The translations under genes were made by a program, and so were the position numbers. A stretch of 64,000 nucleotides of DNA from Escherichia phage LYE-01. The stretch lies in sequence record PQ303785.1; one strand, written 5' to 3'. Below the pieces are notes generated by a model. That model worked only from the letters and a program-made list of their open reading frames with translations. It was not told where the DNA came from and ran no database searches. Within the stretch, counting starts at the first letter, position 1; each line of letters opens with the position of its first letter. This document shows positions 1 to 64,000 of the stretch, one piece after another.

Positions 1-86
1 GATATGATTTTTCATTTTGGTCCAGAATTTTATTCGCAATACAGTTTAGTGCTTATCAATGCTTGGTTAATCAATTAAGGGTAAAT

Positions 87-299
87 ATGTATAAATTTCG
101 TAAAGGTTTAGCTGATTTTCTTACAACCGTAACGTTCTTTTTGTTTATGGCAGTTGGAGCTATTTTCCTTATTCCTTTTATTGCTATATTTTTCGTGATT
201 AGTTTGATTTCTCCAGAAAAAGGCTTATCTTCTAGTGAATTTAATGAGCGTCTGGATAAAATTACTAACAAGCTGAATGCTGCTCTTAGTAAGGAATAG
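87..299 (+). CDS. hypothetical small membrane protein (70 aa from ATG 87; frame opens at TTG 63)
   Basis: ORF with hydrophobic core FFLFMAVGAIFLIPFIAIFFVISLI; AAGGG 6 nt before ATG; no family recognised. Confidence 0.35.
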   Translation: MYKFRKGLADFLTTVTFFLFMAVGAIFLIPFIAIFFVISLISPEKGLSSSEFNERLDKITNKLNAALSKE

Positions 300-301
300 T
301 T

Positions 302-610
302 GTGAAACAAAACAAGATTGAAGTCTATGGAATTCCAGATGAAGTAGGTCGTTGTCCTGGATGTCAATCAGTTACAAAACTTCTAAAGGAGCTCAATGCT
401 CCTTTTACTTTCTATAAAGTTCTTACAAATAATGGTAAGATTGAGTATGATCGTCCACTGATTGTATCTCTTGCTAAACGCGCTGGATTCACATCTCTTA
501 ACATTCGTTATCCAGTCATTTTCATCAATGATTCTAGACAAAAGAACATTAAACACTTCAAAGAAACTCTCATTTCACTTGGATATGATAGAGATATCAT
601 AGAAGACTAA
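302..610 (+). CDS. thioredoxin-fold redoxin, NrdH/glutaredoxin-like (102 aa, GTG start)
   Basis: CPGC redox motif near N-terminus; AAGGA before GTG; position upstream of the gene 55 block as for T4 nrdH (recall). Confidence 0.5.
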   Translation: MKQNKIEVYGIPDEVGRCPGCQSVTKLLKELNAPFTFYKVLTNNGKIEYDRPLIVSLAKRAGFTSLNIRYPVIFINDSRQKNIKHFKETLISLGYDRDIIED

Positions 611-640
611 GACGGGCCCTCTGGGCCTTTCTTTCTCACA
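611..640 (+). terminator. hairpin GGGCCC-TCT-GGGCC followed by TTTCTTTCT
   Basis: GC stem plus T-rich tract directly after the redoxin stop codon. Confidence 0.45.
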
Positions 641-707
641 TTCTGTATATTACCATTCTAACTATCATTCACTTCTTATCATTCCCTAAAATAATTTTCA
701 CAAAGTT

Positions 708-737
708 GTTTACAACAAGTTCAAACTGTGGTATTAT
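708..737 (+). promoter_or_regulatory. T4-type early promoter (-35 GTTTAC, 18 nt spacer, TG-extended -10 TATTAT)
   Basis: AAAGTTGTTTAC at 702-713 and TGTGGTATTAT at 727-737, matching the T4 early promoter consensus; precedes ORF 768. Confidence 0.55.
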
Positions 738-767
738 TAACATATGAATTGCCTTTGAGGAATTGAT

Positions 768-950
768 ATGGTTGTGGTTGATAAAGAAATTAAAAAGGGA
801 CAGTATTATTTTATTAATGGTAATGTTGTTCGTGTTACTTATGTAAACGGTTTTGAAGTTTATTATCTTATACTCAAGTTACATAAACAGATGATTTGTG
901 ATCGTGCTGTATTTAGTTCAGTTGCTAAGGAAATTAAACTCCATGGGTAA
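768..950 (+). CDS. hypothetical protein (60 aa)
   Basis: ORF with GAGG SD; position of T4 55.x ORFs. Confidence 0.35.
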   Translation: MVVVDKEIKKGQYYFINGNVVRVTYVNGFEVYYLILKLHKQMICDRAVFSSVAKEIKLHG

Positions 951-1236
951 AACGTATCGTCGTAAAGATTTAAAAGTACGTGATTATGACTATTTCGGAA
1001 AGCGTAAAGCTCCTGATGGTGTAAGTCATAAAGATATGGTTGAAAACATTTTTCGCTCAGATAAATGGCGTAGAATGAAAGGCATTGATTCAGAAGTTAA
1101 AGATGAGTTAAATCGTCAATTACGTGGTGAAGTAAGAAAGTTGAAAAAATCAGTTTACATTGATGGCGATTTTGATTATAATACTTCTCAACGAGTTGCT
1201 AAGCGTAAATCAAACGAGTGTTATCGTTATAGCTGA
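943..1236 (+). CDS. hypothetical basic protein (frame open from 898; ATG 943 chosen)
   Basis: ORF; start uncertain. Confidence 0.3.
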   Translation: MGKTYRRKDLKVRDYDYFGKRKAPDGVSHKDMVENIFRSDKWRRMKGIDSEVKDELNRQLRGEVRKLKKSVYIDGDFDYNTSQRVAKRKSNECYRYS

Positions 1237-1243
1237 GGAAAAT

Positions 1244-1378
1244 ATGAATATCAAACGCATGCTTTTTAAACAAGGATTATACACTTTAAATGTTGCTCCA
1301 AAAGGCGATACGACCAAGTGGTCAGTAAATGACTGGATTAAATTCATTGATGAAAACGGTAACTGGTGGAAAATTTAA
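1244..1378 (+). CDS. hypothetical protein (44 aa from ATG 1244; frame open from 1160)
   Basis: GAGGA SD before ATG 1244. Confidence 0.3.
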   Translation: MNIKRMLFKQGLYTLNVAPKGDTTKWSVNDWIKFIDENGNWWKI

Positions 1379-1579
1379 ATGAATCCTGAATCTAAATTAT
1401 CACAACGAATTGCTGAAGCTCGTCGTCAGTTCTTTGAAAATATGATAGCCCAAGGTATTGATGACGAAGTTTTTCTGAACTGGTTTTGGAATCACAAATA
1501 TTCAAGCTGTTCAGGGGCAATATTAATATCAGCCGCAATGATGTACGAAGGCTGGAAGGGCGCCAAACAGTTTAGCTAA
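1379..1579 (+). CDS. hypothetical protein (66 aa)
   Basis: ATG overlaps upstream stop (TAAATG); followed by terminator. Confidence 0.4.
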   Translation: MNPESKLSQRIAEARRQFFENMIAQGIDDEVFLNWFWNHKYSSCSGAILISAAMMYEGWKGAKQFS

Positions 1580-1598
1580 GGGCTTCGGCCCTTTTTGG
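1578..1598 (+). terminator. rho-independent terminator, GGGCTTCGGCCC hairpin with UUCG tetraloop plus T-run
   Basis: AGGGCTTCGGCCCTTTTT seen directly. Confidence 0.6.
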
Positions 1599-1631
1599 AT
1601 AATAAAATTTTAACGTAATTGAGGATAATGT

Positions 1632-1958
1632 ATGACTATTCAAATTAAAAACGCCATCAATTCTTACGCATATGATAAAGTAGTTTCTCTGCTAGAAAAA
1701 GGCGATATTGTAACTCCTCAAATTTTGGATAAATGGGAAAAAGAGCTTCATCAGACGATGAAACAGAATGATCAGAAAATTGGGCGCAATACTGTCCGTG
1801 AATTGTTGGTTCAATATATCTTGTCAGAATTTGATGTTAAAGCTTTTGGTGTAGAATCTAAAGCTTATCAGAAGCATGAAATTTCTGATAAAACTATTCG
1901 TCGTATGAAAAATCAACGCAAGAAAAAATTTGCTGACCTGAAAATTACTAAGGCATAA
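1632..1958 (+). CDS. hypothetical protein (108 aa)
   Basis: ORF with GAGGA SD. Confidence 0.45.
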   Translation: MTIQIKNAINSYAYDKVVSLLEKGDIVTPQILDKWEKELHQTMKQNDQKIGRNTVRELLVQYILSEFDVKAFGVESKAYQKHEISDKTIRRMKNQRKKKFADLKITKA

Positions 1959-1960
1959 TT

Positions 1961-2176
1961 ATGAATGAAGCTCTTATTAACGATTTACGTCTTGCCGGAT
2001 ATGAAGTAAATACAAACGGCATTGGTTTAACTCAAATTGAAGGAAACGGATTCATCCTTGAGTATGAATTTAGCCAATGGTGGTTATATGCTAATTATGG
2101 CGAATTAATTGAATATGTCGATCAATTTGATTCACTAGATGCAGCTCTCGAAGCTGCTAACTTAATGAATGCGTGA
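1961..2176 (+). CDS. hypothetical acidic protein (71 aa)
   Basis: ORF tightly packed after previous stop. Confidence 0.4.
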   Translation: MNEALINDLRLAGYEVNTNGIGLTQIEGNGFILEYEFSQWWLYANYGELIEYVDQFDSLDAALEAANLMNA

Positions 2177-2193
2177 AATTGATTCATCCTCTA

Positions 2194-2221
2194 TGCTTTA
2201 AGATAGATCTTCAAATATTAT
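2194..2221 (+). promoter_or_regulatory. candidate MotA-dependent middle promoter (MotA box TGCTTTA plus -10 TATTAT)
   Basis: TGCTTTA at 2194-2200 and TATTAT 15 nt downstream; precedes gene 55. Confidence 0.35.
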
Positions 2222-2258
2222 GATATAATAGATCTATGAATTGAGCTAAGAGGTGAAA

Positions 2259-2816
2259 ATGTCAGAAACTAAGCCTAAATATAATTACGTAAACAATAAA
2301 GAGCTTTTACAAGCTATTATTGATTGGAAAACAGAATTAGCAAATAATAAAGACCCAAATAAAGTAGTTCGTCAGAATGATACTATCGGATTAGCCATTA
2401 TGCTTATTGCAGAAGGCTTATCTAAACGTTTCAACTTTTCAGGATACACCCAGTCTTGGAAACAAGAAATGATTGCAGATGGTATAGAAGCTTCTATTAA
2501 GGGGCTTCATAATTTTGATGAAACGAAATATAAAAACCCACATGCATATATAACTCAAGCTTGTTTTAATGCATTCGTCCAACGTATTAAAAAAGAACGT
2601 AAGGAAGTTGCAAAGAAATATAGTTACTTCGTTCACAATGTCTATGACAGTCGTGACGACGATATGGTTGCGTTAGTAGATGAAACTTTTATTCAAGACA
2701 TCTACGATAAAATGACGCATTACGAAGAATCAACCTATAGAACACCGGGGGCTGAAAAGAAAAGTGTTGTAGACGATTCTCCTAGTTTGGATTTTTTATA
2801 TGAGGCTAACGATTAA
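2259..2816 (+). CDS. 55: gp55, late-transcription sigma factor (185 aa)
   Basis: From ATG 2259 the product begins [23 protein letters not shown], which I recognise as T4 gp55; 185 aa. Confidence 0.9.
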
Positions 2817-3018
2817 CCTCTCCGGATTCTTGGAAGAAATACCTGAAGTTGAAGCTATTCCCTATTTACTTAAAATGTATCTCAGGGAAGTTTTAGCTCT
2901 TGACATTGATATTGATCCAGAAAATCCGTATGATACCGCTTTTAAATCTAATGGTGTAGAATTAAACTATCGGTATCATTTAACAGATGATGATTTTTAT
3001 TTTATATTAGAGAAATAA
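2800..3018 (+). CDS. hypothetical protein (72 aa)
   Basis: ORF overlapping gene 55 end. Confidence 0.35.
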
Positions 3019-3019
3019 T

Positions 3020-3337
3020 ATGACTGATAAACCCGAAATTAATGATGAAGTGGAAAAGCTTATTTCTTCTATTGAAGAAAAGAACCGTCTTGAAGCAGAA
3101 AGAAAAGCAAATAAGTTATTGTCTAAAAATAAACGCGAACTGAACCGTCTTTATAAACACGCTCAAATTGCAGCTGAAAACAATAATTTTGCTCAATACG
3201 AATATGCTATCAAGAAAAGTCGGGATATTCTAAAACAGCCATATAACGATGAACTCATTAGTATTCTTTGGAAGACTACTAGATCACAGATTGAGGATAT
3301 GATTGATGCTTACACACGTAAAATTCAAGCGTCTTAA
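3020..3337 (+). CDS. hypothetical protein (105 aa), predicted coiled coil
   Basis: ORF; K/E-rich helical sequence. Confidence 0.4.
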   Translation: MTDKPEINDEVEKLISSIEEKNRLEAERKANKLLSKNKRELNRLYKHAQIAAENNNFAQYEYAIKKSRDILKQPYNDELISILWKTTRSQIEDMIDAYTRKIQAS

Positions 3338-3509
3338 AATTAATGCAGGATTTACTGAATCTTTGAACGGCCATCTTTGTGTGAAAATTTCTGAAAAAGA
3401 ATACCATGATAGTTCAATTAAAGAAGTTAATCCTCCTATTGTAAGAGCAGACCCTAATATGAAAGTGTGGGTTGATTCTTATCAAGTCAAAAAATGGTGG
3501 CAACTGTGA
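3303..3509 (+). CDS. hypothetical protein (68 aa)
   Basis: ORF overlapping previous. Confidence 0.3.
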   Translation: MMLTHVKFKRLKINAGFTESLNGHLCVKISEKEYHDSSIKEVNPPIVRADPNMKVWVDSYQVKKWWQL

Positions 3510-3512
3510 AAG

Positions 3513-3686
3513 ATGAACACCCAGACTTCTGAAATAGATTATAATAAAATTCGTTCCTCTAAAGTAGAAATGATGAGACGCTTTAAAGAGTCTCATGATA
3601 AAGCTAAAGCAGAAGGAACTATAACATATAAGCGCATAAAATTTAGAAGCTCTAACGAGCCTTTGTATGGCGTATTATGCGGATAG
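3513..3686 (+). CDS. hypothetical protein (57 aa)
   Basis: ORF below the track threshold; stop lies inside a UUCG hairpin. Confidence 0.25.
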   Translation: MNTQTSEIDYNKIRSSKVEMMRRFKESHDKAKAEGTITYKRIKFRSSNEPLYGVLCG

Positions 3687-3710
3687 GAGCTTCGGCTCCT
3701 ATATTGCTTT
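3685..3710 (+). terminator. hairpin AGGAGC-TTCG-GCTCCT with weak T tract
   Basis: Stem with UUCG loop; poor U-run, so may be an RNA stability element. Confidence 0.35.
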
Positions 3711-3752
3711 ATAAATTTTTGGTAAAATAAACCAAAACAATGAGGATATTAA

Positions 3753-4955
3753 ATGAAAGTATGTATTTTTATGGCTCGAGGTCTTGAAGGTTGCGGTGTA
3801 ACTAAATTTTCTCTTGAGCAGCGTGATTGGTTTATTAAAAATGGTCATGAAGTAACTTTGGTTTATGCTAAAGATAAATCATTTACTCGTAATTGCGCGC
3901 ATGATTATAAATCATTTTCAATTCCGGTTTTATTGGCAAAAGAATACGATAAAACACTTAAGCTGGTAAATGATTGTGATATTCTAATTATCAATTCAGT
4001 TCCTGCTACTTCAGTCGAAGAAGACACGATTAATAACTATAAAAAAATTATTGATAACATTAAACCTTCGGTTCGTGTTGTAGTTTATCAGCATGACCAT
4101 TCTTCTCTTTCTTTGCGTCGAAATTTGGGATTAGAAGAAACTGTTCGTCGAGCTGATGTTATTTTTAGCCATTCTGATAATGGCGATTTTAATAAAGTTT
4201 TAATGAAAGAATGGTATCCAGAAACTGTTTCACTGTTTGATGATATTGAAGAAGCACCGACCGTATATAACTTTCAGCCTCCTATGGATATTGCGAAGGT
4301 TCGATCAACCTACTGGAAAGATGTTTCTGAAATTAACATGAATATCAATCGTTGGATTGGTCGTACTACTACATGGAAAGGCTTTTATCAGATGTTTGAT
4401 TTTCACGAAAAACATCTTAAACCTGCAGGACTAAGTACTATTATGGAAGGCCTGGAACGTTCTCCAGCGTTCATTCCTATTAAAGAAAAAGGAATTCCAT
4501 ACGAGTATTATCGTCTTCATCAAGTAGACCAAATTAAAATTGCTCCTAATTTGCCAACGCAAATTCTCGACCGTTATGTAAATAGCGAAATGCTTGAACG
4601 CATGAGTAAATCCGGATTTGGTTATCAGCTGAGTAAGTTGGACAAAAAATATCTACAGCGTTCTTTAGAATACACTCATCTCGAGCTTGGTGCATGTGGA
4701 ACAATTCCGGTATTTTGGAAATCTACGGGCGAAAATTTAAAATTCCGTGTTGATAATACTCCATTAATTTCTCATGATAGCGGTATCGTTTGGTTTGATG
4801 AAAATGACATGGAATCAACATTTGAACGTATTAAAGAACTGTCATCTGACCGAGCTCTTTATGACCGTGAACGTGAAAAAGCTTATGAATTTTTGTATCA
4901 GCATCAAGATTCAAGCTTCTGCTTTAAAGAACAGTTTGACATTATTACAAAATAA
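3753..4955 (+). CDS. agt: DNA alpha-glucosyltransferase (400 aa)
   Basis: 400 aa; sequence matches my recollection of T4 alpha-gt; synteny between 55 and 47. Confidence 0.85.
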   Translation: MKVCIFMARGLEGCGVTKFSLEQRDWFIKNGHEVTLVYAKDKSFTRNCAHDYKSFSIPVLLAKEYDKTLKLVNDCDILIINSVPATSVEEDTINNYKKIIDNIKPSVRVVVYQHDHSSLSLRRNLGLEETVRRADVIFSHSDNGDFNKVLMKEWYPETVSLFDDIEEAPTVYNFQPPMDIAKVRSTYWKDVSEINMNINRWIGRTTTWKGFYQMFDFHEKHLKPAGLSTIMEGLERSPAFIPIKEKGIPYEYYRLHQVDQIKIAPNLPTQILDRYVNSEMLERMSKSGFGYQLSKLDKKYLQRSLEYTHLELGACGTIPVFWKSTGENLKFRVDNTPLISHDSGIVWFDENDMESTFERIKELSSDRALYDREREKAYEFLYQHQDSSFCFKEQFDIITK

Positions 4956-4978
4956 AGGGCTTCGGCCCTTTAGCTTTA
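4955..4978 (+). terminator. GGGCTTCGGCCC hairpin plus T tract after alpha-gt
   Basis: AAGGGCTTCGGCCCTTTAGCTTT. Confidence 0.5.
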
Positions 4979-4994
4979 TACGGAGTTTGATATA

Positions 4995-5135
4995 ATGATA
5001 TTTCTTGGATATGTGATACTTTTTCTGGCGTTTTATTTGTTCACCAGAGCGTGTTGGATTGGGTTCTTTAGTACTCCAGATGGATTTATTTCAATAATTT
5101 TATTTTGCATTTCAATGACGGTTCTTGATATATGA
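4995..5135 (+). CDS. hypothetical small membrane protein (46 aa)
   Basis: Hydrophobic ORF; ATG overlaps an extended -10-like TGATATAAT, so expression is uncertain. Confidence 0.25.
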   Translation: MIFLGYVILFLAFYLFTRACWIGFFSTPDGFISIILFCISMTVLDI

Positions 5136-5755
5136 AAAAATATATAACTTATTTAACAATATATAGTGGAGATAAACTTCCTCCTTTTTATATTGGATCT
5201 ACATCTTTAGACAGGCATTTAGCCGGATATCATGGATCAGTTTTATCTAAAAAGTATAAGAAAATTTATAATGAAGAACTTTCAAATAACCCACATTTAT
5301 TTGATTCATGCATTTTAGATGAATTTGATACACGCGAAGAAGCTATTAAATGCGAGCTATATTATCAACGTTTGCATGATGCGGTTAAAAATCCATTATT
5401 CTTTAATATGTCATATGCTGCTCCAAAAGGTTCATTTGGAAGAGATATTAAAGGACAAAATCATCCATTATATGGTTCTCATAATTGTAAAGGAAACATA
5501 CATTCACATGACCCATTAACAGGAAAATCTGCCTTTTTACCGTATATTCCAGAAGGTTATGTAAAAGGAAGGTCAAATAAATTTAAAGCTTCATCACATA
5601 ATAAAGGTAAAAAATGGTATAATAACGGAGTTAAGCAAATGTTATGTCATGAACCTCCTGGTCCTGAATGGACAAAAGGAAAAATTAAAGAACTAGTTTC
5701 AAAAGCAGCTAAATTAGGATGGAAAAGACACCATGAAAATACTAAACTTGGGTGA
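5132..5755 (+). CDS. GIY-YIG family endonuclease, Seg-like homing endonuclease candidate (207 aa)
   Basis: N-terminus YITYLTIYSGDKLPPFYIGSTS gives GIY and YIG motifs about 11 residues apart; basic C-terminal region (NKGKKWYNNG); overlaps gene 47 start by 23 nt. Confidence 0.6.
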   Translation: MKKYITYLTIYSGDKLPPFYIGSTSLDRHLAGYHGSVLSKKYKKIYNEELSNNPHLFDSCILDEFDTREEAIKCELYYQRLHDAVKNPLFFNMSYAAPKGSFGRDIKGQNHPLYGSHNCKGNIHSHDPLTGKSAFLPYIPEGYVKGRSNKFKASSHNKGKKWYNNGVKQMLCHEPPGPEWTKGKIKELVSKAAKLGWKRHHENTKLG

Positions 5756-6752
5756 TTGGCATTTAGGCGTTAAAGCTGATGATGAATGGATTCGCGGTAT
5801 TCAAATTGATGGAATTAAACAAGCGATAGAATATTCTAAGAAAAATGGAATTACTGTATGGATTCAATACGGTGATATTTTTGATGTACGAAAAGCGATC
5901 ACGCATAAAACTATGGAGTTTGCTCGTGAAATAGTTCAAATGCTTGATGACGTTGGAATCACATTACATACTATTGTAGGAAATCACGATCTCCACTATA
6001 AAAATGTAATGCATCCAAATGCTTCTACTGAGCTTTTGGCTAAATATCCTAATGTTAAAGTATATGATAAGCCTACTACAGTAGATTTTGACGGATGCTT
6101 GATTGATTTAATTCCTTGGATGTGTGAAGAAAATACTGGTGAAATTCTTGAACACATCAAAACTTCATCTGCTTCTTTTTGTGTCGGTCACTGGGAGCTG
6201 AATGGATTTTATTTTTATAAAGGAATGAAATCTCACGGTCTTGAACCTGATTTCCTTAAGACTTATAAAGAAGTGTGGTCTGGTCACTTCCATACTATCT
6301 CTGAGGCTGCTAACGTCAGATATATTGGGACACCATGGACACTAACTGCAGGTGACGAGAATGACCCTCGCGGGTTCTGGATGTTTGATACAGAAACAGA
6401 ACGAATGGAATTTATTCCAAACAACACTACCTGGCATCGTCGAATTCAATATCCATTTAAGGGAAAAATTGACTATAAAGATTTTACAAATCTATCAGTA
6501 CGTGTTATAGTAACTGAGGTAGACAAAAATCTGACGAAGTTCGAATCTGAACTAGAAAAAGTTGTGCATTCATTACGAGTTGTGTCAAAGATTGATAACT
6601 CTGTCGAGTCAGATGATAGCGAAGAGGTTGAAGTTCAATCTCTTCAGACGTTGATGGAAGAATACATTAATGCAATTCCAGACATCACTGATTCTGACCG
6701 CGAAGCACTTATTCAATATGCAAATCAGTTATATGTAGAGGCAACACAATGA
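5733..6752 (+). CDS. 47: gp47 recombination nuclease subunit (Mre11-like, 339 aa)
   Basis: Phosphoesterase motifs (GDWH, GNHD, GHFH); size and synteny as T4 gp47. Confidence 0.9.
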   Translation: MKILNLGDWHLGVKADDEWIRGIQIDGIKQAIEYSKKNGITVWIQYGDIFDVRKAITHKTMEFAREIVQMLDDVGITLHTIVGNHDLHYKNVMHPNASTELLAKYPNVKVYDKPTTVDFDGCLIDLIPWMCEENTGEILEHIKTSSASFCVGHWELNGFYFYKGMKSHGLEPDFLKTYKEVWSGHFHTISEAANVRYIGTPWTLTAGDENDPRGFWMFDTETERMEFIPNNTTWHRRIQYPFKGKIDYKDFTNLSVRVIVTEVDKNLTKFESELEKVVHSLRVVSKIDNSVESDDSEEVEVQSLQTLMEEYINAIPDITDSDREALIQYANQLYVEATQ

Positions 6753-7012
6753 CTTTTGATGAATTTAAAAATGTTATGATGAGTCAGCATTTTGAATGCG
6801 AAGTAAAAGATGATATTGGGCATAAAGAAATTATTGAATACTGGTTTGAACCACTAGAGGTTGAAGATAATTGTATTAAAAAGGTTACGGTCTGCACTGA
6901 CTGGGCTGTATCTTTTAACTTCAACATTTTAGATAATGACACACCTAAATCAGTACAAGATATGGCTGTATCTTGTATTAAGGATGCATACTGTGAAGTT
7001 TTCGACATTTGA
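6749..7012 (+). CDS. hypothetical protein (87 aa)
   Basis: ATG overlaps gene 47 stop (ATGA). Confidence 0.4.
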   Translation: MTFDEFKNVMMSQHFECEVKDDIGHKEIIEYWFEPLEVEDNCIKKVTVCTDWAVSFNFNILDNDTPKSVQDMAVSCIKDAYCEVFDI

Positions 7013-7199
7013 CATTAACGATGAATTCATAGCAAATATTGATTACACCGAAGAAGATTCTAGATATGTTGGAATAATTTATATCACATCAAAAGCAGCA
7101 CAAGGTGTTGTTTGCATGGCTGAATTTGATGAATACTTTTTAGATTATGATGATATGATAGAATGGTCTAAAAGATACATTAAAAGGAATCTTTTGTGA
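6993..7199 (+). CDS. hypothetical protein (GTG 6993 chosen; frame open from 6936)
   Basis: N-terminus VKFSTFDINDEF resembles the N-terminus of the downstream HNH ORF. Confidence 0.3.
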   Translation: MKFSTFDINDEFIANIDYTEEDSRYVGIIYITSKAAQGVVCMAEFDEYFLDYDDMIEWSKRYIKRNLL

Positions 7200-8050
7200 A
7201 GAATTTTAAACTTGACATTAATGATGAATTTTTAATAAAGGAATTAGTTGAAAAATTAGCGTTGAGTGAAGAAGACGCCAAGTCTTACATTAATTTTATT
7301 TCTATGAATTCAACTGTTAAAACTCCAGGTAAAACGGAAGCACACCACGTGCTTCCTAAATCAATATTTCCTGAATATTTAAAATCTACATGGAATTTAG
7401 TTAATTTAAGTCATTTTAATCATTTTAAAGCACACTTCTTATTAGCAAAAGGTAAAAATGGAAAAATGCTAAATGCTTTAAATAGAATGATGTCAGGAAA
7501 AACATATAAAAATTTATCTTTAGCCGAAGTTGATTTAATAGCTGCTGAATATAGTTTTATAAAACAAGATGTAAGTGACACAATATCAAAAAGGCTTCAA
7601 CAGTATTATTCAAATCCGCAAAATAGAAATGCTGCTAGAGAAAGGGCATTAAAATATTTTTCAGTAGCAAAAAATAGGAAAGATAACAAAGAAAGATTAA
7701 ATAATTTTAAAACAAAACAAAAAATTTCAATGGCTTCAAGGGAATGGTTTAATAACGAAGAAAATAAAATTAAACACCAAAAGGCTGTTCGTGCTGCTTT
7801 ATCAAAACCTGAATATAAAATAGCTATATCAAATTCAGTAGCTGCTAGTTGGAAAAATCCGGAGATTAGAAAAGCTCATATAGCATCTAGACGAAAAGGC
7901 TATCATTGGGATAATAAAGATAAATTGTATGAATTGTGGATATCATATAATCGTCCTAAACATGTGATGTTTAGGAAAATGTTAGTTAAGAATGGATATC
8001 CAATAGAGGCTTCATTACAGGCTTTAGTTAAAGAATTTTCTTCATTGTGA
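7196..8050 (+). CDS. HNH homing endonuclease candidate (Mob-like, 284 aa, GTG start)
   Basis: HNH motif EAHHVLPKS...NLVNLSHFNHFKAH; C-terminal repeated basic modules; AT/Lys-rich composition; sits between 47 and 46. Confidence 0.65.
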   Translation: MKNFKLDINDEFLIKELVEKLALSEEDAKSYINFISMNSTVKTPGKTEAHHVLPKSIFPEYLKSTWNLVNLSHFNHFKAHFLLAKGKNGKMLNALNRMMSGKTYKNLSLAEVDLIAAEYSFIKQDVSDTISKRLQQYYSNPQNRNAARERALKYFSVAKNRKDNKERLNNFKTKQKISMASREWFNNEENKIKHQKAVRAALSKPEYKIAISNSVAASWKNPEIRKAHIASRRKGYHWDNKDKLYELWISYNRPKHVMFRKMLVKNGYPIEASLQALVKEFSSL

Positions 8051-8065
8051 ACAATTGGATACAAA

Positions 8066-9748
8066 ATGAAATCATTTAAACTTAATAGAGTAAAATATAA
8101 AAATATAATGTCAGTTGGTCAAAATGGAGTTGACATTCAATTAGATAAGGTTCAAAAAACTCTTATTACTGGACGAAATGGCGGTGGTAAGTCTACTATG
8201 TTAGAAGCCATCACATTTGGGCTTTTTGGCAAGCCATTTCGTGATGTAAAGAAAGGTCAATTAATAAACAGCACAAATAAGAAAGAACTTTTAGTTGAAC
8301 TGTGGATGGAATATGATGAGAAAAAGTACTATATCAAAAGAGGACAAAAACCAAACGTTTTCGAAATCACCGTTAACGGTACACGTCTTAATGAATCTGC
8401 CAGCAGTAAAGATTTCCAAGCAGAATTTGAACAGCTTATCGGAATGTCATATGCCAGTTTCAAGCAGATTGTTGTCCTTGGTACAGCAGGGTATACCCCT
8501 TTCATGGGTTTGTCGACCCCTGCGCGAAGAAAGCTTGTGGAAGACCTGCTTGAGGTAGGAACATTAGCTGAAATGGATAAGCTTAATAAAGCACTAATAC
8601 GTGAATTAAATTCACAAAACCAAGTGCTTGATGTTAAAAAAGATAGTATTATCCAGCAAATTAAAATATATAATGATAACGTTGAACGTCAGAAAAAATT
8701 AACTGGTGATAACCTTACTCGTCTGCAGAATATGTATGATGATTTGGCGAAAGAAGCTAGAACGTTAAAATCGGAAATAGAAGAAGCTAATGAAAGATTA
8801 GTTAATATTGTTTTGGATGAAGACCCGACTGATGCATTTAATAAAATCGGTCAAGAAGCATTTTTAATTAAATCAAAAATTGACTCGTATAATAAAGTCA
8901 TTAATATGTATCACGAAGGTGGATTATGTCCAACCTGTTTGTCACAATTAAGTTCCGGTGATAAAGTTGTTTCTAAAATTAAAGATAAAGTTTCTGAATG
9001 CACGCATTCGTTTGAACAGCTTTCAACACATCGTGATAATTTAAAAGTTCTCGTTGATGAATACCGAGATAATATTAAAACCCAGCAGACGTTGGCGAAT
9101 GATATTCGCAATAAAAAGCAATCCTTAATCACGACGATAGATAAAGCTAAAAAGGTTAAAGCGGCTATAGAAAAAGCATCATCCGAGTTTATTGACCATG
9201 CTGATGAAATAGCACTGCTTCAAGAAGAACTTGATAAAATTGTTAAGACAAAAACTAATTTAGTAATGGAAAAATACCACAGAGGAATTTTGACTGACAT
9301 GCTCAAAGATTCTGGTATTAAAGGTGCTATTATTAAAAAGTACATTCCATTATTTAATAAGCAGATTAACCATTATCTTAAAATAATGGAAGCGGATTAT
9401 GTGTTTACATTAGATGAAGAATTTAATGAGACAATTAAATCCCGTGGTCGCGAAGATTTTAGTTATGCTTCATTCAGTGAAGGTGAAAAAGCACGAATTG
9501 ATATTGCTCTTTTATTTACTTGGCGTGATATTGCTTCTATCGTATCTGGTGTTAGTATTAGTACATTAATTCTTGATGAAGTGTTTGATGGGTCATTTGA
9601 TGCCGAAGGTATTAAAGGTGTAGCGAATATTATAAATTCAATGAAAAATACTAATGTTTTTATAATTTCGCATAAAGACCACGACCCGCAAGAATATGGT
9701 CAGCATCTTCAAATGAAGAAAGTTGGTCGGTTTACTGTAATGGTTTAA
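8066..9748 (+). CDS. 46: gp46 recombination nuclease ATPase subunit (Rad50/SbcC-like, 560 aa)
   Basis: Walker A GRNGGGKST, Zn-hook CPTC, coiled-coil middle, C-terminal LILDE Walker B; 560 aa as T4 gp46. Confidence 0.9.
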   Translation: MKSFKLNRVKYKNIMSVGQNGVDIQLDKVQKTLITGRNGGGKSTMLEAITFGLFGKPFRDVKKGQLINSTNKKELLVELWMEYDEKKYYIKRGQKPNVFEITVNGTRLNESASSKDFQAEFEQLIGMSYASFKQIVVLGTAGYTPFMGLSTPARRKLVEDLLEVGTLAEMDKLNKALIRELNSQNQVLDVKKDSIIQQIKIYNDNVERQKKLTGDNLTRLQNMYDDLAKEARTLKSEIEEANERLVNIVLDEDPTDAFNKIGQEAFLIKSKIDSYNKVINMYHEGGLCPTCLSQLSSGDKVVSKIKDKVSECTHSFEQLSTHRDNLKVLVDEYRDNIKTQQTLANDIRNKKQSLITTIDKAKKVKAAIEKASSEFIDHADEIALLQEELDKIVKTKTNLVMEKYHRGILTDMLKDSGIKGAIIKKYIPLFNKQINHYLKIMEADYVFTLDEEFNETIKSRGREDFSYASFSEGEKARIDIALLFTWRDIASIVSGVSISTLILDEVFDGSFDAEGIKGVANIINSMKNTNVFIISHKDHDPQEYGQHLQMKKVGRFTVMV

Positions 9749-9802
9749 TTTATAAGAGATTATGCTTTAATTTATTAGAGTATAATCTCTATGGAGGAAA
9801 AC

Positions 9803-9991
9803 ATGGAATATTCAACTGGACAGCATCTATTAACTATTCCTGAAATAAAACGATATATTCTGAGAAATAATTTTTCTAATGAAGAGCATATAGTTACTGA
9901 ATCTATGCTTAAGAATGCATTTAAAGCAGAATATACGAAAATAATGTCCAACAGAAATGAAGCTTGGACTGTTACTGATTATTATGACTAA
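9803..9991 (+). CDS. hypothetical protein (62 aa from ATG 9803)
   Basis: GGAGG SD before ATG 9803. Confidence 0.35.
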   Translation: MEYSTGQHLLTIPEIKRYILRNNFSNEEHIVTESMLKNAFKAEYTKIMSNRNEAWTVTDYYD

Positions 9992-10000
9992 AGGTGTATT

Positions 10001-10390
10001 ATGACTAAAATTACTGTGAATTATACTGTTGATGTAAAAGATATTCAGCCAAAACACGTGCGTTCTGAATCAAATCCACAAAACCAAAATAAAATTCGTC
10101 GAGCATGGGTTTTGTCTCTTTCTAATAACGCAATGGAAGTTATTCAAAACAAAATTAAATCTGCACCTGCTCGTCATGCGTATTATGAAGCTATCGATAG
10201 TGAAGTGAGTGATAAATGGATCGAACTGATGCGCAAACATACGACAGAATCTCTAAACGCTGGTGCCAAATTTATTATGACTTCATGTGGTGAACGCCTT
10301 GAAGATGATTATTGTGGTAATGCAGATGAACGTCTAATTGTTGCTGCTCAAATTGTTGCGGAAACAATTGCTGCTGATTTTAATCGTTAA
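10001..10390 (+). CDS. rpbA: RNA polymerase-binding protein RpbA-like (129 aa)
   Basis: 129 aa ORF immediately upstream of gene 45, as T4 rpbA (recall of size and position only). Confidence 0.55.
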
Positions 10391-10391
10391 T

Positions 10392-10416
10392 TGCTTTATT
10401 AAATTAGTTATAAAAT
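10392..10416 (+). promoter_or_regulatory. candidate MotA-box middle promoter overlapping a late-promoter-like TATAAAAT, upstream of gene 45
   Basis: TGCTTTA at 10392-10398; TATAAAAT at 10409-10416. Confidence 0.4.
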
Positions 10417-10445
10417 TAAATCTCATTTGAATTGAAGGAAATTAC

Positions 10446-11132
10446 ATGAAACTGTCTAAAGATACTACTGCTCTGCTCAAAAATTTCGCTACTATTAACT
10501 CCGGTATTATGCTTAAATCCGGCCAATTTATTATGACTCGCGCAGTTAATGGTACCACTTATGCGGAAGCAAATATTTCTGACACTATTGATTTTGATGT
10601 AGCGATTTACGATTTGAACGGTTTTCTCGGTATTCTGTCTCTAGTTAATGATGATGCAGAAATTTCCCAGTCAGAAGATGGTAATATTAAAATTGCTGAT
10701 GCTCGTTCAACAATTTTTTGGCCAGCAGCCGATCCGAGTACAGTAGTTGCTCCTAATAAACCAATTCCATTCCCGGTAGCATCTGTTGTTACTGAAATTA
10801 AAGCTGAAGACCTTCAACAGCTGTTGCGTGTATCTCGTGGTCTGCAGATTGATACAATTGCTATCACAGTAAAAGAAGGTAAAATCGTAATTAACGGTTT
10901 TAATAAAGTAGAAGATTCTGCTTTGACACGTGTTAAATATTCTTTGACTCTTGGTGATTATGATGGTGAAAATACATTTAATTTCATTATCAATATGGCA
11001 AATATGAAAATGCAACCAGGAAATTATAAACTTCTGCTCTGGGCAAAAGGTAAACAAGGCGCTGCTAAATTTGAAGGTGAACATGCGAATTATGTAGTAG
11101 CTCTTGAAGCTGATTCTACCCACGATTTTTAA
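10446..11132 (+). CDS. 45: gp45 sliding clamp (228 aa)
   Basis: 228 aa; sequence and synteny as T4 gp45. Confidence 0.9.
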   Translation: MKLSKDTTALLKNFATINSGIMLKSGQFIMTRAVNGTTYAEANISDTIDFDVAIYDLNGFLGILSLVNDDAEISQSEDGNIKIADARSTIFWPAADPSTVVAPNKPIPFPVASVVTEIKAEDLQQLLRVSRGLQIDTIAITVKEGKIVINGFNKVEDSALTRVKYSLTLGDYDGENTFNFIINMANMKMQPGNYKLLLWAKGKQGAAKFEGEHANYVVALEADSTHDF

Positions 11133-11134
11133 TA

Positions 11135-11153
11135 GAGGGCTTCGGCCCTTTAT
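11135..11153 (+). terminator. GGGCTTCGGCCC UUCG hairpin after gene 45
   Basis: GAGGGCTTCGGCCCTTTATAATTT. Confidence 0.5.
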
Positions 11154-11183
11154 AATTTACACTAAAACTTGAATGAGGAAATT

Positions 11184-12143
11184 ATGATTACTGTAAATGA
11201 AAAAGAACACATTCTTGAACAGAAATATCGTCCATCTACTATCGATGAATGTATTCTTCCCGCCTTTGATAAAGAAACCTTTAAATCTATTACAAGTAAA
11301 GGTAAGATTCCACATATTATTCTTCATTCTCCTTCTCCAGGAACAGGTAAAACAACCGTAGCAAAAGCATTGTGTCATGACGTAAATGCTGATATGATGT
11401 TTGTGAATGGGTCAGATTGTAAAATTGATTTCGTTCGCGGTCCTTTGACCAATTTTGCTAGTGCAGCTTCATTTGATGGTCGTCAAAAAGTAATTGTTAT
11501 TGATGAATTTGACCGTTCAGGATTAGCAGAATCTCAGCGACATCTTCGTTCCTTTATGGAAGCTTATAGTTCAAACTGTAGTATTATTATTACTGCTAAC
11601 AATATTGATGGTATTATTAAACCGCTTCAGTCACGCTGCCGAGTTATTACATTCGGTCAACCGACCGATGAAGATAAAATTGAAATGATGAAGCAGATGA
11701 TTCGTCGATTGACTGAAATCTGCAAGCGTGAAGGAATTGCTATAGCTGATATGAAAGTTGTAGCAGCTTTGGTTAAAAAGAATTTTCCTGATTTTCGTAA
11801 AACTATTGGCGAGCTCGATAGTTATTCATCTAAAGGTGTTTTGGATGCTGGTATTTTATCACTGGTTACTAACGATCGTGGTGCTATTGATGATGTTCTT
11901 GAATCTCTCAAAAATAAAGATGTTAAACAGCTCAGAGCTTTAGCACCAAAATATGCAGCTGATTATTCGTGGTTCGTAGGTAAACTTGCCGAAGAAATTT
12001 ATTCACGTGTAACTCCACAGAGTATTATTCGTATGTATGAAATTGTTGGTGAAAATAACCAGTATCATGGAATTGCGGCTAATACGGAATTACATTTAGC
12101 ATATCTTTTCATTCAATTGGCATGTGAAATGCAGTGGAAGTGA
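11184..12143 (+). CDS. 44: gp44 clamp-loader ATPase subunit (319 aa)
   Basis: From ATG 11184 begins [17 protein letters not shown]; Walker A GTGKTT; DEFD box; matches T4 gp44. Confidence 0.9.
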
Positions 12144-12144
12144 T

Positions 12145-12708
12145 ATGAGCTTATTTGAAGATGATATTCAATTAAACGAGCATCAAGTTGCTTGGTATTC
12201 AAAAGATTGGACAGCTGTCCAATCTGCTGCTGATTCTTTTAAAGAAAAAGCTGAAAATGAATTTTTTGAAATAATTGGGGCTATTAATAATAAAACTAAA
12301 TGCTCTATTGCTCAAAAAGATTATTCAAAATACATGGTTGAGAATGCATTATCACAATTTCCTGAGTGCATGCCAGCTGTATATGCTATGAATTTAATTG
12401 GATCAGGTTTAAGCGATGAAGCCCATTTTAATTATCTGATGGCTGCTGTTCCTCGGGGTAAAAGATATGGTAAATGGGCAAAACTGGTTGAAGATTCTAC
12501 TGAAGTATTGGTTATTAAGTTACTTGCTAAGCGGTATCAAGTTAATACAAATGATGCAATTAACTATAAATCAATTCTTACTAAAAATGGAAAACTTCCT
12601 TTAGTATTAAAGGAACTAAAAGGTTTAGTCACGGATGATTTTTTGAAAGAAGTGACTAAGAACGTAAAAGAACAGAAACAACTCAAAAAACTAGCATTGG
12701 AATGGTAA
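12145..12708 (+). CDS. 62: gp62 clamp-loader subunit (187 aa)
   Basis: From ATG 12145 begins [13 protein letters not shown]; 187 aa; follows gene 44. Confidence 0.85.
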
Positions 12709-12709
12709 A

Positions 12710-13078
12710 ATGATTGAAATTACTCTTAAAAAACCTGAAGATTTTCTGAAAGTAAAAGAAACCTTGACTCGTATGGGAATTGCTAATAATAAAGATAAAG
12801 TTCTGTATCAGTCCTGCCACATTCTTCAGAAAAAAGGACTATACTATATCGTTCATTTTAAAGAAATGCTTCGTATGGATGGTCGCCAGGTTGAAATGAC
12901 AGAAGAAGATGAAGTTCGTCGTGATTCGATTGCATGGCTGTTAGAAGATTGGGGACTGATTGAAATCGCTCCCGGTCAAAGAACTTTTATGAAAGATTTA
13001 ACTAATAACTTCCGAGTTATTTCTTTTAAACAAAAACATGAATGGAAGCTCGTTCCCAAATATACGATTGGTAATTAA
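12710..13078 (+). CDS. regA: RegA translational repressor (122 aa)
   Basis: 122 aa beginning MIEITLKKPEDFLKVKETLTRMG; synteny 62-regA-43. Confidence 0.85.
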   Translation: MIEITLKKPEDFLKVKETLTRMGIANNKDKVLYQSCHILQKKGLYYIVHFKEMLRMDGRQVEMTEEDEVRRDSIAWLLEDWGLIEIAPGQRTFMKDLTNNFRVISFKQKHEWKLVPKYTIGN

Positions 13079-13080
13079 GC

Positions 13081-13103
13081 AAGGGGCTTCGGCCCCTTAT
13101 TTG
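13081..13103 (+). terminator. GGGGCTTCGGCCCC UUCG hairpin plus T tract
   Basis: AAGGGGCTTCGGCCCCTTATTT. Confidence 0.5.
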
Positions 13104-13118
13104 GAGTATAATATATCA

Positions 13119-13156
13119 AGAGCCTAATAACTCGGGCTATAAACTAAGGAATATCT
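13119..13156 (+). promoter_or_regulatory. gene 43 translational operator (hairpin with UAAUAACUC-type loop adjacent to SD)
   Basis: GAGCCTAATAACTCGGGCT hairpin then AAGGA SD; matches the classical T4 gp43 autoregulatory RNA operator as I recall it. Confidence 0.6.
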
Positions 13157-15853
13157 ATGAAAGAATTTTATATCTCTATCGAAACAGTCGGAAATAACAT
13201 TGTTGAGCGTTACATTGATGAAAACGGAAAGGAACGTACTCGTGAAGTAGAATATCTTCCGACTATGTTTAGGCATTGTAAGGAAGAGTCAAAATACAAA
13301 GACATTTATGGTAAAAATTGCGCTCCTCAAAAATTTCCATCAATGAAAGATGCCCGAGATTGGATGAAACGAATGGAAGACATCGGTCTCGAAGCTCTCG
13401 GTATGAACGATTTTAAACTCGCTTATATCAGTGATACATATGGTTCAGAAATTGTTTATGACCGAAAATTTGTTCGTGTAGCTAACTGTGACATTGAGGT
13501 TACTGGTGATAAATTTCCTGACCCAATGAAAGCAGAATATGAAATTGATGCTATCACTCATTATGATTCAATTGACGACCGTTTTTACGTCTTTGATTTG
13601 TTGAATTCAATGTACGGTTCAGTATCAAAATGGGATGCAAAGTTAGCTGCTAAGCTTGACTGTGAAGGTGGTGATGAAGTTCCTCAAGAAATTCTTGACC
13701 GAGTAATTTATATGCCATTTGATAATGAGCGTGATATGCTCATGGAATATATTAATCTCTGGGAACAGAAACGACCTGCTATTTTTACCGGTTGGAATAT
13801 TGAGGGATTTGACGTTCCGTATATCATGAATCGTGTTAAAATGGTTCTCGGTGAACGCAGTATGAAACGTTTCTCTCCAATCGGTCGAGTAAAATCTAAA
13901 TTAATTCAAAATATGTACGGTAGCAAAGAAATTTATTCTATTGATGGCGTATCTATTCTTGATTATTTAGATTTGTACAAGAAATTCGCATTTACTAATT
14001 TGCCATCGTTCTCTTTGGAATCAGTTGCTCAACATGAAACCAAAAAAGGTAAATTACCGTACGATGGTCCTATTAATAAACTTCGTGAGACTAATCATCA
14101 ACGATACATTAGTTATAACATTATTGACGTAGAATCAGTTCAAGCAATTGATAAAATTCGTGGGTTTATCGATCTAGTTTTAAGTATGTCTTATTATGCT
14201 AAAATGCCTTTTTCTGGTGTAATGAGTCCTATTAAAACTTGGGATGCTATTATTTTTAACTCATTGAAAGGTGAACATAAGGTTATTCCTCAACAAGGTT
14301 CGCACGTTAAACAAAGTTTTCCAGGTGCATTTGTGTTTGAACCTAAACCGATTGCTCGTCGATACATTATGAGTTTTGACTTGACGTCTCTGTATCCTAG
14401 CATTATTCGTCAGGTTAACATTAGTCCTGAAACTATTCGTGGACAGTTTAAAGTTCATCCAATTCATGAATATATCGCAGGAACAGCTCCTAAGCCAAGT
14501 GATGAATATTCTTGTTCTCCGAATGGATGGATGTACGATAAGCATCAAGAAGGTATCATTCCAAAGGAAATCGCTAAAGTATTTTTCCAGCGTAAAGATT
14601 GGAAAAAGAAAATGTTCGCTGAAGAAATGAATGCCGAAGCTATTAAAAAGATTATTATGAAAGGCGCAGGGTCTTGTTCAACTAAACCAGAAGTTGAACG
14701 ATATGTTAAGTTCAGTGATGATTTCTTAAATGAACTATCAAATTACACCGAATCTGTTCTTAATAGTCTGATCGAAGAATGTGAAAAAGCAGCTACACTT
14801 GCTAACACAAATCAGCTGAACCGTAAAATTCTTATCAACAGTCTTTACGGCGCTCTTGGTAATATTCATTTCCGTTACTATGATTTGCGAAATGCTACTG
14901 CTATCACAATTTTTGGTCAAGTCGGTATTCAGTGGATTGCTCGTAAAATTAATGAATACCTGAATAAGGTGTGTGGAACTGATGGTGAAGATTTCATCGC
15001 AGCAGGTGATACTGATTCGGTATATGTTTGTGTAGATAAAGTTATTGAAAAAGTAGGTCTTGACCGCTTTAAAGAACAAAATGATTTAGTTGAATTCATG
15101 AATCAGTTTGGTAAGAAAAAGATGGAACCTATGATTGATGTTGCATATCGTGAGTTATGTGATTATATGAATAACCGCGAGCATCTGATGCATATGGACC
15201 GTGAAGCTATTTCTTGTCCTCCACTTGGTTCAAAGGGTGTTGGTGGATTTTGGAAAGCGAAAAAGCGTTATGCTCTGAACGTTTATGATATGGAAGATAA
15301 ACGATTTGCTGAACCACATCTAAAAATCATGGGTATGGAAACTCAGCAGAGTTCAACACCAAAAGCAGTACAAGAAGCTCTCGAAGAAAGTATTCGTCGT
15401 ATTCTTCAGGAAGGCGAAGAGTCTGTCCAAGAATACTACAAGAACTTTGAGAAAGAATATCGTCAACTTGATTATAAAGTTATTGCTGAAGTAAAAACCG
15501 CGAACGATATAGCGAAATATGACGATAAAGGTTGGCCAGGATTTAAATGCCCGTTCCACATTCGTGGGGTGCTAACTTATCGTCGAGCTGTTAATGGTTT
15601 AGGTGTAGCTCCAATTTTGGATGGAAATAAGGTAATGGTTCTTCCATTACGTGAGGGAAATCCATTTGGTGACAAGTGCATTGCTTGGCCATCGGGTACG
15701 GAACTTCCAAAAGAAATTCGTTCTGATGTACTGTCTTGGATTGACTACTCAACTTTGTTCCAAAAATCGTTTGTTAAACCGCTTGCGGGTATGTGTGAAT
15801 CGGCAGGTATGGACTATGAAGAAAAAGCTTCGTTAGACTTCCTGTTTGGCTGA
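13157..15853 (+). CDS. 43: gp43 DNA polymerase (family B, 898 aa)
   Basis: 898 aa; exonuclease and polymerase motifs (NCDIEV, DLTSLYPS, YGDTDS); matches T4 gp43. Confidence 0.95.
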   Translation: MKEFYISIETVGNNIVERYIDENGKERTREVEYLPTMFRHCKEESKYKDIYGKNCAPQKFPSMKDARDWMKRMEDIGLEALGMNDFKLAYISDTYGSEIVYDRKFVRVANCDIEVTGDKFPDPMKAEYEIDAITHYDSIDDRFYVFDLLNSMYGSVSKWDAKLAAKLDCEGGDEVPQEILDRVIYMPFDNERDMLMEYINLWEQKRPAIFTGWNIEGFDVPYIMNRVKMVLGERSMKRFSPIGRVKSKLIQNMYGSKEIYSIDGVSILDYLDLYKKFAFTNLPSFSLESVAQHETKKGKLPYDGPINKLRETNHQRYISYNIIDVESVQAIDKIRGFIDLVLSMSYYAKMPFSGVMSPIKTWDAIIFNSLKGEHKVIPQQGSHVKQSFPGAFVFEPKPIARRYIMSFDLTSLYPSIIRQVNISPETIRGQFKVHPIHEYIAGTAPKPSDEYSCSPNGWMYDKHQEGIIPKEIAKVFFQRKDWKKKMFAEEMNAEAIKKIIMKGAGSCSTKPEVERYVKFSDDFLNELSNYTESVLNSLIEECEKAATLANTNQLNRKILINSLYGALGNIHFRYYDLRNATAITIFGQVGIQWIARKINEYLNKVCGTDGEDFIAAGDTDSVYVCVDKVIEKVGLDRFKEQNDLVEFMNQFGKKKMEPMIDVAYRELCDYMNNREHLMHMDREAISCPPLGSKGVGGFWKAKKRYALNVYDMEDKRFAEPHLKIMGMETQQSSTPKAVQEALEESIRRILQEGEESVQEYYKNFEKEYRQLDYKVIAEVKTANDIAKYDDKGWPGFKCPFHIRGVLTYRRAVNGLGVAPILDGNKVMVLPLREGNPFGDKCIAWPSGTELPKEIRSDVLSWIDYSTLFQKSFVKPLAGMCESAGMDYEEKASLDFLFG

Positions 15854-15865
15854 TAGAATAAATCT

Positions 15866-15888
15866 AGGGACCTCCAGGTCCCTTTTTC
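15866..15888 (+). terminator. rho-independent terminator GGGACC-TCCA-GGTCCC plus TTTTT
   Basis: Perfect 6-bp GC stem and T5 run after gene 43. Confidence 0.65.
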
Positions 15889-15970
15889 ATACAAGTAATA
15901 TAAATCTATACTTATGAAAAAGAGATGATTCTGGACCCTTTGGATTCCCTAAAATTTTTTTCACAAAACT

Positions 15971-16000
15971 GTTTACATCCCGGTTCCTTTATGGTACTAT
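15971..16000 (+). promoter_or_regulatory. T4-type early promoter of a PeSL-like cassette (GTTTAC, 18 nt spacer, TACTAT)
   Basis: TTTTCACAAAACTGTTTAC...TATGGTACTAT; one of four near-identical cassettes in the window. Confidence 0.55.
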
Positions 16001-16005
16001 ATAAC

Positions 16006-16034
16006 TATCAACTGATACGGATTTGGAGAATGAA
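16006..16034 (+). repeat. conserved early leader: TATCAACTGATA hairpin plus GGAGAAT SD
   Basis: TATCAACTGATACGGATTTGGAGAATGAAATG, near-identical to 43982-44013. Confidence 0.55.
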
Positions 16035-16415
16035 ATGAAAATCGCTATTTTGGTTATTGCATTGGGTCTTACTGGTTGTGTAGCTCAAGGACCGGTAGTA
16101 AATCAGTCTGATGTAGGAAAAATTGTAAACTGTTCAAGCAAATTTTATAATCCTAATGTTAAGTGTTATAAAGAGGCTCCAAAACAGACAGTAGAACAAA
16201 TGCAGGCGAATTTTGACGAAGCTATTCGTCCAGATGAATCTGCACAAGCATATCGTAATTCAGATGTGATTACACGCGAAGAAAAAATTGAAAACTACTG
16301 TGCTGAACTTTGGGCAAATTGGGCTAATAATTACCAATGGCGTACTGGTAAAAATGCTCCGATGGAGTATGTAGTAAATTCTTATAATTCATGTGTAAAA
16401 AATTTGACTAAGTGA
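16035..16415 (+). CDS. predicted lipoprotein (126 aa from ATG 16035)
   Basis: Signal peptide with lipobox (MKIAILVIALGLTGC); GGAG SD; position of T4 imm.1. Confidence 0.5.
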   Translation: MKIAILVIALGLTGCVAQGPVVNQSDVGKIVNCSSKFYNPNVKCYKEAPKQTVEQMQANFDEAIRPDESAQAYRNSDVITREEKIENYCAELWANWANNYQWRTGKNAPMEYVVNSYNSCVKNLTK

Positions 16416-16422
16416 GGAAAAC

Positions 16423-16674
16423 ATGGAAACTTTAGTAGCAGGTTCAATTTTTATGGTTTTAGTTTCAGGCGTGTTGGCTATTATTATATACATGCTTCCA
16501 TGGTTTATCGCCTTGATGCGTGGGTCAAAATCGACAGTAGGAATCTTTTTCACATCTTTACTGTTTAATTGGTCAATTATTGGTTGGTTTATTACATTTA
16601 TTTGGTCAATTGCGGGTGAAACTAAAAAATCTGCACAGCAAAACCAAGTAATTATCATCAGAGAGAAGGAATGA
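16423..16674 (+). CDS. imm: Imm, superinfection immunity membrane protein (83 aa)
   Basis: 83 aa two-TM protein between 43 and 42, as T4 imm. Confidence 0.7.
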   Translation: METLVAGSIFMVLVSGVLAIIIYMLPWFIALMRGSKSTVGIFFTSLLFNWSIIGWFITFIWSIAGETKKSAQQNQVIIIREKE

Positions 16675-16820
16675 AAAGCAAAATTATAGCAGTGTTGCTT
16701 TTAATCTTGATGATTATAATAAGTATATACTATAGTGTAACGGTTCCTCTTATGATTCCAACGCTTATTATAGGGTGGAGTTTATTACTGTTACAAGTTA
16801 AATATGAATGTATCAATTGA
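16671..16820 (+). CDS. hypothetical small membrane protein (49 aa)
   Basis: ATG overlaps imm stop (ATGA); hydrophobic; ends 8 nt before gene 42. Confidence 0.3.
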   Translation: MKSKIIAVLLLILMIIISIYYSVTVPLMIPTLIIGWSLLLLQVKYECIN

Positions 16821-16827
16821 GGTTTAA

Positions 16828-17568
16828 ATGATTAATGATTCTATGACAGTTGAAGAAATCCGTCTTCATTTGGGAATTGCATTAAAGGAAAAAGATTTCG
16901 TAGTTGATAAAACCGGTGTTAAAACTATTGAAATTATTGGTGCATCATTTGTAGCAGATGAACCTTTTATTTTTGGCGCTCTTAATGATGAATACATTCA
17001 GCGTGAACTTGAATGGTATAAGTCTCAAAGTTTGTTTGTTAAAGATATTCCAGGTGAAACACCAAAGATTTGGCAGCAGGTAGCATCTTCTAAAGGCGAA
17101 ATTAACTCGAATTATGGTTGGGCCATCTGGTCAGAAGATAACTATGCCCAGTATGATATGTGTTTAGCTGAACTTGGTCAAAATCCTGATTCTCGACGTG
17201 GTATCATGATTTATACTCGTCCATCTATGCAGTTTGACTACAATAAAGATGGTATGTCAGATTTCATGTGTACGAATACAGTACAGTACCTGATTCGTGA
17301 TAAGAAAGTCAATGCAGTAGTTAACATGCGCTCAAATGACGTGGTCTTCGGATTCCGTAATGATTATGCATGGCAAAAATACGTACTAGATAAACTAGTA
17401 TCTGATTTGAATGCAGGTGATTCAACTCGCCAGTATAAAGCAGGTTCCATTATATGGAATGTTGGAAGCCTTCATGTGTATTCCCGTCATTTTTATTTGG
17501 TTGACCATTGGTGGAAAACTGGCGAAACTCATATTGCGAAAAAAGATTATAATGGTGAGTGGAAATGA
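16828..17568 (+). CDS. 42: gp42 dCMP hydroxymethylase (246 aa)
   Basis: 246 aa; thymidylate-synthase-like sequence; synteny. Confidence 0.9.
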   Translation: MINDSMTVEEIRLHLGIALKEKDFVVDKTGVKTIEIIGASFVADEPFIFGALNDEYIQRELEWYKSQSLFVKDIPGETPKIWQQVASSKGEINSNYGWAIWSEDNYAQYDMCLAELGQNPDSRRGIMIYTRPSMQFDYNKDGMSDFMCTNTVQYLIRDKKVNAVVNMRSNDVVFGFRNDYAWQKYVLDKLVSDLNAGDSTRQYKAGSIIWNVGSLHVYSRHFYLVDHWWKTGETHIAKKDYNGEWK

Positions 17569-18407
17569 TTCAATTTGTAATTCCAAGTTATCAACGCGTA
17601 GGGGCAGTTTCTGCCCTTGATATGTTTCCGACTGATTATGAACCTCATATTGTAGTACGTGAACATGAAGAAAAAGCTTATTATGACGCTTACGGGTCTA
17701 GAGCTAAAATTATAACTATTCCTGATGATGTTAATGGAATTGCTGGTACTCGTAAAGCAATTACTGATATGTATGCAGGTCAACGAATCTGGATGATTGA
17801 TGATGATACTACTATTCGTATGAGTTCAATGCGAAAGAAAGATGATCGTCGCTGCGTAGATAAAATTAATCAGTTAACCCGTGAGCAGTTCTATGAATTG
17901 ATTCAATACGTTGAAGATGCCATGGATTGCGGGTATTATCATGGTCATGCTCGTCTACCAATTTTTAAAATTACTTCATCTTGGGGTAATTATCGTGAAA
18001 ATTCATATGGATTCACGAATACATGGTATGATTTAGGAAAACTTACAACAGAACAAATTGGGTATGGAAAAATTGATTTATGCGAAGATATGTATGCATT
18101 TCTCAATTTAATTAATCAAGGTTATCCACATTTAGCCTTGTTCAAATATCTGGTTGTATCCGGAAAAGCACAGGCTCCCGGTGGATGCAGCTCAATTCGT
18201 AGTAATTCTAAACATAATAGAGCGCTTGAGCAAATCAATAGAGAGTTTCCAGAGCAAGCTCGTTGGAAAACTTCTAATATTGAAAAACGAAAATCATTAG
18301 GTGAAGAAGACGAGCCATTAAAGGTTCTTCGCATGTGTGTTTCACGCAAAGAAAAATCAGAAGCGTTTCATAAGTTTAATGCTATTCATCCAATAGCGGT
18401 TGATTAA
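17565..18407 (+). CDS. glycosyltransferase, GT-A-like with DxD motif; candidate beta-alpha-glucosyl-HMC transferase in the T4 beta-gt position (280 aa)
   Basis: IWMIDDDT DxD motif; occupies the 42-uvsX slot but is not T4 beta-gt (351 aa, different sequence by recall); ATG overlaps gene 42 stop. Confidence 0.55.
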   Translation: MIQFVIPSYQRVGAVSALDMFPTDYEPHIVVREHEEKAYYDAYGSRAKIITIPDDVNGIAGTRKAITDMYAGQRIWMIDDDTTIRMSSMRKKDDRRCVDKINQLTREQFYELIQYVEDAMDCGYYHGHARLPIFKITSSWGNYRENSYGFTNTWYDLGKLTTEQIGYGKIDLCEDMYAFLNLINQGYPHLALFKYLVVSGKAQAPGGCSSIRSNSKHNRALEQINREFPEQARWKTSNIEKRKSLGEEDEPLKVLRMCVSRKEKSEAFHKFNAIHPIAVD

Positions 18408-18485
18408 TGCCTAAATTTATTGTGTTATAATTACTCTATCTTTAACCAGTGAGGAAAATATAATGATGCCTATGGAAAAAAATGA

Positions 18486-19667
18486 ATGTCTATTGCAGAT
18501 TTAAAATCCCGTTTGATTAAAGCTTCCACTTCTAAAATGACTGCTGAACTGACTACATCTAAATTCTTTAATGAAAAGGATGTAATCCGTACAAAAATCC
18601 CAATGCTTAATATCGCTATTTCAGGTGCGATTGACGGTGGTATGCAGTCTGGTTTAACCATTTTTGCAGGTCCTTCTAAACACTTTAAATCAAATATGTC
18701 TTTGACTATGGTTGCGGCGTATTTGAACAAATATCCTGACGCGGTATGTCTATTTTATGATAGCGAATTTGGTATTACTCCAGCTTATTTGCGATCCATG
18801 GGAGTTGACCCGGAACGAGTAATTCATACACCAATCCAGTCAGTTGAACAGCTGAAAATTGATATGGTGAATCAGCTTGAAGCTATTGAGCGCGGTGAAA
18901 AGGTTATTGTATTCATTGACTCAATCGGTAATATGGCTTCTAAGAAAGAAACGGAAGATGCCTTGAATGAAAAATCTGTGGCAGATATGACTCGTGCTAA
19001 ATCACTGAAGTCATTATTCCGTATTGTTACTCCTTATTTTAGTATTAAAAACATTCCGTGTGTTGCGGTTAACCATACAATTGAAACAATTGAAATGTTT
19101 AGTAAAACCGTGATGACAGGTGGTACAGGCGTAATGTATTCGGCTGATACTGTATTCATTATCGGTAAGCGCCAGATTAAAGATGGTTCTGATCTTCAGG
19201 GGTATCAATTTGTTCTAAATGTAGAAAAATCTCGTACCGTTAAAGAAAAAAGTAAATTCTTTATTGATGTTAAATTTGACGGTGGCATCGATCCTTATTC
19301 TGGATTGTTAGATATGGCTCTTGAATTAGGATTTGTGGTAAAACCTAAAAATGGCTGGTATGCTCGTGAATTTCTTGACGAAGAAACTGGCGAGATGATT
19401 CGCGAAGAAAAATCTTGGCGTGCAAAAGATACCAATTGCACTACATTCTGGGGTCCTTTATTTAAGCATCAACCATTCCGAGATGCTATTAAACGTGCTT
19501 ATCAATTAGGTGCTATTGATAGTAATGAAATTGTTGAAGCTGAAGTTGATGAATTAATTAACTCAAAGGTTGAAAAATTTAAATCTCCAGAAAGTAAAAG
19601 TAAATCAGCAGCTGATTTAGAAACTGACCTAGATCAGTTAAGTGATATGGAAGAATTTAATGAATAA
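18486..19667 (+). CDS. uvsX: UvsX recombinase (RecA-like, 393 aa)
   Basis: Walker A GPSKHFKS; high similarity to T4 UvsX by recall. Confidence 0.9.
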   Translation: MSIADLKSRLIKASTSKMTAELTTSKFFNEKDVIRTKIPMLNIAISGAIDGGMQSGLTIFAGPSKHFKSNMSLTMVAAYLNKYPDAVCLFYDSEFGITPAYLRSMGVDPERVIHTPIQSVEQLKIDMVNQLEAIERGEKVIVFIDSIGNMASKKETEDALNEKSVADMTRAKSLKSLFRIVTPYFSIKNIPCVAVNHTIETIEMFSKTVMTGGTGVMYSADTVFIIGKRQIKDGSDLQGYQFVLNVEKSRTVKEKSKFFIDVKFDGGIDPYSGLLDMALELGFVVKPKNGWYAREFLDEETGEMIREEKSWRAKDTNCTTFWGPLFKHQPFRDAIKRAYQLGAIDSNEIVEAEVDELINSKVEKFKSPESKSKSAADLETDLDQLSDMEEFNE

Positions 19668-19998
19668 AGATGATTTAGATCTAGAAATTATCGACGAATC
19701 CCCCTCTTCGGAGGGGGAAGAAGAAAGAAAAGAACGTCTTTTTAATGAATCTCTTAAGATAATTAAATCTGCCATGGAAAATGTTATCCAGGAGATTGTC
19801 ATTAAACTAGAAGACGGTTCTACACACATTGTGTATGTGACAAAATTAGATTGGGTTGATGGAAAAGTCGTAATGGACTTTGCTGTTCTTGACCAAGAAA
19901 GAAAAGCTGAGTTAGCTCCTCATGTAGAAAAATGTATTACAATGCAACTACAAGATGCATTTAATAAAAGGTCAAAGAAAAAATTTAAATTCTTTTAA
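19660..19998 (+). CDS. 40: gp40 head-vertex assembly protein (112 aa from ATG 19660; frame open from 19642)
   Basis: Small ORF between uvsX and 41; start overlaps uvsX stop. Confidence 0.55.
   Translation: MNKDDLDLEIIDESPSSEGEEERKERLFNESLKIIKSAMENVIQEIVIKLEDGSTHIVYVTKLDWVDGKVVMDFAVLDQERKAELAPHVEKCITMQLQDAFNKRSKKKFKFF
19700..19717 (+). repeat. perfect 7-bp hairpin with UUCG loop inside gene 40 coding sequence
   Basis: CCCCCTC-TTCG-GAGGGGG. Confidence 0.4.
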
Positions 19999-20007
19999 GG
20001 AGTAAGT

Positions 20008-21435
20008 GTGGTAGAAATTATTCTTTCTCATCTCATATTTGATCAAGCTTATTTTTCAAAAGTTTGGCCATATATGGATTCAGAATATTTTGAAAGTGGT
20101 CCAGCTAAAAATACATTCAAATTAATTAAATCTCATGTTAATGAGTACCATAGCGTTCCATCTATTAATGCGTTAAATGTTGCGTTAGAAAATAGTTCAT
20201 TTACTGAAACAGAATATTCTGGTGTAAAAACACTTATTTCAAAACTGGCCGATTCTCCGGAAGACCATAGCTGGTTAGTAAAAGAAACAGAAAAATATGT
20301 TCAGCAAAGGGCGATGTTTAACGCTACATCTAAAATAATTGAAATTCAAACTAATGCTGAGCTTCCTCCGGAAAAACGAAATAAGAAAATGCCAGATGTA
20401 GGTGCTATTCCTGACATCATGCGCCAAGCATTATCAATTTCATTTGATAGTTACGTTGGTCATGATTGGATGGATGACTACGAAGCACGTTGGCTATCTT
20501 ATATGAATAAAGCTCGTAAGGTTCCATTTAAACTCAAAATTCTAAATAAAATTACTAAAGGCGGAGCTGAAACTGGAACACTGAACGTTTTAATGGCTGG
20601 TGTTAACGTTGGTAAGTCATTAGGTCTGTGTTCATTGGCAGCAGATTATTTACAGCTTGGACATAATGTTCTTTACATTTCCATGGAAATGGCAGAAGAA
20701 GTCTGTGCTAAACGTATTGATGCTAATATGCTTGACGTTTCTCTTGATGACATTGATGATGGGCATATTTCTTACGCTGAATATAAAGGAAAAATGGAAA
20801 AATGGCGTGAGAAATCTACTCTTGGACGTTTAATCGTTAAACAGTATCCTACTGGTGGAGCAGACGCTAATACATTTCGTTCTCTTTTGAACGAATTGAA
20901 GCTCAAGAAGAATTTTGTTCCAACAATCATTATTGTCGACTATCTGGGCATTTGTAAATCTTGCCGCATCAGAGTTTATTCGGAAAATAGTTACACAACT
21001 GTTAAAGCCATCGCAGAAGAATTGCGTGCTCTGGCTGTTGAAACTGAAACTGTTCTTTGGACTGCAGCACAGGTTGGTAAGCAAGCTTGGGATTCTTCTG
21101 ATGTTAACATGAGCGATATTGCGGAATCTGCCGGTCTTCCAGCAACAGCCGATTTTATGCTTGCGGTCATTGAAACCGAGGAGTTAGCAGCTGCTGAACA
21201 ACAACTCATTAAGCAAATCAAATCACGATATGGTGATAAGAATAAATGGAATAAGTTTTTGATGGGTGTTCAAAAAGGAAATCAGAAATGGGTAGAAATT
21301 GAACAAGATTCTACTCCAACTGAAGTGAACGAAGTAGCAGGTTCACAACAGATACAAGCTGAACAGAACCGCTATCAAAGAAACGAATCCACTCGAGCTC
21401 AGTTAGATGCTTTGGCGAATGAATTAAAATTTTAG
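20008..21435 (+). CDS. 41: gp41 replicative DNA helicase (475 aa, GTG start)
   Basis: Begins MVEIILSHLIFDQAYF; Walker A GVNVGKS; 475 aa as T4 gp41. Confidence 0.9.
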   Translation: MVEIILSHLIFDQAYFSKVWPYMDSEYFESGPAKNTFKLIKSHVNEYHSVPSINALNVALENSSFTETEYSGVKTLISKLADSPEDHSWLVKETEKYVQQRAMFNATSKIIEIQTNAELPPEKRNKKMPDVGAIPDIMRQALSISFDSYVGHDWMDDYEARWLSYMNKARKVPFKLKILNKITKGGAETGTLNVLMAGVNVGKSLGLCSLAADYLQLGHNVLYISMEMAEEVCAKRIDANMLDVSLDDIDDGHISYAEYKGKMEKWREKSTLGRLIVKQYPTGGADANTFRSLLNELKLKKNFVPTIIIVDYLGICKSCRIRVYSENSYTTVKAIAEELRALAVETETVLWTAAQVGKQAWDSSDVNMSDIAESAGLPATADFMLAVIETEELAAAEQQLIKQIKSRYGDKNKWNKFLMGVQKGNQKWVEIEQDSTPTEVNEVAGSQQIQAEQNRYQRNESTRAQLDALANELKF

Positions 21436-21464
21436 TTTACAAGCTGACAAGACTATGGTATAGT
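21435..21464 (+). promoter_or_regulatory. early promoter; -35 GTTTAC shares its G with the gene 41 TAG stop; -10 lies inside an 8-bp inverted repeat
   Basis: TAGTTTACAAGCTGACAAGACTATGGTATAGTAGTCTTGT. Confidence 0.5.
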
Positions 21465-21493
21465 AGTCTTGTTGGTTAAATGAGGAGATTGTT

Positions 21494-21676
21494 ATGGAAT
21501 TGGTAAAGGTAGTTTTTATGGGGTGGTTTAAGAATGAAAGCATGTTTACTAAAGAAATCACAATGATGAAAGATGACGTTCAATGGGCTACTACTCAATA
21601 TGCTGAAGTTAATAAAGCATTAGTTAAAGCTTTCATTGATGACAAGAAAGTATGCGAAGTGGATTGCCGAGGATAA
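21494..21676 (+). CDS. dmd: Dmd, discriminator of mRNA degradation (60 aa)
   Basis: 60 aa beginning MELVKVVFMGWFKNESMF, recognised as T4 Dmd (gene 61.5). Confidence 0.75.
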   Translation: MELVKVVFMGWFKNESMFTKEITMMKDDVQWATTQYAEVNKALVKAFIDDKKVCEVDCRG

Positions 21677-21677
21677 T

Positions 21678-21920
21678 ATGCACATTGTTTTATTTAAACC
21701 TACTCCGTATAATGTCAGGAAAAATACTCAATTCAAGGCACTTATTGCGGATACGTGGGAATTGGTGTTAGATATTCCAGCAGAAGAAAGCCCTCCATTT
21801 GGTCGAGTGGAATTTATTAAGTTTGCTGTGCGCCCTACGAAGCGACAGATTCGCCAATGCAAAAGATACTTTCGTAAAATCGTCAAGTTAGAGAAACAGT
21901 TATTGATGCTAGTAAAATAG
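21678..21920 (+). CDS. hypothetical protein, 61.4-like position (80 aa from ATG 21678)
   Basis: GAGGA SD; starts 2 nt after dmd stop; basic C-terminus. Confidence 0.4.
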   Translation: MHIVLFKPTPYNVRKNTQFKALIADTWELVLDIPAEESPPFGRVEFIKFAVRPTKRQIRQCKRYFRKIVKLEKQLLMLVK

Positions 21921-21922
21921 TA

Positions 21923-21952
21923 GTTTACAAGCTGATAGAGTTGTGTTATAGT
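21923..21952 (+). promoter_or_regulatory. early promoter (TAGTAGTTTAC, 18 nt spacer, TATAGT) with -10 embedded in a 9-bp inverted repeat
   Basis: AGCTGATAG...CTATCAGCT flank GTTATAGTA; paralogous to the element at 21435. Confidence 0.5.
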
Positions 21953-21983
21953 AATTCTATCAGCTAATCGCGGAGAAAAGAAA

Positions 21984-22238
21984 ATGATGCTAGTTAATAG
22001 AGAATATCAGTTTAAATCAGAAGAAGATTTGGAAAAATTCGCGAGTGGTTGTGAACTGAATAGACGCACAGCTAAAGTCATAGGATTAAAACCCTTTACA
22101 GTTCTAGATTGTGAAGTTTCTAAATTCCGCAGAGGGTGTTCTATTAGCGGTCATGCTCTGGTTGATGGAAACACATTTTTCTTTGTTTTTAGCGTCAGAG
22201 AACTTTTATTGATTAACGAACTTGAGGAAATAAAATAG
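21984..22238 (+). CDS. hypothetical protein (84 aa)
   Basis: ORF with its own promoter cassette and GGAG SD. Confidence 0.4.
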   Translation: MMLVNREYQFKSEEDLEKFASGCELNRRTAKVIGLKPFTVLDCEVSKFRRGCSISGHALVDGNTFFFVFSVRELLLINELEEIK

Positions 22239-22267
22239 TTTACTTTTGTTGGAAATTGAGATACTAT
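22238..22267 (+). promoter_or_regulatory. early promoter (TAGTTTAC junction) upstream of sp
   Basis: GTTTAC at 22238-22243 sharing G with the upstream TAG stop; TACTATTAT -10 region; GAGGAG SD. Confidence 0.45.
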
Positions 22268-22296
22268 TATAAACATAAACTACTGAGGAGATTATC

Positions 22297-22590
22297 ATGA
22301 AAAAATTTGTTTTTGCTGCAATTTTTGCTTTAGCTTCTTGCGCTGCTCAGCCTGCTATGGCAGGTTATGATAAAGATTTGTGCGAATGGTCTATGACTGC
22401 AGATCAGACTGAGGTTGAAACTCAGATTGAAGCAGATATTATGAATATCGTTGAGCGTGATCGCCCTGAAATGAAAGCTGAAGTACAAAAACAGCTTAAG
22501 TCTGGTGGTGTAATGCAGTATAATTACGTTCTGTATTGTGATAAAAACTTCAATAATAAAAATATCATCGCTGAAGTGGTAGGTGAATAA
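22297..22590 (+). CDS. sp: Spackle-like periplasmic protein (97 aa, signal peptide)
   Basis: 97 aa; N-terminal signal peptide MKKFVFAAIFALASCAAQPAMA; position between 41 and 61. Confidence 0.6.
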   Translation: MKKFVFAAIFALASCAAQPAMAGYDKDLCEWSMTADQTEVETQIEADIMNIVERDRPEMKAEVQKQLKSGGVMQYNYVLYCDKNFNNKNIIAEVVGE

Positions 22591-23216
22591 TGCTTTATCA
22601 AATGCACAAGTGCAAAGACACGTACAAATATAAAGGTGCCCAGTGTTATATCATTAATCGTGAAAACGCAGGTCCAGGTCATTCGCATCAATCGCGGTTT
22701 GTATTCGTTAAAAACAACGAAATTATAGCAGTTGCTAATTACGTGCTTGTGACTAGTGATGTTAATCCGGTGCCTTTTACATATTATAATCTAATGGACT
22801 TGGCGTACGATTATAATTGGTTTAATCATGACACTTTGGCTCATATCGAAGGCGTAGGATTTGACATCTCTTACTCTAGTTACTCGTTGTGTCCTATGAG
22901 CCGAGCTCATAAAGAGCCTGAATATTTTTCATTTCGGCGGCGCGTAGACTTTAAACGCAGCACAGAGTATATTGGTGGAATCTTTGTTAAAGATAATCGA
23001 ATTACTCGCATTATTTATCCTTTGGGTTGTGGTCAAAAAGATATTGAGGTTGATTTAGACTTTACTGAAAACATCATTAATCATATTGCTTCTGTGTATT
23101 TTGATATTGATCACAAAATTGTAATATGCGGATATGAATTACCATCGGAAAAACAGTTTAAAGTAAAAGTTTCTATTGATGACCAAATTTTTAATGCTTT
23201 TATGAATAGAGGTTAA
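22590..23216 (+). CDS. hypothetical protein, 61.2-like position (208 aa)
   Basis: ATG overlaps sp stop (TAATG). Confidence 0.45.
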   Translation: MLYQMHKCKDTYKYKGAQCYIINRENAGPGHSHQSRFVFVKNNEIIAVANYVLVTSDVNPVPFTYYNLMDLAYDYNWFNHDTLAHIEGVGFDISYSSYSLCPMSRAHKEPEYFSFRRRVDFKRSTEYIGGIFVKDNRITRIIYPLGCGQKDIEVDLDFTENIINHIASVYFDIDHKIVICGYELPSEKQFKVKVSIDDQIFNAFMNRG

Positions 23217-23217
23217 T

Positions 23218-23382
23218 ATGAAAACATATAAAGAATTTATCAAAGAAGATATGGTAGCTGGAGATTCAGGTGGTAATCCTGAAAATATCTCTACTGGAAC
23301 AACGTCAGGCGCTGTAGTAAATAAAGGTCCTGAACAGATTCCTAAAAAGAAAAAAGAGGAATCTAAAGAAAAAGAAGAGTAA
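23218..23382 (+). CDS. hypothetical small protein (54 aa)
   Basis: ORF filling the gap before gene 61; Lys/Glu-rich tail. Confidence 0.3.
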   Translation: MKTYKEFIKEDMVAGDSGGNPENISTGTTSGAVVNKGPEQIPKKKKEESKEKEE

Positions 23383-23384
23383 AA

Positions 23385-24413
23385 ATGTCATCAATACCTT
23401 GGATTGATAATGAGTTTGCATACCGTGCGCTAGCTCATTTACCTAAATTCACACAAGTAAATAATAGTTCAACTTTTAAATTACGGTTTAGATGCCCTGT
23501 TTGTGGAGATTCAAAAACCGACCAAAATAAAGCCCGTGGATGGTATTATGGCGATAATAATGAAGGAAATATTCATTGTTATAATTGCAACTATCATGCA
23601 CCAATCGGAATATATTTAAAGGAGTTTGAACCCGATTTATATCGTGAGTATATCTTTGAAATAAGAAAAGAAAAAGGTAAAAGTCGTCCAGTAGAAAAAC
23701 CTAAAGAACTTCCTAAACAACCTGAGAAGAAAATAATTAAATCTCTTCCGTCATGTATTAGATTAGATAAACTGGCGGAAGACCATCCAATTATAAAATA
23801 CGTAAAAGCTCGCTGTATTCCAAAGGACAAATGGAAATATCTTTGGTTTACAACCGAATGGCCTAAATTAGTTAATAGCATAGTACCAGGAACATACAAA
23901 AAGGAAATACCTGAGCCTCGTCTTGTTATTCCAATTTATAATGCTAATGGAAAAGCTGAGTCTTTTCAAGGACGTGCATTAAAGAAAGATGCTCCTCAAA
24001 AATATATCACCATCAAAGCTTATCCTGAGGCAACAAAAATCTATGGTGTTGAACGGATTAAAGACGGTGATGTATATGTTCTAGAAGGACCTATAGATTC
24101 GCTTTTTATTGAAAATGGTATAGCTATTACGGGCGGTCAATTAGACCTAGAAATTGTTCCATTTAAAGATAGACGTGTATGGGTTTTAGATAATGAACCT
24201 CGTCACCCTGACACTATTAAACGAATGACTAAATTAGTTGATGCAGGAGAAAGGGTTATGTTTTGGGATAAATCTCCCTGGAAATCAAAAGATGTTAATG
24301 ATATGATTAGAAAGGAAGGTGCAACCCCTGAACAAATTATGGAATATATGAAAAATAATATTGCCCAAGGGCTGATGGCTAAAATGCGGCTATCTAAATA
24401 TGCTAAGATTTAA
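23385..24413 (+). CDS. 61: gp61 DNA primase (342 aa)
   Basis: Begins MSSIPWIDNEFAYRALAHLPKF; Zn-ribbon CPVCGDS...CYNC; 342 aa as T4 gp61. Confidence 0.9.
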   Translation: MSSIPWIDNEFAYRALAHLPKFTQVNNSSTFKLRFRCPVCGDSKTDQNKARGWYYGDNNEGNIHCYNCNYHAPIGIYLKEFEPDLYREYIFEIRKEKGKSRPVEKPKELPKQPEKKIIKSLPSCIRLDKLAEDHPIIKYVKARCIPKDKWKYLWFTTEWPKLVNSIVPGTYKKEIPEPRLVIPIYNANGKAESFQGRALKKDAPQKYITIKAYPEATKIYGVERIKDGDVYVLEGPIDSLFIENGIAITGGQLDLEIVPFKDRRVWVLDNEPRHPDTIKRMTKLVDAGERVMFWDKSPWKSKDVNDMIRKEGATPEQIMEYMKNNIAQGLMAKMRLSKYAKI

Positions 24414-24610
24414 ATTAACCCAACCAAAGCAAATGCTAAATCTACGAATGTATCAAGAGTAATTACTGGAATACTAACGCCATGAGCAATAGCAACTGGC
24501 GATAAAACAAAATTCCAAAGTAAAATTCCTATCATAGCAGAAATAGTAAAAGCTATACGTTTTTTATTACCTTTGATGGCATTAACAAGTGCCATTAATT
24601 TTTGTACCAT
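24410..24610 (-). CDS. hypothetical small two-TM membrane protein (66 aa), antisense to the early block
   Basis: ATG preceded by AGGAGG at 7 nt spacing; two hydrophobic helices; stop overlaps gene 61 stop tail-to-tail. Confidence 0.45.
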   Translation of the reverse strand: MVQKLMALVNAIKGNKKRIAFTISAMIGILLWNFVLSPVAIAHGVSIPVITLDTFVDLAFALVGLI

Positions 24611-24659
24611 GCGTCGTCCTCCTTTAAATTAAATATTTATCGCAAATTTTACAAAATTT

Positions 24660-24689
24660 GTTTACTTTCTCAGCTTGCTGTGGTATTAT
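24660..24689 (+). promoter_or_regulatory. T4-type early promoter (GTTTAC, 18 nt spacer, TG-extended TATTAT) driving ORF 24715
   Basis: TTTGTTTACTTTCTCAGCTTGCTGTGGTATTAT then CTGAGGATAAT SD leader. Confidence 0.55.
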
Positions 24690-24714
24690 AAAATAAACTG
24701 CTGAGGATAATATA

Positions 24715-26054
<1,340 letters not shown>

Positions 26055-26055
26055 C

Positions 26056-26080
26056 TGCTTATATATTCAAATGATATAAT
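26056..26080 (+). promoter_or_regulatory. candidate MotA-dependent middle promoter upstream of gene 56
   Basis: TGCTTA at 26056-26061, 13 nt, TATAAT at 26075-26080. Confidence 0.4.
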
Positions 26081-26114
26081 TATTTAACTTATTAATGAAT
26101 TGAAAGGAAAAATA

Positions 26115-26633
26115 ATGGCATACTTTAATGAATGTTCACAACTGATTGAAGGCGCTGATAAAGCTCAAAATGAATACTGGGATATTCTCGGTGATGAAAA
26201 AGACCCGCTGCAAGTTATGCTTGATATGCAGAAATCTTTGCAGGTTCGTTTAGCTAAAGATAAACCTGAATATAACCGTCATCCTGATGATTTGGCTACT
26301 GCAGGTGAAGTTGTCGATTGGCTGCGTAATCAGAAAGATTATATTGACGATGAATTCCGTGAACTTCTGACATCTCTTGGCGGTATGAGCAATGGCGAAA
26401 AAGATGCATCTGCTGTATGGAAGCCTTGGAAAGCTCAACATGGTGAACGTCGTGAAACTCTAATTACTGATTTGTCTCCACAAGACCAGTTGGAAATTAA
26501 ATTCGAAATGATTGATATTCTTCATTTCGTTCTGAATATGTTCCAAGGTCTCGGCCTTACTGCTGAAGAAATCTTTAAACTTTATTATCTGAAGAATGCT
26601 GAAAACTTCGCTCGTCAAGACCGAGGTTATTAA
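26115..26633 (+). CDS. 56: gp56 dCTPase/dUTPase (172 aa from ATG 26115)
   Basis: Begins MAYFNECSQLIEG, similar to T4 gp56; ends ARQDRGY. Confidence 0.85.
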   Translation: MAYFNECSQLIEGADKAQNEYWDILGDEKDPLQVMLDMQKSLQVRLAKDKPEYNRHPDDLATAGEVVDWLRNQKDYIDDEFRELLTSLGGMSNGEKDASAVWKPWKAQHGERRETLITDLSPQDQLEIKFEMIDILHFVLNMFQGLGLTAEEIFKLYYLKNAENFARQDRGY

Positions 26634-26677
26634 TAGCTCGTTTATTTAAACGACGACTTAAAAGCCGCGAGAATTAT

Positions 26678-26685
26678 TATAAATA
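26678..26685 (+). promoter_or_regulatory. T4 late promoter TATAAATA upstream of soc
   Basis: Exact TATAAATA 31 nt upstream of soc ATG. Confidence 0.6.
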
Positions 26686-26715
26686 ATCATGTAATTTAAA
26701 TAAAAGGAGAATTAC

Positions 26716-26961
26716 ATGGCTAGTACTCGCGGTTATGTTAATATCAAAACGTTTGAGCAGAAATTAGATGGAAATAAGAAAATTGAAGGAAAGGAAATTT
26801 CTGTAGCTTTCCCTCTTTATTCTGACGTTCACAAAATTTCTGGCGCTCATTACCAGACATTCCCTTCAGAAAAAGCAGCATATACTACTGTATATGAAGA
26901 AAATCAACGTACTGAATGGATTGCCGCAAACGAAGATTTGTGGAAAGTAACTGGTGGTTAA
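26716..26961 (+). CDS. soc: Soc small outer capsid protein (81 aa)
   Basis: Begins MASTRGYVNIKTFEQKLDGNKKIEGKEISVAFPLY, recognised as T4 Soc. Confidence 0.85.
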   Translation: MASTRGYVNIKTFEQKLDGNKKIEGKEISVAFPLYSDVHKISGAHYQTFPSEKAAYTTVYEENQRTEWIAANEDLWKVTGG

Positions 26962-26967
26962 TAATTC

Positions 26968-26994
26968 AAGGACTCCTTCGGGAGTCCTTTTTTC
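26968..26994 (+). terminator. rho-independent terminator GGACTCC-TTCG-GGAGTCC plus TTTTTT
   Basis: Stem-loop with UUCG loop and T6 run after soc. Confidence 0.65.
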
Positions 26995-27003
26995 ATTTTA
27001 CTG

Positions 27004-27033
27004 GTTTACTTTCCAAAATGAGTATGGTATAAT
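27004..27033 (+). promoter_or_regulatory. T4-type early promoter (GTTTAC, 18 nt spacer, TATGGTATAAT)
   Basis: Consensus -35/-10 with TG extension; GGAGAG SD; precedes ORF 27060. Confidence 0.55.
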
Positions 27034-27059
27034 AAAATTATCTTATAGAGGAGAGCACT

Positions 27060-27266
27060 ATGTTAAATCGCTGGATTAAACCAAATGAAGATTTAGATAT
27101 TATCATTTCACGACATGTAATGAAGAAATATGAACTACAGCCATGGTCTACAGAAGTTGTTGTGCATTCATTTATGATGTACGCAGATGGTTCTGTCGAA
27201 TTTAATGCAGAGATTCGATATGATTATGGTGAGAAGCAAGTTGAATTCAAGAGAGGCTTTTTGTAA
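27060..27266 (+). CDS. hypothetical protein (68 aa)
   Basis: ORF with SD. Confidence 0.4.
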   Translation: MLNRWIKPNEDLDIIISRHVMKKYELQPWSTEVVVHSFMMYADGSVEFNAEIRYDYGEKQVEFKRGFL

Positions 27267-27607
27267 TGTTTATCTTTAACTGGTTTAAAAATTTCTTTAC
27301 GGATTTTTTCTCTACAGCTCCTGGAGAAGGTGTAGTTCCTATTTCAAATGACTACCTTCCTTTAACTGTAGTTGAATATGTTTATATGGGAGATGGAACA
27401 GTAGAAGCGGTTACTATGACTTATGAAGAAGCCCAGGAATATTATAAAAATCCTTGGCGCTGGTCAACACCTGCTGCATCATCTAATACACAGAATACAC
27501 AGTCTAGTTCTGATTCATATGACACTAATGTTCCTGTTCATGTATGGGCGGGCGATTCGTGTGGAAGTTCTTGTGATTCTAGTTGTTCATCTACATTTTG
27601 CGATTGA
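27266..27607 (+). CDS. hypothetical protein with Cys/Ser-rich C-terminus (113 aa)
   Basis: C-terminal [18 protein letters not shown]. Confidence 0.4.
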
Positions 27608-27615
27608 GGAAAATT

Positions 27616-28101
27616 ATGGAAGCGATTTTGTTTGAAATGTATATTAGCAGTGATAGCATGTCGTTTGCTAAAGATGTTCCAATTACAGTAGCAGTAATGA
27701 TTGATAAGGGTTATTGTGACCCAATGTATCTAGTAGAAAATTTCGTTTCAATGCCAGTTCCAGAAGATGCTGAAATAAAGCTTAAAAAGATCGGAATTAT
27801 TGAAACTGTACCAAATATTCCGTTTAGAGCAATTGAAGCATTTACTAAATCCGAATACATTAATGTTAGCGCAGAACAATATAATGATAAGCCTTTATCT
27901 TTTTATTCGTACGATTCACTATATAGTTGGAAAATAGATAAAGGAAATAAATTTATAATTGCAAGTGAAGATGCTTTATCATACTTTATTTCTTCTGTAT
28001 GGAATAGTTTACATCCAAATTTGCTAAAAATTCATGAATTTGATGATGCTCCTACTGTTGTTTTAGGTAAAACAAATGAAAGTTCTGAAGAAAATGTTTG
28101 A
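27616..28101 (+). CDS. hypothetical protein (161 aa from ATG 27616; frame open from 27583)
   Basis: GAGGAAA SD before ATG 27616. Confidence 0.4.
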
Positions 28102-28279
28102 ATGGTTCAATAGACCAAACTCAATGTATATTGACGATGGTTGGGTTGAACAAGCAAATAAAGAAATGCAGAACGAATCAGAAGAATGGATGAAATCAAT
28201 GATTAGTGCCGAGAAAGAAAAGAAATTAGAACGCTCAGCGCTTAAATTGATGAGAGACATCTATGGGGATAAATCATGA
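28076..28279 (+). CDS. hypothetical protein (67 aa)
   Basis: ORF overlapping previous end. Confidence 0.35.
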
Positions 28280-28440
28280 ACAAAGATATGACGCTAGAAG
28301 AGGCCAAGGCTAAAGCAAATGAAGCATTGGATTTGCTTCTTAAAATTGGCAGTAAAATGATGGAAGAAAATGAGAAATATATCCAGGAAAACAAAATTCC
28401 TGACGGCCCGTTAGTAGGCAAGAGGAAATCACATGATTGA
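28276..28440 (+). CDS. hypothetical protein (54 aa)
   Basis: ATG overlaps upstream stop (ATGA); below track threshold. Confidence 0.25.
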
Positions 28441-28903
28441 AGTAGCAAAACATTATTCAATAGAATTTATGTCTAAAGAAGGTAAATCAGTAAATACACT
28501 TGATAAAAAGTGCTCATTAATTATTCCTTTAGCAGAAAATCCGGATATTTTAATTAAAGATATAAAAGAAAGAAAATATCCAGAAAATGTTATTCTAATT
28601 ATAAAGCATACTGAAGATATTTTGCAGAATACTGATTCACCGTTTTCTTCTTCTGAAGCTTTAACTATCAAAGGCTATAAAAGAGCTCATGAATATGGTC
28701 TTTTTGACCTGTTTGAAGATGATAAAGTTAAATTAGCGAGTCAACCTTCTAAAAGTAAAACATTCATTATTGAAGATATTAAAGACATAAATGCATTTGT
28801 TAAGATGGTCTGGGCTCATTTTGATGTTGGACTACGCTGGAGAATGTCCGAAGAAGAAAGAAAAATTATTGAAGCTAATCGTTATTTTGGTTTTTATCGC
28901 TAG
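28433..28903 (+). CDS. hypothetical protein (156 aa)
   Basis: ORF with GAGGAAA SD. Confidence 0.4.
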
Positions 28904-28911
28904 GAATTAAT

Positions 28912-29094
28912 ATGGATTTATTTGAGATGTTAGAAGATAATCATTCTACGAATATCCAGAATGATTCTAGTGATTATAAGAAAGAGTACCGTATAGTATT
29001 ACAGAATTATGGAATTGAAGCCCCAGATGCTCTTCTAGAAGAACTAGCTTCATACCATCTTGACCCTCCGCCCTGGGCTCCCTGGGCAAAATAA
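28912..29094 (+). CDS. hypothetical acidic protein (60 aa)
   Basis: ORF with SD. Confidence 0.35.
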   Translation: MDLFEMLEDNHSTNIQNDSSDYKKEYRIVLQNYGIEAPDALLEELASYHLDPPPWAPWAK

Positions 29095-29105
29095 TTCAAA
29101 AAGTT

Positions 29106-29135
29106 GTTTACTTTCCTTCCTAACAATGATATGAT
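29106..29135 (+). promoter_or_regulatory. T4-type early promoter upstream of modB
   Basis: AAAGTTGTTTAC, 18 nt spacer, TATGAT. Confidence 0.5.
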
Positions 29136-29161
29136 AGCTTCTGAAGTATATGGAGGCTATC

Positions 29162-29785
29162 ATGATTATTAATCTTGCAGATGTTGAACAGTTATCTATA
29201 AAAGCTGAAAGCGTTGATTTTCAATATGATATGTATAAAAAGGTCTGTGAAAAATTTACTGACTTTGAGCAGTCAGTTCTTTGGCAATGTATGGAAGCCA
29301 AAAAGAATGAAGCTCTTCATCGGCAGTTGAATAAAATCGTTAAAAAGCATTTAACTGAATCACCTTATCAGTTATATCGTGGTATATCAAAATCGACAAA
29401 AGAACTCATTAAAGATTTACAAGTTGGAGAAGTGTTTTCAACGAACAGAGTAGATTCATTTACTACTAGTTTGCATACAGCGTGTTCTTTTTCTTATGCT
29501 GAATATTTCACTGAAATAGTACTTCGCTTAAAAACTGATAAAGCTTTTAATTACTCTGACCATATCAGCGATATTATACTTTCTTCTCCTAATACTGAGT
29601 TTAAGTATACATATGAAGATACTGATGGATTAGATTCAGAACGTACTGATAACTTAATGATGATTGTGCGTGAACAAGAATGGATGATTCCAATTGGAAA
29701 GTATAAAATAACTTCTATTTCAAAAGAAAAATTACACGATTCATTTGGAACATTTAAAGTGTATGATATTGAGGTAGTTGAATGA
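29162..29785 (+). CDS. modB: ModB-like ADP-ribosyltransferase (207 aa from ATG 29162)
   Basis: Paralogous to the downstream ModA-like ORF; GGAGG SD before ATG 29162; position upstream of modA. Confidence 0.55.
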   Translation: MIINLADVEQLSIKAESVDFQYDMYKKVCEKFTDFEQSVLWQCMEAKKNEALHRQLNKIVKKHLTESPYQLYRGISKSTKELIKDLQVGEVFSTNRVDSFTTSLHTACSFSYAEYFTEIVLRLKTDKAFNYSDHISDIILSSPNTEFKYTYEDTDGLDSERTDNLMMIVREQEWMIPIGKYKITSISKEKLHDSFGTFKVYDIEVVE

Positions 29786-30384
29786 AATATTCAGCAATGC
29801 AATTAAAAGATTTTAAAATCAAATCAATGAATGCATCGGTGCGTGCTTCTATTCGTGAAGAATTACTTTCTGAAGGATTTAATTTATCTGAAATTGAACT
29901 TTTAATTCATTGTATTACTAATAAGCCAGACGATCATTCTTGGTTAAATGAAATAATCAAATCTCGTTTGGTTCCAAACGATAAACCTCTTTGGAGAGGT
30001 GTTCCAGTTGAGACTAAACAGGTGTTAAATCAAGGAATTGATATTATTACATTTGATAAAGTAGTATCAGCTTCATATGATAAAAATATAGCTCTGCATT
30101 TTGCTTCTGGATTAGAATACAACACACAAGTTATTTTTGAATTCAAAGCTCCTATGGTATTTAATTTTCAGGAGTATGCTATAAAAGCTCTACGTTGTAA
30201 AGAATATAGTCCGAGTTTTAAGTTTCCGGATAGCCATCGCTATCGTAATATGGAATTAGTTTCAGATGAACAAGAAGTAATGATACCAGCTGGAAGTGTA
30301 TTTAGAATTGCAGATAGATATGAGTATAAAAAGCATTCAACATACACTATCTATACTCTTGACTTTGAAGGATTTAATCTATAA
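29782..30384 (+). CDS. modA: ModA-like ADP-ribosyltransferase (200 aa)
   Basis: 200 aa; R-S-E-type ART features; position before srd/dda as T4 modA. Confidence 0.6.
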   Translation: MKYSAMQLKDFKIKSMNASVRASIREELLSEGFNLSEIELLIHCITNKPDDHSWLNEIIKSRLVPNDKPLWRGVPVETKQVLNQGIDIITFDKVVSASYDKNIALHFASGLEYNTQVIFEFKAPMVFNFQEYAIKALRCKEYSPSFKFPDSHRYRNMELVSDEQEVMIPAGSVFRIADRYEYKKHSTYTIYTLDFEGFNL

Positions 30385-30440
30385 TGGAAGGACTTAGATT
30401 CATTATACCATGAAAGTTTTAAAGCATTTTTCATAAAGTT

Positions 30441-30470
30441 GTTTACAAGCTGAAGTAAAAATGATATAGT
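30441..30470 (+). promoter_or_regulatory. T4-type early promoter upstream of srd
   Basis: AAAGTTGTTTAC, 18 nt spacer, TGATATAGT. Confidence 0.5.
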
Positions 30471-30499
30471 ATAAGTAGTTAACCGTCCGTGAGAAAAAT

Positions 30500-31246
30500 A
30501 TGAAACTGTCTAAAAATCAAATTCGTAAAATTACACGTCGTTTAGAGCATACTCAGGCATCAGCTAAAAGACGTTCTAAAGATTTTAACTTAGACTTCAA
30601 TTACATTAAGAATATTTTAGATCAAAAAGTTTGTGCCTATTCAGGAGAACCTTTTGATAATCGTATTGAAGGAGAGAAATTATCATTAGAACGTTTTGAT
30701 AATAACATTGGATACATTAAAGGGAATGTTATTGCAGTAAAGAAAAAGTATAATACATTTCGTTCTGATTATACTTTAGAAGAGTTGATTGAAAAGCGTG
30801 ATTTATTTGCTTTGCGAATTGGTCGTTCATCTGCGAAAAAAGTTCATAAACTAAATTTAGATGAAAAGAAATGGGCTAAAATCAAAAAGACTTATAATCA
30901 AATTAAAGCTATACAGAAGAAACGTGAAAACCGAATTGAGCACATTTCTCAGCTTTCTAAATCAAAACAAACTTCTGACGTTAAGCTAACGATTATAGCA
31001 CTTAAAGCTCGTATTGATGGTTCTCGTATAGCAGAAGGCGCTGAAGTTGTTAAATTAAACGTTCTTCTTAAAGGCTCAGATTGGAAAACCGTGAAAAAGT
31101 TGTCAGAAGCAGAAATGCAATATGATATGTGTGATAAAATTATTCAAGGTGTAGAGCGGTATCAAAACTTGTCTTTTATTGATAAACTTAAACTGAAAAG
31201 AGGATACCCGCTAAATTGTTCAATTTTTAAACTTATCCGAGGATAA
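30500..31246 (+). CDS. srd: Srd-like protein (248 aa)
   Basis: Size and position between modA and dda (recall of T4 order); no motif verified. Confidence 0.45.
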   Translation: MKLSKNQIRKITRRLEHTQASAKRRSKDFNLDFNYIKNILDQKVCAYSGEPFDNRIEGEKLSLERFDNNIGYIKGNVIAVKKKYNTFRSDYTLEELIEKRDLFALRIGRSSAKKVHKLNLDEKKWAKIKKTYNQIKAIQKKRENRIEHISQLSKSKQTSDVKLTIIALKARIDGSRIAEGAEVVKLNVLLKGSDWKTVKKLSEAEMQYDMCDKIIQGVERYQNLSFIDKLKLKRGYPLNCSIFKLIRG

Positions 31247-31247
31247 T

Positions 31248-31559
31248 ATGTTTTATGTATATGCGATAGTGTATAGAGATAAAGATGGATTTGCGGTGCC
31301 TGTTCCTCTTGATGAACATCGCCCTGCTGTATTTTTTGAAAGGGAGATTGCTGATAAAGTATTTACAACTCTTAAAGATCAGTATCAACTAGCTTTAGGT
31401 ATGGGAATTCCGAGATTAGTTGAGACTCCACGCAAGTTTTGGTTTAATAAAATAGAAGTTAAACATGTTAAGCCTGATGTAGACACGCAAAGATTATATA
31501 GGCGAATTTTAGATACTGGGCGTATTGTTAGTATACCAATTGCAGGGAATTTACGATGA
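31248..31559 (+). CDS. hypothetical protein, dda.1 position (103 aa)
   Basis: ORF tightly coupled between srd and dda. Confidence 0.45.
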   Translation: MFYVYAIVYRDKDGFAVPVPLDEHRPAVFFEREIADKVFTTLKDQYQLALGMGIPRLVETPRKFWFNKIEVKHVKPDVDTQRLYRRILDTGRIVSIPIAGNLR

Positions 31560-32875
31560 CATTTGATGATTTGACAGAAGGCCAGAAAAATGCCTTTAAC
31601 ATCGTTATGAGGGCTATTAAAGAAAAGAAACATCATGTAACTATTAATGGACCTGCTGGTACTGGTAAGACTACTCTTACTAAGTTCATCATTGAAGCTT
31701 TAATATCTACAGGCGAAACTGGAATTATTTTAGCAGCTCCTACACATGCAGCTAAAAAGATTCTTTCAAAACTATCAGGGAAAGAAGCGAGTACTATTCA
31801 CAGTATTCTTAAAATTAACCCAGTAACATACGAAGAAAACGTTCTTTTTGAACAAAAAGAAGTACCGGATTTAGCTAAATGCAGAGTATTAATCTGCGAC
31901 GAAGTATCAATGTATGATAGAAAGCTATTTAAAATTCTGCTTTCAACTATTCCACCTTGGTGTACTATAATTGGAATAGGCGATAATAAGCAAATTAGAC
32001 CTGTTGACCCAGGAGAAAACACTGCTTATATCAGTCCATTCTTTACGCACAAAGATTTTTATCAATGTGAACTCACTGAAGTTAAACGCAGTAATGCTCC
32101 TATTATTGATGTAGCTACTGATGTTCGCAACGGTAAGTGGATTTATGATAAAATTGTTGACGGGCATGGAGTACGTGGATTTACTGGTGATACCGCTTTA
32201 CGCGATTTTATGGTAAATTATTTTTCAATCGTAAAATCGCTAGATGATTTGTTTGAAAATCGTGTAATGGCATTTACGAATAAATCTGTTGATAAGTTAA
32301 ATAGCATTATTCGCAAAAAGATTTTTGAAACTGATAAAGATTTTATCGTTGGTGAAATTATTGTAATGCAGGAACCATTAATTAAAACATATAAAATTGA
32401 TGGAAAGCCTGTGTCAGAAATTATTTTTAATAACGGGCAATTAGTTCGTATTATAGAAGCAGAGTATACATCAACATTTGTTAAAGCTCGTGGTGTTTCT
32501 GGAGAATATCTAATTCGTCATTGGGATTTAACAGTAGAAACTTACGGCGATGATGAATATTATCGTGAAAAGATTAAAATAATTTCATCTGATGAAGAGC
32601 TGTATAAGTTTAACTTATTTTTAGGTAAAACGGCAGAAACTTATAAAAATTGGAATAAAGGTGGAAAAGCTCCGTGGAGTGATTTTTGGGATGCTAAATC
32701 GCAGTTTAGTAAAGTGAAAGCACTTCCTGCATCAACGTTCCATAAAGCGCAGGGTATGTCTGTAGACCGTGCTTTCATCTATACGCCTTGTATTCATTAT
32801 GCAGACGCTGAATTGGCTCAGCAGCTTCTTTATGTTGGTGTCACTCGTGGTCGTTATGATGTGTTTTATGTATGA
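31556..32875 (+). CDS. dda: Dda DNA helicase (SF1B, 439 aa)
   Basis: Begins MTFDDLTEGQKNAFNIV; Walker A GPAGTGKTT; 439 aa as T4 Dda. Confidence 0.9.
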   Translation: MTFDDLTEGQKNAFNIVMRAIKEKKHHVTINGPAGTGKTTLTKFIIEALISTGETGIILAAPTHAAKKILSKLSGKEASTIHSILKINPVTYEENVLFEQKEVPDLAKCRVLICDEVSMYDRKLFKILLSTIPPWCTIIGIGDNKQIRPVDPGENTAYISPFFTHKDFYQCELTEVKRSNAPIIDVATDVRNGKWIYDKIVDGHGVRGFTGDTALRDFMVNYFSIVKSLDDLFENRVMAFTNKSVDKLNSIIRKKIFETDKDFIVGEIIVMQEPLIKTYKIDGKPVSEIIFNNGQLVRIIEAEYTSTFVKARGVSGEYLIRHWDLTVETYGDDEYYREKIKIISSDEELYKFNLFLGKTAETYKNWNKGGKAPWSDFWDAKSQFSKVKALPASTFHKAQGMSVDRAFIYTPCIHYADAELAQQLLYVGVTRGRYDVFYV

Positions 32876-32896
32876 TTAAATTTGAGGAAGCTATTC

Positions 32897-33142
32897 GTGG
32901 AAATAACTAAAGATCAGTTTTATCTTCTTCAAGATAAAGTAAGCGAAATTTATGAAATTGCTTATAGCAAAAATCGTGAAACTGTAAAAATAGAATCTAG
33001 TAAGTTGATGCTTCAATTAGAAGAAATTGAACGAGATTTAATTGCGTTAGAATTCTTTTGTGGTGAAGTTAAAACTGTTACAATCAATGATTACGTTTTA
33101 GGCGAAATTAGCTATCTTTATAAGGCGATTATTAATGATTGA
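32897..33142 (+). CDS. hypothetical protein (81 aa from GTG 32897), paralog of next ORF
   Basis: Shares LEEI..D...DY.LG.I motif with ORF 33135. Confidence 0.4.
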   Translation: MEITKDQFYLLQDKVSEIYEIAYSKNRETVKIESSKLMLQLEEIERDLIALEFFCGEVKTVTINDYVLGEISYLYKAIIND

Positions 33143-33377
33143 ATTAAGTTGGTACCAATTTAAATCTCTTATGACAAATGTTAAAGCTGTCATTGAAGAA
33201 AATCCGGGTCCTGAAAATATTACTATTCGCGAAAAAGCTTTAAAGATAGTATACAGTCTTGAAGAAATACAAAAAGATATTGAATCTATGGCAAAATTTA
33301 TTGATGAGCCTATCAATAAAGTTTATATTCAAGACTATACTGTAGGTCAAATTCGTGATTTAGCGAGGAAAATTTAA
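33135..33377 (+). CDS. hypothetical protein (80 aa), paralog of previous ORF
   Basis: Tandem paralog, overlapping stop/start. Confidence 0.4.
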   Translation: MIELSWYQFKSLMTNVKAVIEENPGPENITIREKALKIVYSLEEIQKDIESMAKFIDEPINKVYIQDYTVGQIRDLARKI

Positions 33378-34060
33378 TGTTTGATTTTATTATAGATTTT
33401 GAAACAATGGGAAGCGGTGAAAAAGCAGCTGTTATTGATTTGGCTGTAATTGCTTTTGACCCTAACCCAGAAGTAGTTGAAACATTTGATGAATTAGTTT
33501 CACGCGGCATTAAAATCAAATTTGATTTAAAAAGCCAAAAAGGACATCGTCTTTTTACTAAAAGCACTATCGAATGGTGGAAGAATCAATCTCCTGAAGC
33601 TAGAAAAAATATTGCACCATCCGATGAAGATGTAAGCACTATCGATGGTATTGCAAAATTTAATGATTACATTAATGCACATAATATCGATCCTTGGAAA
33701 TCTCAAGGCTGGTGTCGTGGAATGTCATTTGATTTTCCAATTTTAGTCGATCTCATTCGTGATATTCAGCGTCTTAATGGTGTATCTGAGAATGAGCTTG
33801 ACACATTTAAGTTAGAACCATGTAAATTCTGGAATCAGCGTGATATTCGTACCAGAATTGAAGCACTTCTCCTTGTTCGTGATATGACCACATGTCCTCT
33901 TCCAAAGGGAACTTTAGATGGATTCGTTGCACATGATTCTATTCATGACTGTGCGAAAGACATCCTGATGATGAAGTATGCTTTGCGATATGCTATGGGT
34001 CTTGAAGATGCTCCGTCAGAGGAAGATTGCGATCCTCTATCTCTTCCAACAAAACGATAA
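33377..34060 (+). CDS. dexA: DexA exonuclease A (DEDD 3-5 exonuclease, 227 aa)
   Basis: N-terminal DFETMG exo motif; 227 aa; position as T4 dexA. Confidence 0.8.
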   Translation: MFDFIIDFETMGSGEKAAVIDLAVIAFDPNPEVVETFDELVSRGIKIKFDLKSQKGHRLFTKSTIEWWKNQSPEARKNIAPSDEDVSTIDGIAKFNDYINAHNIDPWKSQGWCRGMSFDFPILVDLIRDIQRLNGVSENELDTFKLEPCKFWNQRDIRTRIEALLLVRDMTTCPLPKGTLDGFVAHDSIHDCAKDILMMKYALRYAMGLEDAPSEEDCDPLSLPTKR

Positions 34061-34066
34061 AAAGTT

Positions 34067-34096
34067 GTTTACTTCCTCGGTTAGTTGTGGTATTAT
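34067..34096 (+). promoter_or_regulatory. T4-type early promoter
   Basis: AAAAGTTGTTTAC, 18 nt spacer, TGTGGTATTAT; GAGGATAAT SD leader. Confidence 0.55.
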
Positions 34097-34123
34097 AACA
34101 CCATAGCTACTGAGGATAATAAA

Positions 34124-34624
34124 ATGAAAATTTATCGTGTTGAATCATCTTTTAGTATTCTTAATTATGAAGATGCTATAACAATACGTCGAAATCTTTG
34201 TGTTCAAATAACGCCGTACAGGAGTATAATAGATTCATGGAGCGAAGAGTGGTTATTACACGTAGGTTATGATAGACCTAATTTTATGCATCATAGCGAT
34301 AATAATAAAAGAATTCCTTTACCACACGAAGATAAACTATTAGTTAAAAACGCTAATATAGTAATTAATACTAAGTTCAAGAAAGATTATGTTGGAGTAG
34401 AATATCATATTCCAGGATGGTTTATAGCTCTTTATCATTTTGCTTTCGCTAGTGAATATGATATGATGAGATGGTTCACACGAGAAGAGCGGGAAGAATT
34501 ATCTTCTAAAGGATTTTATCTTGCTGTATACGAAGTGCCAGATGACCAAGTTATCATTGGCAGGCGCCAAGTAATGTTCCGCAAATCACATGCTGAACTC
34601 GTAGATTTTATTGAAATGAGATAA
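34124..34624 (+). CDS. hypothetical protein (166 aa from ATG 34124)
   Basis: ORF after early promoter and SD. Confidence 0.4.
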   Translation: MKIYRVESSFSILNYEDAITIRRNLCVQITPYRSIIDSWSEEWLLHVGYDRPNFMHHSDNNKRIPLPHEDKLLVKNANIVINTKFKKDYVGVEYHIPGWFIALYHFAFASEYDMMRWFTREEREELSSKGFYLAVYEVPDDQVIIGRRQVMFRKSHAELVDFIEMR

Positions 34625-34625
34625 T

Positions 34626-35168
34626 ATGAAATTTAATTATACTCCTGAATACACACCAAATCCGGCAGCTAAACTGATTGATTTTGATGTTGTAAGCACT
34701 TATGTATGCCCTGTTAAACCACTGGAAATTAAGGAACCTACTATGACTACCGCTATTGAAATCGGCAAAACCTACAAACTGGTTGAAACTGAAATTAAAA
34801 CTAATGCCTTAATTTCCGGCCATAAAATTTTGACTGATGTTTTTGGCGAAGGCGAATTTACCGTTGAAGACTTTGAAAAAAGTAAATGGTTTACTAAATC
34901 TTATATTGTCCACGGTCGTCGTTTAGACAATAACAAAATAGAGAAAATCCTGGTTTATGAAGCAGAGTTCATCCTGTTCCAAGAAGTTGAAGAACAAGAC
35001 CCTACCGACCTTCTAACTCGTGCAGTAGCTATTAAGACCCCATTTATTTCGGTCTGCGGTTGGGTAACAGACCAGTGGGTTGAAGACGGTGTTGAACTTC
35101 TAAACGTTGTTCATGCAGGTGATTTTAGCGTAGTACCTCGTAGTGCGGTGGTAGCTATTTTAAATTAA
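34626..35168 (+). CDS. MotB paralog (180 aa)
   Basis: C-terminal GWVTDQWVEDGVELLNVV shared with MotB (GYITDQWVEDGVKLYNVV). Confidence 0.5.
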   Translation: MKFNYTPEYTPNPAAKLIDFDVVSTYVCPVKPLEIKEPTMTTAIEIGKTYKLVETEIKTNALISGHKILTDVFGEGEFTVEDFEKSKWFTKSYIVHGRRLDNNKIEKILVYEAEFILFQEVEEQDPTDLLTRAVAIKTPFISVCGWVTDQWVEDGVELLNVVHAGDFSVVPRSAVVAILN

Positions 35169-35170
35169 TA

Positions 35171-35206
35171 GTTTACAAACTCTTGGGACCGGAGTATAAT
35201 GGTCCC
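35171..35206 (+). promoter_or_regulatory. early promoter with -10 TATAAT inside a GGGACC/GGTCCC hairpin
   Basis: TAGTTTAC, 18 nt spacer, TATAAT; 6-bp inverted repeat flanks the -10. Confidence 0.5.
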
Positions 35207-35244
35207 GCGGAGTATAAAATCTTTTTAACAAGTGAGAGATAACT

Positions 35245-35733
35245 ATGATTATTAATATTGGTGAAATTGCTCGTGTATCTGATAAATCTCGTTCTAAAGC
35301 AGCAGGAAAATTGGTCGAAATTGTAAGCATTCAGCTTAAACACGGCGTTAAAGATGAAGATTCTGAAGTAAAAGTGCGTATCATTCCTAAAGATGGAAAG
35401 TCTAAACCTCAGTTTGGCTATGTTCGTGCGAAATTTCTTGAATCTGCGTTTTTGAAAGCTGTTCCCGCTAAAGGAATTGAGACGATTGATACTTCGCATG
35501 TAGGTGTAGACTTTAAGTGGAAACTCGGTCAATCTATTAAGTTCATTGCTCCTTGCGAATTTAAATTCATTCCAGATGATGGAAAGGCTGTTTATACTCG
35601 TGCTATGTGTGGATACATTACCGATCAATGGGTAGAAGATGGTGTTAAGTTGTACAACGTGGTATTTTTAGGAACATACAAAGTCATTCCTGAAAGTTGG
35701 ATTAAACACTATAGAAATGCGCTCTATGCATAA
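35245..35733 (+). CDS. motB: MotB-like protein (162 aa)
   Basis: 162 aa; position between dexA and 39 as T4 motB. Confidence 0.55.
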   Translation: MIINIGEIARVSDKSRSKAAGKLVEIVSIQLKHGVKDEDSEVKVRIIPKDGKSKPQFGYVRAKFLESAFLKAVPAKGIETIDTSHVGVDFKWKLGQSIKFIAPCEFKFIPDDGKAVYTRAMCGYITDQWVEDGVKLYNVVFLGTYKVIPESWIKHYRNALYA

Positions 35734-35781
35734 AGTTTAAAATTTTTTCATAAAACTATATACATCAGTAGTTGATTATGG

Positions 35782-35830
35782 TACTATATCAATATCAACT
35801 ACTGATACAGAAAACAACTTGGAGAATAAA
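35782..35830 (+). repeat. PeSL-like leader copy with degenerate -35 (TACTAT, TATCA-ACTAC-TGATA hairpin, GGAGAAT SD)
   Basis: Near-identical to the 47594-47640 copy. Confidence 0.45.
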
Positions 35831-36100
35831 ATGGAAAACTTAATTATCATCGAACAATCTTTCAACGATTATGGTATGGCTTACGGTTATCGTGCGATAA
35901 TGGAAGATTCTCGTGGATGTGTTATCGATATTGCTGAATGTAAAGATTTACTGCAGCTTTTGAAGATTGTTCGCAAAAATTGGGATTGTGAAAACATTAA
36001 AGTTCGTGTTGTAACGGAAGAAGAAACTGTTTTTCATGATGTAAAATTTGCCAAAGGTGCTGCTACTCTTCTGAAACGCATCGCTCCACTGTTCAATTAA
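35831..36100 (+). CDS. hypothetical protein (89 aa from ATG 35831)
   Basis: ORF behind the conserved GGAGAATAAAATG leader. Confidence 0.4.
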   Translation: MENLIIIEQSFNDYGMAYGYRAIMEDSRGCVIDIAECKDLLQLLKIVRKNWDCENIKVRVVTEEETVFHDVKFAKGAATLLKRIAPLFN

Positions 36101-36113
36101 TGAGGAAATTGTA

Positions 36114-36329
36114 ATGAAACGTAAAATTGTTCAGAACTGCACTAATGACGAATTTGAAGATGTATTATTCGATCCAGATTTGGTAGTAGTTCAAAAGGAA
36201 CACACCATTAAGTTTACCCACTTGACTTCGGTTTATGTGTATGAAAAGGTTGGTGATAAACAACCAATTTACGGTGTATTTCGTGAAATTACTGAAGATG
36301 GCACAACTTACTGGAAGGAAATTTATTAA
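36114..36329 (+). CDS. hypothetical protein (71 aa)
   Basis: ORF with GAGGAAA SD. Confidence 0.35.
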
Positions 36330-36748
36330 TGGCTATTAAATTTGAAGTTAATAAATGGTATCAATTTAAAAATAAACAAGCTCAAGAAAATTTTATTAAA
36401 GACCATACTGATAACGGAATCTATGCACGACGTTTAGGTATAGAACCTTTTAAAATTTTAGATGTTGACTATTACGGGCGTCCTACTAAAATTGTGACAT
36501 CTACTGGCACAATTGGATATTCAACATGTGGTACAGTCATTGACGAAAACTTTATCTGGCTCTCTACTAACGAAGCTGAGTTCTTTGATGAAGTTGAAAA
36601 TCCATATCAGGCATCTGAAGAGCAAGGGCAGGAAGAGCAAGAACAAATAGAAGATTTCACAGAATTCCCTGTCATGAAAGTTACTATTGAAAATAATGAA
36701 CAGGCATGGTCCTTGTATCAGATGTTGAAAGCACACTTTAAGGAATAA
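36329..36748 (+). CDS. hypothetical protein with acidic Q/E-rich linker (139 aa)
   Basis: ORF overlapping previous stop. Confidence 0.35.
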
Positions 36749-36750
36749 TT

Positions 36751-36927
36751 ATGCCAATGTATGATTATAAATGCCAATCCGAAGATTGTGGGCATGAATA
36801 TGAAAAAATTAAAAAGATTTCTGAACGAGAAAATGATGTTTGCCCTAAATGTCATCGTTTGTCTACTCGTCGGCCTTCTGCTCCTAAGCATGTGAATGGT
36901 GGATTTTACGACTTACTTAAAGGGTAA
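36751..36927 (+). CDS. putative zinc-ribbon protein (58 aa)
   Basis: CxxC...CxxC (YKCQSEDCGHEY...DVCPKCHRL), FmdB-like arrangement. Confidence 0.35.
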   Translation: MPMYDYKCQSEDCGHEYEKIKKISERENDVCPKCHRLSTRRPSAPKHVNGGFYDLLKG

Positions 36928-36929
36928 TT

Positions 36930-37301
36930 ATGTTTAAAATCGGTAAGAAATATCGTGTTCGCGAAGGTGAAGAAAAGAAATATCTACTTTCTTCTATTTA
37001 TAGGAATAGTTCTATTAATACTGTAATATCTACAAGCGAATTTATCGTTGAAGATATGAAAGGTCATAATGTTACAATGATTAGTACAGCATCTGGAAAT
37101 GATGGAAAAATTCTTCACAGCTTTCAGAGTAATGTTCTAATTTATGATGAAGAATTTGACTTCTTCGAAGAAGTTACAGAAGATTTTGATTTTGGATGCA
37201 CCATCACTATGAAATCTGGTGACCCTCTTTCATTTACGGTTAAAGATGAAAGAAGTCGCTTGAGAATTATTAGTCTTCTTCAAGCCATTAAATTTGAGTG
37301 A
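36930..37301 (+). CDS. hypothetical protein (123 aa)
   Basis: ORF. Confidence 0.4.
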   Translation: MFKIGKKYRVREGEEKKYLLSSIYRNSSINTVISTSEFIVEDMKGHNVTMISTASGNDGKILHSFQSNVLIYDEEFDFFEEVTEDFDFGCTITMKSGDPLSFTVKDERSRLRIISLLQAIKFE

Positions 37302-37305
37302 AATT

Positions 37306-37566
37306 ATGAAATATGTTAATCGTTCTATCGCGGCATTAGTATTAGCAGTATCTTTAGTAGGATGTACTGATGCTGATAATGCAACCAAAGTTTTGTCTTC
37401 AAGTGGGTTTACTAATATTGAAATCACTGGATACAATTGGTTTGGTTGCTCTGAAAATGATTTCCAACACACTGGATTTCGTGCTATTGGACCTACTGGG
37501 CAGAAAGTAGAAGGAACCGTGTGTTCTGGTCTATTCTTCAAGGATTCGACTATCCGTTTTAAATAA
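37306..37566 (+). CDS. predicted lipoprotein (86 aa from ATG 37306)
   Basis: Signal peptide plus lipobox (AVSLVGC). Confidence 0.45.
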   Translation: MKYVNRSIAALVLAVSLVGCTDADNATKVLSSSGFTNIEITGYNWFGCSENDFQHTGFRAIGPTGQKVEGTVCSGLFFKDSTIRFK

Positions 37567-37590
37567 AAGGCCTTCGGGCCTTTAGCTTTA
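37566..37590 (+). terminator. GGCCTTCGGGCC UUCG hairpin plus T tract
   Basis: AAAGGCCTTCGGGCCTTTAGCTTT. Confidence 0.5.
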
Positions 37591-37635
37591 TGATTACTGG
37601 AGTATAATATTCCCGAAACCAAACGAGGATAAGTG

Positions 37636-39453
37636 ATGATTAAGAATGAAATTAAAATTCTGAGCGATATTGAACATATCAAAAAGCGTAGCGGCATGTA
37701 CATTGGCTCTTCCGCTAATGAAATGCATGAGCGCTTTCTGTTTGGTAAATGGGAAAGTGTTCAGTATGTACCTGGTCTTGTTAAGCTTATTGATGAAATT
37801 ATTGATAACTCAGTAGATGAAGGTATTCGTACTAAGTTTAAATTCGCAAATAAAATTAATGTTACTATCAAAAACAATCAAGTAACAGTTGAAGATAACG
37901 GTCGTGGTATTCCACAAGCGATGGTTAAAACACCTACCGGTGAAGAAATTCCTGGTCCAGTTGCTGCATGGACTATTCCAAAGGCAGGTGGTAACTTTGG
38001 TGATGATAAAGAACGCGTCACTGGTGGTATGAATGGTGTTGGTTCTAGTTTAACTAACATTTTTTCTGTGATGTTTGTCGGTGAAACTGGCGACGGTCAA
38101 AATAATATTGTAGTTCGTTGTTCAAATGGCATGGAAAATAAATCATGGGAAGATATTCCTGGAAAATGGAAAGGAACACGTGTTACTTTCATTCCTGATT
38201 TTATGTCATTTGAAACTAATGAGCTATCTCAGGTTTATCTTGACATTACACTAGATCGTCTCCAGACACTTGCGGTAGTTTATCCTGATATTCAATTTAC
38301 CTTTAATGGTAAAAAGGTTCAGGGTAATTTTAAGAAATATGCACGCCAATATGATGAACACGCTATCGTTCAAGAACAAGAAAATTGTTCTATTGCGGTT
38401 GGTCGTTCACCTGATGGTTTTCGTCAATTAACATACGTTAATAACATTCATACTAAGAATGGTGGCCATCACATTGACTGCGTTATGGATGATATTTGTG
38501 AAGACCTTATTCCACAAATCAAACGTAAGTTCAAAATTGATGTAACTAAAGCACGTGTTAAAGAATGTTTGACTATCGTTATGTTTGTTCGTGATATGAA
38601 AAACATGCGATTTGATTCTCAAACTAAAGAGCGTTTGACTTCTCCATTTGGTGAAATTCGTAGTCATATTCAGCTTGATGCTAAAAAGATTTCACGTGCT
38701 ATTTTAAATAATGAAGCAATTTTAATGCCAATCATTGAAGCTGCCTTGGCTCGTAAATTGGCGGCAGAAAAAGCAGCAGAAACTAAAGCAGCTAAAAAGG
38801 CTTCTAAAGCCAAGGTTCATAAACATATTAAAGCGAATCTTTGTGGTAAAGATGCTGATACTACTCTTTTCTTGACTGAGGGTGATTCTGCTATCGGATA
38901 TCTTATTGATGTTCGTGATAAAGAACTTCATGGTGGTTATCCATTGCGTGGTAAAGTTCTCAACAGTTGGGGTATGTCTTATGCTGATATGCTTAAAAAC
39001 AAAGAACTGTTTGATATTTGCGCAATCACTGGATTGGTTCTTGGTGAAAAGGCTGAAAACTTAAATTATCATAATATTGCAATTATGACCGATGCTGACC
39101 ATGATGGTCTAGGAAGCATTTATCCTTCTCTGCTCGGATTTTTTAGTAATTGGCCAGAACTGTTTGAACAAGGAAGAATTCGCTTCGTCAAAACTCCTGT
39201 AATCATCGCTCAGGTCGGTAAAAAACAAGAATGGTTTTATACAGTCGCTGAATATGAGAGTGCTAAAGATGCTCTACCTAAACATAGCATCCGTTATATT
39301 AAAGGACTTGGCTCTTTGGAAAAATCTGAATATCGTGAGATGATTCAAAACCCAGTATATGATGTTGTTAAACTTCCTGAGAATTGGAAAGAGCTTTTTG
39401 AAATGCTCATGGGAGATAATGCTGACCTTCGTAAAGAATGGATGAGCCAGTAG
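37636..39453 (+). CDS. 39: DNA topoisomerase II large (ATPase) subunit, continuous gene 39 of T2/T6 type (605 aa)
   Basis: Begins MIKNEIKILSDIEHIKKRSGMYIGS; GHKL ATPase motifs; continuous to 605 codons with no split or bypass. Confidence 0.9.
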   Translation: MIKNEIKILSDIEHIKKRSGMYIGSSANEMHERFLFGKWESVQYVPGLVKLIDEIIDNSVDEGIRTKFKFANKINVTIKNNQVTVEDNGRGIPQAMVKTPTGEEIPGPVAAWTIPKAGGNFGDDKERVTGGMNGVGSSLTNIFSVMFVGETGDGQNNIVVRCSNGMENKSWEDIPGKWKGTRVTFIPDFMSFETNELSQVYLDITLDRLQTLAVVYPDIQFTFNGKKVQGNFKKYARQYDEHAIVQEQENCSIAVGRSPDGFRQLTYVNNIHTKNGGHHIDCVMDDICEDLIPQIKRKFKIDVTKARVKECLTIVMFVRDMKNMRFDSQTKERLTSPFGEIRSHIQLDAKKISRAILNNEAILMPIIEAALARKLAAEKAAETKAAKKASKAKVHKHIKANLCGKDADTTLFLTEGDSAIGYLIDVRDKELHGGYPLRGKVLNSWGMSYADMLKNKELFDICAITGLVLGEKAENLNYHNIAIMTDADHDGLGSIYPSLLGFFSNWPELFEQGRIRFVKTPVIIAQVGKKQEWFYTVAEYESAKDALPKHSIRYIKGLGSLEKSEYREMIQNPVYDVVKLPENWKELFEMLMGDNADLRKEWMSQ

Positions 39454-39482
39454 TTTACTTTACCACAAGGATGTGGTATAAT
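39453..39482 (+). promoter_or_regulatory. early promoter (TAGTTTAC junction with gene 39 stop; TG-extended TATAAT)
   Basis: TAGTTTACTTTACCACAAGGATGTGGTATAAT. Confidence 0.55.
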
Positions 39483-39507
39483 TAATTGGGCAAATGAGGA
39501 TATTGAA

Positions 39508-39711
39508 ATGAAATCATATAAAGTAAATTTAGAACTTTTTGATAAAGCAGTTCATCGAGAATATAGAATCATTCAACGCTTTTTCGATATGGGAGAAGCT
39601 GAAGAGTTTAAAAACCGCTTTAAGGATATTAGAGATAAAATTCAATCCGACACCGCAACTAAAGATGAACTACTAGAAGTTGCTGAAGTTATTAAACGCA
39701 ATATGAATTAA
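39508..39711 (+). CDS. hypothetical protein (67 aa)
   Basis: ORF with GAGGA SD. Confidence 0.4.
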
Positions 39712-39721
39712 TGAGGAAATT

Positions 39722-41899
39722 ATGATTATCACCACTGAAAAAGAAACAATTCTTGGTAATGGTTCTAAATCAAAAGCATTTAGCATCACAGCGTCTCCTA
39801 AAGTATTTAAAATTCTGTCATCTGATTTGTATACAAACAAGATTCGCGCAGTGGTTCGTGAATTGATTACCAATATGATTGATGCCCATGCTCTTAATGG
39901 AAATCCTGAAAAATTTATCATTCAAGTTCCAGGACGATTAGATCCGCGATTTGTTTGCCGAGATTTTGGTCCAGGTATGAGCGATTTTGATATTCAGGGT
40001 GATGATAATTCTCCTGGGTTGTATAATTCATACTTCAGTTCATCTAAGGCTGAATCTAACGATTTCATTGGTGGATTTGGTTTAGGTTCTAAATCTCCGT
40101 TTAGTTATACTGATACGTTTAGTATTACTTCGTACCATAAAGGTGAAATTCGCGGTTATGTAGCTTATATGGATGGTGACGGTCCGCAGATTAAACCTAC
40201 ATTCGTAAAAGAAATGGGTCCAGACGATAAAACTGGTATTGAAATCGTAGTTCCAGTTGAAGAAAAAGACTTTAGAAACTTTGCTTATGAAGTTTCTTAT
40301 ATCATGCGACCATTCAAAGATTTGGCTATCATTAATGGTCTTGACCGCGAAATTGATTATTTTCCGGATTTTGATGATTATTACGGCGTAAATCCAGAAA
40401 GATACTGGCCAGATCGTGGTGGATTGTATGCTATCTATGGTGGTATTGTTTATCCTATTGATGGTGTTATTAAAGACCGTAACTGGTTGAGCATTCGCAA
40501 TGAAGTGAATTACATTAAGTTTCCAATGGGTTCACTTGATATTGCTCCATCACGTGAGGCTCTTTCATTAGATGATCGTACTCGTAAAAATATTATTGAG
40601 CGTGTTAAAGAGCTTAGTGAGAAGGCATTCAATGAAGATGTAAAACGATTTAAAGAATCTACATCTCCTCGTCATACATACCGTGAATTGATGAAGATGG
40701 GATATTCTGCTCGAGATTATATGATTAGTAATTCGGTCAAATTCACGACTAAAAATCTGTCATATAAAAAGATGCAGAGCATGTTTGAGCCTGATAGTAA
40801 GTTATGCAATGCAGGGGTTGTGTATGAAGTAAATCTTGACCCTCGACTGAAACGCATTAAACAAAGTCATGAAACTTCAGCCGTTGCATCAAGTTATCGT
40901 CTGTTTGGTATTAACACAACAAAAATTAATATCGTTATTGATAATATTAAAAATCGTGTTAATATTGTCCGTGGATTAGCACGTGCATTAGATGATAGTG
41001 AATTTAATAACACTTTGAATATTCATCACAATGAGCGTCTTCTGTTTATTAATCCGGAAGTAGAATCGCAGATTGATTTGCTTCCTGATATTATGGCAAT
41101 GTTTGAAAGTGATGAAGTTAACATTCATTATCTGTCAGAAATTGAGGCTTTAGTTAAAAGTTATATTCCAAAGGCAGTAAAAAGTACAGCTCCTCGTCCT
41201 AAAGCTGCTACTGCGTTTAAGTTTGAAATTAAAGACGGTCGCTGGGAAAAAGAGGAACTGTTTACGCTCACATCAGAAGCAGATGAAATTACTGGTTATG
41301 TAGCATACATGCATCGTTCTGATATTTTCTCTATGGATGGTACTACATCGCTTTGTCATCCATCTACGAATATTTTGATTCGTATGGCTAATCTTATTGG
41401 CATTAATGAATTTTATGTTATTCGTCCGCTTTTGCAGAAAAAGGTAAAAGAACTTGGTCAGTGCCAATGTATTTTTGAAACTTTGCGTGATTTATATGTA
41501 GATGCTTTTGATGATGTAGATTATGATAAGTATGTAGGTTATTCAAGTTCAGCTAAACGATATATTGATAAAATTATCAAGTATCCTGAACTAGATTTTA
41601 TGATGAAGTACTTCAGTGTAGATGAAGTTTCTGAAGAATATACACGACTCGCTAATATGGTTAGTTCATTACAGGGTGTATATTTCAACGGTGGAAAAGA
41701 TACCATCGGTCATGACATCTGGACAGTAACTAATCTTTTTGATGTATTATCAAATAATGCTTCAAAAAACAGTGATAAAATGGTTGCTGAGTTTACCAAG
41801 AAATTCCGTATTGTTTCCGACTTCATCGGTTATCGCAACTCTTTAAGTGATGATGAAGTTTCCCAAATCGCTAAAACTATGAAGGCCCTTGCGGCCTAA
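39722..41899 (+). CDS. rIIA: rIIA protein (725 aa)
   Basis: 725 aa; GHKL-like N-terminal motifs; immediately upstream of rIIB. Confidence 0.85.
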
Positions 41900-41910
41900 T
41901 AAGGAAAATT

Positions 41911-42849
41911 ATGTACAATATTAAATGCCTGACCAAAAACGAACAAGCTGAAATTGTTAAACTGTATTCAAGTGGTAATTACACCCAACAGGAATTGGCT
42001 GATTGGCAAGGTGTATCGGTTGACACAATCCGTCGTGTTTTGAAAAATGCTGAAGAAGCTGAGCGTTCCAAAGTTACTATTAGCGGTGATATTACAGTTA
42101 AAGTTAAGAGTGATGTAGCTATTGCTTCAGTTGCTAAATCTGACATTATTTGGAATGCATCTAAAAAATTCATTTCAATTACTGTTGATGGCGTAACTTA
42201 CAACGCAACTCCTAATACTCATTCAAACTTCCAGGAAATTCTTAATCTGCTTGTTGCAGATAAATTGGAAGAAGCGGCACAAAAAATTAATGTTCGTCGC
42301 GCTGTTGAAAAATATATTTCCGGTGATGTTCGAATTGAAGGTGGAAGCCTGTTCTATCAAAATATTGAATTGCGGTCTGGTTTAGTTGATCGTATTCTCG
42401 ATTCGATGGAAAAAGGTGAAAACTTTGAATTTTATTTTCCGTTCTTGGAAAATCTGCTGGAAAACCCGAGCCAAAAAGCGGTATCTCGACTCTTTGATTT
42501 CTTGGTAGCAAACGATATTGAAATTACAGAAGACGGTTACTTCTATGCTTGGAAAGTAGTTCGCAGCAATTACTTTGACTGTCACTCAAATACCTTTGAT
42601 AACAGTCCTGGTAAAGTAGTTAAAATGCCACGTACTCGTGTGAATGACGATGATACACAAACTTGTTCTCGTGGTCTGCATGTGTGTTCTAAATCTTATA
42701 TTCGTCACTTTGGCAGTTCAACCAGTCGAGTTGTAAAAGTTAAAGTACATCCTCGCGATGTAGTATCAATTCCGATTGATTACAACGATGCTAAAATGCG
42801 TACCTGCCAATACGAAGTAATTGAAGACGTTACTGAACAATTTAAATAA
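41911..42849 (+). CDS. rIIB: rIIB protein (312 aa)
   Basis: 312 aa ORF following rIIA, as T4 rIIB. Confidence 0.85.
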   Translation: MYNIKCLTKNEQAEIVKLYSSGNYTQQELADWQGVSVDTIRRVLKNAEEAERSKVTISGDITVKVKSDVAIASVAKSDIIWNASKKFISITVDGVTYNATPNTHSNFQEILNLLVADKLEEAAQKINVRRAVEKYISGDVRIEGGSLFYQNIELRSGLVDRILDSMEKGENFEFYFPFLENLLENPSQKAVSRLFDFLVANDIEITEDGYFYAWKVVRSNYFDCHSNTFDNSPGKVVKMPRTRVNDDDTQTCSRGLHVCSKSYIRHFGSSTSRVVKVKVHPRDVVSIPIDYNDAKMRTCQYEVIEDVTEQFK

Positions 42850-42865
42850 GGGCTTCGGCCCTTAA
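42848..42865 (+). repeat. GGGCTTCGGCCC UUCG hairpin without U-run (RNA stability or processing element)
   Basis: AAGGGCTTCGGCCCTTAACT. Confidence 0.4.
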
Positions 42866-42877
42866 CTAAGGAAAATT

Positions 42878-43072
42878 ATGTTAGGTTATCAAGCACGAGT
42901 AAAAGAAGAATACGATCAATTAATGCTCAAAATTAATGCACTGAGCAAATTTTTAGAAAGCACAAAGTTTCTAACGATTAATGAAGTTGAGCAAGAACTG
43001 TTGCTTTCACAATTTATCTCAATGAAATCTTACGCAGATTGTTTAGAGAAAAGAATTGCACAATTCAAATAA
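42878..43072 (+). CDS. hypothetical protein (64 aa)
   Basis: ORF with AAGGA SD. Confidence 0.4.
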   Translation: MLGYQARVKEEYDQLMLKINALSKFLESTKFLTINEVEQELLLSQFISMKSYADCLEKRIAQFK

Positions 43073-43075
43073 AAT

Positions 43076-43100
43076 AAGGGGCTTCGGCCCTTTTGTTTTA
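43076..43100 (+). terminator. GGGGCTTCGGCCC UUCG hairpin plus TTTTGTTTT
   Basis: Seen directly. Confidence 0.55.
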
Positions 43101-43110
43101 AGGAAAAATT

Positions 43111-43440
43111 ATGATTTATTGTATGAATATCGGTGATTCCGACATAAAAGAGATTAAACTGCACGGAAATCATCACGCTAATATTGTGTACTGCAATAAA
43201 TTTGAGTTTGGTCACGAAAAACTTGGGTTTCTTTACTGCAATGATGTTATAGTCATGGATAAAAAGAAACTCGATGAACTTGACCGTGAGTCTTTAAATG
43301 AAAATGATCGAATTTATTATGGTACTCTTAAAGTATATAACGCTTATCTTAGTGGTAAAAAGGAAAGTCTAAATGCAGAAAACGAATCCAGGTTTACAGA
43401 GACTATTTCAGATTCCGACATTTACCCTATCGAACAGTGA
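43111..43440 (+). CDS. hypothetical protein (109 aa)
   Basis: ORF; overlaps next ORF by 68 nt. Confidence 0.3.
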   Translation: MIYCMNIGDSDIKEIKLHGNHHANIVYCNKFEFGHEKLGFLYCNDVIVMDKKKLDELDRESLNENDRIYYGTLKVYNAYLSGKKESLNAENESRFTETISDSDIYPIEQ

Positions 43441-43930
43441 CTTGACTAGTGAAATGAAGGTCAAAATTGCTGATACAGCAAGATACTCTTTAAAACAAAA
43501 TCCTAATCAGGATAAAGCAGAAGTTATTGAAAGATGTCGCATCGCTGTGTACGCAGAATTTTTTGTAGCAGATTGGCTAAGCGGGTATGTTAACAAAGGC
43601 CAAGAGGATGTTAATGACCCGTATACATATGCGTGGGATGTACTGGCGCATCCAAAATACTGCGGGCTTCGTGTAGAAGTCAAAACACATCAAACTGACT
43701 CACGTTGGATTTCGGTAACAACCGGATGCAGCGGAGAGTATCCATACGGTTCTGGAATAAATCTAGGGCCCATTCTGAATCATCAAGTCGCTGACTGTAT
43801 AATTATATTCAACACTAAAGAAATTCATCCAGGTGTCATCCAGTACACTCCGAAGTTCATCGGTGATAGAGAAGACCTTCGTAAGGTTGTAAGAAAAAGC
43901 AACTACAACGGATGGTATCTTTCCATTTAA
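43373..43930 (+). CDS. denB: DenB-like endonuclease IV (185 aa)
   Basis: 185 aa ORF in the rIIB-ndd interval where T4 denB lies; size and position from recall only. Confidence 0.5.
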   Translation: MQKTNPGLQRLFQIPTFTLSNSDLTSEMKVKIADTARYSLKQNPNQDKAEVIERCRIAVYAEFFVADWLSGYVNKGQEDVNDPYTYAWDVLAHPKYCGLRVEVKTHQTDSRWISVTTGCSGEYPYGSGINLGPILNHQVADCIIIFNTKEIHPGVIQYTPKFIGDREDLRKVVRKSNYNGWYLSI

Positions 43931-43946
43931 AAATTTTCACAAAACG

Positions 43947-43976
43947 GTTTACATACCACAAGGACTGTGGTACTAT
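43947..43976 (+). promoter_or_regulatory. T4-type early promoter of a PeSL-like cassette
   Basis: TTTTCACAAAACGGTTTAC, 18 nt spacer, TGTGGTACTAT. Confidence 0.55.
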
Positions 43977-43981
43977 ACAAC

Positions 43982-44010
43982 TATCAACTGATACGGATTT
44001 GGAGAATAAA
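43982..44010 (+). repeat. conserved early leader: TATCAACTGATA hairpin plus GGAGAAT SD
   Basis: Identical core to 16006-16034. Confidence 0.55.
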
Positions 44011-44217
44011 ATGTTTACTACAGCTGAATTAAAACGAGCAAAAGCTAAGAAAGGGCAAGGAAAATATAAAGCTGAATTAGTTAAAGAACTTCAGTTTGCT
44101 GAGGCTGAATTGAATTCAATGATTATTCAAAATGCTCCAGAAACTGAAATTGCTCTTAAACGTATTGCGAATAAGTGTCTTCGTGATGCAATCGTCGTTC
44201 TTTTAGCGGATTATTGA
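44011..44217 (+). CDS. hypothetical protein (68 aa)
   Basis: ORF behind conserved leader. Confidence 0.4.
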   Translation: MFTTAELKRAKAKKGQGKYKAELVKELQFAEAELNSMIIQNAPETEIALKRIANKCLRDAIVVLLADY

Positions 44218-44434
44218 GTAAAATGAAAATCGTTGAGATTGAACTATGAGTTCATTATGGTGGTGTTTCATTTGGTTAATTAGTATTCCATTAATTTGTT
44301 TAACATTTACTTTTGTGATGAGGTTATTATGAAAATTTTGAATTCTGTACTTATTGCTTGTGCGTGGTGGGTTGCGCAAGTTTCGGCAGTAGTGATTGGT
44401 ATTCACATTTATTACGAATATTTTTAAAAAAGTT

Positions 44435-44464
44435 GTTTACAAGACTGTTCCTCTGTGGTATTAT
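44435..44464 (+). promoter_or_regulatory. early promoter; 7-bp inverted repeat GTTCCTC/GAGGAAC brackets the -10 and SD
   Basis: AAAGTTGTTTAC, 18 nt spacer, TGTGGTATTAT. Confidence 0.5.
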
Positions 44465-44492
44465 TACTCTATCAACTACGGAGGAACAGAAA

Positions 44493-44606
44493 ATGAAAAA
44501 GATTGTTAAAGCTATATGGAATGTAGTTATAATACTAGTAGTTTTGAGTATATTCCCAATCGTTTTAATGATTGATGTATTAAACGCTTACTTTGGATTT
44601 ATGTGA
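44493..44606 (+). CDS. hypothetical tiny membrane protein (37 aa)
   Basis: GGAGG SD; single TM. Confidence 0.3.
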   Translation: MKKIVKAIWNVVIILVVLSIFPIVLMIDVLNAYFGFM

Positions 44607-44613
44607 GGAAAAT

Positions 44614-44811
44614 ATGAAGCGTAAACGCAGTGCTTTTACATTTATTGAATGGTTTTTCGATAATATTTTTCCGGCTTTATTCATTTTCATGTTGATTTTC
44701 GCCTTAGGTTCTGTTGTAGTTGGAATCTATTTGATGGCAGTTGTCGGAATGGATATTCACCAAAATGGTTTAAAATCTGTGGTTGAAACAATTTGGAATG
44801 GTGTAAAATGA
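44614..44811 (+). CDS. hypothetical small membrane protein (65 aa from ATG 44614)
   Basis: GAGGAAA SD; hydrophobic segment. Confidence 0.35.
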   Translation: MKRKRSAFTFIEWFFDNIFPALFIFMLIFALGSVVVGIYLMAVVGMDIHQNGLKSVVETIWNGVK

Positions 44812-44926
44812 TGAATTTACTAAACATTTGGTTTTATATTCTTATGTTTTACATTGGCGCAAATATCCCATATTGGATGGGATGGTCAACAACTGCATTT
44901 GGATTTTATACTCCCTGAGGTGAATT

Positions 44927-45142
44927 ATGAAAATCTTTAAAGATGTAAAAGTTGGTGAAATTTTTTGCTTAGATAGTGGTGATCAGTTAATTCGTATTTC
45001 ACCTCTTAAGAGCACTAGCGAGAAAATGACGGTTAATGCTACTTTAGCAAATAACAGTAATGAACGTTTCTGTATTGAAAATGATACTGAAACTTATACT
45101 GTAGAAGAGTTCTGGGAATTGAGCGTCGCCTGCGACGATTAA
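44927..45142 (+). CDS. hypothetical protein (71 aa)
   Basis: ORF with GAGG SD. Confidence 0.4.
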   Translation: MKIFKDVKVGEIFCLDSGDQLIRISPLKSTSEKMTVNATLANNSNERFCIENDTETYTVEEFWELSVACDD

Positions 45143-45202
45143 TTTATCGGCCGTATGAATTCATACGGCCTTGGAGTAGAAAATAATTTAGAGGAAATTA
45201 AC

Positions 45203-45658
45203 ATGAAATATATGACTGTTACTGATTTGAATAATGCAGGCGCAACTGTTATTGGTACAATCAAGGGCGGTGAATGGGTTTTTGGAACTCCGCATAAAGA
45301 CATTTTGTCTAACCCTGGATTTTACTTTTTAGTGAGTAAATTTGGTGGTCCATTTGATAGTCCGTGTGTATCTGCACGATTTTATGTAGGTAATCAGCGT
45401 TCTAAGCAAGGATTCAGTGCAGTTCTAAGTCATATTCGTCAGCGTCGGTCTCAGCTTGCGCGTACTATTGCAAATAACAATGTTCCATACACAGTATTTT
45501 ATCTACCTTCTTCTAAGATGAAACCTCTGACGACGGGATTTGGAAAAGGTCAGTTAGCTTTAGCGTTTACTCGTAATCATCATTCTGAGTATCAAACGCT
45601 TGAAGAAATGAACCGTATGTTGGCTGATAACTTTAAATTTGTTTTGCAGGCATATTAA
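45203..45658 (+). CDS. ndd: Ndd nucleoid disruption protein (151 aa from ATG 45203)
   Basis: Begins [18 protein letters not shown]; 151 aa; immediately followed by stp. Confidence 0.7.
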
Positions 45659-45738
45659 TGAGTAATTTCCATAACGAACATGTGATGCAGTTTTATCGTA
45701 ATAATCTTAAAACTAAAGGCGTCTTCGGACGCCAGTGA
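45658..45738 (+). CDS. stp: Stp peptide (26 aa)
   Basis: Encodes [26 protein letters not shown], recognised as T4 Stp; ATG overlaps ndd stop (TAATG). Confidence 0.7.
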
Positions 45739-45745
45739 GGAAAAT

Positions 45746-45901
45746 GTGAATATTGCAAAATTATTAGGAGTTATTTCATTTATTTGTTGGATAGTAGCAT
45801 GTGTTTTAACTATCTGTATTGATGCCAGCAGCGTGTTTTCGCAAGCTTTAGCTCAGGGTATGTGTGCATATTTAACATTTGCGTTGTTATCTAATGATTA
45901 A
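45746..45901 (+). CDS. Ac-like small membrane protein (51 aa, GTG start)
   Basis: 51 aa hydrophobic ORF after stp; position and size of T4 ac (recall). Confidence 0.4.
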   Translation: MNIAKLLGVISFICWIVACVLTICIDASSVFSQALAQGMCAYLTFALLSND

Positions 45902-46034
45902 GAAAATCTTGGGCTATTCATTAGCCCTTGCTACTTTATTGGTAGCACTATATTATGGAGTAATGTTCGGATTAATTCAAGTCGTGCTTTTCATTTCTGA
46001 TGTTATTATGGCACTACATTCACTAGTATGGTAA
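45894..46034 (+). CDS. hypothetical small membrane protein (46 aa)
   Basis: Hydrophobic ORF ending 5 nt before gene 52. Confidence 0.3.
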   Translation: MIKKILGYSLALATLLVALYYGVMFGLIQVVLFISDVIMALHSLVW

Positions 46035-46038
46035 ATTT

Positions 46039-47367
46039 ATGCAACTGAATAATCGCGATTTAAAAAGTATCATTGATAATGAAGCATTGGCTTATGCTAT
46101 GTACACGGTTGAAAATCGTGCTATTCCAAATATGATTGATGGATTTAAGCCAGTTCAACGATTTGTTATCGCTCGAGCTCTTGATTTGGCGCGGGGAAAT
46201 AAAGATAAGTTTCACAAACTCGCTTCTATTGCAGGTGGTGTAGCTGACCTTGGATATCATCATGGCGAAAACTCTGCACAAGATGCGGGGGCTTTGATGG
46301 CTAACACTTGGAATAATAACTTTCCTTTGTTAGATGGTCAAGGAAACTTTGGTTCTCGTACCGTTCAAAAAGCAGCGGCAAGCCGTTATATTTTTGCTCG
46401 TGTAAGTAAAAATTTCTATAACGTATATAAAGATACTGAATATGCTCCGGTACATCAAGATAAAGAACACATTCCTCCTGCTTTCTATTTGCCTATTATT
46501 CCTACTGTTCTTCTTAATGGTGTTTCCGGTATTGCAACTGGTTATGCAACTTACATTCTTCCTCATAGTGTTTCTTCTGTCAAGAAAGCTGTACTACAAG
46601 CTCTTCAAGGAAAGAAAGTAACTAAACCGAAGGTAGAATTCCCAGAATTTCGTGGTGAAGTCGTTGAGATTGACGGGCAATATGAAATTCGTGGAACATA
46701 TAAGTTTACTTCACGAACTCAAATGAATATCACTGAGATTCCGTATAAGTATGATCGTGAAACTTATGTGAGTAAAATCTTAGACCCGCTTGAAGATAAG
46801 GGCTTCATTACATGGGATGATGCTTGCGGTGAGCATGGTTTTGGCTTTAAAGTTAAATTCCGCAAAGAATATTCTTTGAGCGATAACGAAGAAGAACGCC
46901 ATGCAAAAATTATGAAAGACTTTGGGTTGATTGAGCGTCGTTCCCAAAATATTACAGTCATCAACGAGAAAGGAAAGTTACAAGTTTACGATAACGTAGT
47001 TGATTTAATTAAAGACTTCGTTGAAGTTCGTAAAACTTATGTCCAAAAACGAATTGATAACAAAATCAAAGAAACTGAATCAGCATTTCGTTTAGCCTTT
47101 GCCAAGGCGCATTTCATTAAGAAAGTAATTTCAGGTGAAATCGTTGTACAGGGTAAAACTCGTAAAGAACTGACCGAAGAACTTTCTAAAATTGATATGT
47201 ATTCTTCTTATGTTGATAAACTAGTTGGAATGAATATTTTTCATATGACTTCCGACGAAGCAAAGAAACTTGCTGAAGAAGCTAAAGCTAAGAAAGAAGA
47301 AAACGAATATTGGAAAACTACTGATGTAGTTACAGAATACACCAAAGATTTAGAGGAAATCAAATGA
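46039..47367 (+). CDS. 52: gp52 topoisomerase II medium subunit (GyrA-like, 442 aa)
   Basis: 442 aa; begins MQLNNRDLKSIIDNEALAYAMYTVENRAIP; matches T4 gp52. Confidence 0.9.
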   Translation: MQLNNRDLKSIIDNEALAYAMYTVENRAIPNMIDGFKPVQRFVIARALDLARGNKDKFHKLASIAGGVADLGYHHGENSAQDAGALMANTWNNNFPLLDGQGNFGSRTVQKAAASRYIFARVSKNFYNVYKDTEYAPVHQDKEHIPPAFYLPIIPTVLLNGVSGIATGYATYILPHSVSSVKKAVLQALQGKKVTKPKVEFPEFRGEVVEIDGQYEIRGTYKFTSRTQMNITEIPYKYDRETYVSKILDPLEDKGFITWDDACGEHGFGFKVKFRKEYSLSDNEEERHAKIMKDFGLIERRSQNITVINEKGKLQVYDNVVDLIKDFVEVRKTYVQKRIDNKIKETESAFRLAFAKAHFIKKVISGEIVVQGKTRKELTEELSKIDMYSSYVDKLVGMNIFHMTSDEAKKLAEEAKAKKEENEYWKTTDVVTEYTKDLEEIK

Positions 47368-47513
47368 GTCCATTTATAGGTATTACAAGCGCGGCATTAG
47401 TATCTGGTGGCATTTTACTAGCGGGGGTAGGTGTTGTTCCAGCCGTAGCAGGAGGTCTTCTTGCATTCGGAATTCAACGCGTTATCATGACAGTTATCAC
47501 AGTCATGCAGTAA
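47364..47513 (+). CDS. hypothetical Gly-rich small membrane protein (49 aa)
   Basis: ATG overlaps gene 52 stop (ATGA); followed by terminator. Confidence 0.35.
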   Translation: MSPFIGITSAALVSGGILLAGVGVVPAVAGGLLAFGIQRVIMTVITVMQ

Positions 47514-47518
47514 TTTTA

Positions 47519-47545
47519 GGGAGAGCCTCGGCTCTCCCTTTTTTA
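47519..47545 (+). terminator. rho-independent terminator GGGAGAGCC-TCG-GCTCTCCC plus TTTTTT
   Basis: Perfect 8-9 bp stem and T-run. Confidence 0.65.
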
Positions 47546-47569
47546 TTTCAAAATTTTTTTCACAAAACG

Positions 47570-47599
47570 GTTTACAACCAAAGCATACTGTGGTACTAT
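47570..47599 (+). promoter_or_regulatory. T4-type early promoter of a PeSL-like cassette upstream of motA
   Basis: TTTTTTTCACAAAACGGTTTAC, 18 nt spacer, TGTGGTACTAT. Confidence 0.55.
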
Positions 47600-47604
47600 A
47601 CAAC

Positions 47605-47640
47605 TATCAACTACTGATACAGAATTACGGAGATTAGAAA
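47605..47640 (+). repeat. conserved leader hairpin TATCA-ACTAC-TGATA plus GGAG SD before motA
   Basis: Paralogous to 35793-35830. Confidence 0.5.
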
Positions 47641-48276
47641 ATGTCTAAAGTAACTTACATCATCAAAGCTTCTAACGATGTTCTGAATGAAAAAACTGCT
47701 GCGATTTTAATTACCATTGCTAAGAAAGATTTCATTACAGCTGCAGAAGTTCGTGAGGTGCATCCAGATTTAGGTAATGCAGTAGTTAATAGTAATATTG
47801 GGGTATTGATTAAAAAAGGCCTGGTGGAGAAATCTGGTGATGGATTAATCATTACAGGTGAAGCTCAGGATATTATTTCAAATGCAGCAACTTTATACGC
47901 ACAGGAAAACGCTCCTGAACTGCTGAAAAAACGAGCAACTCGTAAAGCTCGTGAGATTACTTCTGATATGGAAGAAGATAAAGACTTCATGTTAAAACTT
48001 TTAGATGAAAATGGATTTGTTCTTAAAAAGGTTGAAACTTATCGTAGTAACTATCTCGCTATTTTAGAAAAACGCACTCACGGAATTCGTAATTTTGAAA
48101 TTAACAACAATGGAAATATGCGAATTTTTGGATACAAAATGATGGAACATCATATTCAGAAATTTACTGATATCGGAATGTCATGTAAAATCGCTAAAAA
48201 CGGTAATGTGTATCTTGACATTAAACGCTCGGCAGAAAACATTGAAGCTGTAATCACCGTAGCATCTGAACTGTGA
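47641..48276 (+). CDS. motA: MotA middle-transcription activator (211 aa)
   Basis: Begins MSKVTYIIKASNDVLNEKTAAILITIAKKDF; 211 aa as T4 MotA. Confidence 0.9.
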   Translation: MSKVTYIIKASNDVLNEKTAAILITIAKKDFITAAEVREVHPDLGNAVVNSNIGVLIKKGLVEKSGDGLIITGEAQDIISNAATLYAQENAPELLKKRATRKAREITSDMEEDKDFMLKLLDENGFVLKKVETYRSNYLAILEKRTHGIRNFEINNNGNMRIFGYKMMEHHIQKFTDIGMSCKIAKNGNVYLDIKRSAENIEAVITVASEL

Positions 48277-48286
48277 GGAATAAATA

Positions 48287-48616
48287 ATGAACAAGTTAGA
48301 AATTGTCAATGAACTTCGTCGTTGCGCAGAACCTACTCAAGAGGGATGGGACATTTGGTACCATGGGGCTTATCTTGGAACTATTGTAAAGATTAAGACT
48401 GGCAAATACATGATTATTCGTGAAAGTAAAGATGCTCCAGTAGGTATTCGCAATAATTTCATGGCAGCGATAAGTTCCTTTACGGATTCAGCTTACGAAA
48501 TTTACCTTGCCGATTATAAAGAATTCCAGGAATCTCAACCAGTTATTCGCTCAATTGGTGTTAACAAAGCTCAACAGAAAACTTTATGGCAACGTATTAA
48601 AGGATGGTTTAAATGA
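48287..48616 (+). CDS. hypothetical protein (109 aa)
   Basis: ORF with SD. Confidence 0.45.
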
Positions 48617-49074
48617 ACCCATTTATTAATCGTTTAAAAATGCTGAATGTTCCTTTATCTCGTGAAACTCCAGAAAGTCTTGCTGAAAAATTTAAAGCGC
48701 ATGGTTATAAATGCACAGAAGAAGATATTTTAAAAGAAGTTCCTGAAATCTGTTGGCAGTCTGCATACTGGGATGAAAACCAAAAGTACCAACGACGGAT
48801 TGTTTGCGCAGCCAACCGTTTTAAATTAAAAGATGGACGAACTCTTATTATTCCGGGTGCTCGTCATTATTCTAAAGATATGGCCGAAGTTTTAGATGTA
48901 GTTAAACCCCAATTAGTTACTCAGCAAGTTTGTGATGATGACCAAGGGTTTATTGACCAATATAGTAATTATTGGACACGTGAAGAAGCAATGATTATTG
49001 CAACTTACGCTGGACAAGTACGTATTGAACGTGGTGGCAGTGAAAAAGAACTTTACTCTGAGGACCTTTACTAA
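48613..49074 (+). CDS. hypothetical protein (153 aa)
   Basis: ATG overlaps previous stop. Confidence 0.45.
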
Positions 49075-49370
49075 TGAATATTAAAAAGTTTCAAATTGAT
49101 GGAATTACTAATCAAATCCAGGCATTGGAATATGCCAATAAAATGATGTCAACTAATTGGGGAATTTATGCTAATGAACCTGCATTTCAGTTTTGTGATA
49201 TGGAATTAACTAAAAAGCTCGTAGGAAAAGATTATGTATGTCCATTTAGTTCTCCAGTAAATGGAATGTTAAAACCTGCTTTACGCGATCTTTATATTGC
49301 GATGAACGAAGAGATGATAAAAGAGCTAAAACGTCAACTGAAGGTGATTCAATTTGGCCAGGGAAATTAA
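49074..49370 (+). CDS. hypothetical protein (98 aa)
   Basis: ATG overlaps previous stop. Confidence 0.4.
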   Translation: MNIKKFQIDGITNQIQALEYANKMMSTNWGIYANEPAFQFCDMELTKKLVGKDYVCPFSSPVNGMLKPALRDLYIAMNEEMIKELKRQLKVIQFGQGN

Positions 49371-49572
49371 TTCAAAATCAGATTATTTTAATTCTCTCAA
49401 CGATAAAGATAAAAATCTAATACGGCACTTTATCGTTGAGATGGGATATACTGACACACGTGATTTAAGAGAACATATATTTGAGTGTGGTGTAGCTAAA
49501 AAGTTTTCATTCACATGCAAATGTTTAAGAGAGGTAATTCAGCATTATGAACAATTTAGTAGCAAAACATAA
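49354..49572 (+). CDS. hypothetical protein (72 aa; TTG start, doubtful)
   Basis: Open frame only; no ATG near the 5-prime end. Confidence 0.2.
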   Translation: MAREINSKSDYFNSLNDKDKNLIRHFIVEMGYTDTRDLREHIFECGVAKKFSFTCKCLREVIQHYEQFSSKT

Positions 49573-49655
49573 TTTTAATAAAGCTTCTGTCCATAAGGAT
49601 AAAAAGAAAGCGTTTAAAGAATCTAATCGCAAACAGAAACATAAGGGGAAGGTCT

Positions 49656-49934
49656 ATGATTATTGATTCTCAATCTGTGGTTCAATATACAATCAAAATT
49701 GATATTTTAGAAAAGCTATATAAGTTTCTACCAAATTTATACCACTCAATTGTTAATGAATTAGTTGAAGAACTACATCTTGAAAATAATGATTTTTTGG
49801 TTGGAACTTATAAAGATAACTCAAAGGCGGGATATTTCTACGTAATTCCAGCTCCAGGAAAAAGTATTGATGATGTATTAAAAACTATAATGTTTTACGT
49901 CCATGATTACGAAATTGAAGATTATTTCGAATGA
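49656..49934 (+). CDS. acidic 92-aa protein, Arn-like (anti-restriction) candidate
   Basis: 92 aa, strongly acidic; lies between motA and asiA where T4 arn lies (recall). Confidence 0.4.
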   Translation: MIIDSQSVVQYTIKIDILEKLYKFLPNLYHSIVNELVEELHLENNDFLVGTYKDNSKAGYFYVIPAPGKSIDDVLKTIMFYVHDYEIEDYFE

Positions 49935-50083
49935 GTCATAATCTTGAAAAGGTAATCGAGCATAATGTAGCTCAGGAACGCGAGTCGTTCAAGGAATTCG
50001 TAGAAAAAATTTTTGAAGAAAATAACACAGACCAGTTTACAAATCGAGTGTCTGATGATATTATAATAAAGTCAACTAATTGA
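49931..50083 (+). CDS. hypothetical protein (50 aa)
   Basis: ATG overlaps upstream stop (ATGA). Confidence 0.3.
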   Translation: MSHNLEKVIEHNVAQERESFKEFVEKIFEENNTDQFTNRVSDDIIIKSTN

Positions 50084-50095
50084 GTGGTATAGTTA

Positions 50096-50368
50096 ATGAA
50101 TAAAAACATTGATACAGTTCGTGAAATTATTACTGTTGCATCTATTTTGATTAAATTTTCCAGAGAAGATATTGTTGAGAATCGTGCTAATTTTATTGCA
50201 TTTCTGAATGAGATTGGAGTAACGCATGAAGGTAGAAAGTTAAATCAGAATTCATTCCGTAAAATTGTTTCTGAATTAACCCAAGAAGATAAGAAAACCC
50301 TCATCGACGAATTCAACGAGGGTTTTGAGGGTGTATATCGATATCTAGAGATGTATACAAACAAATAA
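50096..50368 (+). CDS. asiA: AsiA anti-sigma70 factor (90 aa)
   Basis: Begins MNKNIDTVREIITVASILIKFSREDIVENRANF, recognised as T4 AsiA. Confidence 0.9.
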   Translation: MNKNIDTVREIITVASILIKFSREDIVENRANFIAFLNEIGVTHEGRKLNQNSFRKIVSELTQEDKKTLIDEFNEGFEGVYRYLEMYTNK

Positions 50369-51025
50369 TTATTTAGCCCTTCCTAATATTCTGGCCGCCT
50401 GAGAACATATTGATTCAAGGCGGTCATTACTTATATGATCATTTCTATACCAGTACATGGTTATCGTTCCAGCATAGATATTATCCAAATTAAAATATGG
50501 ACAACTGTACATGTAGTTTATTTCGGGAGTAGGCTTTTTAGTTGGTAAAAAAGCAAATTTTGAGTTGGAATAATAATGACGTCCATTTAAATGAACTGTA
50601 TATTCATCCATAGTTTTATCAACAGGATATCCTCCAAGTGATTTTTCGCTTATTGTTGAAGGTAATTTTCCTTCATATGCTATAATATCAACAAAATAGT
50701 TTAAGTTTTTAGGGCGGAAAGAATACACCGCACTAAAGTCTGCCTCAGATGATATATGAACTATCTGGAGTTGTTCCAGGGCGACAGATTCAAAGCGTGC
50801 ATTTCTTTCCTTTTCAATAATTTCACTGTATGTTTCATACTTTGATTGCTTATAGTACTCAAAGAAACTATCTCCCCTATACCAAACAATCGCCATTATA
50901 AACAAAAGAATTACGACAGCTACTCGGGAAGCAAGAACCTTCCCGGTAGCGTTATCTTTGAACAAGCGATCTAGAACACCCAACAGAATATCAGAGGGCG
51001 AAAATGATATTCTAGGTGCTGCCAT
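50369..51025 (-). CDS. t: holin T (218 aa)
   Basis: Begins MAAPRISFSPSDILLGVLDRLFKDNATGKVLASR; single TM; 218 aa as T4 gpt; convergent with asiA. Confidence 0.9.
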   Translation of the reverse strand: MAAPRISFSPSDILLGVLDRLFKDNATGKVLASRVAVVILLFIMAIVWYRGDSFFEYYKQSKYETYSEIIEKERNARFESVALEQLQIVHISSEADFSAVYSFRPKNLNYFVDIIAYEGKLPSTISEKSLGGYPVDKTMDEYTVHLNGRHYYSNSKFAFLPTKKPTPEINYMYSCPYFNLDNIYAGTITMYWYRNDHISNDRLESICSQAARILGRAK

Positions 51026-51055
51026 AGACCCTCCTTTTAAGGATATTTATTCAAA

Positions 51056-51835
51056 TTATACTCTTGGACCATATATTGCTCCAACGTTTTGCCATGTCGG
51101 TGTAGACCCTATGACGGCATAACCAGCAGCACCACCGTTATATTCTGTACCGTTCCCATGAATATTACATCTACCTCCTGCTGAGCCAACTTCACCGCCA
51201 TTCCCGCCTGTATATACCCAAAGAGACCCCTCACCGACAGATCCTGCACCCGGAGCGGAAATGGTGCCAGCGGTTGCACCAGCACCCATATGAGAGGAAG
51301 ACCCGCCAGCACCGAATGGGCGACCACCACCACCACCAAATGATAGTCTACCGTAGTTACCGCCGCCGCCACCGCCACCGCCGCCTGCAATAGCTCCACC
51401 ATTATTAATTCTTAGTCTCCCACCAATATCGTTTTGAATACAATGACCTCCAGCTGAGCCAGGACTATTGCTACCGCCATTACCGCCACGTCCATACATC
51501 GTTACGCCGTGTATATTCAACTGAACATATTCATTCGGTGTATCTCCGTACATGAAGAATAAAGGAACATCTTTAGAATATGATACTAAATCTCCAGTGA
51601 TATTAAACACTATAGGTGTACTACCTGCCTCAAAACATCTATCTCGGAACCATTGACCATTGAAGTTATGGTCTGCTCCAAGTGTATGAATAATTTCTCT
51701 TGAGCGACCTGCAAATTGACTCATCCAGCAAGGAACACCCAATCTTAATTGACCAGCTGCTTGACTCATCCAGCGCTGACCCGTTTCATTTACGGCTGAA
51801 CTTCCAATCCAGCCAGGAACTCCAACTACTGCCAT
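51056..51835 (-). CDS. 38: gp38 long tail fiber tip adhesin, T2/T6 type with glycine-rich motifs (259 aa)
   Basis: Poly-Gly blocks ([38 protein letters not shown]) between conserved segments; downstream of gene 37; unlike 183-aa T4 gp38. Confidence 0.8.
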
Positions 51836-51850
51836 AATTTATACTCCAAA

Positions 51851-51865
51851 GGGGGCATTTCCCCC
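51851..51865 (-). repeat. GGGGG-AAATG-CCCCC hairpin between genes 37 and 38
   Basis: Perfect 5-bp G/C stem; no strong U-run. Confidence 0.35.
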
Positions 51866-51871
51866 TTGTTG

Positions 51872-54800
51872 TTAGAATTTAAAATATTTACTAATTTTGC
51901 GAGCAATTTTAGTAAAGAGAGGCGTTTTCAATTCTTTAATTTCTTCACTCATTTCCTGAATAGCCTTAATTAAAAGAGCATTCACTGTAGAGTTAGAAAT
52001 TGTTAAAATCTCTTCTGGGTTATCAAGAGATCCGACATTAGAAGTGCTAACAGCTTCCGGTAAAATTTCTTGTAAATCCTGCGCGATAATACCAATCTCA
52101 TGTGCGATGACTTCTCGGTCAGAAAGAGACTTAACTTTATCGTAGGTTTTAACTTTTAGTTTATTTACCTTATCTACCGCATTTTCTTCGTAGTCTTCAA
52201 CGTTAATTTTCAGACGACGGTCGGAACGAATATAAACATCGTTACAGTAAACCGACGCACTAGATGTGAAATCGCCATTTGCAGCCCATGAATACCAGCC
52301 GCCTTTGTTCATATGCATCATTACGGTAGCTTGACCACCGCCAGCATGAACACCCATTGCCGCAAGATGATCAACACCCCAATGAGTTGCTTTCCAAATT
52401 GAATATGCTCGGGTTTGTGAATCCTGACAATCTAAGAGAATACCAGCAGGACGGTTGCGCCAGTCATCCCAAGCACCACCAAAAACATCACCACGGATAA
52501 GAGCGTATTCACTATTATAAGGAACTTGCTCTCCCGCTTTAATCATTGCACCCTGGAAGTGATGACTAAATGAACCCCCATGATTATTTCGTATATGTAA
52601 AATACCCTCATCTGTAGCCCAGATAACAGCCTTTTCTGCATCGCTATCATCTCTAAACCAGATATGGCGAGCACCAGTTGAGTTTTTGATGGTTATTCCG
52701 CTAGGTCCATGCACGGTCAAAGAACCAGCAACATCAAACATCAAACTGTTATCTGTCCTGCGTTCAGCATAGAAGTGATAACCTTTTGAATCGCCGACTT
52801 CCAATACTGCCGCGCGACCAACTTCTGAATTTCCCCAATTGTTGATAGAGAATCGTTCAGAGCTATTATTCATCTGATTTAGGTATAATGTACCATCAGT
52901 GAATGTTTCGCCAAAGAAACGAGTTTTAATTGCACCTGTCGCTAAAGTACGTTCAGTGGAAAAATGGGCGCCTTGACTATCTTCTAACTGGATGATGTTA
53001 TCACGAGCGTTATTGCTATCACCCCAATGGTTAAATTTAAAATAATCTCGTGATCCTAAACGTCCGGCGTCAAAAGTCATCAAGCCTTTCATGTTAATAT
53101 CACCGCCGACCAGAACGTTATCCGGGAAGTTAACTGTACCATCAGCATTAAATCTTGATGTATGGCCCTGTGTTCCATCTTCTTTGATATGGTGTATCAC
53201 GAATGTACCTGAATTAATTTCAGTACCTAAAGACCAAACTGCTTTACCTTGAAGGTATTTTTGCTTAACAATCGGATAATATTTGTTTACAGCATCATCA
53301 TCGATTTCCTGGAAAATAGGAGCCGCTTGAACATATTGAATATCATAACCACCAGCGCCAGCGCCATGACCAACAAATTTAATATAGCCGTTCGCAGCGA
53401 ACGTATTGTAACTTGATTGTAAATCTGGAATAGTAACTTTACCGGTATCTAAAGCCATACTAAACGGGCGAAGTGGACCGATATCGCCATGTTTACCTTC
53501 ACCATAAGCAGTTGGAATAATATGAAGACTGCCTTCTGAACGTCTAAAAATAGCTCCATAATCTGCGTTCCAAATGCGAAGACCATTTACAGCATTTGTC
53601 GCGATTTCACCGGCTGCGCTGATTGTACCGTCAAATGTAGCATTTTTTACTACTGTAAAGTTTTCATTAACAATCTGGGTGCCATTTATAACCGATTCGA
53701 TTTTACCCGCAGTTGTTCGTTGAATATAATGCATCCATCCAATATCATCAGAAATTTCCATGACATTTTTACGGGTGCCTTCACTTGGATTAGTAAAAGT
53801 ATTTCCCCAAACAGCTATATACATGTTATCAACGGAGCTTTGACCCATGGTATAGCCTTTAAACATTAAAGTTGAATTATTATTTCTACCATCAATATTA
53901 ACCGAACCACCAATAACGTCAATATTGCCTGGAGTAACTAACAAACCGCCATGAGTATTAATGTTTGTGGTACCCTTACCGCGGAAATAGTGATGATAGT
54001 TACCGCCTTGATAATATCCTAAAAGAGTTTGACCGTCACCATACGCGTTATTATCATGGTAAGTAACAACAGTGGCTAATGCATAGTTTTCTGTCGGTGG
54101 CGTTGTCATAAGAATCCCATCCGGAGAATAACCCATAACCATTTTTCTAAGGCTTTGTGTTTCCGCAGGACCGTAAATGAAAGTTCTTGTTCCGTTGTTT
54201 ACTGCATGAAAATATCCGTCCTGATGCCATTTAAATCCGGTATCATTATCGCCAATAGCAATAGAACCTTTACCTAAGGCTGAATATGTCATAGGACTTG
54301 ATTCCATACCTACTGCAATTGAATGGCCTGCTTGAAGCCCACCGGAATAAGAAAATGACAACATGTAATCAGTAGGGGTTGAACCAGAATACCAACTGAT
54401 GCCGTTATTTTCACAAATTTCATGGAGCATTGCGGCCGCTGGGTCGGTACGTACAATGCGCAAATAGTTTTTATCTGTGTCAGAATTATTATTTGCTAAT
54501 GAAGATATATCATAATCGCCCGTCTTCTTCCCATCTGTAATAACTTTATCGGTCAGAATTTGTGGAGACGAAATAGATTTCCATGCTGATACTTCAGGTG
54601 AAGTAAATAGGCCACTGCCTGAAAATGCATAGGTGCTTTCATCACCAGCGGCGTAGTCTTGAACCCTGATATTAAGTACTTGTGTAGTTAATCCATCATT
54701 AGCCGGGGCATAAATTATTCCGCGTTCGCGGTTATTGCCATCGAAAAAACGAACATGCGCTGTACCTGAACTTTTTGTAATAAGTTCTCCGCCCTCAGTC

Positions 54801-55114
54801 ATAATCTGCCCGGCGGCAATAATATCGCGAGTTACTCGAGCAATACCAGTTAAATTAAAATTACCTGTCTGAGTGAAAGCGCCATTTAAAGTATAATCAC
54901 CAGTTTGATTATAGTTTCCTATATGAATAACATTCCCGTCAATGCTACCGCCCTTAGCAAAACCAAGATCAATGATATTTCCTTGGTCGTCTTTAGTAAA
55001 AAGTACGCGGTCTTTTAAGTTTATAGCCAATTCACCTTCGGCTAATACTGAAGCGGCAGGACGTGCTCCTGCAGTTTTGCTTCTTTTAAATTGTATTTGT
55101 TTTAAAGTAGCCAT
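51872..55114 (-). CDS. 37: gp37 long tail fiber distal subunit (1080 aa) with C-terminal intramolecular-chaperone-like domain
   Basis: N-terminus MATLKQIQFKRSK...AEGELAINLKDR as T4 gp37; C-terminal ~110 aa resembles self-cleaving chaperone domains of T2-type fibers. Confidence 0.85.
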   Translation of the reverse strand: MATLKQIQFKRSKTAGARPAASVLAEGELAINLKDRVLFTKDDQGNIIDLGFAKGGSIDGNVIHIGNYNQTGDYTLNGAFTQTGNFNLTGIARVTRDIIAAGQIMTEGGELITKSSGTAHVRFFDGNNRERGIIYAPANDGLTTQVLNIRVQDYAAGDESTYAFSGSGLFTSPEVSAWKSISSPQILTDKVITDGKKTGDYDISSLANNNSDTDKNYLRIVRTDPAAAMLHEICENNGISWYSGSTPTDYMLSFSYSGGLQAGHSIAVGMESSPMTYSALGKGSIAIGDNDTGFKWHQDGYFHAVNNGTRTFIYGPAETQSLRKMVMGYSPDGILMTTPPTENYALATVVTYHDNNAYGDGQTLLGYYQGGNYHHYFRGKGTTNINTHGGLLVTPGNIDVIGGSVNIDGRNNNSTLMFKGYTMGQSSVDNMYIAVWGNTFTNPSEGTRKNVMEISDDIGWMHYIQRTTAGKIESVINGTQIVNENFTVVKNATFDGTISAAGEIATNAVNGLRIWNADYGAIFRRSEGSLHIIPTAYGEGKHGDIGPLRPFSMALDTGKVTIPDLQSSYNTFAANGYIKFVGHGAGAGGYDIQYVQAAPIFQEIDDDAVNKYYPIVKQKYLQGKAVWSLGTEINSGTFVIHHIKEDGTQGHTSRFNADGTVNFPDNVLVGGDINMKGLMTFDAGRLGSRDYFKFNHWGDSNNARDNIIQLEDSQGAHFSTERTLATGAIKTRFFGETFTDGTLYLNQMNNSSERFSINNWGNSEVGRAAVLEVGDSKGYHFYAERRTDNSLMFDVAGSLTVHGPSGITIKNSTGARHIWFRDDSDAEKAVIWATDEGILHIRNNHGGSFSHHFQGAMIKAGEQVPYNSEYALIRGDVFGGAWDDWRNRPAGILLDCQDSQTRAYSIWKATHWGVDHLAAMGVHAGGGQATVMMHMNKGGWYSWAANGDFTSSASVYCNDVYIRSDRRLKINVEDYEENAVDKVNKLKVKTYDKVKSLSDREVIAHEIGIIAQDLQEILPEAVSTSNVGSLDNPEEILTISNSTVNALLIKAIQEMSEEIKELKTPLFTKIARKISKYFKF

Positions 55115-55122
55115 AAGTCCTC

Positions 55123-55779
55123 TTAATAATAGCCGAAATCTTGAACAGAATCCTTAATAACAATTTGATCAAATCGTGGAACATGTGAAGGTTGAGATGC
55201 AGGATTCTGCGAAAAAAGGTTTGGCGCAGTTAAATTTCCTGTCATAGTATCTCCAGAGCGTAATACCCTAGAGTTTGCGTTTGCTGTAACAATATTTATT
55301 GCTCCATCAACATAATCTTTCCGTGTAAGGTCATAATTATTTACTGGAGATAATGAAGTTGCGCGTATTTGTGATGCTTCAATTACACCCTTTGAGCTAA
55401 TATCTCCATTTCGCGTGTTAATTACTACAGTTCTACCCGCTGAACCCTGTGATGATTTAAAACCAATACCATACCACGAAACAATATCCATATTTGTAGT
55501 ATCATATGTGGCATTATCACCAGGACCAGCAAAAATACCGTTGTCACCTGACCCTGCACCAGGAACAGTCATTCCTTTATTAAAAATTACTTTATTTAAA
55601 TACGTACCACCGTTAGCTTTAGAAACGAAATCGTTATCAGCAGCTTGTGGCTTATTATATTCTGAATATATTTTAAATGATTTATAGAGTACATCGTCAC
55701 CGGCTGGATTCAATGGAAAATTTCCTTGATGCCAAATGACAGAGCCTCCAGTTGTTGAACCTACTTTTAAATCAGCCAT
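55123..55779 (-). CDS. 36: gp36 long tail fiber hinge-proximal small distal subunit (218 aa)
   Basis: Size, order 34-35-36-37, late promoter upstream. Confidence 0.8.
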   Translation of the reverse strand: MADLKVGSTTGGSVIWHQGNFPLNPAGDDVLYKSFKIYSEYNKPQAADNDFVSKANGGTYLNKVIFNKGMTVPGAGSGDNGIFAGPGDNATYDTTNMDIVSWYGIGFKSSQGSAGRTVVINTRNGDISSKGVIEASQIRATSLSPVNNYDLTRKDYVDGAINIVTANANSRVLRSGDTMTGNLTAPNLFSQNPASQPSHVPRFDQIVIKDSVQDFGYY

Positions 55780-55802
55780 TGTATGCCCCTTTATTTTAAT
55801 AG

Positions 55803-55810
55803 TATTTATA
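55803..55810 (-). promoter_or_regulatory. T4 late promoter TATAAATA for gene 36
   Basis: Exact reverse complement TATTTATA on the plus strand, 24 nt upstream of gene 36 ATG. Confidence 0.6.
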
Positions 55811-55811
55811 A

Positions 55812-55837
55812 AGAAAAAGGGAACCCGAAGGCTCCCT
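55812..55837 (-). terminator. hairpin GGGAGCC-UUCG-GGUUCCC plus U-run after gene 35
   Basis: Stem with UUCG loop then TTTTTCTTT on the minus strand. Confidence 0.5.
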
Positions 55838-55841
55838 CAAT

Positions 55842-56960
55842 TTATACTTCTCTAAATTCTTGCCCAAATACTTTACCAGCTTTAGACGATGCTTGCGTAG
55901 GAAGTACCATTATATCCGGAGGTGAAGCAGATTCACAGATATAATTAACACGAATGCCGTTGATACCAAATTCAGCAGGTTTCGAAATACTTCCATTTCT
56001 TGACACTTCCGAAAAGCTTAAATTCCTCATGCCACCTTGACCAGCTTGAGCAGTTCTTTGTGCATATATCGTAAATCCTACTGCATTTTCTGGAATAACT
56101 ACATAATCTTCCTTTAATTCCCATGACCCAGCTTGTCCAGTAAACTCAGCATGTGTTGAAGAAATATATCCATTTGATGCATCATAAAAACGAATGGATA
56201 TATTTGTAGTTCCAAGATCAAGTAAATCAGCATCAGCATATAACTGTGCTTTAAGATAAAGAACATCACCAGGAATTAAATTATAATCAGATAGTTTACT
56301 TATAGCAGCTGAAGTTGGTAATCGCGCAATTTCGTTATTAGTTCCACCAACTGCTGACATAAATTGCTCGACACTTTCATATGTTCTTTTAGGAAATCCT
56401 GTAGCTCCGACGTCTTCTAAACTATCAAATACAACATCTAAAATAGTTTGATAGTCATCTGTGCTTTTTCTATTACTTAGTTTAACATGTTCCAATGCAA
56501 TAGCTCTTTTAGAAGAAGTATAAAAGGCAGCATATGATACGTCAAATCTTGACAATACAGAATCAGATGGAAAAGCAGACGTTCCTGCGGTTCTTATCCA
56601 AGATACTACCTCAGGAGGAAAATTAACTTTTCCGTTAGTTAATATAGCAACAAGTCTATTATTCGTCAAAGAGTTCATGAAACCAACAAAAGCAGCTGAT
56701 GTAGTATCATTTGAAGCCGAAAAAGCATATGACTTACTATCAACTAATGCTCCTGTAGAAGGGTCAAAAACTCTTAAATGAAGTCCTGCGCTAAATGTTT
56801 GACTTCCAACAGGATTATCCTGAAATTTAACGTATGGTCCTTCTGCAGTAGAAAGCGGGCAAGAACCCGCTATACTTATTTTATATCTTACTGAATTGCT
56901 TTCCGATAAAAATGGCGTTTGGACATATCCTTGTCCAAACTCTGCCATAAATTTTTCCAT
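55842..56960 (-). CDS. 35: gp35 long tail fiber hinge protein (372 aa)
   Basis: 372 aa as T4 gp35; synteny. Confidence 0.8.
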   Translation of the reverse strand: MEKFMAEFGQGYVQTPFLSESNSVRYKISIAGSCPLSTAEGPYVKFQDNPVGSQTFSAGLHLRVFDPSTGALVDSKSYAFSASNDTTSAAFVGFMNSLTNNRLVAILTNGKVNFPPEVVSWIRTAGTSAFPSDSVLSRFDVSYAAFYTSSKRAIALEHVKLSNRKSTDDYQTILDVVFDSLEDVGATGFPKRTYESVEQFMSAVGGTNNEIARLPTSAAISKLSDYNLIPGDVLYLKAQLYADADLLDLGTTNISIRFYDASNGYISSTHAEFTGQAGSWELKEDYVVIPENAVGFTIYAQRTAQAGQGGMRNLSFSEVSRNGSISKPAEFGINGIRVNYICESASPPDIMVLPTQASSKAGKVFGQEFREV

Positions 56961-56968
56961 AATACCTC

Positions 56969-59900
56969 TTATTCAACCCATTCAAATTTAACCGTTTTAT
57001 TCACTGGGTCAGGAATAATGCGAACATTACCAATTCGTAAGAAATCACGAATAGTAAGATTCCCCATTATAGCATTATCAGATGGTAAAGCACCGATATC
57101 AGATGGCTGAGGAGGGTTACCTCCATCAAATACCTGAACAAAGCTTGACCAAGAATTTTTGGTTTTCTGCCATGTACGCGTCCAGCGAGTGGTGCGCGCT
57201 TCTGGGGTCGTTGGATAAGTAATCCAATCTTGGTAAAGCGAATCGAGTGTGTTACCAAATTGAGTCAGCGTACCAGGAGATTTAACCTCTTCACCGCGTT
57301 CTAAGTATGGAAGCCCAGTCACTTCATTAGTTTTTTCAACCATTTTAAAATAACCCGGGAACTGGTTATAAGTGGCTGAATCATTAATATCGATTGACCA
57401 GAATCCTACAGTATCAGATGTTGGCGCCCGGGTATATAAATCAGAGGTTTTAGTACCCTGAGAACGAATTCTCGAGTTAACAGTTAAACCACCTGAAGTT
57501 ATAGTAGCACCTTTGGCAATGATTAAGCTTTCACCAATTGTAACCTGACCAGATTGATTATTAATTGATAATGGACGTAATCCATTAAACCCACCAGTCT
57601 GATCACCAGATGCAGTAAGCATAAAATAGGTGTTAGCACCATCATTACGAATAAAGAATCCGTAATCACCATTTATTGCTCTAAAAGCATTCGACGATTT
57701 ACTGATAAATTCGCCATTAGCAGTAACTGAACTACCGAATGTTGCAACGCCATTCGCATTCAATGTTCCTGAAGCATTCACATTTATCGGTGTTACTGTA
57801 CCATTGATATTAAATGTTATATTACCAGCTTTATTGCGCTGAGAATAAAAGTGACTAGACGTTTCATCACTAACTTCAAATACAGTAGAACGCGTTGTGT
57901 CTGATTCACCACTAAATTGATTTCCCCACACTTTGACTGTCATCGTTTGAGCCGGGTTCGTTCCAGTTTGAGGTCCTTTCTCAAAAATCAGACGAGTTGC
58001 TGTTCCAGTATTAGAAATGGTTAGTGTACTATTTGCTGAAACTGATCCACCGAACGTAGCAGTACTAGATGATACAAGAGGGGCACTCAGATTCGTTTGT
58101 TGGGTTAAGGTTAGTGAACCATTAACCGTTTGTGCAATATCCCTACGAATGAACTGAGATGAATCTAGACCATCCAGTAAATTACTATCTACAGCTTTTG
58201 CTTTTAACGGCAAATAATTTGCTAATACACGGTTTAATTCGTATGGCGATACTGCATAACTATTTTTCTCGTACAATTCTAATGACTGTGTTGAACCAAC
58301 TGTATCATTACCAACGAATGTAATTGAACCAGATGAAGTTTTAACAAAACCTCTTACCAGAGTAGTAGCTGCCCAAGTAGGTTCACTCTGCACAATCCAT
58401 TTTAAATTTTTTGGAGATACAGCAGTATTTGCTGACGTTCCAGCTACAGTTTCAGACTGAGTTGCAACTTTAATAACGCCTTCCTGTGCTTCAGTAGATT
58501 TAGTACCTAAAAGCTTTTTAGGAGTTATTAAAACATTATCCAATGTTCCTGCAGCAGCTTCAACTTGCGTAGCCACACGAAGTGTACCACGCTGTGTCTC
58601 ATTTGCTTCAAGAATATTAAGGGTATAATGGTCCCAGAGAGTTCCTGATTCAACTAATCCAGATAGAGCAACAACAGAAGTACGATCAGTACTATTAAAT
58701 CTGGTTTTAATTTTTAATGGTGTAGAGATACGAGTATCGTCGACGCCTGCGTCGAATTCAACTTGCGTAGCAATTTCAGCTATACCACTTAAACTTTCAG
58801 TTGCTTTACGGCCATTTAAAGTTTTAGGAGTGACTGCACGAGTATAATCAGTTCCTGTATTAACTTCACTTTGCGTAGCAATTTCAATTAAACCAATTCT
58901 TGCATCAGTTGATGTCTTTTTATGTAACGTTTCTGGCGTTACAACCGCATTTGCCCATCCTTCTTGACTCTGTCCAGCAATTACTTCACTTTCAACTGCT
59001 AAAATTACTGCACCTTGTTGGGTTGGAGTAGCTTTATACTGATCCAAAGCTTTAGGCGAAACAACTAAATTATTAGTGTTTTTATTATAAACATTTGTAC
59101 CATTTAATTCACGACTAGAAGCTGCAGTAGCTCCTGCAGTAGATACAAAAGTTACAATACCAGATAATGATTCAGAACCTTGACGAGCTTGAAGCTTTTT
59201 AGGAGTGATGATTGTAGTATCATCAGTACCTGCATTAGTTTCTTGCTGTGTAGCAATTTCAGCAACACCTCTACGAGTTTCTGTAGCAGTTCTTTCATTC
59301 AGCTTTTTAGGAGTGACGATAATATCATCAGCAAAAGAGAATGTAGTATCCTGGTTCACTTGAGCAGTGGTTGCTATTCTTGCGATACCTCTACGAGTTT
59401 CTGTAGCAGTACGGTTAGCTAATGTTTCTGGGGTAATTGCTAATTCTTTTTGCGGAGAATTTTCTAAATCAGCATTTGCTTGAGCTTGTGTAGCTAAAGC
59501 AATTACGCCTAATCTTGCTCTAGTAGAATCATTTAAAGAATCAACTCTTTCAACTGTTGGCACGTTTTGCTGCACCACCCAGTATTTTCCATCAGAATCT
59601 TCTATATAAGCAAGCTGTAAAACTGGAACATAATTAGTTTCGCCGTTAAAAACTAATTCTTGAACAGTCACCCATTCAGCTTCAGGCGGATACTCTGAAC
59701 GTTTTGGGAATTGCAACAATTGAACTGAAGAAGCAATTTTATCTTCACCGGCAGCTTTGATTTTAACTGTTTGGCCTTTTCTCATGTAATTCATGGAAAT
59801 TTTAACAGTATCACCAATGGAAATATCGGTTGGAAGTTGAAGTTCAATTGTTTGGGTTGTTCCGTTATTCGCTCCAAATACCATGACTTCTTCATTTGGA

Positions 59901-60838
59901 CGAATACTAGAATTAGTTGTTATAATACGTAAACGTGCTTTACTATCCCCGTCAAACAATCTCCACAATTTTTCATTATCATCATACATCAAGAAACCAT
60001 CAATCGATGTACGGCCTTCAATGGAATGAGTTCCAACTTCTTGCACTGAAGTTGTTTCATCGTATGTAGTAACAATTGTATGATAAAGTGGATTTAATTT
60101 GTCTAAATCGACGAAATTAATAATATCGCCATGATTAGCAAATCTCGGAAGTTTAATATTAATCGCCGCGGCTGAAGTAAATCTGCGCACGATAAAATCG
60201 TTAGATTGCGCCTGATAAAGACTTGCCGGTGTTACGACTACAGCTTCTCTGCTATAATCAGCAACATACATTTGCCACAGACGATTACTAAAAATTAAAA
60301 CTATCTGCGATTTTGGATGAGTCATTAGTACTGAACGTACTTGTTCGCCTCTGAAGTTTACAATACTTTGCACTGGAGCTACAATTAAAACCTGGTTAAC
60401 ACCAGGTTTTCCTCCAATGTCTTGGAGAACGATAGTATCTCCATCAATTGGGGAAGATGGTAAAGTAAATGTAATGTCATTACCAGCTGCAGTATCAACT
60501 GAAATTGATTCGCCTGACTTTAATTGATAAGGTCCTGATGAAACAGTTGTCCAATTAGCATCAGTACGTAATGCTCTCCAACGCACGCTATTAAAAGCTC
60601 CTGCTGGTTTTGGAATATCATTTATAGCAGCCCAAAAGCGGTTATCATAAATGATTACAAAATCTTTTAAATATCCACGAGTTGGATCGTATTGTTGAAC
60701 TGTGTTTTCTTGAATTAAGTAATCAACGTTAACACCGTCAGTTCCTACGGTACGATCAGCTAAAGCTACGTTGATTATTTTATCGCCACCTGCGTCCAGA
60801 CCGTCTTCTGCTCTGAACTTTCTTTTAATCTCGGCCAT
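56969..60838 (-). CDS. 34: gp34 long tail fiber proximal subunit (1289 aa)
   Basis: Begins MAEIKRKFRAEDGLDAGGDKIINVALADRTVGTDGVNVDYLIQ; 1289 aa; matches T4 gp34. Confidence 0.9.
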   Translation of the reverse strand: MAEIKRKFRAEDGLDAGGDKIINVALADRTVGTDGVNVDYLIQENTVQQYDPTRGYLKDFVIIYDNRFWAAINDIPKPAGAFNSVRWRALRTDANWTTVSSGPYQLKSGESISVDTAAGNDITFTLPSSPIDGDTIVLQDIGGKPGVNQVLIVAPVQSIVNFRGEQVRSVLMTHPKSQIVLIFSNRLWQMYVADYSREAVVVTPASLYQAQSNDFIVRRFTSAAAINIKLPRFANHGDIINFVDLDKLNPLYHTIVTTYDETTSVQEVGTHSIEGRTSIDGFLMYDDNEKLWRLFDGDSKARLRIITTNSSIRPNEEVMVFGANNGTTQTIELQLPTDISIGDTVKISMNYMRKGQTVKIKAAGEDKIASSVQLLQFPKRSEYPPEAEWVTVQELVFNGETNYVPVLQLAYIEDSDGKYWVVQQNVPTVERVDSLNDSTRARLGVIALATQAQANADLENSPQKELAITPETLANRTATETRRGIARIATTAQVNQDTTFSFADDIIVTPKKLNERTATETRRGVAEIATQQETNAGTDDTTIITPKKLQARQGSESLSGIVTFVSTAGATAASSRELNGTNVYNKNTNNLVVSPKALDQYKATPTQQGAVILAVESEVIAGQSQEGWANAVVTPETLHKKTSTDARIGLIEIATQSEVNTGTDYTRAVTPKTLNGRKATESLSGIAEIATQVEFDAGVDDTRISTPLKIKTRFNSTDRTSVVALSGLVESGTLWDHYTLNILEANETQRGTLRVATQVEAAAGTLDNVLITPKKLLGTKSTEAQEGVIKVATQSETVAGTSANTAVSPKNLKWIVQSEPTWAATTLVRGFVKTSSGSITFVGNDTVGSTQSLELYEKNSYAVSPYELNRVLANYLPLKAKAVDSNLLDGLDSSQFIRRDIAQTVNGSLTLTQQTNLSAPLVSSSTATFGGSVSANSTLTISNTGTATRLIFEKGPQTGTNPAQTMTVKVWGNQFSGESDTTRSTVFEVSDETSSHFYSQRNKAGNITFNINGTVTPINVNASGTLNANGVATFGSSVTANGEFISKSSNAFRAINGDYGFFIRNDGANTYFMLTASGDQTGGFNGLRPLSINNQSGQVTIGESLIIAKGATITSGGLTVNSRIRSQGTKTSDLYTRAPTSDTVGFWSIDINDSATYNQFPGYFKMVEKTNEVTGLPYLERGEEVKSPGTLTQFGNTLDSLYQDWITYPTTPEARTTRWTRTWQKTKNSWSSFVQVFDGGNPPQPSDIGALPSDNAIMGNLTIRDFLRIGNVRIIPDPVNKTVKFEWVE
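58400..59550 (-). repeat. tandem ~40-codon fiber repeats within gene 34
   Basis: About six repeats of ETRRGIAxIATQxExNxGTDDTxIxTPKKL in the product; recurring GCGTAGCAATTTCAGC-like DNA blocks; bounds approximate. Confidence 0.6.
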
Positions 60839-60871
60839 TCTCCCGGCTCCTATTGTGTTTTCAATAATAAG

Positions 60872-60879
60872 TATTTATA
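60872..60879 (-). promoter_or_regulatory. T4 late promoter TATAAATA for gene 34
   Basis: Exact reverse complement TATTTATA on the plus strand, 34 nt upstream of gene 34 ATG. Confidence 0.6.
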
Positions 60880-60941
60880 CTTGTTTACTTTAAGATTCGG
60901 ATGGTATATAATAGAAATCTCACTAATTGAACGAGGTTCAT

Positions 60942-61859
60942 ATGGATTTAGAAATGATGCTGGATGAAGATTACAAAGAAGGAATCTGCTTAATTGACTT
61001 TAGTCAAATTGCGCTTTCAACTGCTCTAGTAAACTTCCCAGATAAAGAAAAAATTAATTTATCAATGGTTCGTCATTTGATATTGAACTCAATTAAGTTT
61101 AATGTCAAAAAAGCAAAAACTCTTGGATACACTAAAATTGTACTGTGTATCGATAACGCGAAATCTGGATACTGGCGTCGTGATTTTGCTTATTATTATA
61201 AGAAAAACCGTGGAAAAGCACGAGAAGAATCTACTTGGGACTGGGAAGGTTATTTTGAATCCAGTCATAAAGTTATAGATGAATTGAAAGCTTATATGCC
61301 ATACATTGTTATGAATATTGATAAGTATGAAGCAGATGACCATATTGCTGTTCTTGTTAAAAAGTTCTCTTTAGAAGGACATAAGATTTTAATCATTTCA
61401 TCGGATGGTGACTTTACTCAACTTCACAAGTATCCAAATGTTAAGCAATGGTCACCGATGCACAAGAAATGGGTTAAAATTAAAAGCGGTTCTGCTGAAA
61501 TTGACTGTATGACTAAAATTCTTAAGGGTGATAAAAAGGATAACGTTGCTTCAGTTAAAGTACGATCTGACTTTTGGTTTACCAGAGTTGAAGGTGAACG
61601 AACTCCTTCAATGAAAACCTCTATTGTTGAAGCTATTGCTAATGACCGTGAGCAAGCTAAGGTGCTTCTTACCGAATCTGAATATAATCGATATAAAGAA
61701 AATTTAGTTCTAATTGATTTTGATTATATTCCTGATAATATTGCTTCAAATATTGTGAATTACTATAATTCATATAAATTACCACCGCGCGGCAAAATTT
61801 ATTCATATTTTGTAAAAGCGGGTCTTTCTAAATTAACTAATAGCATTAATGAATTTTGA
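60942..61859 (+). CDS. rnh: RNase H (5-3 exonuclease/flap endonuclease, 305 aa from ATG 60942)
   Basis: Begins MDLEMMLDEDYKEGICLIDFSQIAL as T4 RNase H; divergent from gene 34. Confidence 0.9.
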   Translation: MDLEMMLDEDYKEGICLIDFSQIALSTALVNFPDKEKINLSMVRHLILNSIKFNVKKAKTLGYTKIVLCIDNAKSGYWRRDFAYYYKKNRGKAREESTWDWEGYFESSHKVIDELKAYMPYIVMNIDKYEADDHIAVLVKKFSLEGHKILIISSDGDFTQLHKYPNVKQWSPMHKKWVKIKSGSAEIDCMTKILKGDKKDNVASVKVRSDFWFTRVEGERTPSMKTSIVEAIANDREQAKVLLTESEYNRYKENLVLIDFDYIPDNIASNIVNYYNSYKLPPRGKIYSYFVKAGLSKLTNSINEF

Positions 61860-61867
61860 GGCGAATA

Positions 61868-62137
61868 ATGGCTAAAAAAGAAATGGTTGAATTTGATGAA
61901 GCTATCCATGGCGAAGACTTGGCTAAATTTATTAAAGAAGCATCTGACCATAAACTGAAAATTTCTGGTTATAATGAATTGATTAAAGATATTCGAATTC
62001 GTGCTAAAGATGAACTTGGCGTTGATGGTAAGATGTTTAATCGTCTATTAGCTTTGTATCATAAAGATAATCGTGATGTGTTTGAAGCTGAAACCGAAGA
62101 GGTAGTTGAACTTTATGACACAGTTTTCTCTAAATGA
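61868..62137 (+). CDS. dsbA: DsbA double-stranded DNA-binding protein (89 aa)
   Basis: Begins MAKKEMVEFDEAIHGEDLAKFIKE; 89 aa; between rnh and 33. Confidence 0.75.
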   Translation: MAKKEMVEFDEAIHGEDLAKFIKEASDHKLKISGYNELIKDIRIRAKDELGVDGKMFNRLLALYHKDNRDVFEAETEEVVELYDTVFSK

Positions 62138-62453
62138 TATTCGTCCGGTCGATGAGACCGGTCTTTCAGAAAAAGAACTTTCAATTAAGAAAGAAAAGGA
62201 TGAAATAGCAAAGCTTCTTGACCGCCAAGAAAATGGATTTATTATTGAAAAAATGGTAGAAGAGTTTGGAATGAGTTATCTTGAAGCTACAACAGCATTC
62301 TTAGAAGAAAATTCTATTCCTGAAACTCAATTTGCTAAATTTATTCCTTCGGGTATAATTGAAAAAATTCAGTCAGAAGCTATTGACGAAAATCTTTTAC
62401 GTCCTTCTGTTGTTCGTTGTGAAAAAACTAATACATTAGATTTTCTACTATGA
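62115..62453 (+). CDS. 33: gp33 late transcription co-activator (112 aa)
   Basis: Begins MTQFSLNDIRPVDETGL; 112 aa; synteny. Confidence 0.8.
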   Translation: MTQFSLNDIRPVDETGLSEKELSIKKEKDEIAKLLDRQENGFIIEKMVEEFGMSYLEATTAFLEENSIPETQFAKFIPSGIIEKIQSEAIDENLLRPSVVRCEKTNTLDFLL

Positions 62454-63103
62454 TTAAACTCCGCATGCCTGCTGGTGGTGAAAGATATATTGATGGTAAA
62501 TCAGTTTATAAATTATACTTAATGATAAAACAACATATGAATGGAAAGTATGATGTAATTAAGTATAATTGGTGCATGCGGGTGTCTGATGCCGCTTATC
62601 AAAAGCGAAGGGATAAGTATTTTTTCCAGAAGTTATCAGAAAAATATAAATTAAAAGAACTTGCTTTAATCTTTATAAGCAATCTTGTTGCTAACCAGGA
62701 TGCTTGGATTGGTGACATCTCTGACGCTGATGCACTTGTGTTTTATCGTGAATATATCGGACGCTTAAAGCAAATTAAATTTAAGTTTGAAGAAGATATT
62801 CGCAATATTTATTATTTTAGTAAAAAAGTTGAAGTTTCTGCTTTTAAAGAAATCTTTGAGTATAATCCAAAAGTTCAATCAAGTTATATTTTTAAACTAC
62901 TTCAATCGAATATAATTTCGTTTGAGACGTTTATCTTGCTTGATTCGTTTTTAAATATAATTGATAAACATGATGAACAGACTGATAATTTAGTCTGGAA
63001 TAATTATTCTATAAAGTTAAAAGCTTATAGAAAAATTTTAAATATTGATTCACAGAAAGCTAAAAGTGTTTTCATTGAAACTGTGAAATCTTGCAAGTAT
63101 TAA
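62450..63103 (+). CDS. 59: gp59 helicase loader (217 aa)
   Basis: Begins MIKLRMPAGGERYIDGKSVYKLYLMIKQHM; 217 aa as T4 gp59. Confidence 0.9.
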   Translation: MIKLRMPAGGERYIDGKSVYKLYLMIKQHMNGKYDVIKYNWCMRVSDAAYQKRRDKYFFQKLSEKYKLKELALIFISNLVANQDAWIGDISDADALVFYREYIGRLKQIKFKFEEDIRNIYYFSKKVEVSAFKEIFEYNPKVQSSYIFKLLQSNIISFETFILLDSFLNIIDKHDEQTDNLVWNNYSIKLKAYRKILNIDSQKAKSVFIETVKSCKY

Positions 63104-63104
63104 T

Positions 63105-63128
63105 TGCTTATTATAAATAGATTATAAT
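63105..63128 (+). promoter_or_regulatory. stacked gene 32 promoters: MotA box TGCTTA plus TATAAT (middle) overlapping late TATAAATA
   Basis: TGCTTA at 63105-63110; TATAAATA at 63112-63119; TATAAT at 63123-63128. Confidence 0.5.
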
Positions 63129-63135
63129 TATCTCA

Positions 63136-63201
63136 CTGACCAGCTATGAGGTCATACATCGTCATAGCACCAACTGTTAATTAAATTAAAAAGGAAATAA
63201 A
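63136..63201 (+). promoter_or_regulatory. gene 32 autoregulatory translational operator (pseudoknot plus unstructured AU-rich region)
   Basis: CTGACCAGCTATGAGGTCATACATCGTCATAGC then TTAAATTAAAAAGGAAATAAAAATG, matching the T4 gene 32 operator as I recall it. Confidence 0.65.
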
Positions 63202-64000
63202 AATGTTTAAACGTAAATCTACTGCTGAACTCGCTGCACAAATGGCTAAACTGGCTGGAAATAAAGGTGGTTTTTCTTCTGAAGATAAAGGCGAGTGGAA
63301 ACTGAAACTCGACAATGCGGGTAACGGTCAAGCAGTAATTCGTTTTCTTCCGTCTAAAAATGATGAACAAGCACCATTCGCAATTCTTGTAAATCACGGT
63401 TTCAAGAAAAATGGTAAATGGTATATTGAAAACTGTTCATCTACCCACGGTGATTACGATTCTTGTCCAGTATGTCAGTACATCAGTAAAAATGATTTGT
63501 ACAACACTGACAATAAAGAGTATGGTCTTGTTAAACGCAAAACTTCTTACTGGGCTAACATTCTTGTAGTAAAAGACCCAGCTGCTCCAGAAAATGAAGG
63601 CAAAGTATTTAAATACCGTTTTGGTAAGAAAATCTGGGATAAAATCAATGCAATGATTGCAGTTGATGTTGAAATGGGTGAAACTCCGGTTGATGTAACT
63701 TGTCCGTGGGAAGGTGCTAACTTTGTACTGAAAGTTAAACAAGTTTCTGGGTTTAGTAACTACGATGAATCTAAATTCCTGAATCAATCTGCGATTCCAA
63801 ACATTGATGATGAATCTTTCCAGAAAGAACTGTTCGAACAAATGGTTGACCTTTCTGAAATGACTTCTAAAGATAAATTCAAATCGTTTGAAGAACTGAG
63901 CACTAAGTTCAGTCAAGTTATGGGAACTGCTGCTATGGGCGGTGCCGCAGCAACTGCCGCTAAGAAAGCCGATAAAGTTGCTGATGATTTGGATGCATTC
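63202..64000 (+). CDS. 32: gp32 single-stranded DNA-binding protein, 5-prime partial (first 266 codons; runs off window)
   Basis: Begins [50 protein letters not shown]; Zn-binding Cys/His present; absent from the ORF track because no stop lies in the window. Confidence 0.9.

Follow-up and report, generated by a model that had tools for sequence, protein, structure and literature searches.

Introduction

Among the closest known systems to the gene reported here are the Seg enzymes of phage T4. SegA has been shown by experiment to cut DNA site-specifically, and its cuts have 2-nt 3' overhangs (PMC2988022). Free-standing enzymes of this kind cut away from their insertion site, and intron-encoded ones cut within 25 bp of it (PMC2988022). 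The T4 mobile-element table in the same review lists no endonuclease at the junction of genes 47.1 and 47 (PMC2988022), and our literature searches found no paper describing one there. The endonuclease at this junction is an uncharacterised addition to the well-known T-even homing-endonuclease set. Some GenBank records already call it a homing endonuclease; in many others, RefSeq records among them, it goes under the wrong name of "HNH endonuclease" or is listed as a "hypothetical protein".

From its sequence, a structural model and analogy with described systems, we consider it probable (roughly 80%) that the gene encodes a SegA-type free-standing homing endonuclease, with a GIY-YIG domain and a basic DNA-binding region, that homes at 47.1/47.

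Organization of the locus

The window—i.e. the whole 64,000-nt stretch of Escherichia phage LYE-01 that was analysed (PQ303785.1)—is a piece of Tequatrovirus (T4-type) DNA in which the + strand is equivalent to the minus strand of T4. The genes of the region run in the order alpha-gt, 47.1, endonuclease ORF, 47, 46.2, 46.1, HNH gene, and 46, with the following coordinates:

3753-4955, + strand: alpha-gt
4995-5135, + strand: gene 47.1, a 46-aa predicted membrane protein (phrog_6693, E 1.5e-31; T4 annotation; alignment to T4)
5132-5755, + strand: endonuclease ORF, SegA-like GIY-YIG, free-standing, 207 aa (ORF list, Pfam, PHROG, fold, SegA profile, and dN/dS)
5733-6752, + strand: gene 47, SbcD/Mre11-like recombination nuclease subunit (Pfam Metallophos; PHROG SbcD-like; T4 annotation)
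7196-8050, + strand: HNH gene, a MobB-like homing endonuclease and a separate element (phrog_655 "homing endonuclease", E 7.8e-45)
8066-9748, + strand: gene 46

The endonuclease ORF is real and lies exactly where an earlier note on this DNA had placed it, running from an ATG on the + strand (5132..5755) to give 207 aa with the N-terminus MKKYITYLTIYSGDKLPPFYIGSTS. Its 23-nt overlap with the start of gene 47 (5733-5755) likewise agrees with that note. The gene had also been located between alpha-gt and 47, which is right for its downstream neighbour; immediately upstream, the neighbour is 47.1 (4995-5135) and not alpha-gt. Specifically, the TGA stop of 47.1 overlaps the endonuclease ATG as ATGA (5132-5135). 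In T4 it is gene 47 that is coupled to 47.1 by an identical 4-nt overlap, and here the endonuclease takes that place.

A scan for promoters and terminators inside the ORF returned nothing above shuffled expectation, and neither the scan nor the sequence revealed a promoter or Shine-Dalgarno of the endonuclease's own. A weak 5-pair terminator-like match lies on the minus strand within the ORF (5168-5184), and the only other such hit in the scan is a terminator-like stem-loop after alpha-gt (4953-4972).

The protein has a divergent GIY-YIG domain and a predicted I-TevI-like fold

The N-terminal ~95 residues form a divergent GIY-YIG nuclease domain:

5141..5416, + strand: GIY-YIG catalytic domain, residues 4-95

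The domain comprises beta1 (Tyr7), beta2 (Tyr20-Ile21-Gly22), Arg28, a GY.GS loop at residues 32-39, a helix, beta3, a further helix bearing Arg68 and Glu75, and then Asn92. The profile search recovers the GIY-YIG domain that had been proposed from the letters, with scores that fall 0.6-2.7 bits below the Pfam PF01541 gathering threshold of 22.6 bits: GIY-YIG is the sole Pfam match, at 19.9 bits (E 9e-4) for the whole protein and 22.0 bits (E 2e-4) for the N-terminal half. At E<=0.01, the same Pfam match is obtained for 12 of 38 homologues. A search of NCBIfam with the endonuclease gave no match.

Structure prediction points the same way. An AlphaFold model built on 38 homologues has a mean pLDDT of 83, with residues 1-90 at 93-98, and its best 3 Foldseek matches in the PDB are all I-TevI (probability 0.94-1.00), followed by other GIY-YIG enzymes. 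Strands 4-11 and 19-25 of the model form the beta-hairpin of Tyr7 and YIG, and the predicted three-stranded sheet flanked by helices—i.e. the GIY-YIG fold—is present. Among BFVD viral models there are 76 matches at E<=1e-3; the named ones among the best 50 of these are nearly all GIY-YIG, NUMOD3, Seg-like, homing or intron endonucleases.

At the sequence level, the family profile aligns with T4 SegA over 179 columns (hhalign probability 97.1%, E 4.8e-11), and the same comparison with single-sequence I-TevI or SegF gave no signal, so that SegA was the only one of these three proteins to match. Searching the PDB by sequence, with the single protein or the family profile, produced nothing meaningful (bL32, E 0.32; Bd3459, E 0.13). 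The sole Pfam match, the best fold match and the SegA alignment together bear out the earlier call of a GIY-YIG, Seg-like protein.

Many records and PHROG carry another name. The best PHROG hit, phrog_10820 (E 2.3e-93), is labelled "HNH endonuclease", as are RefSeq entries and pharokka-style annotations; phrog_314, "homing endonuclease", follows at E 3e-18. To an actual HNH enzyme we give almost no credence: Pfam holds no HNH match at E<=1 for the whole protein or at E<=10 for either half, and both the predicted fold and the motifs are those of GIY-YIG nucleases. Judged by sequence and model, the label "Seg-like" is justified and the database label "HNH" is not.

One detail of the first reading fails. 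The N-terminus had been said to fit the classical GIY-YIG spacing, but 12 residues (LTIYSGDKLPPF) separate ITY from YIG, against a canonical 10-11. The hairpin is retained despite this spacer, with a loop 2 residues longer than that of I-TevI.

Catalytic residues are conserved, with a variable motif-B position

Sequences related to the endonuclease are numerous, with 1460 representatives of 50%-identity clusters found at E<=1e-3 in a library of 1.84 billion proteins; most of them match only across the ~117-residue N-terminal domain. In an alignment of 118-121 homologues, Y7, Y20, G22, E75, and N92 are invariant and I21 is invariant or nearly so. Specifically, E75 is found in 120/120 and N92 in 121/121 sequences, and Y7 and Y20-I21-G22 are unchanged in 118-119. 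The PDB sequences 1LN0 (R27A) and 1MK0 (E75A) confirm the positions of the catalytic residues in I-TevI.

The motif-B arginine position, six residues after G22, is R28 in this protein. Across 120 homologues this column holds K (71), R (28), N (13), and Q (4). Because the canonical Arg position is mostly Lys in the family, catalysis may be organised slightly differently. A second arginine, R68, is present in 116/120 homologues and lies seven residues ahead of E75 in the same helix; by helical periodicity it would share the helix face of E75, and it might substitute for the motif-B Arg. The domain and the Arg and Glu on which the initial identification depended are thus all found here: E75 and N92 are invariant and Arg28 is present, this last being mostly Lys in relatives.

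The C-terminal half is basic and lacks NUMOD3

5429..5716, + strand: basic C-terminal region, residues 100-195, presumed DNA-binding (pI 9.97; model; alignment)

The C-terminal half is basic, as had been noted, with a pI of 9.97 and 20 K/R vs 7 D/E over residues 101-207. It contains a G.NHPLYG linker motif and two beta-hairpins (123-136 and 161-172), including KGKKWYNNG...PGPEWTKGK, and the model is confident at residues 121-150 and 161-190 (pLDDT 77-94). The tail is disordered (pLDDT <50) and is not conserved between genera. Given its basic charge and the modular architecture of this enzyme class, the region is probably the DNA-binding part.

No Pfam domain matches the C-terminal half at E<=10. 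The NUMOD3 repeat suggested as a check in the earlier note is absent, with no match at E<=1 for the whole protein or E<=10 for the C-terminal half; NUMOD3 repeats do follow the identical type of N-terminal domain in 20/38 aligned homologues. In the close clade of the window protein, the C-terminal module reads ..NIHSH.P.TG...FLP.IPEG..KGR...KAS.HNKGK.WYNNG...P.GW..GK and terminates in (H/N)EN above the gene 47 start. A zinc finger in this half was considered and ruled out, since Cys119 is not conserved among homologues.

A precise insertion that supplies the gene 47 start codon

Pairwise alignment with T4 reveals a precise 601-bp insertion between 47.1 and 47, bounded by a 7-bp direct repeat:

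5132..5138, + strand: left copy of the direct repeat ATGAAAA; gene 47 start in T4, endonuclease start here
5733..5739, + strand: right copy of ATGAAAA, the gene 47 start codon here, within endonuclease His-Glu-Asn (CAT GAA AAT)

The element takes over the old start codon of gene 47, and its own last codons supply the replacement start.

We find the insert in 68/535 flank-matching phage records, or about one in eight T4-type phages, and 67 records hold a protein at least 95% identical to the endonuclease. T4, T2, T6, and RB14 all lack it. Presence and absence vary among otherwise collinear phages, and carriers occur on several flanking haplotypes. This was examined in 8 carrier and 16 non-carrier Tequatrovirus loci, over 280 nt upstream and 400 nt downstream of the site. 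Outside gene 47 nt 9, 10, 15, and 18, both alleles of the flanking polymorphisms are common to carriers and non-carriers, which places the element on several haplotypes. An IMG/VR scan with gp47 yielded 28 loci, few of them from Tequatrovirus, and records were counted by haplotype-specific 62-nt BLAST instead. An apparent decayed endonuclease copy in KNP1/KNP5 was discarded, as it proved on alignment to be a run of Ns left by an assembly gap.

Across 67 phage records, the ORF is conserved at 96-100% aa identity. Its dN/dS is 0.05-0.09 vs other copies, including the 81%-identical copy of Salmonella phage SEA1, and the endonuclease evolves under purifying selection.

These data bear on two alternative views of the gene. 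The first takes it for a GIY-YIG relic that has lost catalysis or been repurposed, e.g. as a DNA-binding regulator of the 47/46 operon, and that persists because the gene 47 start now lies within its 3' end. Pfam scores under threshold, a canonical Arg that is not conserved across the family and an element structurally locked onto the gene 47 start codon would all suit such a relic. However, Y7, Y20, G22, E75, and N92 are invariant over 121 diverse homologues, the dN/dS of 0.05-0.09 covers the whole protein and not just its 3' end, and presence or absence over mixed flanking haplotypes fits ongoing mobility. SegA, which has the identical GY.GS motif, is moreover an active enzyme (PMC2988022), and we regard a relic as very unlikely.

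The second view is that an active nuclease is retained mainly for phage benefit, through marker exclusion or local recombination and amplification, and is not purely selfish. The strong purifying selection and long-term residence at one site across several genera are consistent with this, as is the marker exclusion caused by Seg enzymes (PMC2988022). According to a 2026 paper, the amplification of anti-defence loci is also promoted by SegB (PMC13096335). The gene at 47.1/47 is found in only about 13% of related genomes, so it is dispensable, and the sequence holds nothing to separate benefit from selfish drive. Benefit as the main reason for retention seems to us unlikely, and it is compatible with, rather than exclusive of, a SegA-type homing endonuclease.

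A tract at the start of gene 47 segregates with the insert

The four sites set apart above form a short tract next to a conserved coding motif:

5741..5750, + strand: endonuclease-linked tract, gene 47 nt 9, 10, 15, and 18 (per-site association; record counts)
5751..5768, + strand: GGTGATTGGCATTTAGGC, encoding Gly-Asp-Trp-His-Leu-Gly, the gp47 phosphoesterase motif I (junction table; Pfam Metallophos)

Codons 3-6 of gene 47 read ATA CTA AAC TTG in carriers vs ATT TTA AAT TTA in endonuclease-free phages, and none of the four changes alters an amino acid of gp47. The variant tract occurs in 8/8 insert-bearing loci vs 1-2/16 insert-free ones, and no other flanking site is associated. Junction counts, obtained by searching the whole phage collection with 62-nt queries specific to each haplotype and drawn from records that are not phylogenetically independent, are as follows:

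insert with variant tract: 67 records
insert with T4-type tract: 1 record (ERS-1)
empty site with variant tract: 9 records from 8 phages, e.g. SHFML-26 and UGKSEcP1/2
empty site with T4-type tract: about 439 records

At three of the four sites, the change introduces a G:C pair into DNA that otherwise consists of A/T pairs only. The cytosines of G:C pairs in these phages are glucosyl-hydroxymethylcytosine. We view the tract as a candidate self-immunity recoding of the target. The sequence of the empty sites with the variant tract is the exact product expected of a precise deletion between the ATGAAAA repeats.

It is a real possibility that the substitutions play no role in immunity and instead were left behind by the donor genome, or serve to adjust the endonuclease tail or translation initiation at gene 47. 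All four linked sites lie within 18 nt of the insert, where recombination would rarely separate them, so that linkage alone could explain the co-segregation. The clustering of 4 differences in 10 nt is weak gene-wide (P about 0.2; 0.008 when only the first 18 nt are considered), and the changes also turn the endonuclease tail from ..NFKFR into ..NTKLG. In SEA1, which has no such recoding, the gene 47 codons beside the insert match those of endonuclease-free relatives. On the other side, the substitutions are found in 67/68 carriers vs 9/~448 non-carriers, and the tail that they alter is the disordered, genus-specific part of the protein. The sole exception, ERS-1, appears as a carrier with a T4-type flank and a frameshifted endonuclease; it is an UNVERIFIED record with frameshifting indels in gene 47 and alpha-gt too, and is unreliable.

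Downstream of the tract, GGTGATTGGCATTTAGG does not vary among the Tequatrovirus loci examined and varies little in other genera. Homing endonucleases typically target conserved coding DNA of this type (PMC2988022), and for that reason we infer that the GDWHLG-coding DNA is the putative core of the recognition site.

Homologues occupy the same site in other T4-like phages

In at least three other T4-like groups, the gene directly before gene 47 is a homologue that overlaps the gene 47 start:

Gelderlandvirus SEA1: 23-nt overlap with gene 47
QL01-like L024: 14-nt overlap, tail ..RNENS
QL01-like L027: 4-nt overlap
Klebsiella phage SmallBear: 17-nt overlap

A tail ..H/N-E-N embedding ATGAAAAT is also found in SEA1, L024, and SmallBear. 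Many proteins of the close clade have ..(H/N)EN.. at their C-terminus, which suggests a like overlap elsewhere.

One could take the clade as a whole for a lineage that has long specialised on the start of gene 47, combining a motif-I target, silent immunity and survivors of precise loss, and the genera concerned may be Tequatrovirus, Gelderlandvirus, QL01-like phages and Klebsiella T4-like phages. We hold this combined proposal to be doubtful. If it were true, the (H/N)-E-N codons would double as the gene 47 initiation region, leaving no room for imprecise loss, and the enzyme would recognise the motif-I DNA of the very nuclease that processes its own breaks. Self-immunity in Tequatrovirus would then rest on the four silent changes, of which three add glucosyl-hydroxymethylcytosine, and the nine empty records with the variant tract would be survivors of precise loss through ATGAAAA recombination, resistant to re-invasion.

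The neighbouring HNH gene is a separate element

The proximity of the GIY-YIG and HNH genes had led the earlier note to propose a homing hotspot. The HNH gene (7196-8050) is inserted between 46.1 and 46 and is polymorphic (71/518 records); it is missing from T4 and SA20RB. Its product has 32% identity to that of T4 mobB, which sits at alpha-gt/alpha-gt.2, where the window has no mobB. The ~5.5-kb interval from 55 to 46 therefore offers three alternative endonuclease sites, and in that sense several such sites do lie in the region. A linkage between the elements is not borne out: the GIY-YIG and HNH genes co-occur in 8 records vs about 9 expected if independent, and each is found alone, e.g. 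the GIY-YIG gene in SA20RB and the HNH gene in KMB23.

Proposed mechanism

For a SegA-type homing endonuclease at this site, we propose the following course. The gene would be transcribed within the 47.1-47-46 unit, and its translation is probably coupled to that of 47.1. During mixed infection, by analogy with SegA, SegF, and SegG, the enzyme would cut the allele that lacks the endonuclease, at the 47.1/47 junction or close to it, probably recognising conserved DNA at the gene 47 start that includes the GDWHLG-coding stretch. T4 recombination-dependent repair would then use the carrier genome as template and copy across the endonuclease gene with a short stretch of flanking DNA ("intronless homing"). 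The carrier itself may be protected by the splitting of the site by the insertion, by the four substitutions, or by both. Retention would be favoured by the element supplying the gene 47 start codon, because imprecise deletion would damage gene 47.

Significance

No concept is changed by this gene, as free-standing GIY-YIG endonucleases and marker exclusion are well established in T4 biology. What the locus provides is a testable system, with exact boundaries, a candidate 10-nt immunity tract, natural and putatively resistant empty sites, and candidate susceptible alleles (T4, T2, and T6). Target recognition, self-immunity and co-conversion are thus open to test by few crosses. The enzyme is also a possible engineering scaffold, i.e. 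an endonuclease with a predicted A/T-rich target beside a conserved motif.

Comparison with known systems

The likeness to SegA extends to the YIG...GY.GS motif, the Glu helix and a VV.(D/N)P..(Y/F)N segment that ends in the conserved Asn. Both proteins are of similar length (221 aa in SegA vs 207 aa), and both genes are free-standing, lie on their neighbours' strand and belong to an early/middle region. The gene for SegA sits between uvsX and beta-gt and the endonuclease described here at 47.1/47, so that a different target is presumed. SegA also scores 37.4 bits with Pfam GIY-YIG, which is over threshold, and has a NUMOD3 repeat, whereas the present protein has neither. Unlike SegA, its first strand is ITY and not GIY, and its gene overlaps and starts the downstream gene.

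With I-TevI (1LN0/1MK0) the protein shares the order Tyr, Tyr, Gly, Glu, and Asn, and the Glu is numbered 75 in both. I-TevI is intron-encoded and the endonuclease here is not; identity is 16-19%, with no sequence-level match. In the present protein, helix 1 is short and is followed by the invariant GY.GS loop, and the equivalent of Arg27 varies across its family. Unlike I-TevI, the protein has neither a zinc finger nor a helix-turn-helix DNA-binding domain.

The NUMOD3 phage GIY-YIG endonucleases (e.g. those of IME281 and Yersinia TG1) are 45-70% identical in the N-terminal domain and have the linker G..NP.YG in common. The window protein and its close clade carry a distinct C-terminal module in place of the NUMOD3 repeats, and only the G.NHPLYG half-motif aligns.

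SegG and SegF offer the nearest parallel in genomic setting, as each is a free-standing gene beside a conserved essential or replication-recombination gene and is polymorphic among T-even phages. There, too, silent changes in the neighbouring gene distinguish carriers (PMC2988022); at 47.1/47, unlike in the SegG/SegF type, the linked changes directly adjoin the insertion (<=18 nt). As in SegG and SegF, the endonuclease gene contains regulatory signals of its downstream neighbour, an arrangement that favours its retention (PMC2988022).

Empty junctions and gene 47 alleles

Nine records have an empty junction between 47.1 and gene 47, i.e. they lack the 601-bp insert with the GIY-YIG gene, yet present all four of the silent changes in gene 47 codons 3-6 that are typical of insert carriers (ATA CTA AAC TTG vs. 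ATT TTA AAT TTA in T4-type phages). The phages with this combination are Shigella phage SHFML-26, UGKSEcP1/2, PBM-1, Ec_YwIITB1, EPIMAM01, BCPEco_001, and BCPSen_003. This arrangement is exactly the expected product of a precise deletion between the ATGAAAA repeats that bound the insert, or else may represent a resistant allele. In RB14, where the insert is also absent, the start of gene 47 is of an intermediate form (ATT CTA AAT TTA), with one of the four carrier-type changes.

The insert is paired with a T4-type gene 47 start in one record only, that of Escherichia phage ERS-1 (PP337211.1). Probably, this assembly is chimeric or of low quality: the record is flagged as UNVERIFIED, its endonuclease gene shows homopolymer indels, its gene 47 contains an insertion of 4 nt, and its alpha-gt is interrupted by several indels. 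The seeming internal deletion of the endonuclease gene in Shigella phage KNP5 and in KNP1 is a run of Ns, i.e. an assembly gap rather than decay.

Upstream signals and neighboring endonuclease genes

Two features lie near genes 47.1 and 47:
4953-4972, G+C-rich stem-loop AAAGGGCTTCGGCCCTTT, immediately after the alpha-gt stop
7196-8050, insertion between 46.1 and 46 of a MobB-like HNH homing endonuclease gene that encodes 284 aa from a GTG start

The stem-loop is followed by GCTT...TATAAT, annotated in the record of phage SA20RB as a MotA-type middle promoter. Its -10 hexamer adjoins the 47.1 ATG, and middle transcripts may therefore begin within 47.1. T4 mobB, located between alpha-gt and alpha-gt.2, is absent from the window (3513-3753 vs. 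5886-6680 in the T4 locus), where a 57-aa a-gt.2-like ORF adjoins alpha-gt in its place.

The HNH gene is found in 71 of 518 related records and is missing from both T4 and SA20RB. Its distribution among these records is independent of that of the GIY-YIG gene, as the two occur together in 8 records vs. ~9 expected. Salmonella phage SEA1 has endonuclease genes on either side of gene 47; the one directly downstream (2827-3006 of its locus) encodes a homologue of the HNH protein, with 48% identity over residues 16-74.

Annotation and active site of the GIY-YIG protein

The GIY-YIG gene (5132-5755) commonly carries the name "HNH endonuclease" or "hypothetical protein", for instance in PHROG 10820 and in the RefSeq entries NC_054901 and NC_054925. 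The former name seems to be an annotation error that has been propagated, because Pfam searches reveal no HNH signal in the protein (E<=1 for the whole protein, E<=10 for either half).

The subfamily is large, comprising 1460 cluster representatives. In the alignment of 121 homologues, the canonical GIY-YIG Arg column (residue 28) is mostly Lys, the GY.GS loop that follows (residues 32-39) is invariant, and Arg68 is near-invariant. This combination may constitute a variant active-site layout, of which the GY.GS loop is shared with T4 SegA.

Follow-up and report, generated by a model that had tools for sequence, protein, structure and literature searches.

The imperfect direct repeat at the 5′ ends of two neighboring open reading frames (ORFs) of Escherichia phage LYE-01 (PQ303785.1), analyzed here within a window of 64,000 nucleotides, is on balance probably a recombination scar. 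It would mark the left junction of a free-standing HNH gene in the start of gene 46, formed by a pathway in which the HNH gene was initially fused to the start of gene 46.1.

Gene Organization of the 46.1/46 Locus

The window derives from a T-even phage and contains the gene order 47, 46.2, 46.1, HNH, 46. The ORFs at the locus are:

6993–7199, plus strand: gene 46.1 (DUF5487), 68 aa; Pfam DUF5487, E-value 2e-49; phrog_2327
7196–8050, plus strand: free-standing HNH (Mob-like) putative homing endonuclease ORF, 284 aa, intact here; phrog_655
8066–9748, plus strand: gene 46, the insertion target; SbcC/Rad50-like recombination nuclease subunit

In T4 the HNH gene is absent, and the 46.1 stop codon and the gene 46 start overlap (ttttGTGAagaattttaaactt followed by aatagag); in the window, the TGA stop of 46.1 and the start that follows it overlap as GTGA. 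The correct start of 46.1 is GTG 6993, the same position as in the T4 annotation. KIT03 has an ATG at this position, and the sequence AAGGA is found 9 nt upstream of GTG 6993. Genes 46.2 and 46.1, both with D-E-F near their N-termini, were considered as paralogues, for which no support was found: BLASTP gave no match for the pair in the window and an E-value of 0.08 for S16 46.1.

The HNH ORF matches phrog_655 ("homing endonuclease") over residues 1–282 with an E-value of 8e-45, and the residues H50, H51, N67, H76, and H80 are invariant in an alignment of nine HNH homologues. A tblastn search identified T4 MobD at 30% identity; there was no match in Pfam-A and no relative in the PDB by sequence. 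Many records annotate the ORF as a homing endonuclease; RB68, T2, and G2133 carry frameshifted versions of the gene. We found 71 records with the HNH gene, versus about 433 T-even records with an uninterrupted 46.1/46 junction. The gene is present or absent at one fixed position among otherwise near-identical genomes, with boundaries that are exact with respect to T4. By motif, family, presence/absence, and linked differences in the target gene, the HNH ORF is assigned as a putative Mob-like homing endonuclease gene, of which the cleavage activity is only predicted. It is probably the same gene as the "other HNH" reported once each in T2, T6, and RB51 (Petrov et al.); the 46.1/46 locus is not mentioned in the T4 reviews searched. 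Exact searches with a 25-mer taken at the HNH 5′ end gave no match in IMG/VR or in JGI metagenomes, and IMG/VR yielded only seven 46.1 loci, none of which carries the HNH gene (0/7).

Extent and Significance of the Direct Repeat

A repeat finder reported a single family of two ungapped copies of 45 nt, 76% identical and 203 nt apart:

6992–7036, plus strand: repeat copy 1, 5′ end of 46.1; core 19-mer TTGACATTAACGATGAATT at 7009–7027, codons 6–12, FDINDEF
7195–7239, plus strand: repeat copy 2, 5′ end of the HNH ORF; core 19-mer TTGACATTAATGATGAATT at 7212–7230, codons 6–12, LDINDEF

Each copy keeps register with a GTG start, that of 46.1 at 6993 or that of the HNH ORF at 7196, and the encoded peptides are MKFSTFDINDEFIAN and MKNFKLDINDEFLIK, respectively. 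The initial annotation had described a repeat at two adjacent ORF starts encoding (F/L)DINDEF at both N-termini. Both observations are borne out, and its placement of the repeat is correct, with end coordinates a few bases too long. The common 19-mer, TTGACATTAAyGATGAATT, matches at 18/19 positions within the window; the core of the HNH copy is identical to T4 46.1 (19/19) and has an exact 20-mer in common with RB68 46.1 (20/20). The DNA similarity of the two copies ends after ~45 nt, and on the 3′ side it fades gradually (GAATTT.TA..AAA).

Matches of at least 18/19 at a spacing of 30–400 nt occur at three places in the whole 64-kb window, including the repeat, and the other two are both located within a 1289-aa ORF of tail-fiber size. 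In first-order Markov simulations, 0.05 such places were seen per 64 kb on average, and a 45-mer with at least 34 matches did not occur in any of 40 simulations. Chance similarity between two AT-rich starts that use the same favored codons could appeal to GAT-GAA-TTT, which are such codons, and to the GTGAAG start, which 46.1 shares with gene 46 in HNH-less phages. It is refuted by the expected frequency of a 19–20-mer at 203 nt, by the absence of the 45-nt match from the simulations, and by the fact that the second copy appears only with the HNH gene, leaving it with next to no probability. The repeat is real and chance is excluded.

The 19-mer is present once in T4 and in five other HNH-less loci, and twice in the window and in RB68, in line with the single copy that the initial annotation proposed to look for in relatives lacking the HNH gene. 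A second 46.1-type copy of 19–20 nt is found in HNH-carrying phages only (71 records). The copies drift independently: the HNH copy of T2 reads GAT, and the 46.1 copy of the window and of SHFML-11 reads AAC, a pattern more in keeping with a scar than with a maintained element.

That the 19-mer is a working cis element, such as an operator or binding site of the endonuclease, a second homing site or a promoter, appears very improbable. TTGACA is a perfect −35 hexamer, and homing-site-like operators are known in T4 endonuclease genes, I-TevI binding an operator that resembles its homing site (Edgell review, PMC2988022). However, in a promoter scan neither TTGACA (7010, 7213) was among the ten promoter-like sites, a total no higher than shuffles give, and no matching −10 was found behind TTGACA at the correct spacing (16–18 nt). 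Likewise, no terminator, Rfam family, or significant or unusual RNA fold was found at either copy. HNH-carrying genomes retain both copies uncut and drifting, and the HNH-linked polymorphism lies in codons 7–22 of gene 46, away from the 19-mer. We found no evidence for a present function of the repeat, which most likely does nothing today; as a direct repeat of 19–20 nt it could, rarely, delete 46.1.

The Left Junction and the Inserted Block

Comparison of the window and RB68 with T4 defines the following features around the insertion:

7176–7213, plus strand: captured gene 46 translation start (AAGGAA, GTG, codons 1–6, MKNFKL); positions −20 to +18 of the HNH ORF, 38/38 identical to the T4 46.1/46 junction
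7214–8083, plus strand: inserted block of 870 bp, present here and absent from T4
8066–8083, plus strand: rebuilt, recoded ATG start of gene 46 (ATGAAATCATTTAAACTT, MKSFKL), the right-hand copy of the gene-start duplication
8084–8130, plus strand: HNH-linked gene 46 allele, codons 7–22 (…KYKNIMSVGQNGV), with 14 differences in about 47 nt versus the commonest HNH-less allele

The HNH copy opens with 18 nt (GTGAAGAATTTTAAACTT, 7196–7213) that are the original gene 46 start and not a 46.1 start. The AAGGAA ribosome site of this captured start sits inside the 3′ end of 46.1, and the start is coupled to the 46.1 stop via the GTGA overlap. Nucleotides 19–38 of the HNH ORF match T4-type 46.1 at 18–19 of 20 positions and gene 46 at just 4 of 20. 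These alignments show the HNH ORF to be without a start of its own, the ribosome site and first six codons being those of gene 46 and now predicted to drive the HNH ORF. They equally show the next 18–20 nt to be a copy of 46.1 codons 6/7–12, with HNH-family sequence beginning only after it. We infer the exact position of the 46.1/HNH joint, because no close HNH relative (60–95% identity) that would show the native N-terminus was found. By the same alignments, the first 12 residues of the "homing endonuclease" are not endonuclease sequence, which is useful for annotation.

The 46.1-like patch in the HNH ORF (GACATTAATGATGAATT) is confined to HNH-carrying genomes, and its core of 19–20 nt is the sole true extra copy of 46.1 sequence. 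As a true copy of 46.1, the core needs a separate event, either fusion and unequal recombination or a conversion patch. We also considered the HNH N-terminus as a paralogue or tandem duplication of 46.1, and 46.1 as a decayed HNH gene or as sharing a domain with it. Both were rejected, as profile-profile comparison (hhalign) of the 46.1 and HNH alignments gave a probability of 0.1%.

The initial annotation regarded the repeat as a gene start duplicated upon insertion of the endonuclease gene. The general idea can be kept, but not for the pair to which it was applied, since 7196–7213 is present in HNH-less phages. Instead, the duplication made by the insertion is, from the alignments, the gene 46 start pair 7196–7213/8066–8083. 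These are identical at 13/18 positions and include an exact 9-mer, TTTAAACTT, within which the block boundary can slide. The first 15 nt of 8066–8083 are identical to the gene 46 start of RB69. The HNH body makes up the block together with the 46.1-derived patch, a spacer of 15 nt, and the restored gene 46 start; the HNH start and the gene 46 start lie 870 nt apart.

The allele at 8084–8130 is a candidate for an immune version of the homing site, or for a co-conversion tract. The K/S12 and Q19 changes in gene 46 are common to HNH carriers of three genera, as compared to their HNH-less relatives. Among HNH-less T-even records, allele B is found in about 345 and allele A in about 85, and the HNH-carrying phages examined have an A-like allele. 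T4 has the HNH-linked allele without the HNH gene, and looks like an emptied site that has retained it.

Homologous Loci in Other Phages

Homologues of 46.1 in three genera have the N-terminal motif F-x-[IL]-x-D-[EG]-[FY] in common, with the variants FDINDEF, FNLGDEF, or FNLDDEF in T-evens, FSIGDGY in RB69, and FNLGNGW in S16. HNH relatives at the same locus start otherwise (SEA1 with MIDAETILK, F2 with MTKTDYE and then TQIYKILK), and the motif therefore belongs to 46.1.

In Mosigvirus F2, a homologous HNH gene (42–44% identical) replaces 46.1 and begins with 22 nt (ATGACGAAGACTGATTATGAAA, MTKTDYE) identical to the 46.1 start of RB69. This junction of an HNH gene with an RB69-type 46.1 start, with 46.1 replaced, is a precedent for a fusion step. 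Capture of a start together with a rebuilt downstream start is also observed for the SEA1 HNH gene (compared to STML-198 and S16). The same layout is found for a GIY-YIG ORF at gene 47 in the same window, and for the Kha5h HNH gene and T4 segF, with a common ATGGATATTAA start inside the end of gene 56. The "DIN" at the start of the Kha5h HNH was considered as an HNH-native motif and rejected, as it corresponds to the last 11 nt of gene 56, a start also used by T4 segF.

The site just after the gene 46 start codon is a repeated insertion site in three genera. In this broad sense the recombination hotspot put forward in the initial annotation holds; no evidence was found that the 19-mer itself is a hotspot.

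Origin of the Repeat

In the pathway that we favor on balance, the HNH gene would have entered the T-even lineage with its right side recombining within gene 46 and its left side joining 46.1 at a short D-E-F microhomology (GATGAATT). The product would be a 46.1(codons 1–12)::HNH fusion (junction TTTCGACATTTGACATTAATGATGAATTTTTAATAAAGG), in which the body of 46.1 was replaced. During coinfection with a phage that still had an intact 46.1, a broken DNA end stopping in the first gene 46 codons (…tGTGAAGAATTTTAAACTT) would have paired with the 46.1 start at the head of the fusion (…tGTGAAGTTTTCGACATTT), which is similar to it, and then been extended. The outcome would be an intact 46.1, followed by gene 46 codons 1–6, 46.1 codons 7–12, and HNH. 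Between the starts of gene 46 and 46.1, 12 of 18 positions agree; the register is the same, the terminal TT is shared, and this similarity already exists in T4. The recombination step would need a crossover in a 2-nt match after several mismatches, which is possible but counts against the pathway.

An intermediate T-even phage with 46.1(1–12)::HNH and no body of 46.1 was not found. A tblastn search with the chimeric peptide gave 71 records, none with at least 99% identity, and among the matches listed the alignments start at residue 6; this residue of the junction peptide is L, not F, in 71/71 HNH-carrying records. In the 90%-identity protein cluster, all listed members with an N-terminus (14/14) begin with MKNFKL, and none is a fusion. 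With a synthetic fusion DNA as query, the best 30 of 70 full-coverage matches were all in two pieces, spanning 601 nt.

A short conversion patch could yield the same sequence. The HNH gene would in that case have inserted first, after codon 6 of gene 46 and with its own N-terminal codons, after which ~20 nt were copied from the 46.1 start 203 nt upstream, with pairing guided by the similar GTGAAG starts and a native D-x-E-[TF]. We regard this as rather unlikely. The in-register starts, similar before any insertion as T4 demonstrates, the D-A-E-T at the equivalent place in HNH relatives (SEA1), which could have seeded pairing, the gradual 3′ fade, and the missing fusion intermediate are all in its favor. 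However, it has to postulate an earlier DNA homology, the two copies show no co-variation among present-day phages, and the F2/RB69 pair shows that an HNH gene of this family can indeed become fused directly to the 5′ end of 46.1. It is more improbable still that the transfer ran in the reverse direction, with a motif native to HNH, a T4-type 46.1 that took its 5′ end from a resident HNH gene, and T4 as the footprint of a lost one. Consistent with such a transfer, the MKTFEFNL(G/D) type of 46.1 5′ end is nearer to S16 and RB69, and compared with it the T4 type (codons 3–9, KFSTFDIN) is derived; the SEA1 HNH begins with ATGATTGAC and has TTGAC in common at the junction; and the HNH-linked gene 46 allele of T4 suggests a former HNH gene. 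Yet the 46.1 family retains D-E-F and F-x-[IL]-x-D across three genera, and HNH relatives lack them. In addition, the T4-type 19-mer is also present in HNH-less phages with a non-HNH gene 46 allele (L009–L012), and the "DIN" of the Kha5h HNH is gene 56 sequence in another frame.

More tentatively, the fusion-first pathway can be widened: the HNH gene may have hopped from the start of 46.1 to that of gene 46 via microhomology-primed repair between similar coupled starts. Such starts could be general sockets for start-less endonuclease genes, and 46.1 itself may have entered likewise. We consider this possible without leaning toward it; both ideas would gain support from the recurrence of the layout at gene 47 in the window, at the gene 56 end, and, across three genera, at gene 46.

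If such a hop took place, the scar may document how free-standing homing endonuclease genes come to occupy a new position. The locus gives base-pair detail on a selfish endonuclease gene settling beside an essential recombination gene, in which the endonuclease seizes the ribosome site and start codon of the host gene and supplies a recoded replacement start. The 46.1-derived patch would be a rare type of evidence, a leftover of the site that the element occupied earlier, and would bear on the routes by which such genes arrive at new sites. For T4-type phages nothing here is unexpected; the value lies in the detail, not in the principle, and as a by-product of mobile-gene insertion the repeat would be informative yet ordinary.

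Comparison With Known Systems

Short direct repeats around an inserted block (7196–7213, 8066–8083) are reminiscent of transposon target-site duplications, an explanation that was rejected. Here the flanking repeats are imperfect (13/18) and represent two gene-start alleles, one local and one RB69-like. HNH is the sole ORF of the block, with no transposase, and no terminal inverted repeats were reported at the block ends. The repeats would originate from homologous or microhomologous repair, not from staggered cuts.

The locus resembles most features of the T4-type free-standing homing endonuclease genes (mobA-E, segA-G, hef, segH; "intronless homing"). These likewise consist of an HNH-motif ORF between conserved genes, present or absent among close relatives at the same position, subject to pseudogene decay (T2, RB68), and accompanied by a substitution cluster that travels along in the adjoining target gene. 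The overlap with the upstream ORF, and therefore the coupling of translation, is also shared, as 5/12 T4 free-standing endonuclease ORFs overlap the upstream gene (Edgell 2010, PMC2988022). The present case differs in that the homing role is predicted from sequence and that the 5′ end is a mosaic of gene 46, 46.1, and HNH; no three-part mosaic of this kind was found described in the literature searched.

The same HNH family (42–44% identity) is found at the 47/46 locus of Mosigvirus F2 and relatives, and of Gelderlandvirus SEA1 and Melville. There, too, the gene is located directly upstream of gene 46, has borrowed a resident start codon, and carries or overlaps the gene 46 start with its 3′ end. 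In F2, HNH has taken the place of 46.1 and is joined to the first 7 codons of that gene, and in SEA1 it directly follows gene 47, whereas in the T-even version 46.1 is intact and HNH bears gene 46 codons 1–6 and 46.1 codons 7–12.

Organization of the Gene 47-46 Region

The region, from a T-even phage (Tequatrovirus), is the 47-46 recombination-nuclease block; many Escherichia and Shigella phages match it at 99% identity. It contains the following features:

5132–5755, plus strand, GIY-YIG ORF (seg-like)
5733–6752, plus strand, gene 47
6749–7012, plus strand, gene 46.2
6993–7199, plus strand, gene 46.1 (GTG start; Pfam DUF5487)
7196–8050, plus strand, HNH ORF of 284 aa (GTG start; PHROG 655 "homing endonuclease", E 8e-45)
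8066–9748, plus strand, gene 46 (ATG start)

The HNH ORF retains the HH...N...H residues, which do not vary between its homologues, and is coupled to gene 46.1 via a GTGA overlap. A D-E-F motif (GATGAATT) is found near the N-terminus of three consecutive ORFs, 46.2 (MTFDEF), 46.1 and HNH (6749–6775, 7018–7030, and 7221–7233); BLASTP gives no support for paralogy of 46.2 and 46.1. A GC-rich hairpin (GGAAGCAC-ACCAC-GTGCTTCC) at 7336–7356 lies where the HNH gene encodes its catalytic EAHHVLP segment, and was flagged in a scan as terminator-like on the minus strand only.

The HNH ORF Uses the Start of Gene 46

No HNH gene is present at the 46.1/46 position of T4, where the 46.1 stop overlaps the gene 46 start (...aaaaggaatcttttGTGAagaattttaaactt|aatagagtaaaatat). 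In the window, 38 nt of this junction (−20 to +18) run on into the HNH ORF without change, so that this ORF takes its ribosome site, GTG and first six codons (MKNFKL) from gene 46; divergence from T4 begins after ...AAACTT. The T4 sequence picks up again at 8084 (AATAGAGTAAAATAT), immediately preceded by a new gene 46 start (ATGAAATCATTTAAACTT, 8066–8083) that a 15-nt spacer separates from the HNH stop. The block absent from T4 (7214–8083, 870 bp) has the gene 46 start duplicated at its two ends, as imperfect 18-nt copies with 13/18 positions identical and an exact 9-mer (TTTAAACTT) in common. Over its first 15 nt the new start is the same as that of gene 46 in RB69, suggesting that the first codons of gene 46 arrived with the cassette as a foreign copy.

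The Direct Repeat Is a Mosaic

The initial annotation described a direct repeat of ~40 bp at the 5′ ends of the ORF at 6993 (gene 46.1) and the HNH ORF. A repeat finder recovered it at 6992–7036 and 7195–7239 (45 nt, 76% identity, ungapped, 203 nt apart), within a few bases of the positions given there. Its core, TTGACATTAAyGATGAATT, lies at 7009–7027 and 7212–7230 and is identical at 18/19 positions within the window; the HNH copy of the core matches the 46.1 copy of T4 at 19/19 and has an exact 20-mer in common with that of RB68. In sequence of the same composition a core-type match is expected ~0.05 times per 64 kb, and the 45-nt match was obtained in none of 40 simulations. Elsewhere in the window, short-range direct repeats of this quality occur only at 58746–59400 (spacings 108, 120, and 375 nt), inside a 1289-aa minus-strand ORF (56969–60838). 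This ORF has the length of gp34, the proximal long tail fibre protein of T4, and the repeats are probably internal protein repeats.

Aligned in register, the HNH copy consists of three parts. Nucleotides 1–18 are gene 46 sequence, and are like the 46.1 start at only 12/18 positions, a resemblance already present in T4. Nucleotides 17–36 form a second copy of 46.1 codons 6–12 (the 46.1 patch), with nt 19–38 matching gene 46 at only 4/20. From ~nt 37 the sequence is that of the HNH family, LIKELVEKL... aligning with ILKAAFPQWEG in phage SEA1 and ILKTSFPSWEG in F2. The N-terminus of the 46.1 family follows the pattern F-[DNS]-[IL]-x-D-[EG]-[FY]; the motif reads FDINDEF, FNLGDEF or FNLDDEF in T-evens, FSIGDGY in RB69 and FNLGNGW in S16. 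It is absent from the HNH relatives examined, and the repeated motif belongs to 46.1. As anticipated for relatives without the HNH gene, the 19-mer occurs once in T4 and in five further HNH-less loci. The proposal that the insertion had duplicated a gene start holds in that an insertion-linked duplication is present, but the duplicated pair is formed by the two gene 46 starts (7196–7213 and 8066–8083), and the 19–20-mer requires a separate event of its own.

We found no sign that the repeat is active now. A promoter scan identified no −10 partner for the TTGACA at the repeat start, and neither the two copies nor the new gene 46 start showed an Rfam family or an unusual RNA fold. Each copy drifts on its own: the HNH copy has GAT for GAC in T2, and the 46.1 copy AAC for AAT in the window and SHFML-11.

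Start Capture in Other Phages and at Other Loci

Two other genera, Mosigvirus and Gelderlandvirus, have HNH homologues (42–44% identity) immediately upstream of gene 46. In Mosigvirus F2, 46.1 is replaced by the HNH gene (a span of 1801 nt, vs. 1190 nt in HNH-less relatives), the first 22 nt of which (ATGACGAAGACTGATTATGAAA, MTKTDYE) match the 46.1 start of RB69 exactly, with divergence thereafter. F2 is a present-day example in which an HNH-family gene is joined in frame to the opening codons of 46.1. In SEA1 (Gelderlandvirus) the HNH gene immediately follows gene 47.

In another Gelderlandvirus, STML-198 (locus L017, 680–720), gene 46 lies directly after gene 47 (aaaactcGTGAAAACATTTAAG; 47|46 boundary GTGAAAACATTTAAG), and in S16 of the same genus (locus L016, 688–900) a 46.1 homologue uses the GTGAAA of STML-198 gene 46 and is followed by a rebuilt gene 46 start (ATGAAAACATTTAAG). 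These two phages thus differ by the insertion or deletion of 46.1 itself, precisely at the start of gene 46; the S16 gene is annotated from a later ATG, but reads through from the GTG overlapping the gene 47 stop. The site just after the gene 46 start codon has therefore seen repeated use: every incoming ORF takes over the resident start, and gene 46 gains a new start at the 3′ end of that ORF.

The GIY-YIG ORF of the window begins at the start codon that gene 47 has in T4, where ATGA overlaps the stop of 47.1. At the 3′ end of the ORF gene 47 has a rebuilt start (ATGAAAATACTAAACTTG, 5733–5760) with four synonymous changes in codons 3–6 relative to T4 (ATGAAAATTTTAAATTTA). This is the same start-capture layout as that of the HNH gene at gene 46, so that both nuclease subunit genes of this phage have an endonuclease gene inserted in their starts.

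An unannotated HNH ORF (30% identity) is present between gene 56 and soc of Kha5h (locus L006, 2501–3337). It starts at ATGGATATTAA inside the end of gene 56, the same start as that of T4 segF (GIY-YIG; locus L024, 1271–1281), so that a single start-codon socket serves two unrelated families of endonucleases. The "MDIN" start of the Kha5h ORF was considered as an HNH-native motif and rejected, as it is the last 11 nt of gene 56 in another frame.

Gene 46 Alleles and Decay of the HNH Gene

Gene 46 codons 7–22 (window 8084–8130; 2721–2770 in the HNH-less loci L009–L012) are dimorphic in T-evens that lack the HNH gene: ~345 records have allele B (RYQNIMSVGGNP, the form of the RB69 protein) and ~85 have allele A (KYKNIMSVGQNG, the T4 form). 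An A-like allele was present in those HNH-carrying phages that were examined, and the K/S12 and Q19 changes within these codons also distinguish F2 from RB69 in Mosigvirus, and SEA1 from both S16 and STML-198 in Gelderlandvirus. Such a pattern would arise if the endonuclease had its recognition site in the 5′ part of gene 46 and its immune allele were co-converted with it, with codons 7–22 as a candidate homing site. On this homing reading, T4 looks like an emptied site that retained the immune allele.

The HNH gene is intact in the window, T6, SHFML-11, and KIT03, and frameshifted in T2 (L019), RB68/RB51 (L002), and G2133 (L023); that of RB68 has one A fewer than the window in the A-run at 7717–7722. 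Frameshift decay is a usual phase of homing-type elements. In Ac3 (locus L020, OK040907, 501–1420) the HNH ORF and gene 46 start are synonymously recoded throughout (GTTAAAAACTTCAAACTGGACATCAACGATGAATTCCTG...), with a normal 46.1 just upstream; this looks like engineered or codon-optimised DNA, not natural divergence.

Origin of the 46.1 Patch

The simplest route consistent with the HNH relatives at the same locus (F2, Gelderlandvirus) would comprise two steps. A cassette reaching a T-even phage would recombine within gene 46 on its right side and join 46.1 on its left at the short D-E-F match (GATGAATT), yielding a 46.1(codons 1–12)::HNH fusion that, as in F2, no longer has the 46.1 body. A genome with intact 46.1 could then supply a broken end, stopping within the first gene 46 codons (...tGTGAAGAATTTTAAACTT), that pairs with the fusion at its similar start (...tGTGAAGTTTTCGACATTT) and is extended. 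This would account for the same register of both copies, the joint at the shared TT, and the intact 46.1. The missing intermediate is a weakness of the two-step route: the fusion was found in 0/71 HNH-carrying records and in none of the 14 protein-cluster members listed with their N-terminus, and a synthetic fusion query returned only two-piece matches among its top matches.

The main rival, a conversion patch of ~20 nt copied from the 46.1 start into an already inserted HNH gene, yields the same sequence, and we found no near relative of the window HNH gene to show the native N-terminus; we consider the two about equally probable. Transfer in the reverse direction, from HNH into 46.1, is less likely, as 46.1 keeps the motif in different genera and HNH-less phages with the non-HNH gene 46 allele also carry the T4-type 19-mer.

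Relation to Known Elements

By its sequence, the window HNH gene is a free-standing HNH (Mob-like) endonuclease gene of T4-type phages with predicted cleavage activity, and GenBank annotations name it "homing endonuclease" or "mobD." One "other HNH" each was reported in T2, T6, and RB51 (Petrov et al., 2010; PMC2993671), probably this same gene. In T4, overlap with the gene upstream is common among endonuclease ORFs, whose translation is probably coupled (Edgell et al., 2010; PMC2988022). In the papers searched we found no description of the three-part mosaic at the HNH junction or of the recoded replacement gene 46 start, which are new details of a known kind of element and not a new kind.

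Follow-up and report, generated by a model that had tools for sequence, protein, structure and literature searches.

Escherichia phage LYE-01 very probably carries, next to gene 46, a free-standing HNH-type homing endonuclease gene (HEG) that belongs to the Mob family of T4, with MobD as its closest T4 relative; this reading, homing mechanism included, is the best explanation of our data. The gene lies in a window of 64,000 nt, the whole stretch of DNA analyzed here (record PQ303785.1). From the comparisons below we infer its nuclease activity, whether by nick or double-strand cut, its exact target, immunity, and current mobility. Several of its features appear to be previously undescribed: the capture of the gene 46 start, codons copied from gene 46.1, an RB69-like restart of gene 46, a shared slot, and a linked patch of substitutions. 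RefSeq already labels the gene "homing endonuclease"; the literature searched on gp46/gp47, T2/T6, and Mob endonucleases contained no paper on this HEG, its cleavage, nicking, or inheritance.

An Additional Gene in the 47-46 Operon

The ORF is real and not a chance reading frame, since it runs for 284 codons in DNA of 28% GC and has 975 database relatives at E <= 1e-3. These relatives come from an exhaustive representative search; a word-indexed protein search gave only seven. The ORF list agrees with an earlier note on this DNA in coordinates, strand, GTG start, and length (Table 1). That note also described the gene as rich in AT and lysine, and it is: its GC content is 28.4%, against the 35.0% of the whole window and the 30-36% of neighboring genes, and lysine makes up 13.3% of its residues, compared with 5.8-11.1% in the neighbors. 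The note placed it between recombination genes 47 and 46. It does lie inside the 47-46 operon, but the local order is 47 > 46.2 > 46.1 > ORF > 46, so that it is not directly between the two. The identity of 46.1 is agreed by the T4, T2, and T6 annotations. Its statement that T4 has only small ORFs at this position was correct; T4 lacks a gene here, and its 46.1 and 46 overlap by GTGA.

Table 1. Features of the endonuclease gene and its surroundings (positions in the window)
Feature	Positions	Strand	Description and basis
Gene 46.1 (DUF5487)	6993..7199	+	Upstream neighbor; stop overlaps HEG start; Pfam DUF5487, 2.1e-48
AAGGA Shine-Dalgarno	7184..7188	+	7 nt before HEG GTG; native gene 46 ribosome site in T4
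HEG ORF	7196..8050	+	GTG start, 284 aa; probable Mob/MobD-like HNH endonuclease; ORF list
Left copy of 18-nt imperfect direct repeat, GTGAAGAATTTTAAACTT	7196..7213	+	Equals first six codons (MKNFKL) of T4-type gene 46
HEG codons 7-12 (DINDEF)	7214..7230	+	17-nt copy of 46.1 codons 7-12 (window 7011-7027)
HNH nuclease core, residues 47-84	7334..7447	+	Predicted; AlphaFold2 (AF2) secondary structure, invariant columns of 75 homologues, Mob HNH alignment
Basic helical-repeat region, about residues 109-234	7520..7897	+	Presumed DNA-binding spacer; homologous to MobD repeat region; AF2 helices
Candidate MotA-type middle promoter in HEG	7795..7821	+	TGCTTTA-N14-TAAAAT, or N12-TATAAA; could feed gene 46
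C-terminal module	7898..8047	+	Presumed DNA-binding domain; homologue alignment and MobD BLASTP
Gene 46 (Rad50/SbcC-like recombination nuclease subunit)	8066..9748	+	Downstream neighbor, presumed target; ORF list and annotation
Right repeat copy, ATGAAATCATTTAAACTT	8066..8083	+	New gene 46 start (MKSFKL)
Substitution patch, gene 46 codons 6-22	8083..8129	+	14 differences from common HEG-less (RB32-type) allele

The Protein Belongs to a Mob Subfamily

The HNH motif quoted in the earlier note is present, as EAHHVLPKS (residues 48-56) and NLVNLSHFNHFKAH (residues 67-80), and its reading of the protein as an HNH endonuclease is supported by several comparisons. PHROG 655, "homing endonuclease," matches the full length of the protein (7.8e-45), and PHROG 12434, "HNH endonuclease," matches it at 4.4e-15. 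In BLASTP, T4 MobD shares 30% identity over 243 aa (E 1e-17, residues 47-281); the other T4 matches are MobB (8e-8), MobC (3e-7), and MobE (1.5e-4). A profile of the subfamily aligned by hhalign to the nuclease domains of the canonical T4 Mob proteins with 99.6% probability (E 5.7e-24, 72 columns). The note had counted a lack of HNH or DNA-binding profile hits as evidence against its reading; PHROG 655 and the alignment to the Mob domains provide such hits.

Residues H50, H51, P54, N67, H76, and H80 are invariant across 75 homologues, and in the profile alignment the catalytic residues line up with the E-x-HH / NLV / EH..AH elements of MobE. In the AF2 model, which has a mean pLDDT of 95.5, the invariant residues sit on a beta-beta-alpha unit (beta 47-51, beta 68-72, helix 73-84) that bears H50, H51, N67, H76, and H80.

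A Pfam scan of the protein gave no HNH match even at E <= 1, and an NCBIfam scan recognized nothing, HNH included. Pfam PF01844 (HNH) is matched by only 4 of the 75 homologues; its cut-off is reached by T4 MobB, MobC, and MobE, the last barely (21.5 versus 21.4 bits), and T4 MobD falls below it. Searches of PDB sequences by phmmer and by profile hmmsearch returned no HNH structure, only spurious low-complexity matches. The failure of the Pfam HNH model, together with two departures from the canonical Mob proteins, the catalytic loop IFPEYLKSTW and an E-to-N change before H76, might be taken to mean that the HEG is decaying and inactive. It would then be intact here only because it arrived recently, neither cutting nor homing, and would be retained because it is linked to gene 46, an essential gene that now takes its start from the HEG. 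We consider this unlikely. The FPEY-WN form of the loop is the majority form, found in 105 of 155 retrieved relatives, with the H, H, N, H, and H residues invariant, which argues for a maintained subfamily rather than decay.

Insertion at the Start of Gene 46

Relative to T4, the HEG amounts to 870 bp inserted between 46.1 and 46. The AAGGA stretch is identical to the T4 sequence upstream of gene 46 and here serves the HEG. The left repeat has become HEG codons 1-6, with its GTG overlapping the 46.1 stop (GTGA), and it is 18/18 identical to T4, RB32, HY01, and fPS-90 up to the last base. The next 17 nt match 46.1 within the window with one mismatch, compared with 0.06 matches expected by chance; the 46.1 copy itself is 17/17 identical in T4, RB32, HY01, T2, and T6, and the DINDEF residues are absent from HEG homologues. 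At the other end, 15 nt separate the HEG stop from gene 46's own ATG, and the first 15 nt of the right repeat equal the gene 46 start of RB69 (Mosigvirus). The junctions were identical in all six HEG+ genomes inspected. An intron- or intein-encoded endonuclease was considered and rejected, on the separate gene 46 ATG and the lack of any Rfam group I intron match at E <= 1.

A scan for promoter-like sites detected neither a sigma-70-like promoter nor a terminator of the HEG's own above chance; the distance to the nearest late promoter, TATAAATA, exceeds 18 kb. The MotA-type pattern found within the HEG occurs 13 times in the window, compared with 2.8 +/- 1.6 expected; other matches lie upstream of a-gt, 45.2, and 45, and in orthologous HEGs TGCTTTA-N12-TAAAAT is located 145 nt from the end.

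Site Occupancy and a Linked Patch in Gene 46

The earlier note suggested comparing the region among T-even phages for presence/absence polymorphism, and regarded uniform conservation of the ORF as evidence against it. Polymorphism is what we found: about 70 Tequatrovirus records are HEG+ and 433 close relatives have an empty site (about 503 in total), counts that are approximate because database records are redundant, with several entries for T2 and for T4. The HEG thus has a frequency of about 14%, or about one in seven T4-like phages. It is intact in T6 and frameshifted in T2, RB51, RB68, and MLP2. From copy to copy there are 0-7 substitutions per 855 nt; the 47-46 region around them contains mosaic blocks with 12-23 differences per 60 nt. 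Orthologous HEGs lie directly upstream of gene 46 in the Mosigvirus phages G2469 and F2 and in the Gelderlandvirus phage UoN_LG358_1. Two candidates were set aside: the Ac3 copy, 71.5% identical, is a codon-recoded sequence rather than a diverged natural allele, and a 79-bp length difference in EH2 and BYEP02 is located in 46.2 and is not a HEG scar.

All of the approximately 70 HEG+ Tequatrovirus records also carry the substitution patch in gene 46. It contains 5+9 differences, whereas the sequence immediately on either side has 0-3 per 60 nt; other mosaic blocks are more distant. The patch (33-47 nt, codons 6/12-22) is found together with the HEG in two genera and also occurs alone, as in the empty T4-type and WFK alleles. 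About 83% of empty sites carry a different allele. Mosigvirus shows three states: 10 records have the HEG, about 6 have an empty site that bears the patch, and 116 have an empty site that lacks it. In WFK, one of the empty Mosigvirus sites with the patch, the flanks are native and only codons 12-22 are converted. HEG+ alleles from three genera read GTT GGN CAA, whereas HEG-less alleles read GTA GGT GGR. These features make the patch the likely site of cleavage or immunity. Alternatively, patch and HEG could be linked because they descend together in a single haplotype and not through immunity, and the polarity could be the reverse, with the T4-type patch sensitive and the RB32-type allele resistant.

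These data also bear on whether the HEG is an inactive remnant. The frameshifted copies, the low frequency of the HEG, and the predominance of a different allele at empty sites would suit decay. Against it, most Tequatrovirus copies keep the intact 855-nt length, full-length orthologues about 43% identical (tblastn, P0008 versus HEG+ Tequatrovirus records) are kept in three genera, and short patch-only conversions such as those of WFK and the T4-type allele are the expected trace of recent cutting.

It is less probable still that the protein is a nuclease domesticated for the good of the phage rather than a purely selfish element, acting by breaking the recombination-nuclease gene of rivals or through a role in phage DNA transactions. 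Its position in the gp46/gp47 nuclease operon and its translation from gene 46 signals would suit such a role, and phage HEGs can bring competitive or anti-defense benefits, as described in two reports (PMC11620839, PMC13096335). Yet about 86% of close relatives lack the HEG, it has been inactivated in several others with no evident compensation, and it matches no defense-system model in PADLOC. Domestication would in any case be compatible with homing, because interference would be a by-product of the same cut.

The C-Terminal Half

The earlier note described repeated basic modules in the C-terminal region. A regular stack of short helices is indeed predicted by AF2 for residues 109-232, but repetition in the sequence is weak: the top two 15-mer matches within the protein score 31 and 28, compared with a shuffle maximum of 24.5 +/- 3.5. 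Because they barely exceed shuffles, we do not name them NUMOD repeats. The NUMOD domains that the note proposed to look for are not detectable in the protein by Pfam; among 75 homologues, NUMOD3 occurs in 21, and NUMOD1, I-HmuI-like, and I-TevI DNA-binding modules occur in a few. The C-terminal module has the pattern W..YD.LY.LW...N.PK...F......GYP......LV.EF, common to MobD and many homologues. That the protein is mostly helical repeat, and that structure searches recovered no HNH fold at significant scores, would fit a non-catalytic DNA-binding protein merely retaining an HNH-like scaffold, a reading we regard as highly improbable.

Proposed Mechanism

We propose that the HEG, having no promoter of its own, would be transcribed with the 47-46.2-46.1-46 operon and translated from what is, in HEG-less phages, the initiation region of gene 46 (AAGGA, and a GTG that shares bases with the 46.1 stop). 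The predicted beta-beta-alpha-metal domain at the N terminus of the protein (H50, H51, N67, H76, H80) would nick or cut DNA, with binding provided by the basic helical repeats and the C-terminal module. In a mixed infection, the protein would cut gene 46 in a co-infecting phage that carries the HEG-less allele. The most likely place is codons 12-22 of gene 46, of RB32/RB69-type sequence TATCAAAAYATMATGTCRGTAGGTGGRAATCCTATTGA, 35-65 nt downstream of the insertion point; the RB32-type allele would be cut in or near TATCAAAATATAATGTCAGTAGGTGGAAATCCTATTGA. Repair by recombination from the HEG+ genome would copy the substituted patch, and the HEG too if the conversion tract were long enough. The HEG+ genome would itself be protected by the substitutions of the patch.

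A more far-reaching reading, which we put forward tentatively as plausible if somewhat short of probable, combines three elements: that this HEG lineage invades through the translation start of a resident gene, that the allele series marks the cut site, and that the homing cycle is live. In Mosigvirus, the HEG would have replaced 46.1 while retaining its first 7 codons. The Tequatrovirus HEG would carry 46.1 codons 7-12 placed behind the gene 46 ribosome site, GTG, and first 6 codons, and gene 46 would have been rebuilt from a Mosigvirus-like ATG start that arrived with the cassette. If this is true, the three-state polymorphism (sensitive empty, occupied, and patch-only empty), seen in parallel in two genera, represents a live homing cycle, and homing acts on the very gene that encodes Rad50-like gp46, the protein that processes the breaks on which homing depends.

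Relation to Other Homing Endonucleases

The closest T4 paralogue, MobD, has the same three parts as the ORF: an N-terminal HH..N..H..AH nuclease, basic repeats, and a C-terminal W..YD.LY.LW..N.PK..F....GYP module. One annotator called the orthologue in the Mosigvirus phage F2 "MobD-like." The two genes nevertheless differ in several ways. MobD, a free-standing HNH HEG, lies between nrdC.11 and mobD.1, whereas the ORF lies at the gene 46 start; the catalytic loop is SIFPEYLKSTWN in the ORF and CIGGNDDSDN in MobD; and, unlike MobD, the ORF has an N terminus that is a chimera of host-gene codons and gives no Pfam HNH signal even at E = 1.

I-HmuI, an intron-encoded nicking HNH endonuclease of SPO1 with a solved structure, resembles the ORF in having an N-terminal HNH nuclease followed by extended modular DNA-binding elements, which in the ORF are predicted. 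Some ORF homologues match the Pfam model "I-HmuI_NUMOD-like." The ORF, however, is not intron encoded, and its protein has no detectable sequence or fold match to solved HNH structures.

SegF and SegG are GIY-YIG HEGs of T4 that act in "intronless homing" and in the localized marker exclusion of T2. Like the ORF, they are free-standing HEGs beside a conserved gene, with a presumed nearby cut in the HEG-less allele and an HEG+ genome presumed to be protected by target polymorphisms. They differ in family, the ORF being HNH, and in direction, which is reversed: the element described here is in T2 and T6 and not in T4, which already has the HEG-type patch. Since T2 and T6 carry a Mob-family element that T4 lacks, one not found in the literature searched, the T4-based catalogue of T-even HEGs is incomplete at the 47-46 operon. 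With three different slots seen, that operon proves to be a hotspot for HEGs. General understanding of homing is unchanged by this; what is added is a well-documented case. Gene 46 offers a defined candidate target of 33-47 nt with natural alleles predicted to be sensitive, resistant, and occupied, T6 as an intact donor, and T2 as a natural frameshift control. The case also illustrates how a HEG can establish itself where adjacent genes leave no gap between them: it takes over the start signals and opening codons of the gene downstream and provides that gene with a new start.

T4 MobE is a characterized HNH HEG, shown by experiment to nick DNA; it lacks a promoter and relies on upstream transcription (PMC2790892). 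Its target lies toward the 5' end of the conserved gene beside it, and polymorphisms in the flanks are co-converted (PMC2790892, PMC2988022). Both MobE and the ORF are promoterless cassettes with the 5' part of the adjacent gene as target, presumed in the case of the ORF, and their nuclease domains are homologous (hhalign 99.6%). Nicking and mobility have experimental evidence for MobE and are predicted for the ORF. MobE (141 aa, between nrdA and nrdB) is without the long repeat region and C-terminal module of the ORF, and it occupies an intergenic slot, whereas the ORF is joined directly to the start codon and opening codons of its presumed target gene.

The HEG is a divergent Mob-family protein

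Oriented along transcription, the window covers part of a T-even (Tequatrovirus) genome, with the local gene order a-gt, 47.1, GIY-YIG ORF, 47, 46.2, 46.1, homing endonuclease gene (HEG), 46, 45.2, rpbA, 45, 44. The HEG ORF was found exactly as an earlier note had described it (Table), and the AT and lysine richness reported there was borne out: its GC content is 28.4%, compared with 35.0% window-wide, and its lysine content 13.3%, compared with 5.8-11.1% in neighboring genes. The GTG start is secure. No other possible start lies between it and the in-frame stop upstream, and it is preceded by AAGGA and overlaps the 46.1 stop codon as GTGA. One annotator (phage P8) starts the HEG at internal Met36; residues 10-38 form two confidently predicted helices (pLDDT about 97) that include the invariant Y31, and a Met36 start would therefore truncate a conserved domain.

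Curated domain libraries failed with this protein: Pfam gave nothing relevant even at E = 1, NCBIfam gave no match, and PDB sequence or profile searches found no nuclease for it. Despite this, the protein is clearly homologous to the Mob proteins of T4. Its match to PHROG 655 ('homing endonuclease') covers the full length (7.8e-45), and BLASTP against T4 proteins identified MobD (30% identity over 243 aa, E 1e-17), followed by MobB (8e-8), MobC (3e-7) and MobE (1.5e-4). An exhaustive search returned 975 relatives. The HEG catalytic loop is a variant, HH(I/V)LPKSxFPEYxxxxWNxVxLxxxxHxxAH, carried by 105 of 155 retrieved proteins, whose profile aligns with the canonical Mob profile (HHIIPRxxGGxDDxxNLVxLTxxEHxxAH) at 99.6% probability (E 5.7e-24). 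T4 MobB, MobC and, barely, MobE pass the Pfam HNH cut-off; MobD itself falls under it. The homing endonuclease candidate of the earlier note is supported, blank Pfam and NCBIfam scans notwithstanding.

An AlphaFold2 model built with a 37-sequence alignment (mean pLDDT 95.5) is consistent with an HNH nuclease. Six residues are invariant in 75 homologues (H50, H51, P54, N67, H76 and H80), and the model sets them on a predicted unit of beta(47-51)-beta(68-72)-alpha(73-84) topology, which was unchanged when the isolated nuclease domain was modeled alone. The spacing, H-H-x15-N-x8-H-x3-H, is one we take to be close to the colicin E9 H-N-H motif. This core is small, and the remainder of the protein is a helical repeat. 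The repeated basic modules of the earlier note held up in part: a run of short basic helices does follow the nuclease at about residues 109-234 and is shared with MobD, as is the final module (235-284), but internal sequence repetition is weak. NUMOD domains, also raised there, were not found in the protein by Pfam; among the 75 homologues, 21 carry NUMOD3 and a few have a NUMOD1, I-HmuI-like or I-TevI DNA-binding module.

RefSeq already labels the gene 'homing endonuclease', and mechanistically it is unsurprising. In the literature on Mob and T-even HEGs, our search did not turn up this gene; the table in a 2010 review covers the T4 set only (PMC2988022). An uncharacterized gene of a known family, the HEG lies at a site that this literature does not cover. 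Its insertion anatomy is tidy, and it yields a clear target prediction that can be tested.

Features of the HEG locus and of comparison loci
Feature	Position	Strand	Remark
HEG ORF	7196-8050	+	GTG start, 284 aa
AAGGA	7184-7188		7 nt ahead of HEG GTG
MotA-box-type pattern (TGCTTYA-N11-14-TANNNT)	3705-3728	+	just upstream of a-gt
MotA-box-type pattern	9763-9788	+	just upstream of 45.2
MotA-box-type pattern	10392-10416	+	just upstream of 45
MotA-type match inside HEG	7795-7821		spacing slightly long
Second free-standing endonuclease ORF	5132-5755	+	207 aa, between 47.1 and gene 47
Gene 47 mosaic blocks	5954-6013; 5774-5833
Gene 46 3' mosaic block	9535-9790		includes spacer before 45.2
Comparison locus L001	6251-6964		compared along with the gene 46 3' mosaic block
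Comparison locus L010	3697-4101		compared along with the gene 46 3' mosaic block
Mosigvirus G2469			gene order 47, 46.2, HEG, 46
Gelderlandvirus UoN_LG358_1			gene order 47, HEG, 46

The HEG uses the start signals of gene 46

In T4, 46.1 and 46 overlap by GTGA with nothing between them, confirming that T4 lacks the HEG. The window matches T4 through GTGAAGAATTTTAAACTT (7196-7213), where T4 gene 46 has its GTG and first six codons, and then diverges into the HEG; T4 homology returns at ATGAAATCATTTAAACTT (8066-8083), followed by AATAGAGTAAAATAT. The element is therefore an 870-bp insertion relative to T4, bounded by an 18-nt direct repeat that is imperfect (14/18 matches) and includes a perfect TTTAAACTT. 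It follows that the HEG is translated from the native ribosome site and start of gene 46, opening with gp46's MKNFKL, and that gene 46 has been given a new, uncoupled ATG start encoding MKSFKL. For its first 15 nt, gene 46 is the same in the window and in RB69 (Mosigvirus), which explains the three-base AAT-to-TCA codon difference and suggests a foreign donor for the 3' junction of the cassette.

HEG codons 7-12 (GACATTAATGATGAATT, DINDEF) copy codons 7-12 of 46.1. This 17-nt copy matches 46.1 at 17/17 positions in T4, RB32, HY01, T2 and T6 and at 16/17 in the window, where 0.06 such matches are expected by chance; HEG homologues lack these residues. Two resident genes thus make up a chimeric N terminus ahead of native HEG sequence.

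The next closest relative, retrieved protein P0008 (44% identical), led to full-length HEG ORFs directly 5' of gene 46 in two more genera (Table). In G2469 the HEG replaces 46.1, and its opening seven codons are those that begin RB69-type 46.1 (ATGACGAAGACTGATTATGAA, MTKTDYE); this lineage has therefore captured the start of a resident gene on two or more occasions. An earlier 46.1-fused stage is, we infer, the best explanation for codons 7-12 of the Tequatrovirus HEG, which derive from 46.1.

Occupancy is polymorphic and associated with a patch in gene 46

A 2.2-kb query spanning the locus matched 562 phage records, 71 of which contain the HEG ORF. Scored with 140-nt junction probes, where two separate pieces mean an occupied site, 433 Tequatrovirus records were empty and 70 occupied, giving an occupancy of about 14%. 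The ORF is not uniformly conserved, and this polymorphism together with the Mob-family match makes the original interpretation right in substance. Carriers include T2, T6, RB51, RB68, PP01, ECML-134 and phages isolated on Shigella, Salmonella, Citrobacter and Hafnia. Other copies differ from the window HEG by 0-7 substitutions per 855 nt, and the 47-46 region around it is mosaic, some blocks having 12-23 differences per 60 nt. The HEG is intact in T6 and most other carriers and broken in T2 (853 nt, annotated as two ORFs) and in RB51, RB68 and MLP2 (854 nt each).

A codon-recoded copy lies in 'Enterobacteria phage Ac3' (OK040907.1, locus L007, 1801-2670). Its nucleotide identity is 71.5% and its GC content 45% instead of 28%; the start is GTT rather than GTG, Met36 is Val, and the protein is otherwise unchanged until an RB51-like frameshift intervenes. 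Over all 4.4 kb of the locus, identity to RB51 is only 84.5%, with nearly equal record length. This copy looks engineered or artefactual, not naturally diverged.

Each of the six HEG+ genomes inspected is separated from the common HEG-less allele (RB32, HY01, fPS-90, EH2) by 14 substitutions within 8083-8129 (gene 46 codons 6-22), compared with 0-3 differences per 60 nt in the nearest flanks. The patch is identical in type in all of the roughly 70 Tequatrovirus HEG+ records (two-piece matches with the T4-type probe only). Empty Tequatrovirus sites are of RB32 type in about 360 records and carry the HEG-type patch in about 65-75, including T4. Mosigvirus shows the same three states: 10 occupied, about 6 empty with the HEG-type allele and 116 empty with the RB69-type allele. 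In the patch-only phage WFK, 46.1 is intact, the native ATGAAATCA start is present and conversion is confined to codons 12-22. HEG-less alleles share TATCAAAAYATMATGTCRGTAGGTGGRAATCCTATTGA across genera; HEG+ alleles of three genera have a changed first base of codon 12, a synonymous GTA-to-GTT and a GGR-to-CAA change that turns ..SVGG.. of gp46 into ..SVGQ..

Short tracts centered on codons 12-22 lead us to propose that the HEG enzyme nicks or cuts RB32/RB69-type sequence there. Repair of such a break from a HEG+ template would leave short conversion tracts, whether or not they came with the HEG, which lies 35-65 nt upstream, and the patch would confer immunity on its carrier. The polarity of the two alleles could instead be the reverse of that proposed, or the association of HEG and patch could be simple haplotype linkage. 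The T4-type allele could have arisen by patch-only conversion or by precise HEG loss through recombination within the TTTAAACTT repeat; both predict exactly T4's sequence.

The HEG is a promoterless cassette

Near the HEG, sigma-70-like sites were not above chance and no late promoter was found; no terminator separates it from its neighbors, and no group I intron was detected. It is thus a promoterless free-standing cassette, as has been reported for mobA, mobC, mobD and mobE (PMC2988022; PMC2790892). MotA-type middle-promoter patterns are enriched about 4.7-fold in the window (13 matches; 2.8 +/- 1.6 expected), and fPS-90 has an annotated 'predicted middle promoter' at the same place as the pattern ahead of 45.2. 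The match inside the HEG may serve gene 46 as an embedded promoter; in both HEG orthologues a copy with consensus spacing lies 145 nt before the ORF ends.

Other HEG slots and mosaic blocks lie nearby

The second endonuclease ORF is absent from T4, T2, T6, RB51, RB32 and HY01 and found in Yersinia phage fPS-90. Its N terminus is GIY-YIG-like (Pfam 9e-4, below cut-off). It matches PHROG 10820 (2.3e-93), whose label 'HNH endonuclease' looks like a mislabel. Just downstream of this slot, two short blocks of gene 47 show 12-18 differences per 60 nt from RB51, T6, RB32, HY01 and P8, and 1-2 from T4, T2 and fPS-90; they may be another HEG-associated conversion patch.

A further block takes up roughly the final 200 nt of gene 46. 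It shows 15-23 differences per 60 nt from RB51, RB32, T2, EH2, fPS-90 and P8 and no such divergence from T4, T6 and HY01. Just after gene 46, on the opposite strand, RB51 and RB32 carry a mobB-like HNH HEG (RB32ORF054w) that the window lacks. With the HEG and the GIY-YIG ORF, this makes three HEG slots in the 47-46 operon. Unrelated to the HEG site, phage vB_Eco_EH2 (locus L006, about 1410-1535) and BYEP02 have a 79-bp extra segment within 46.2, which is absent from all other loci and splits the 46.2 annotation.
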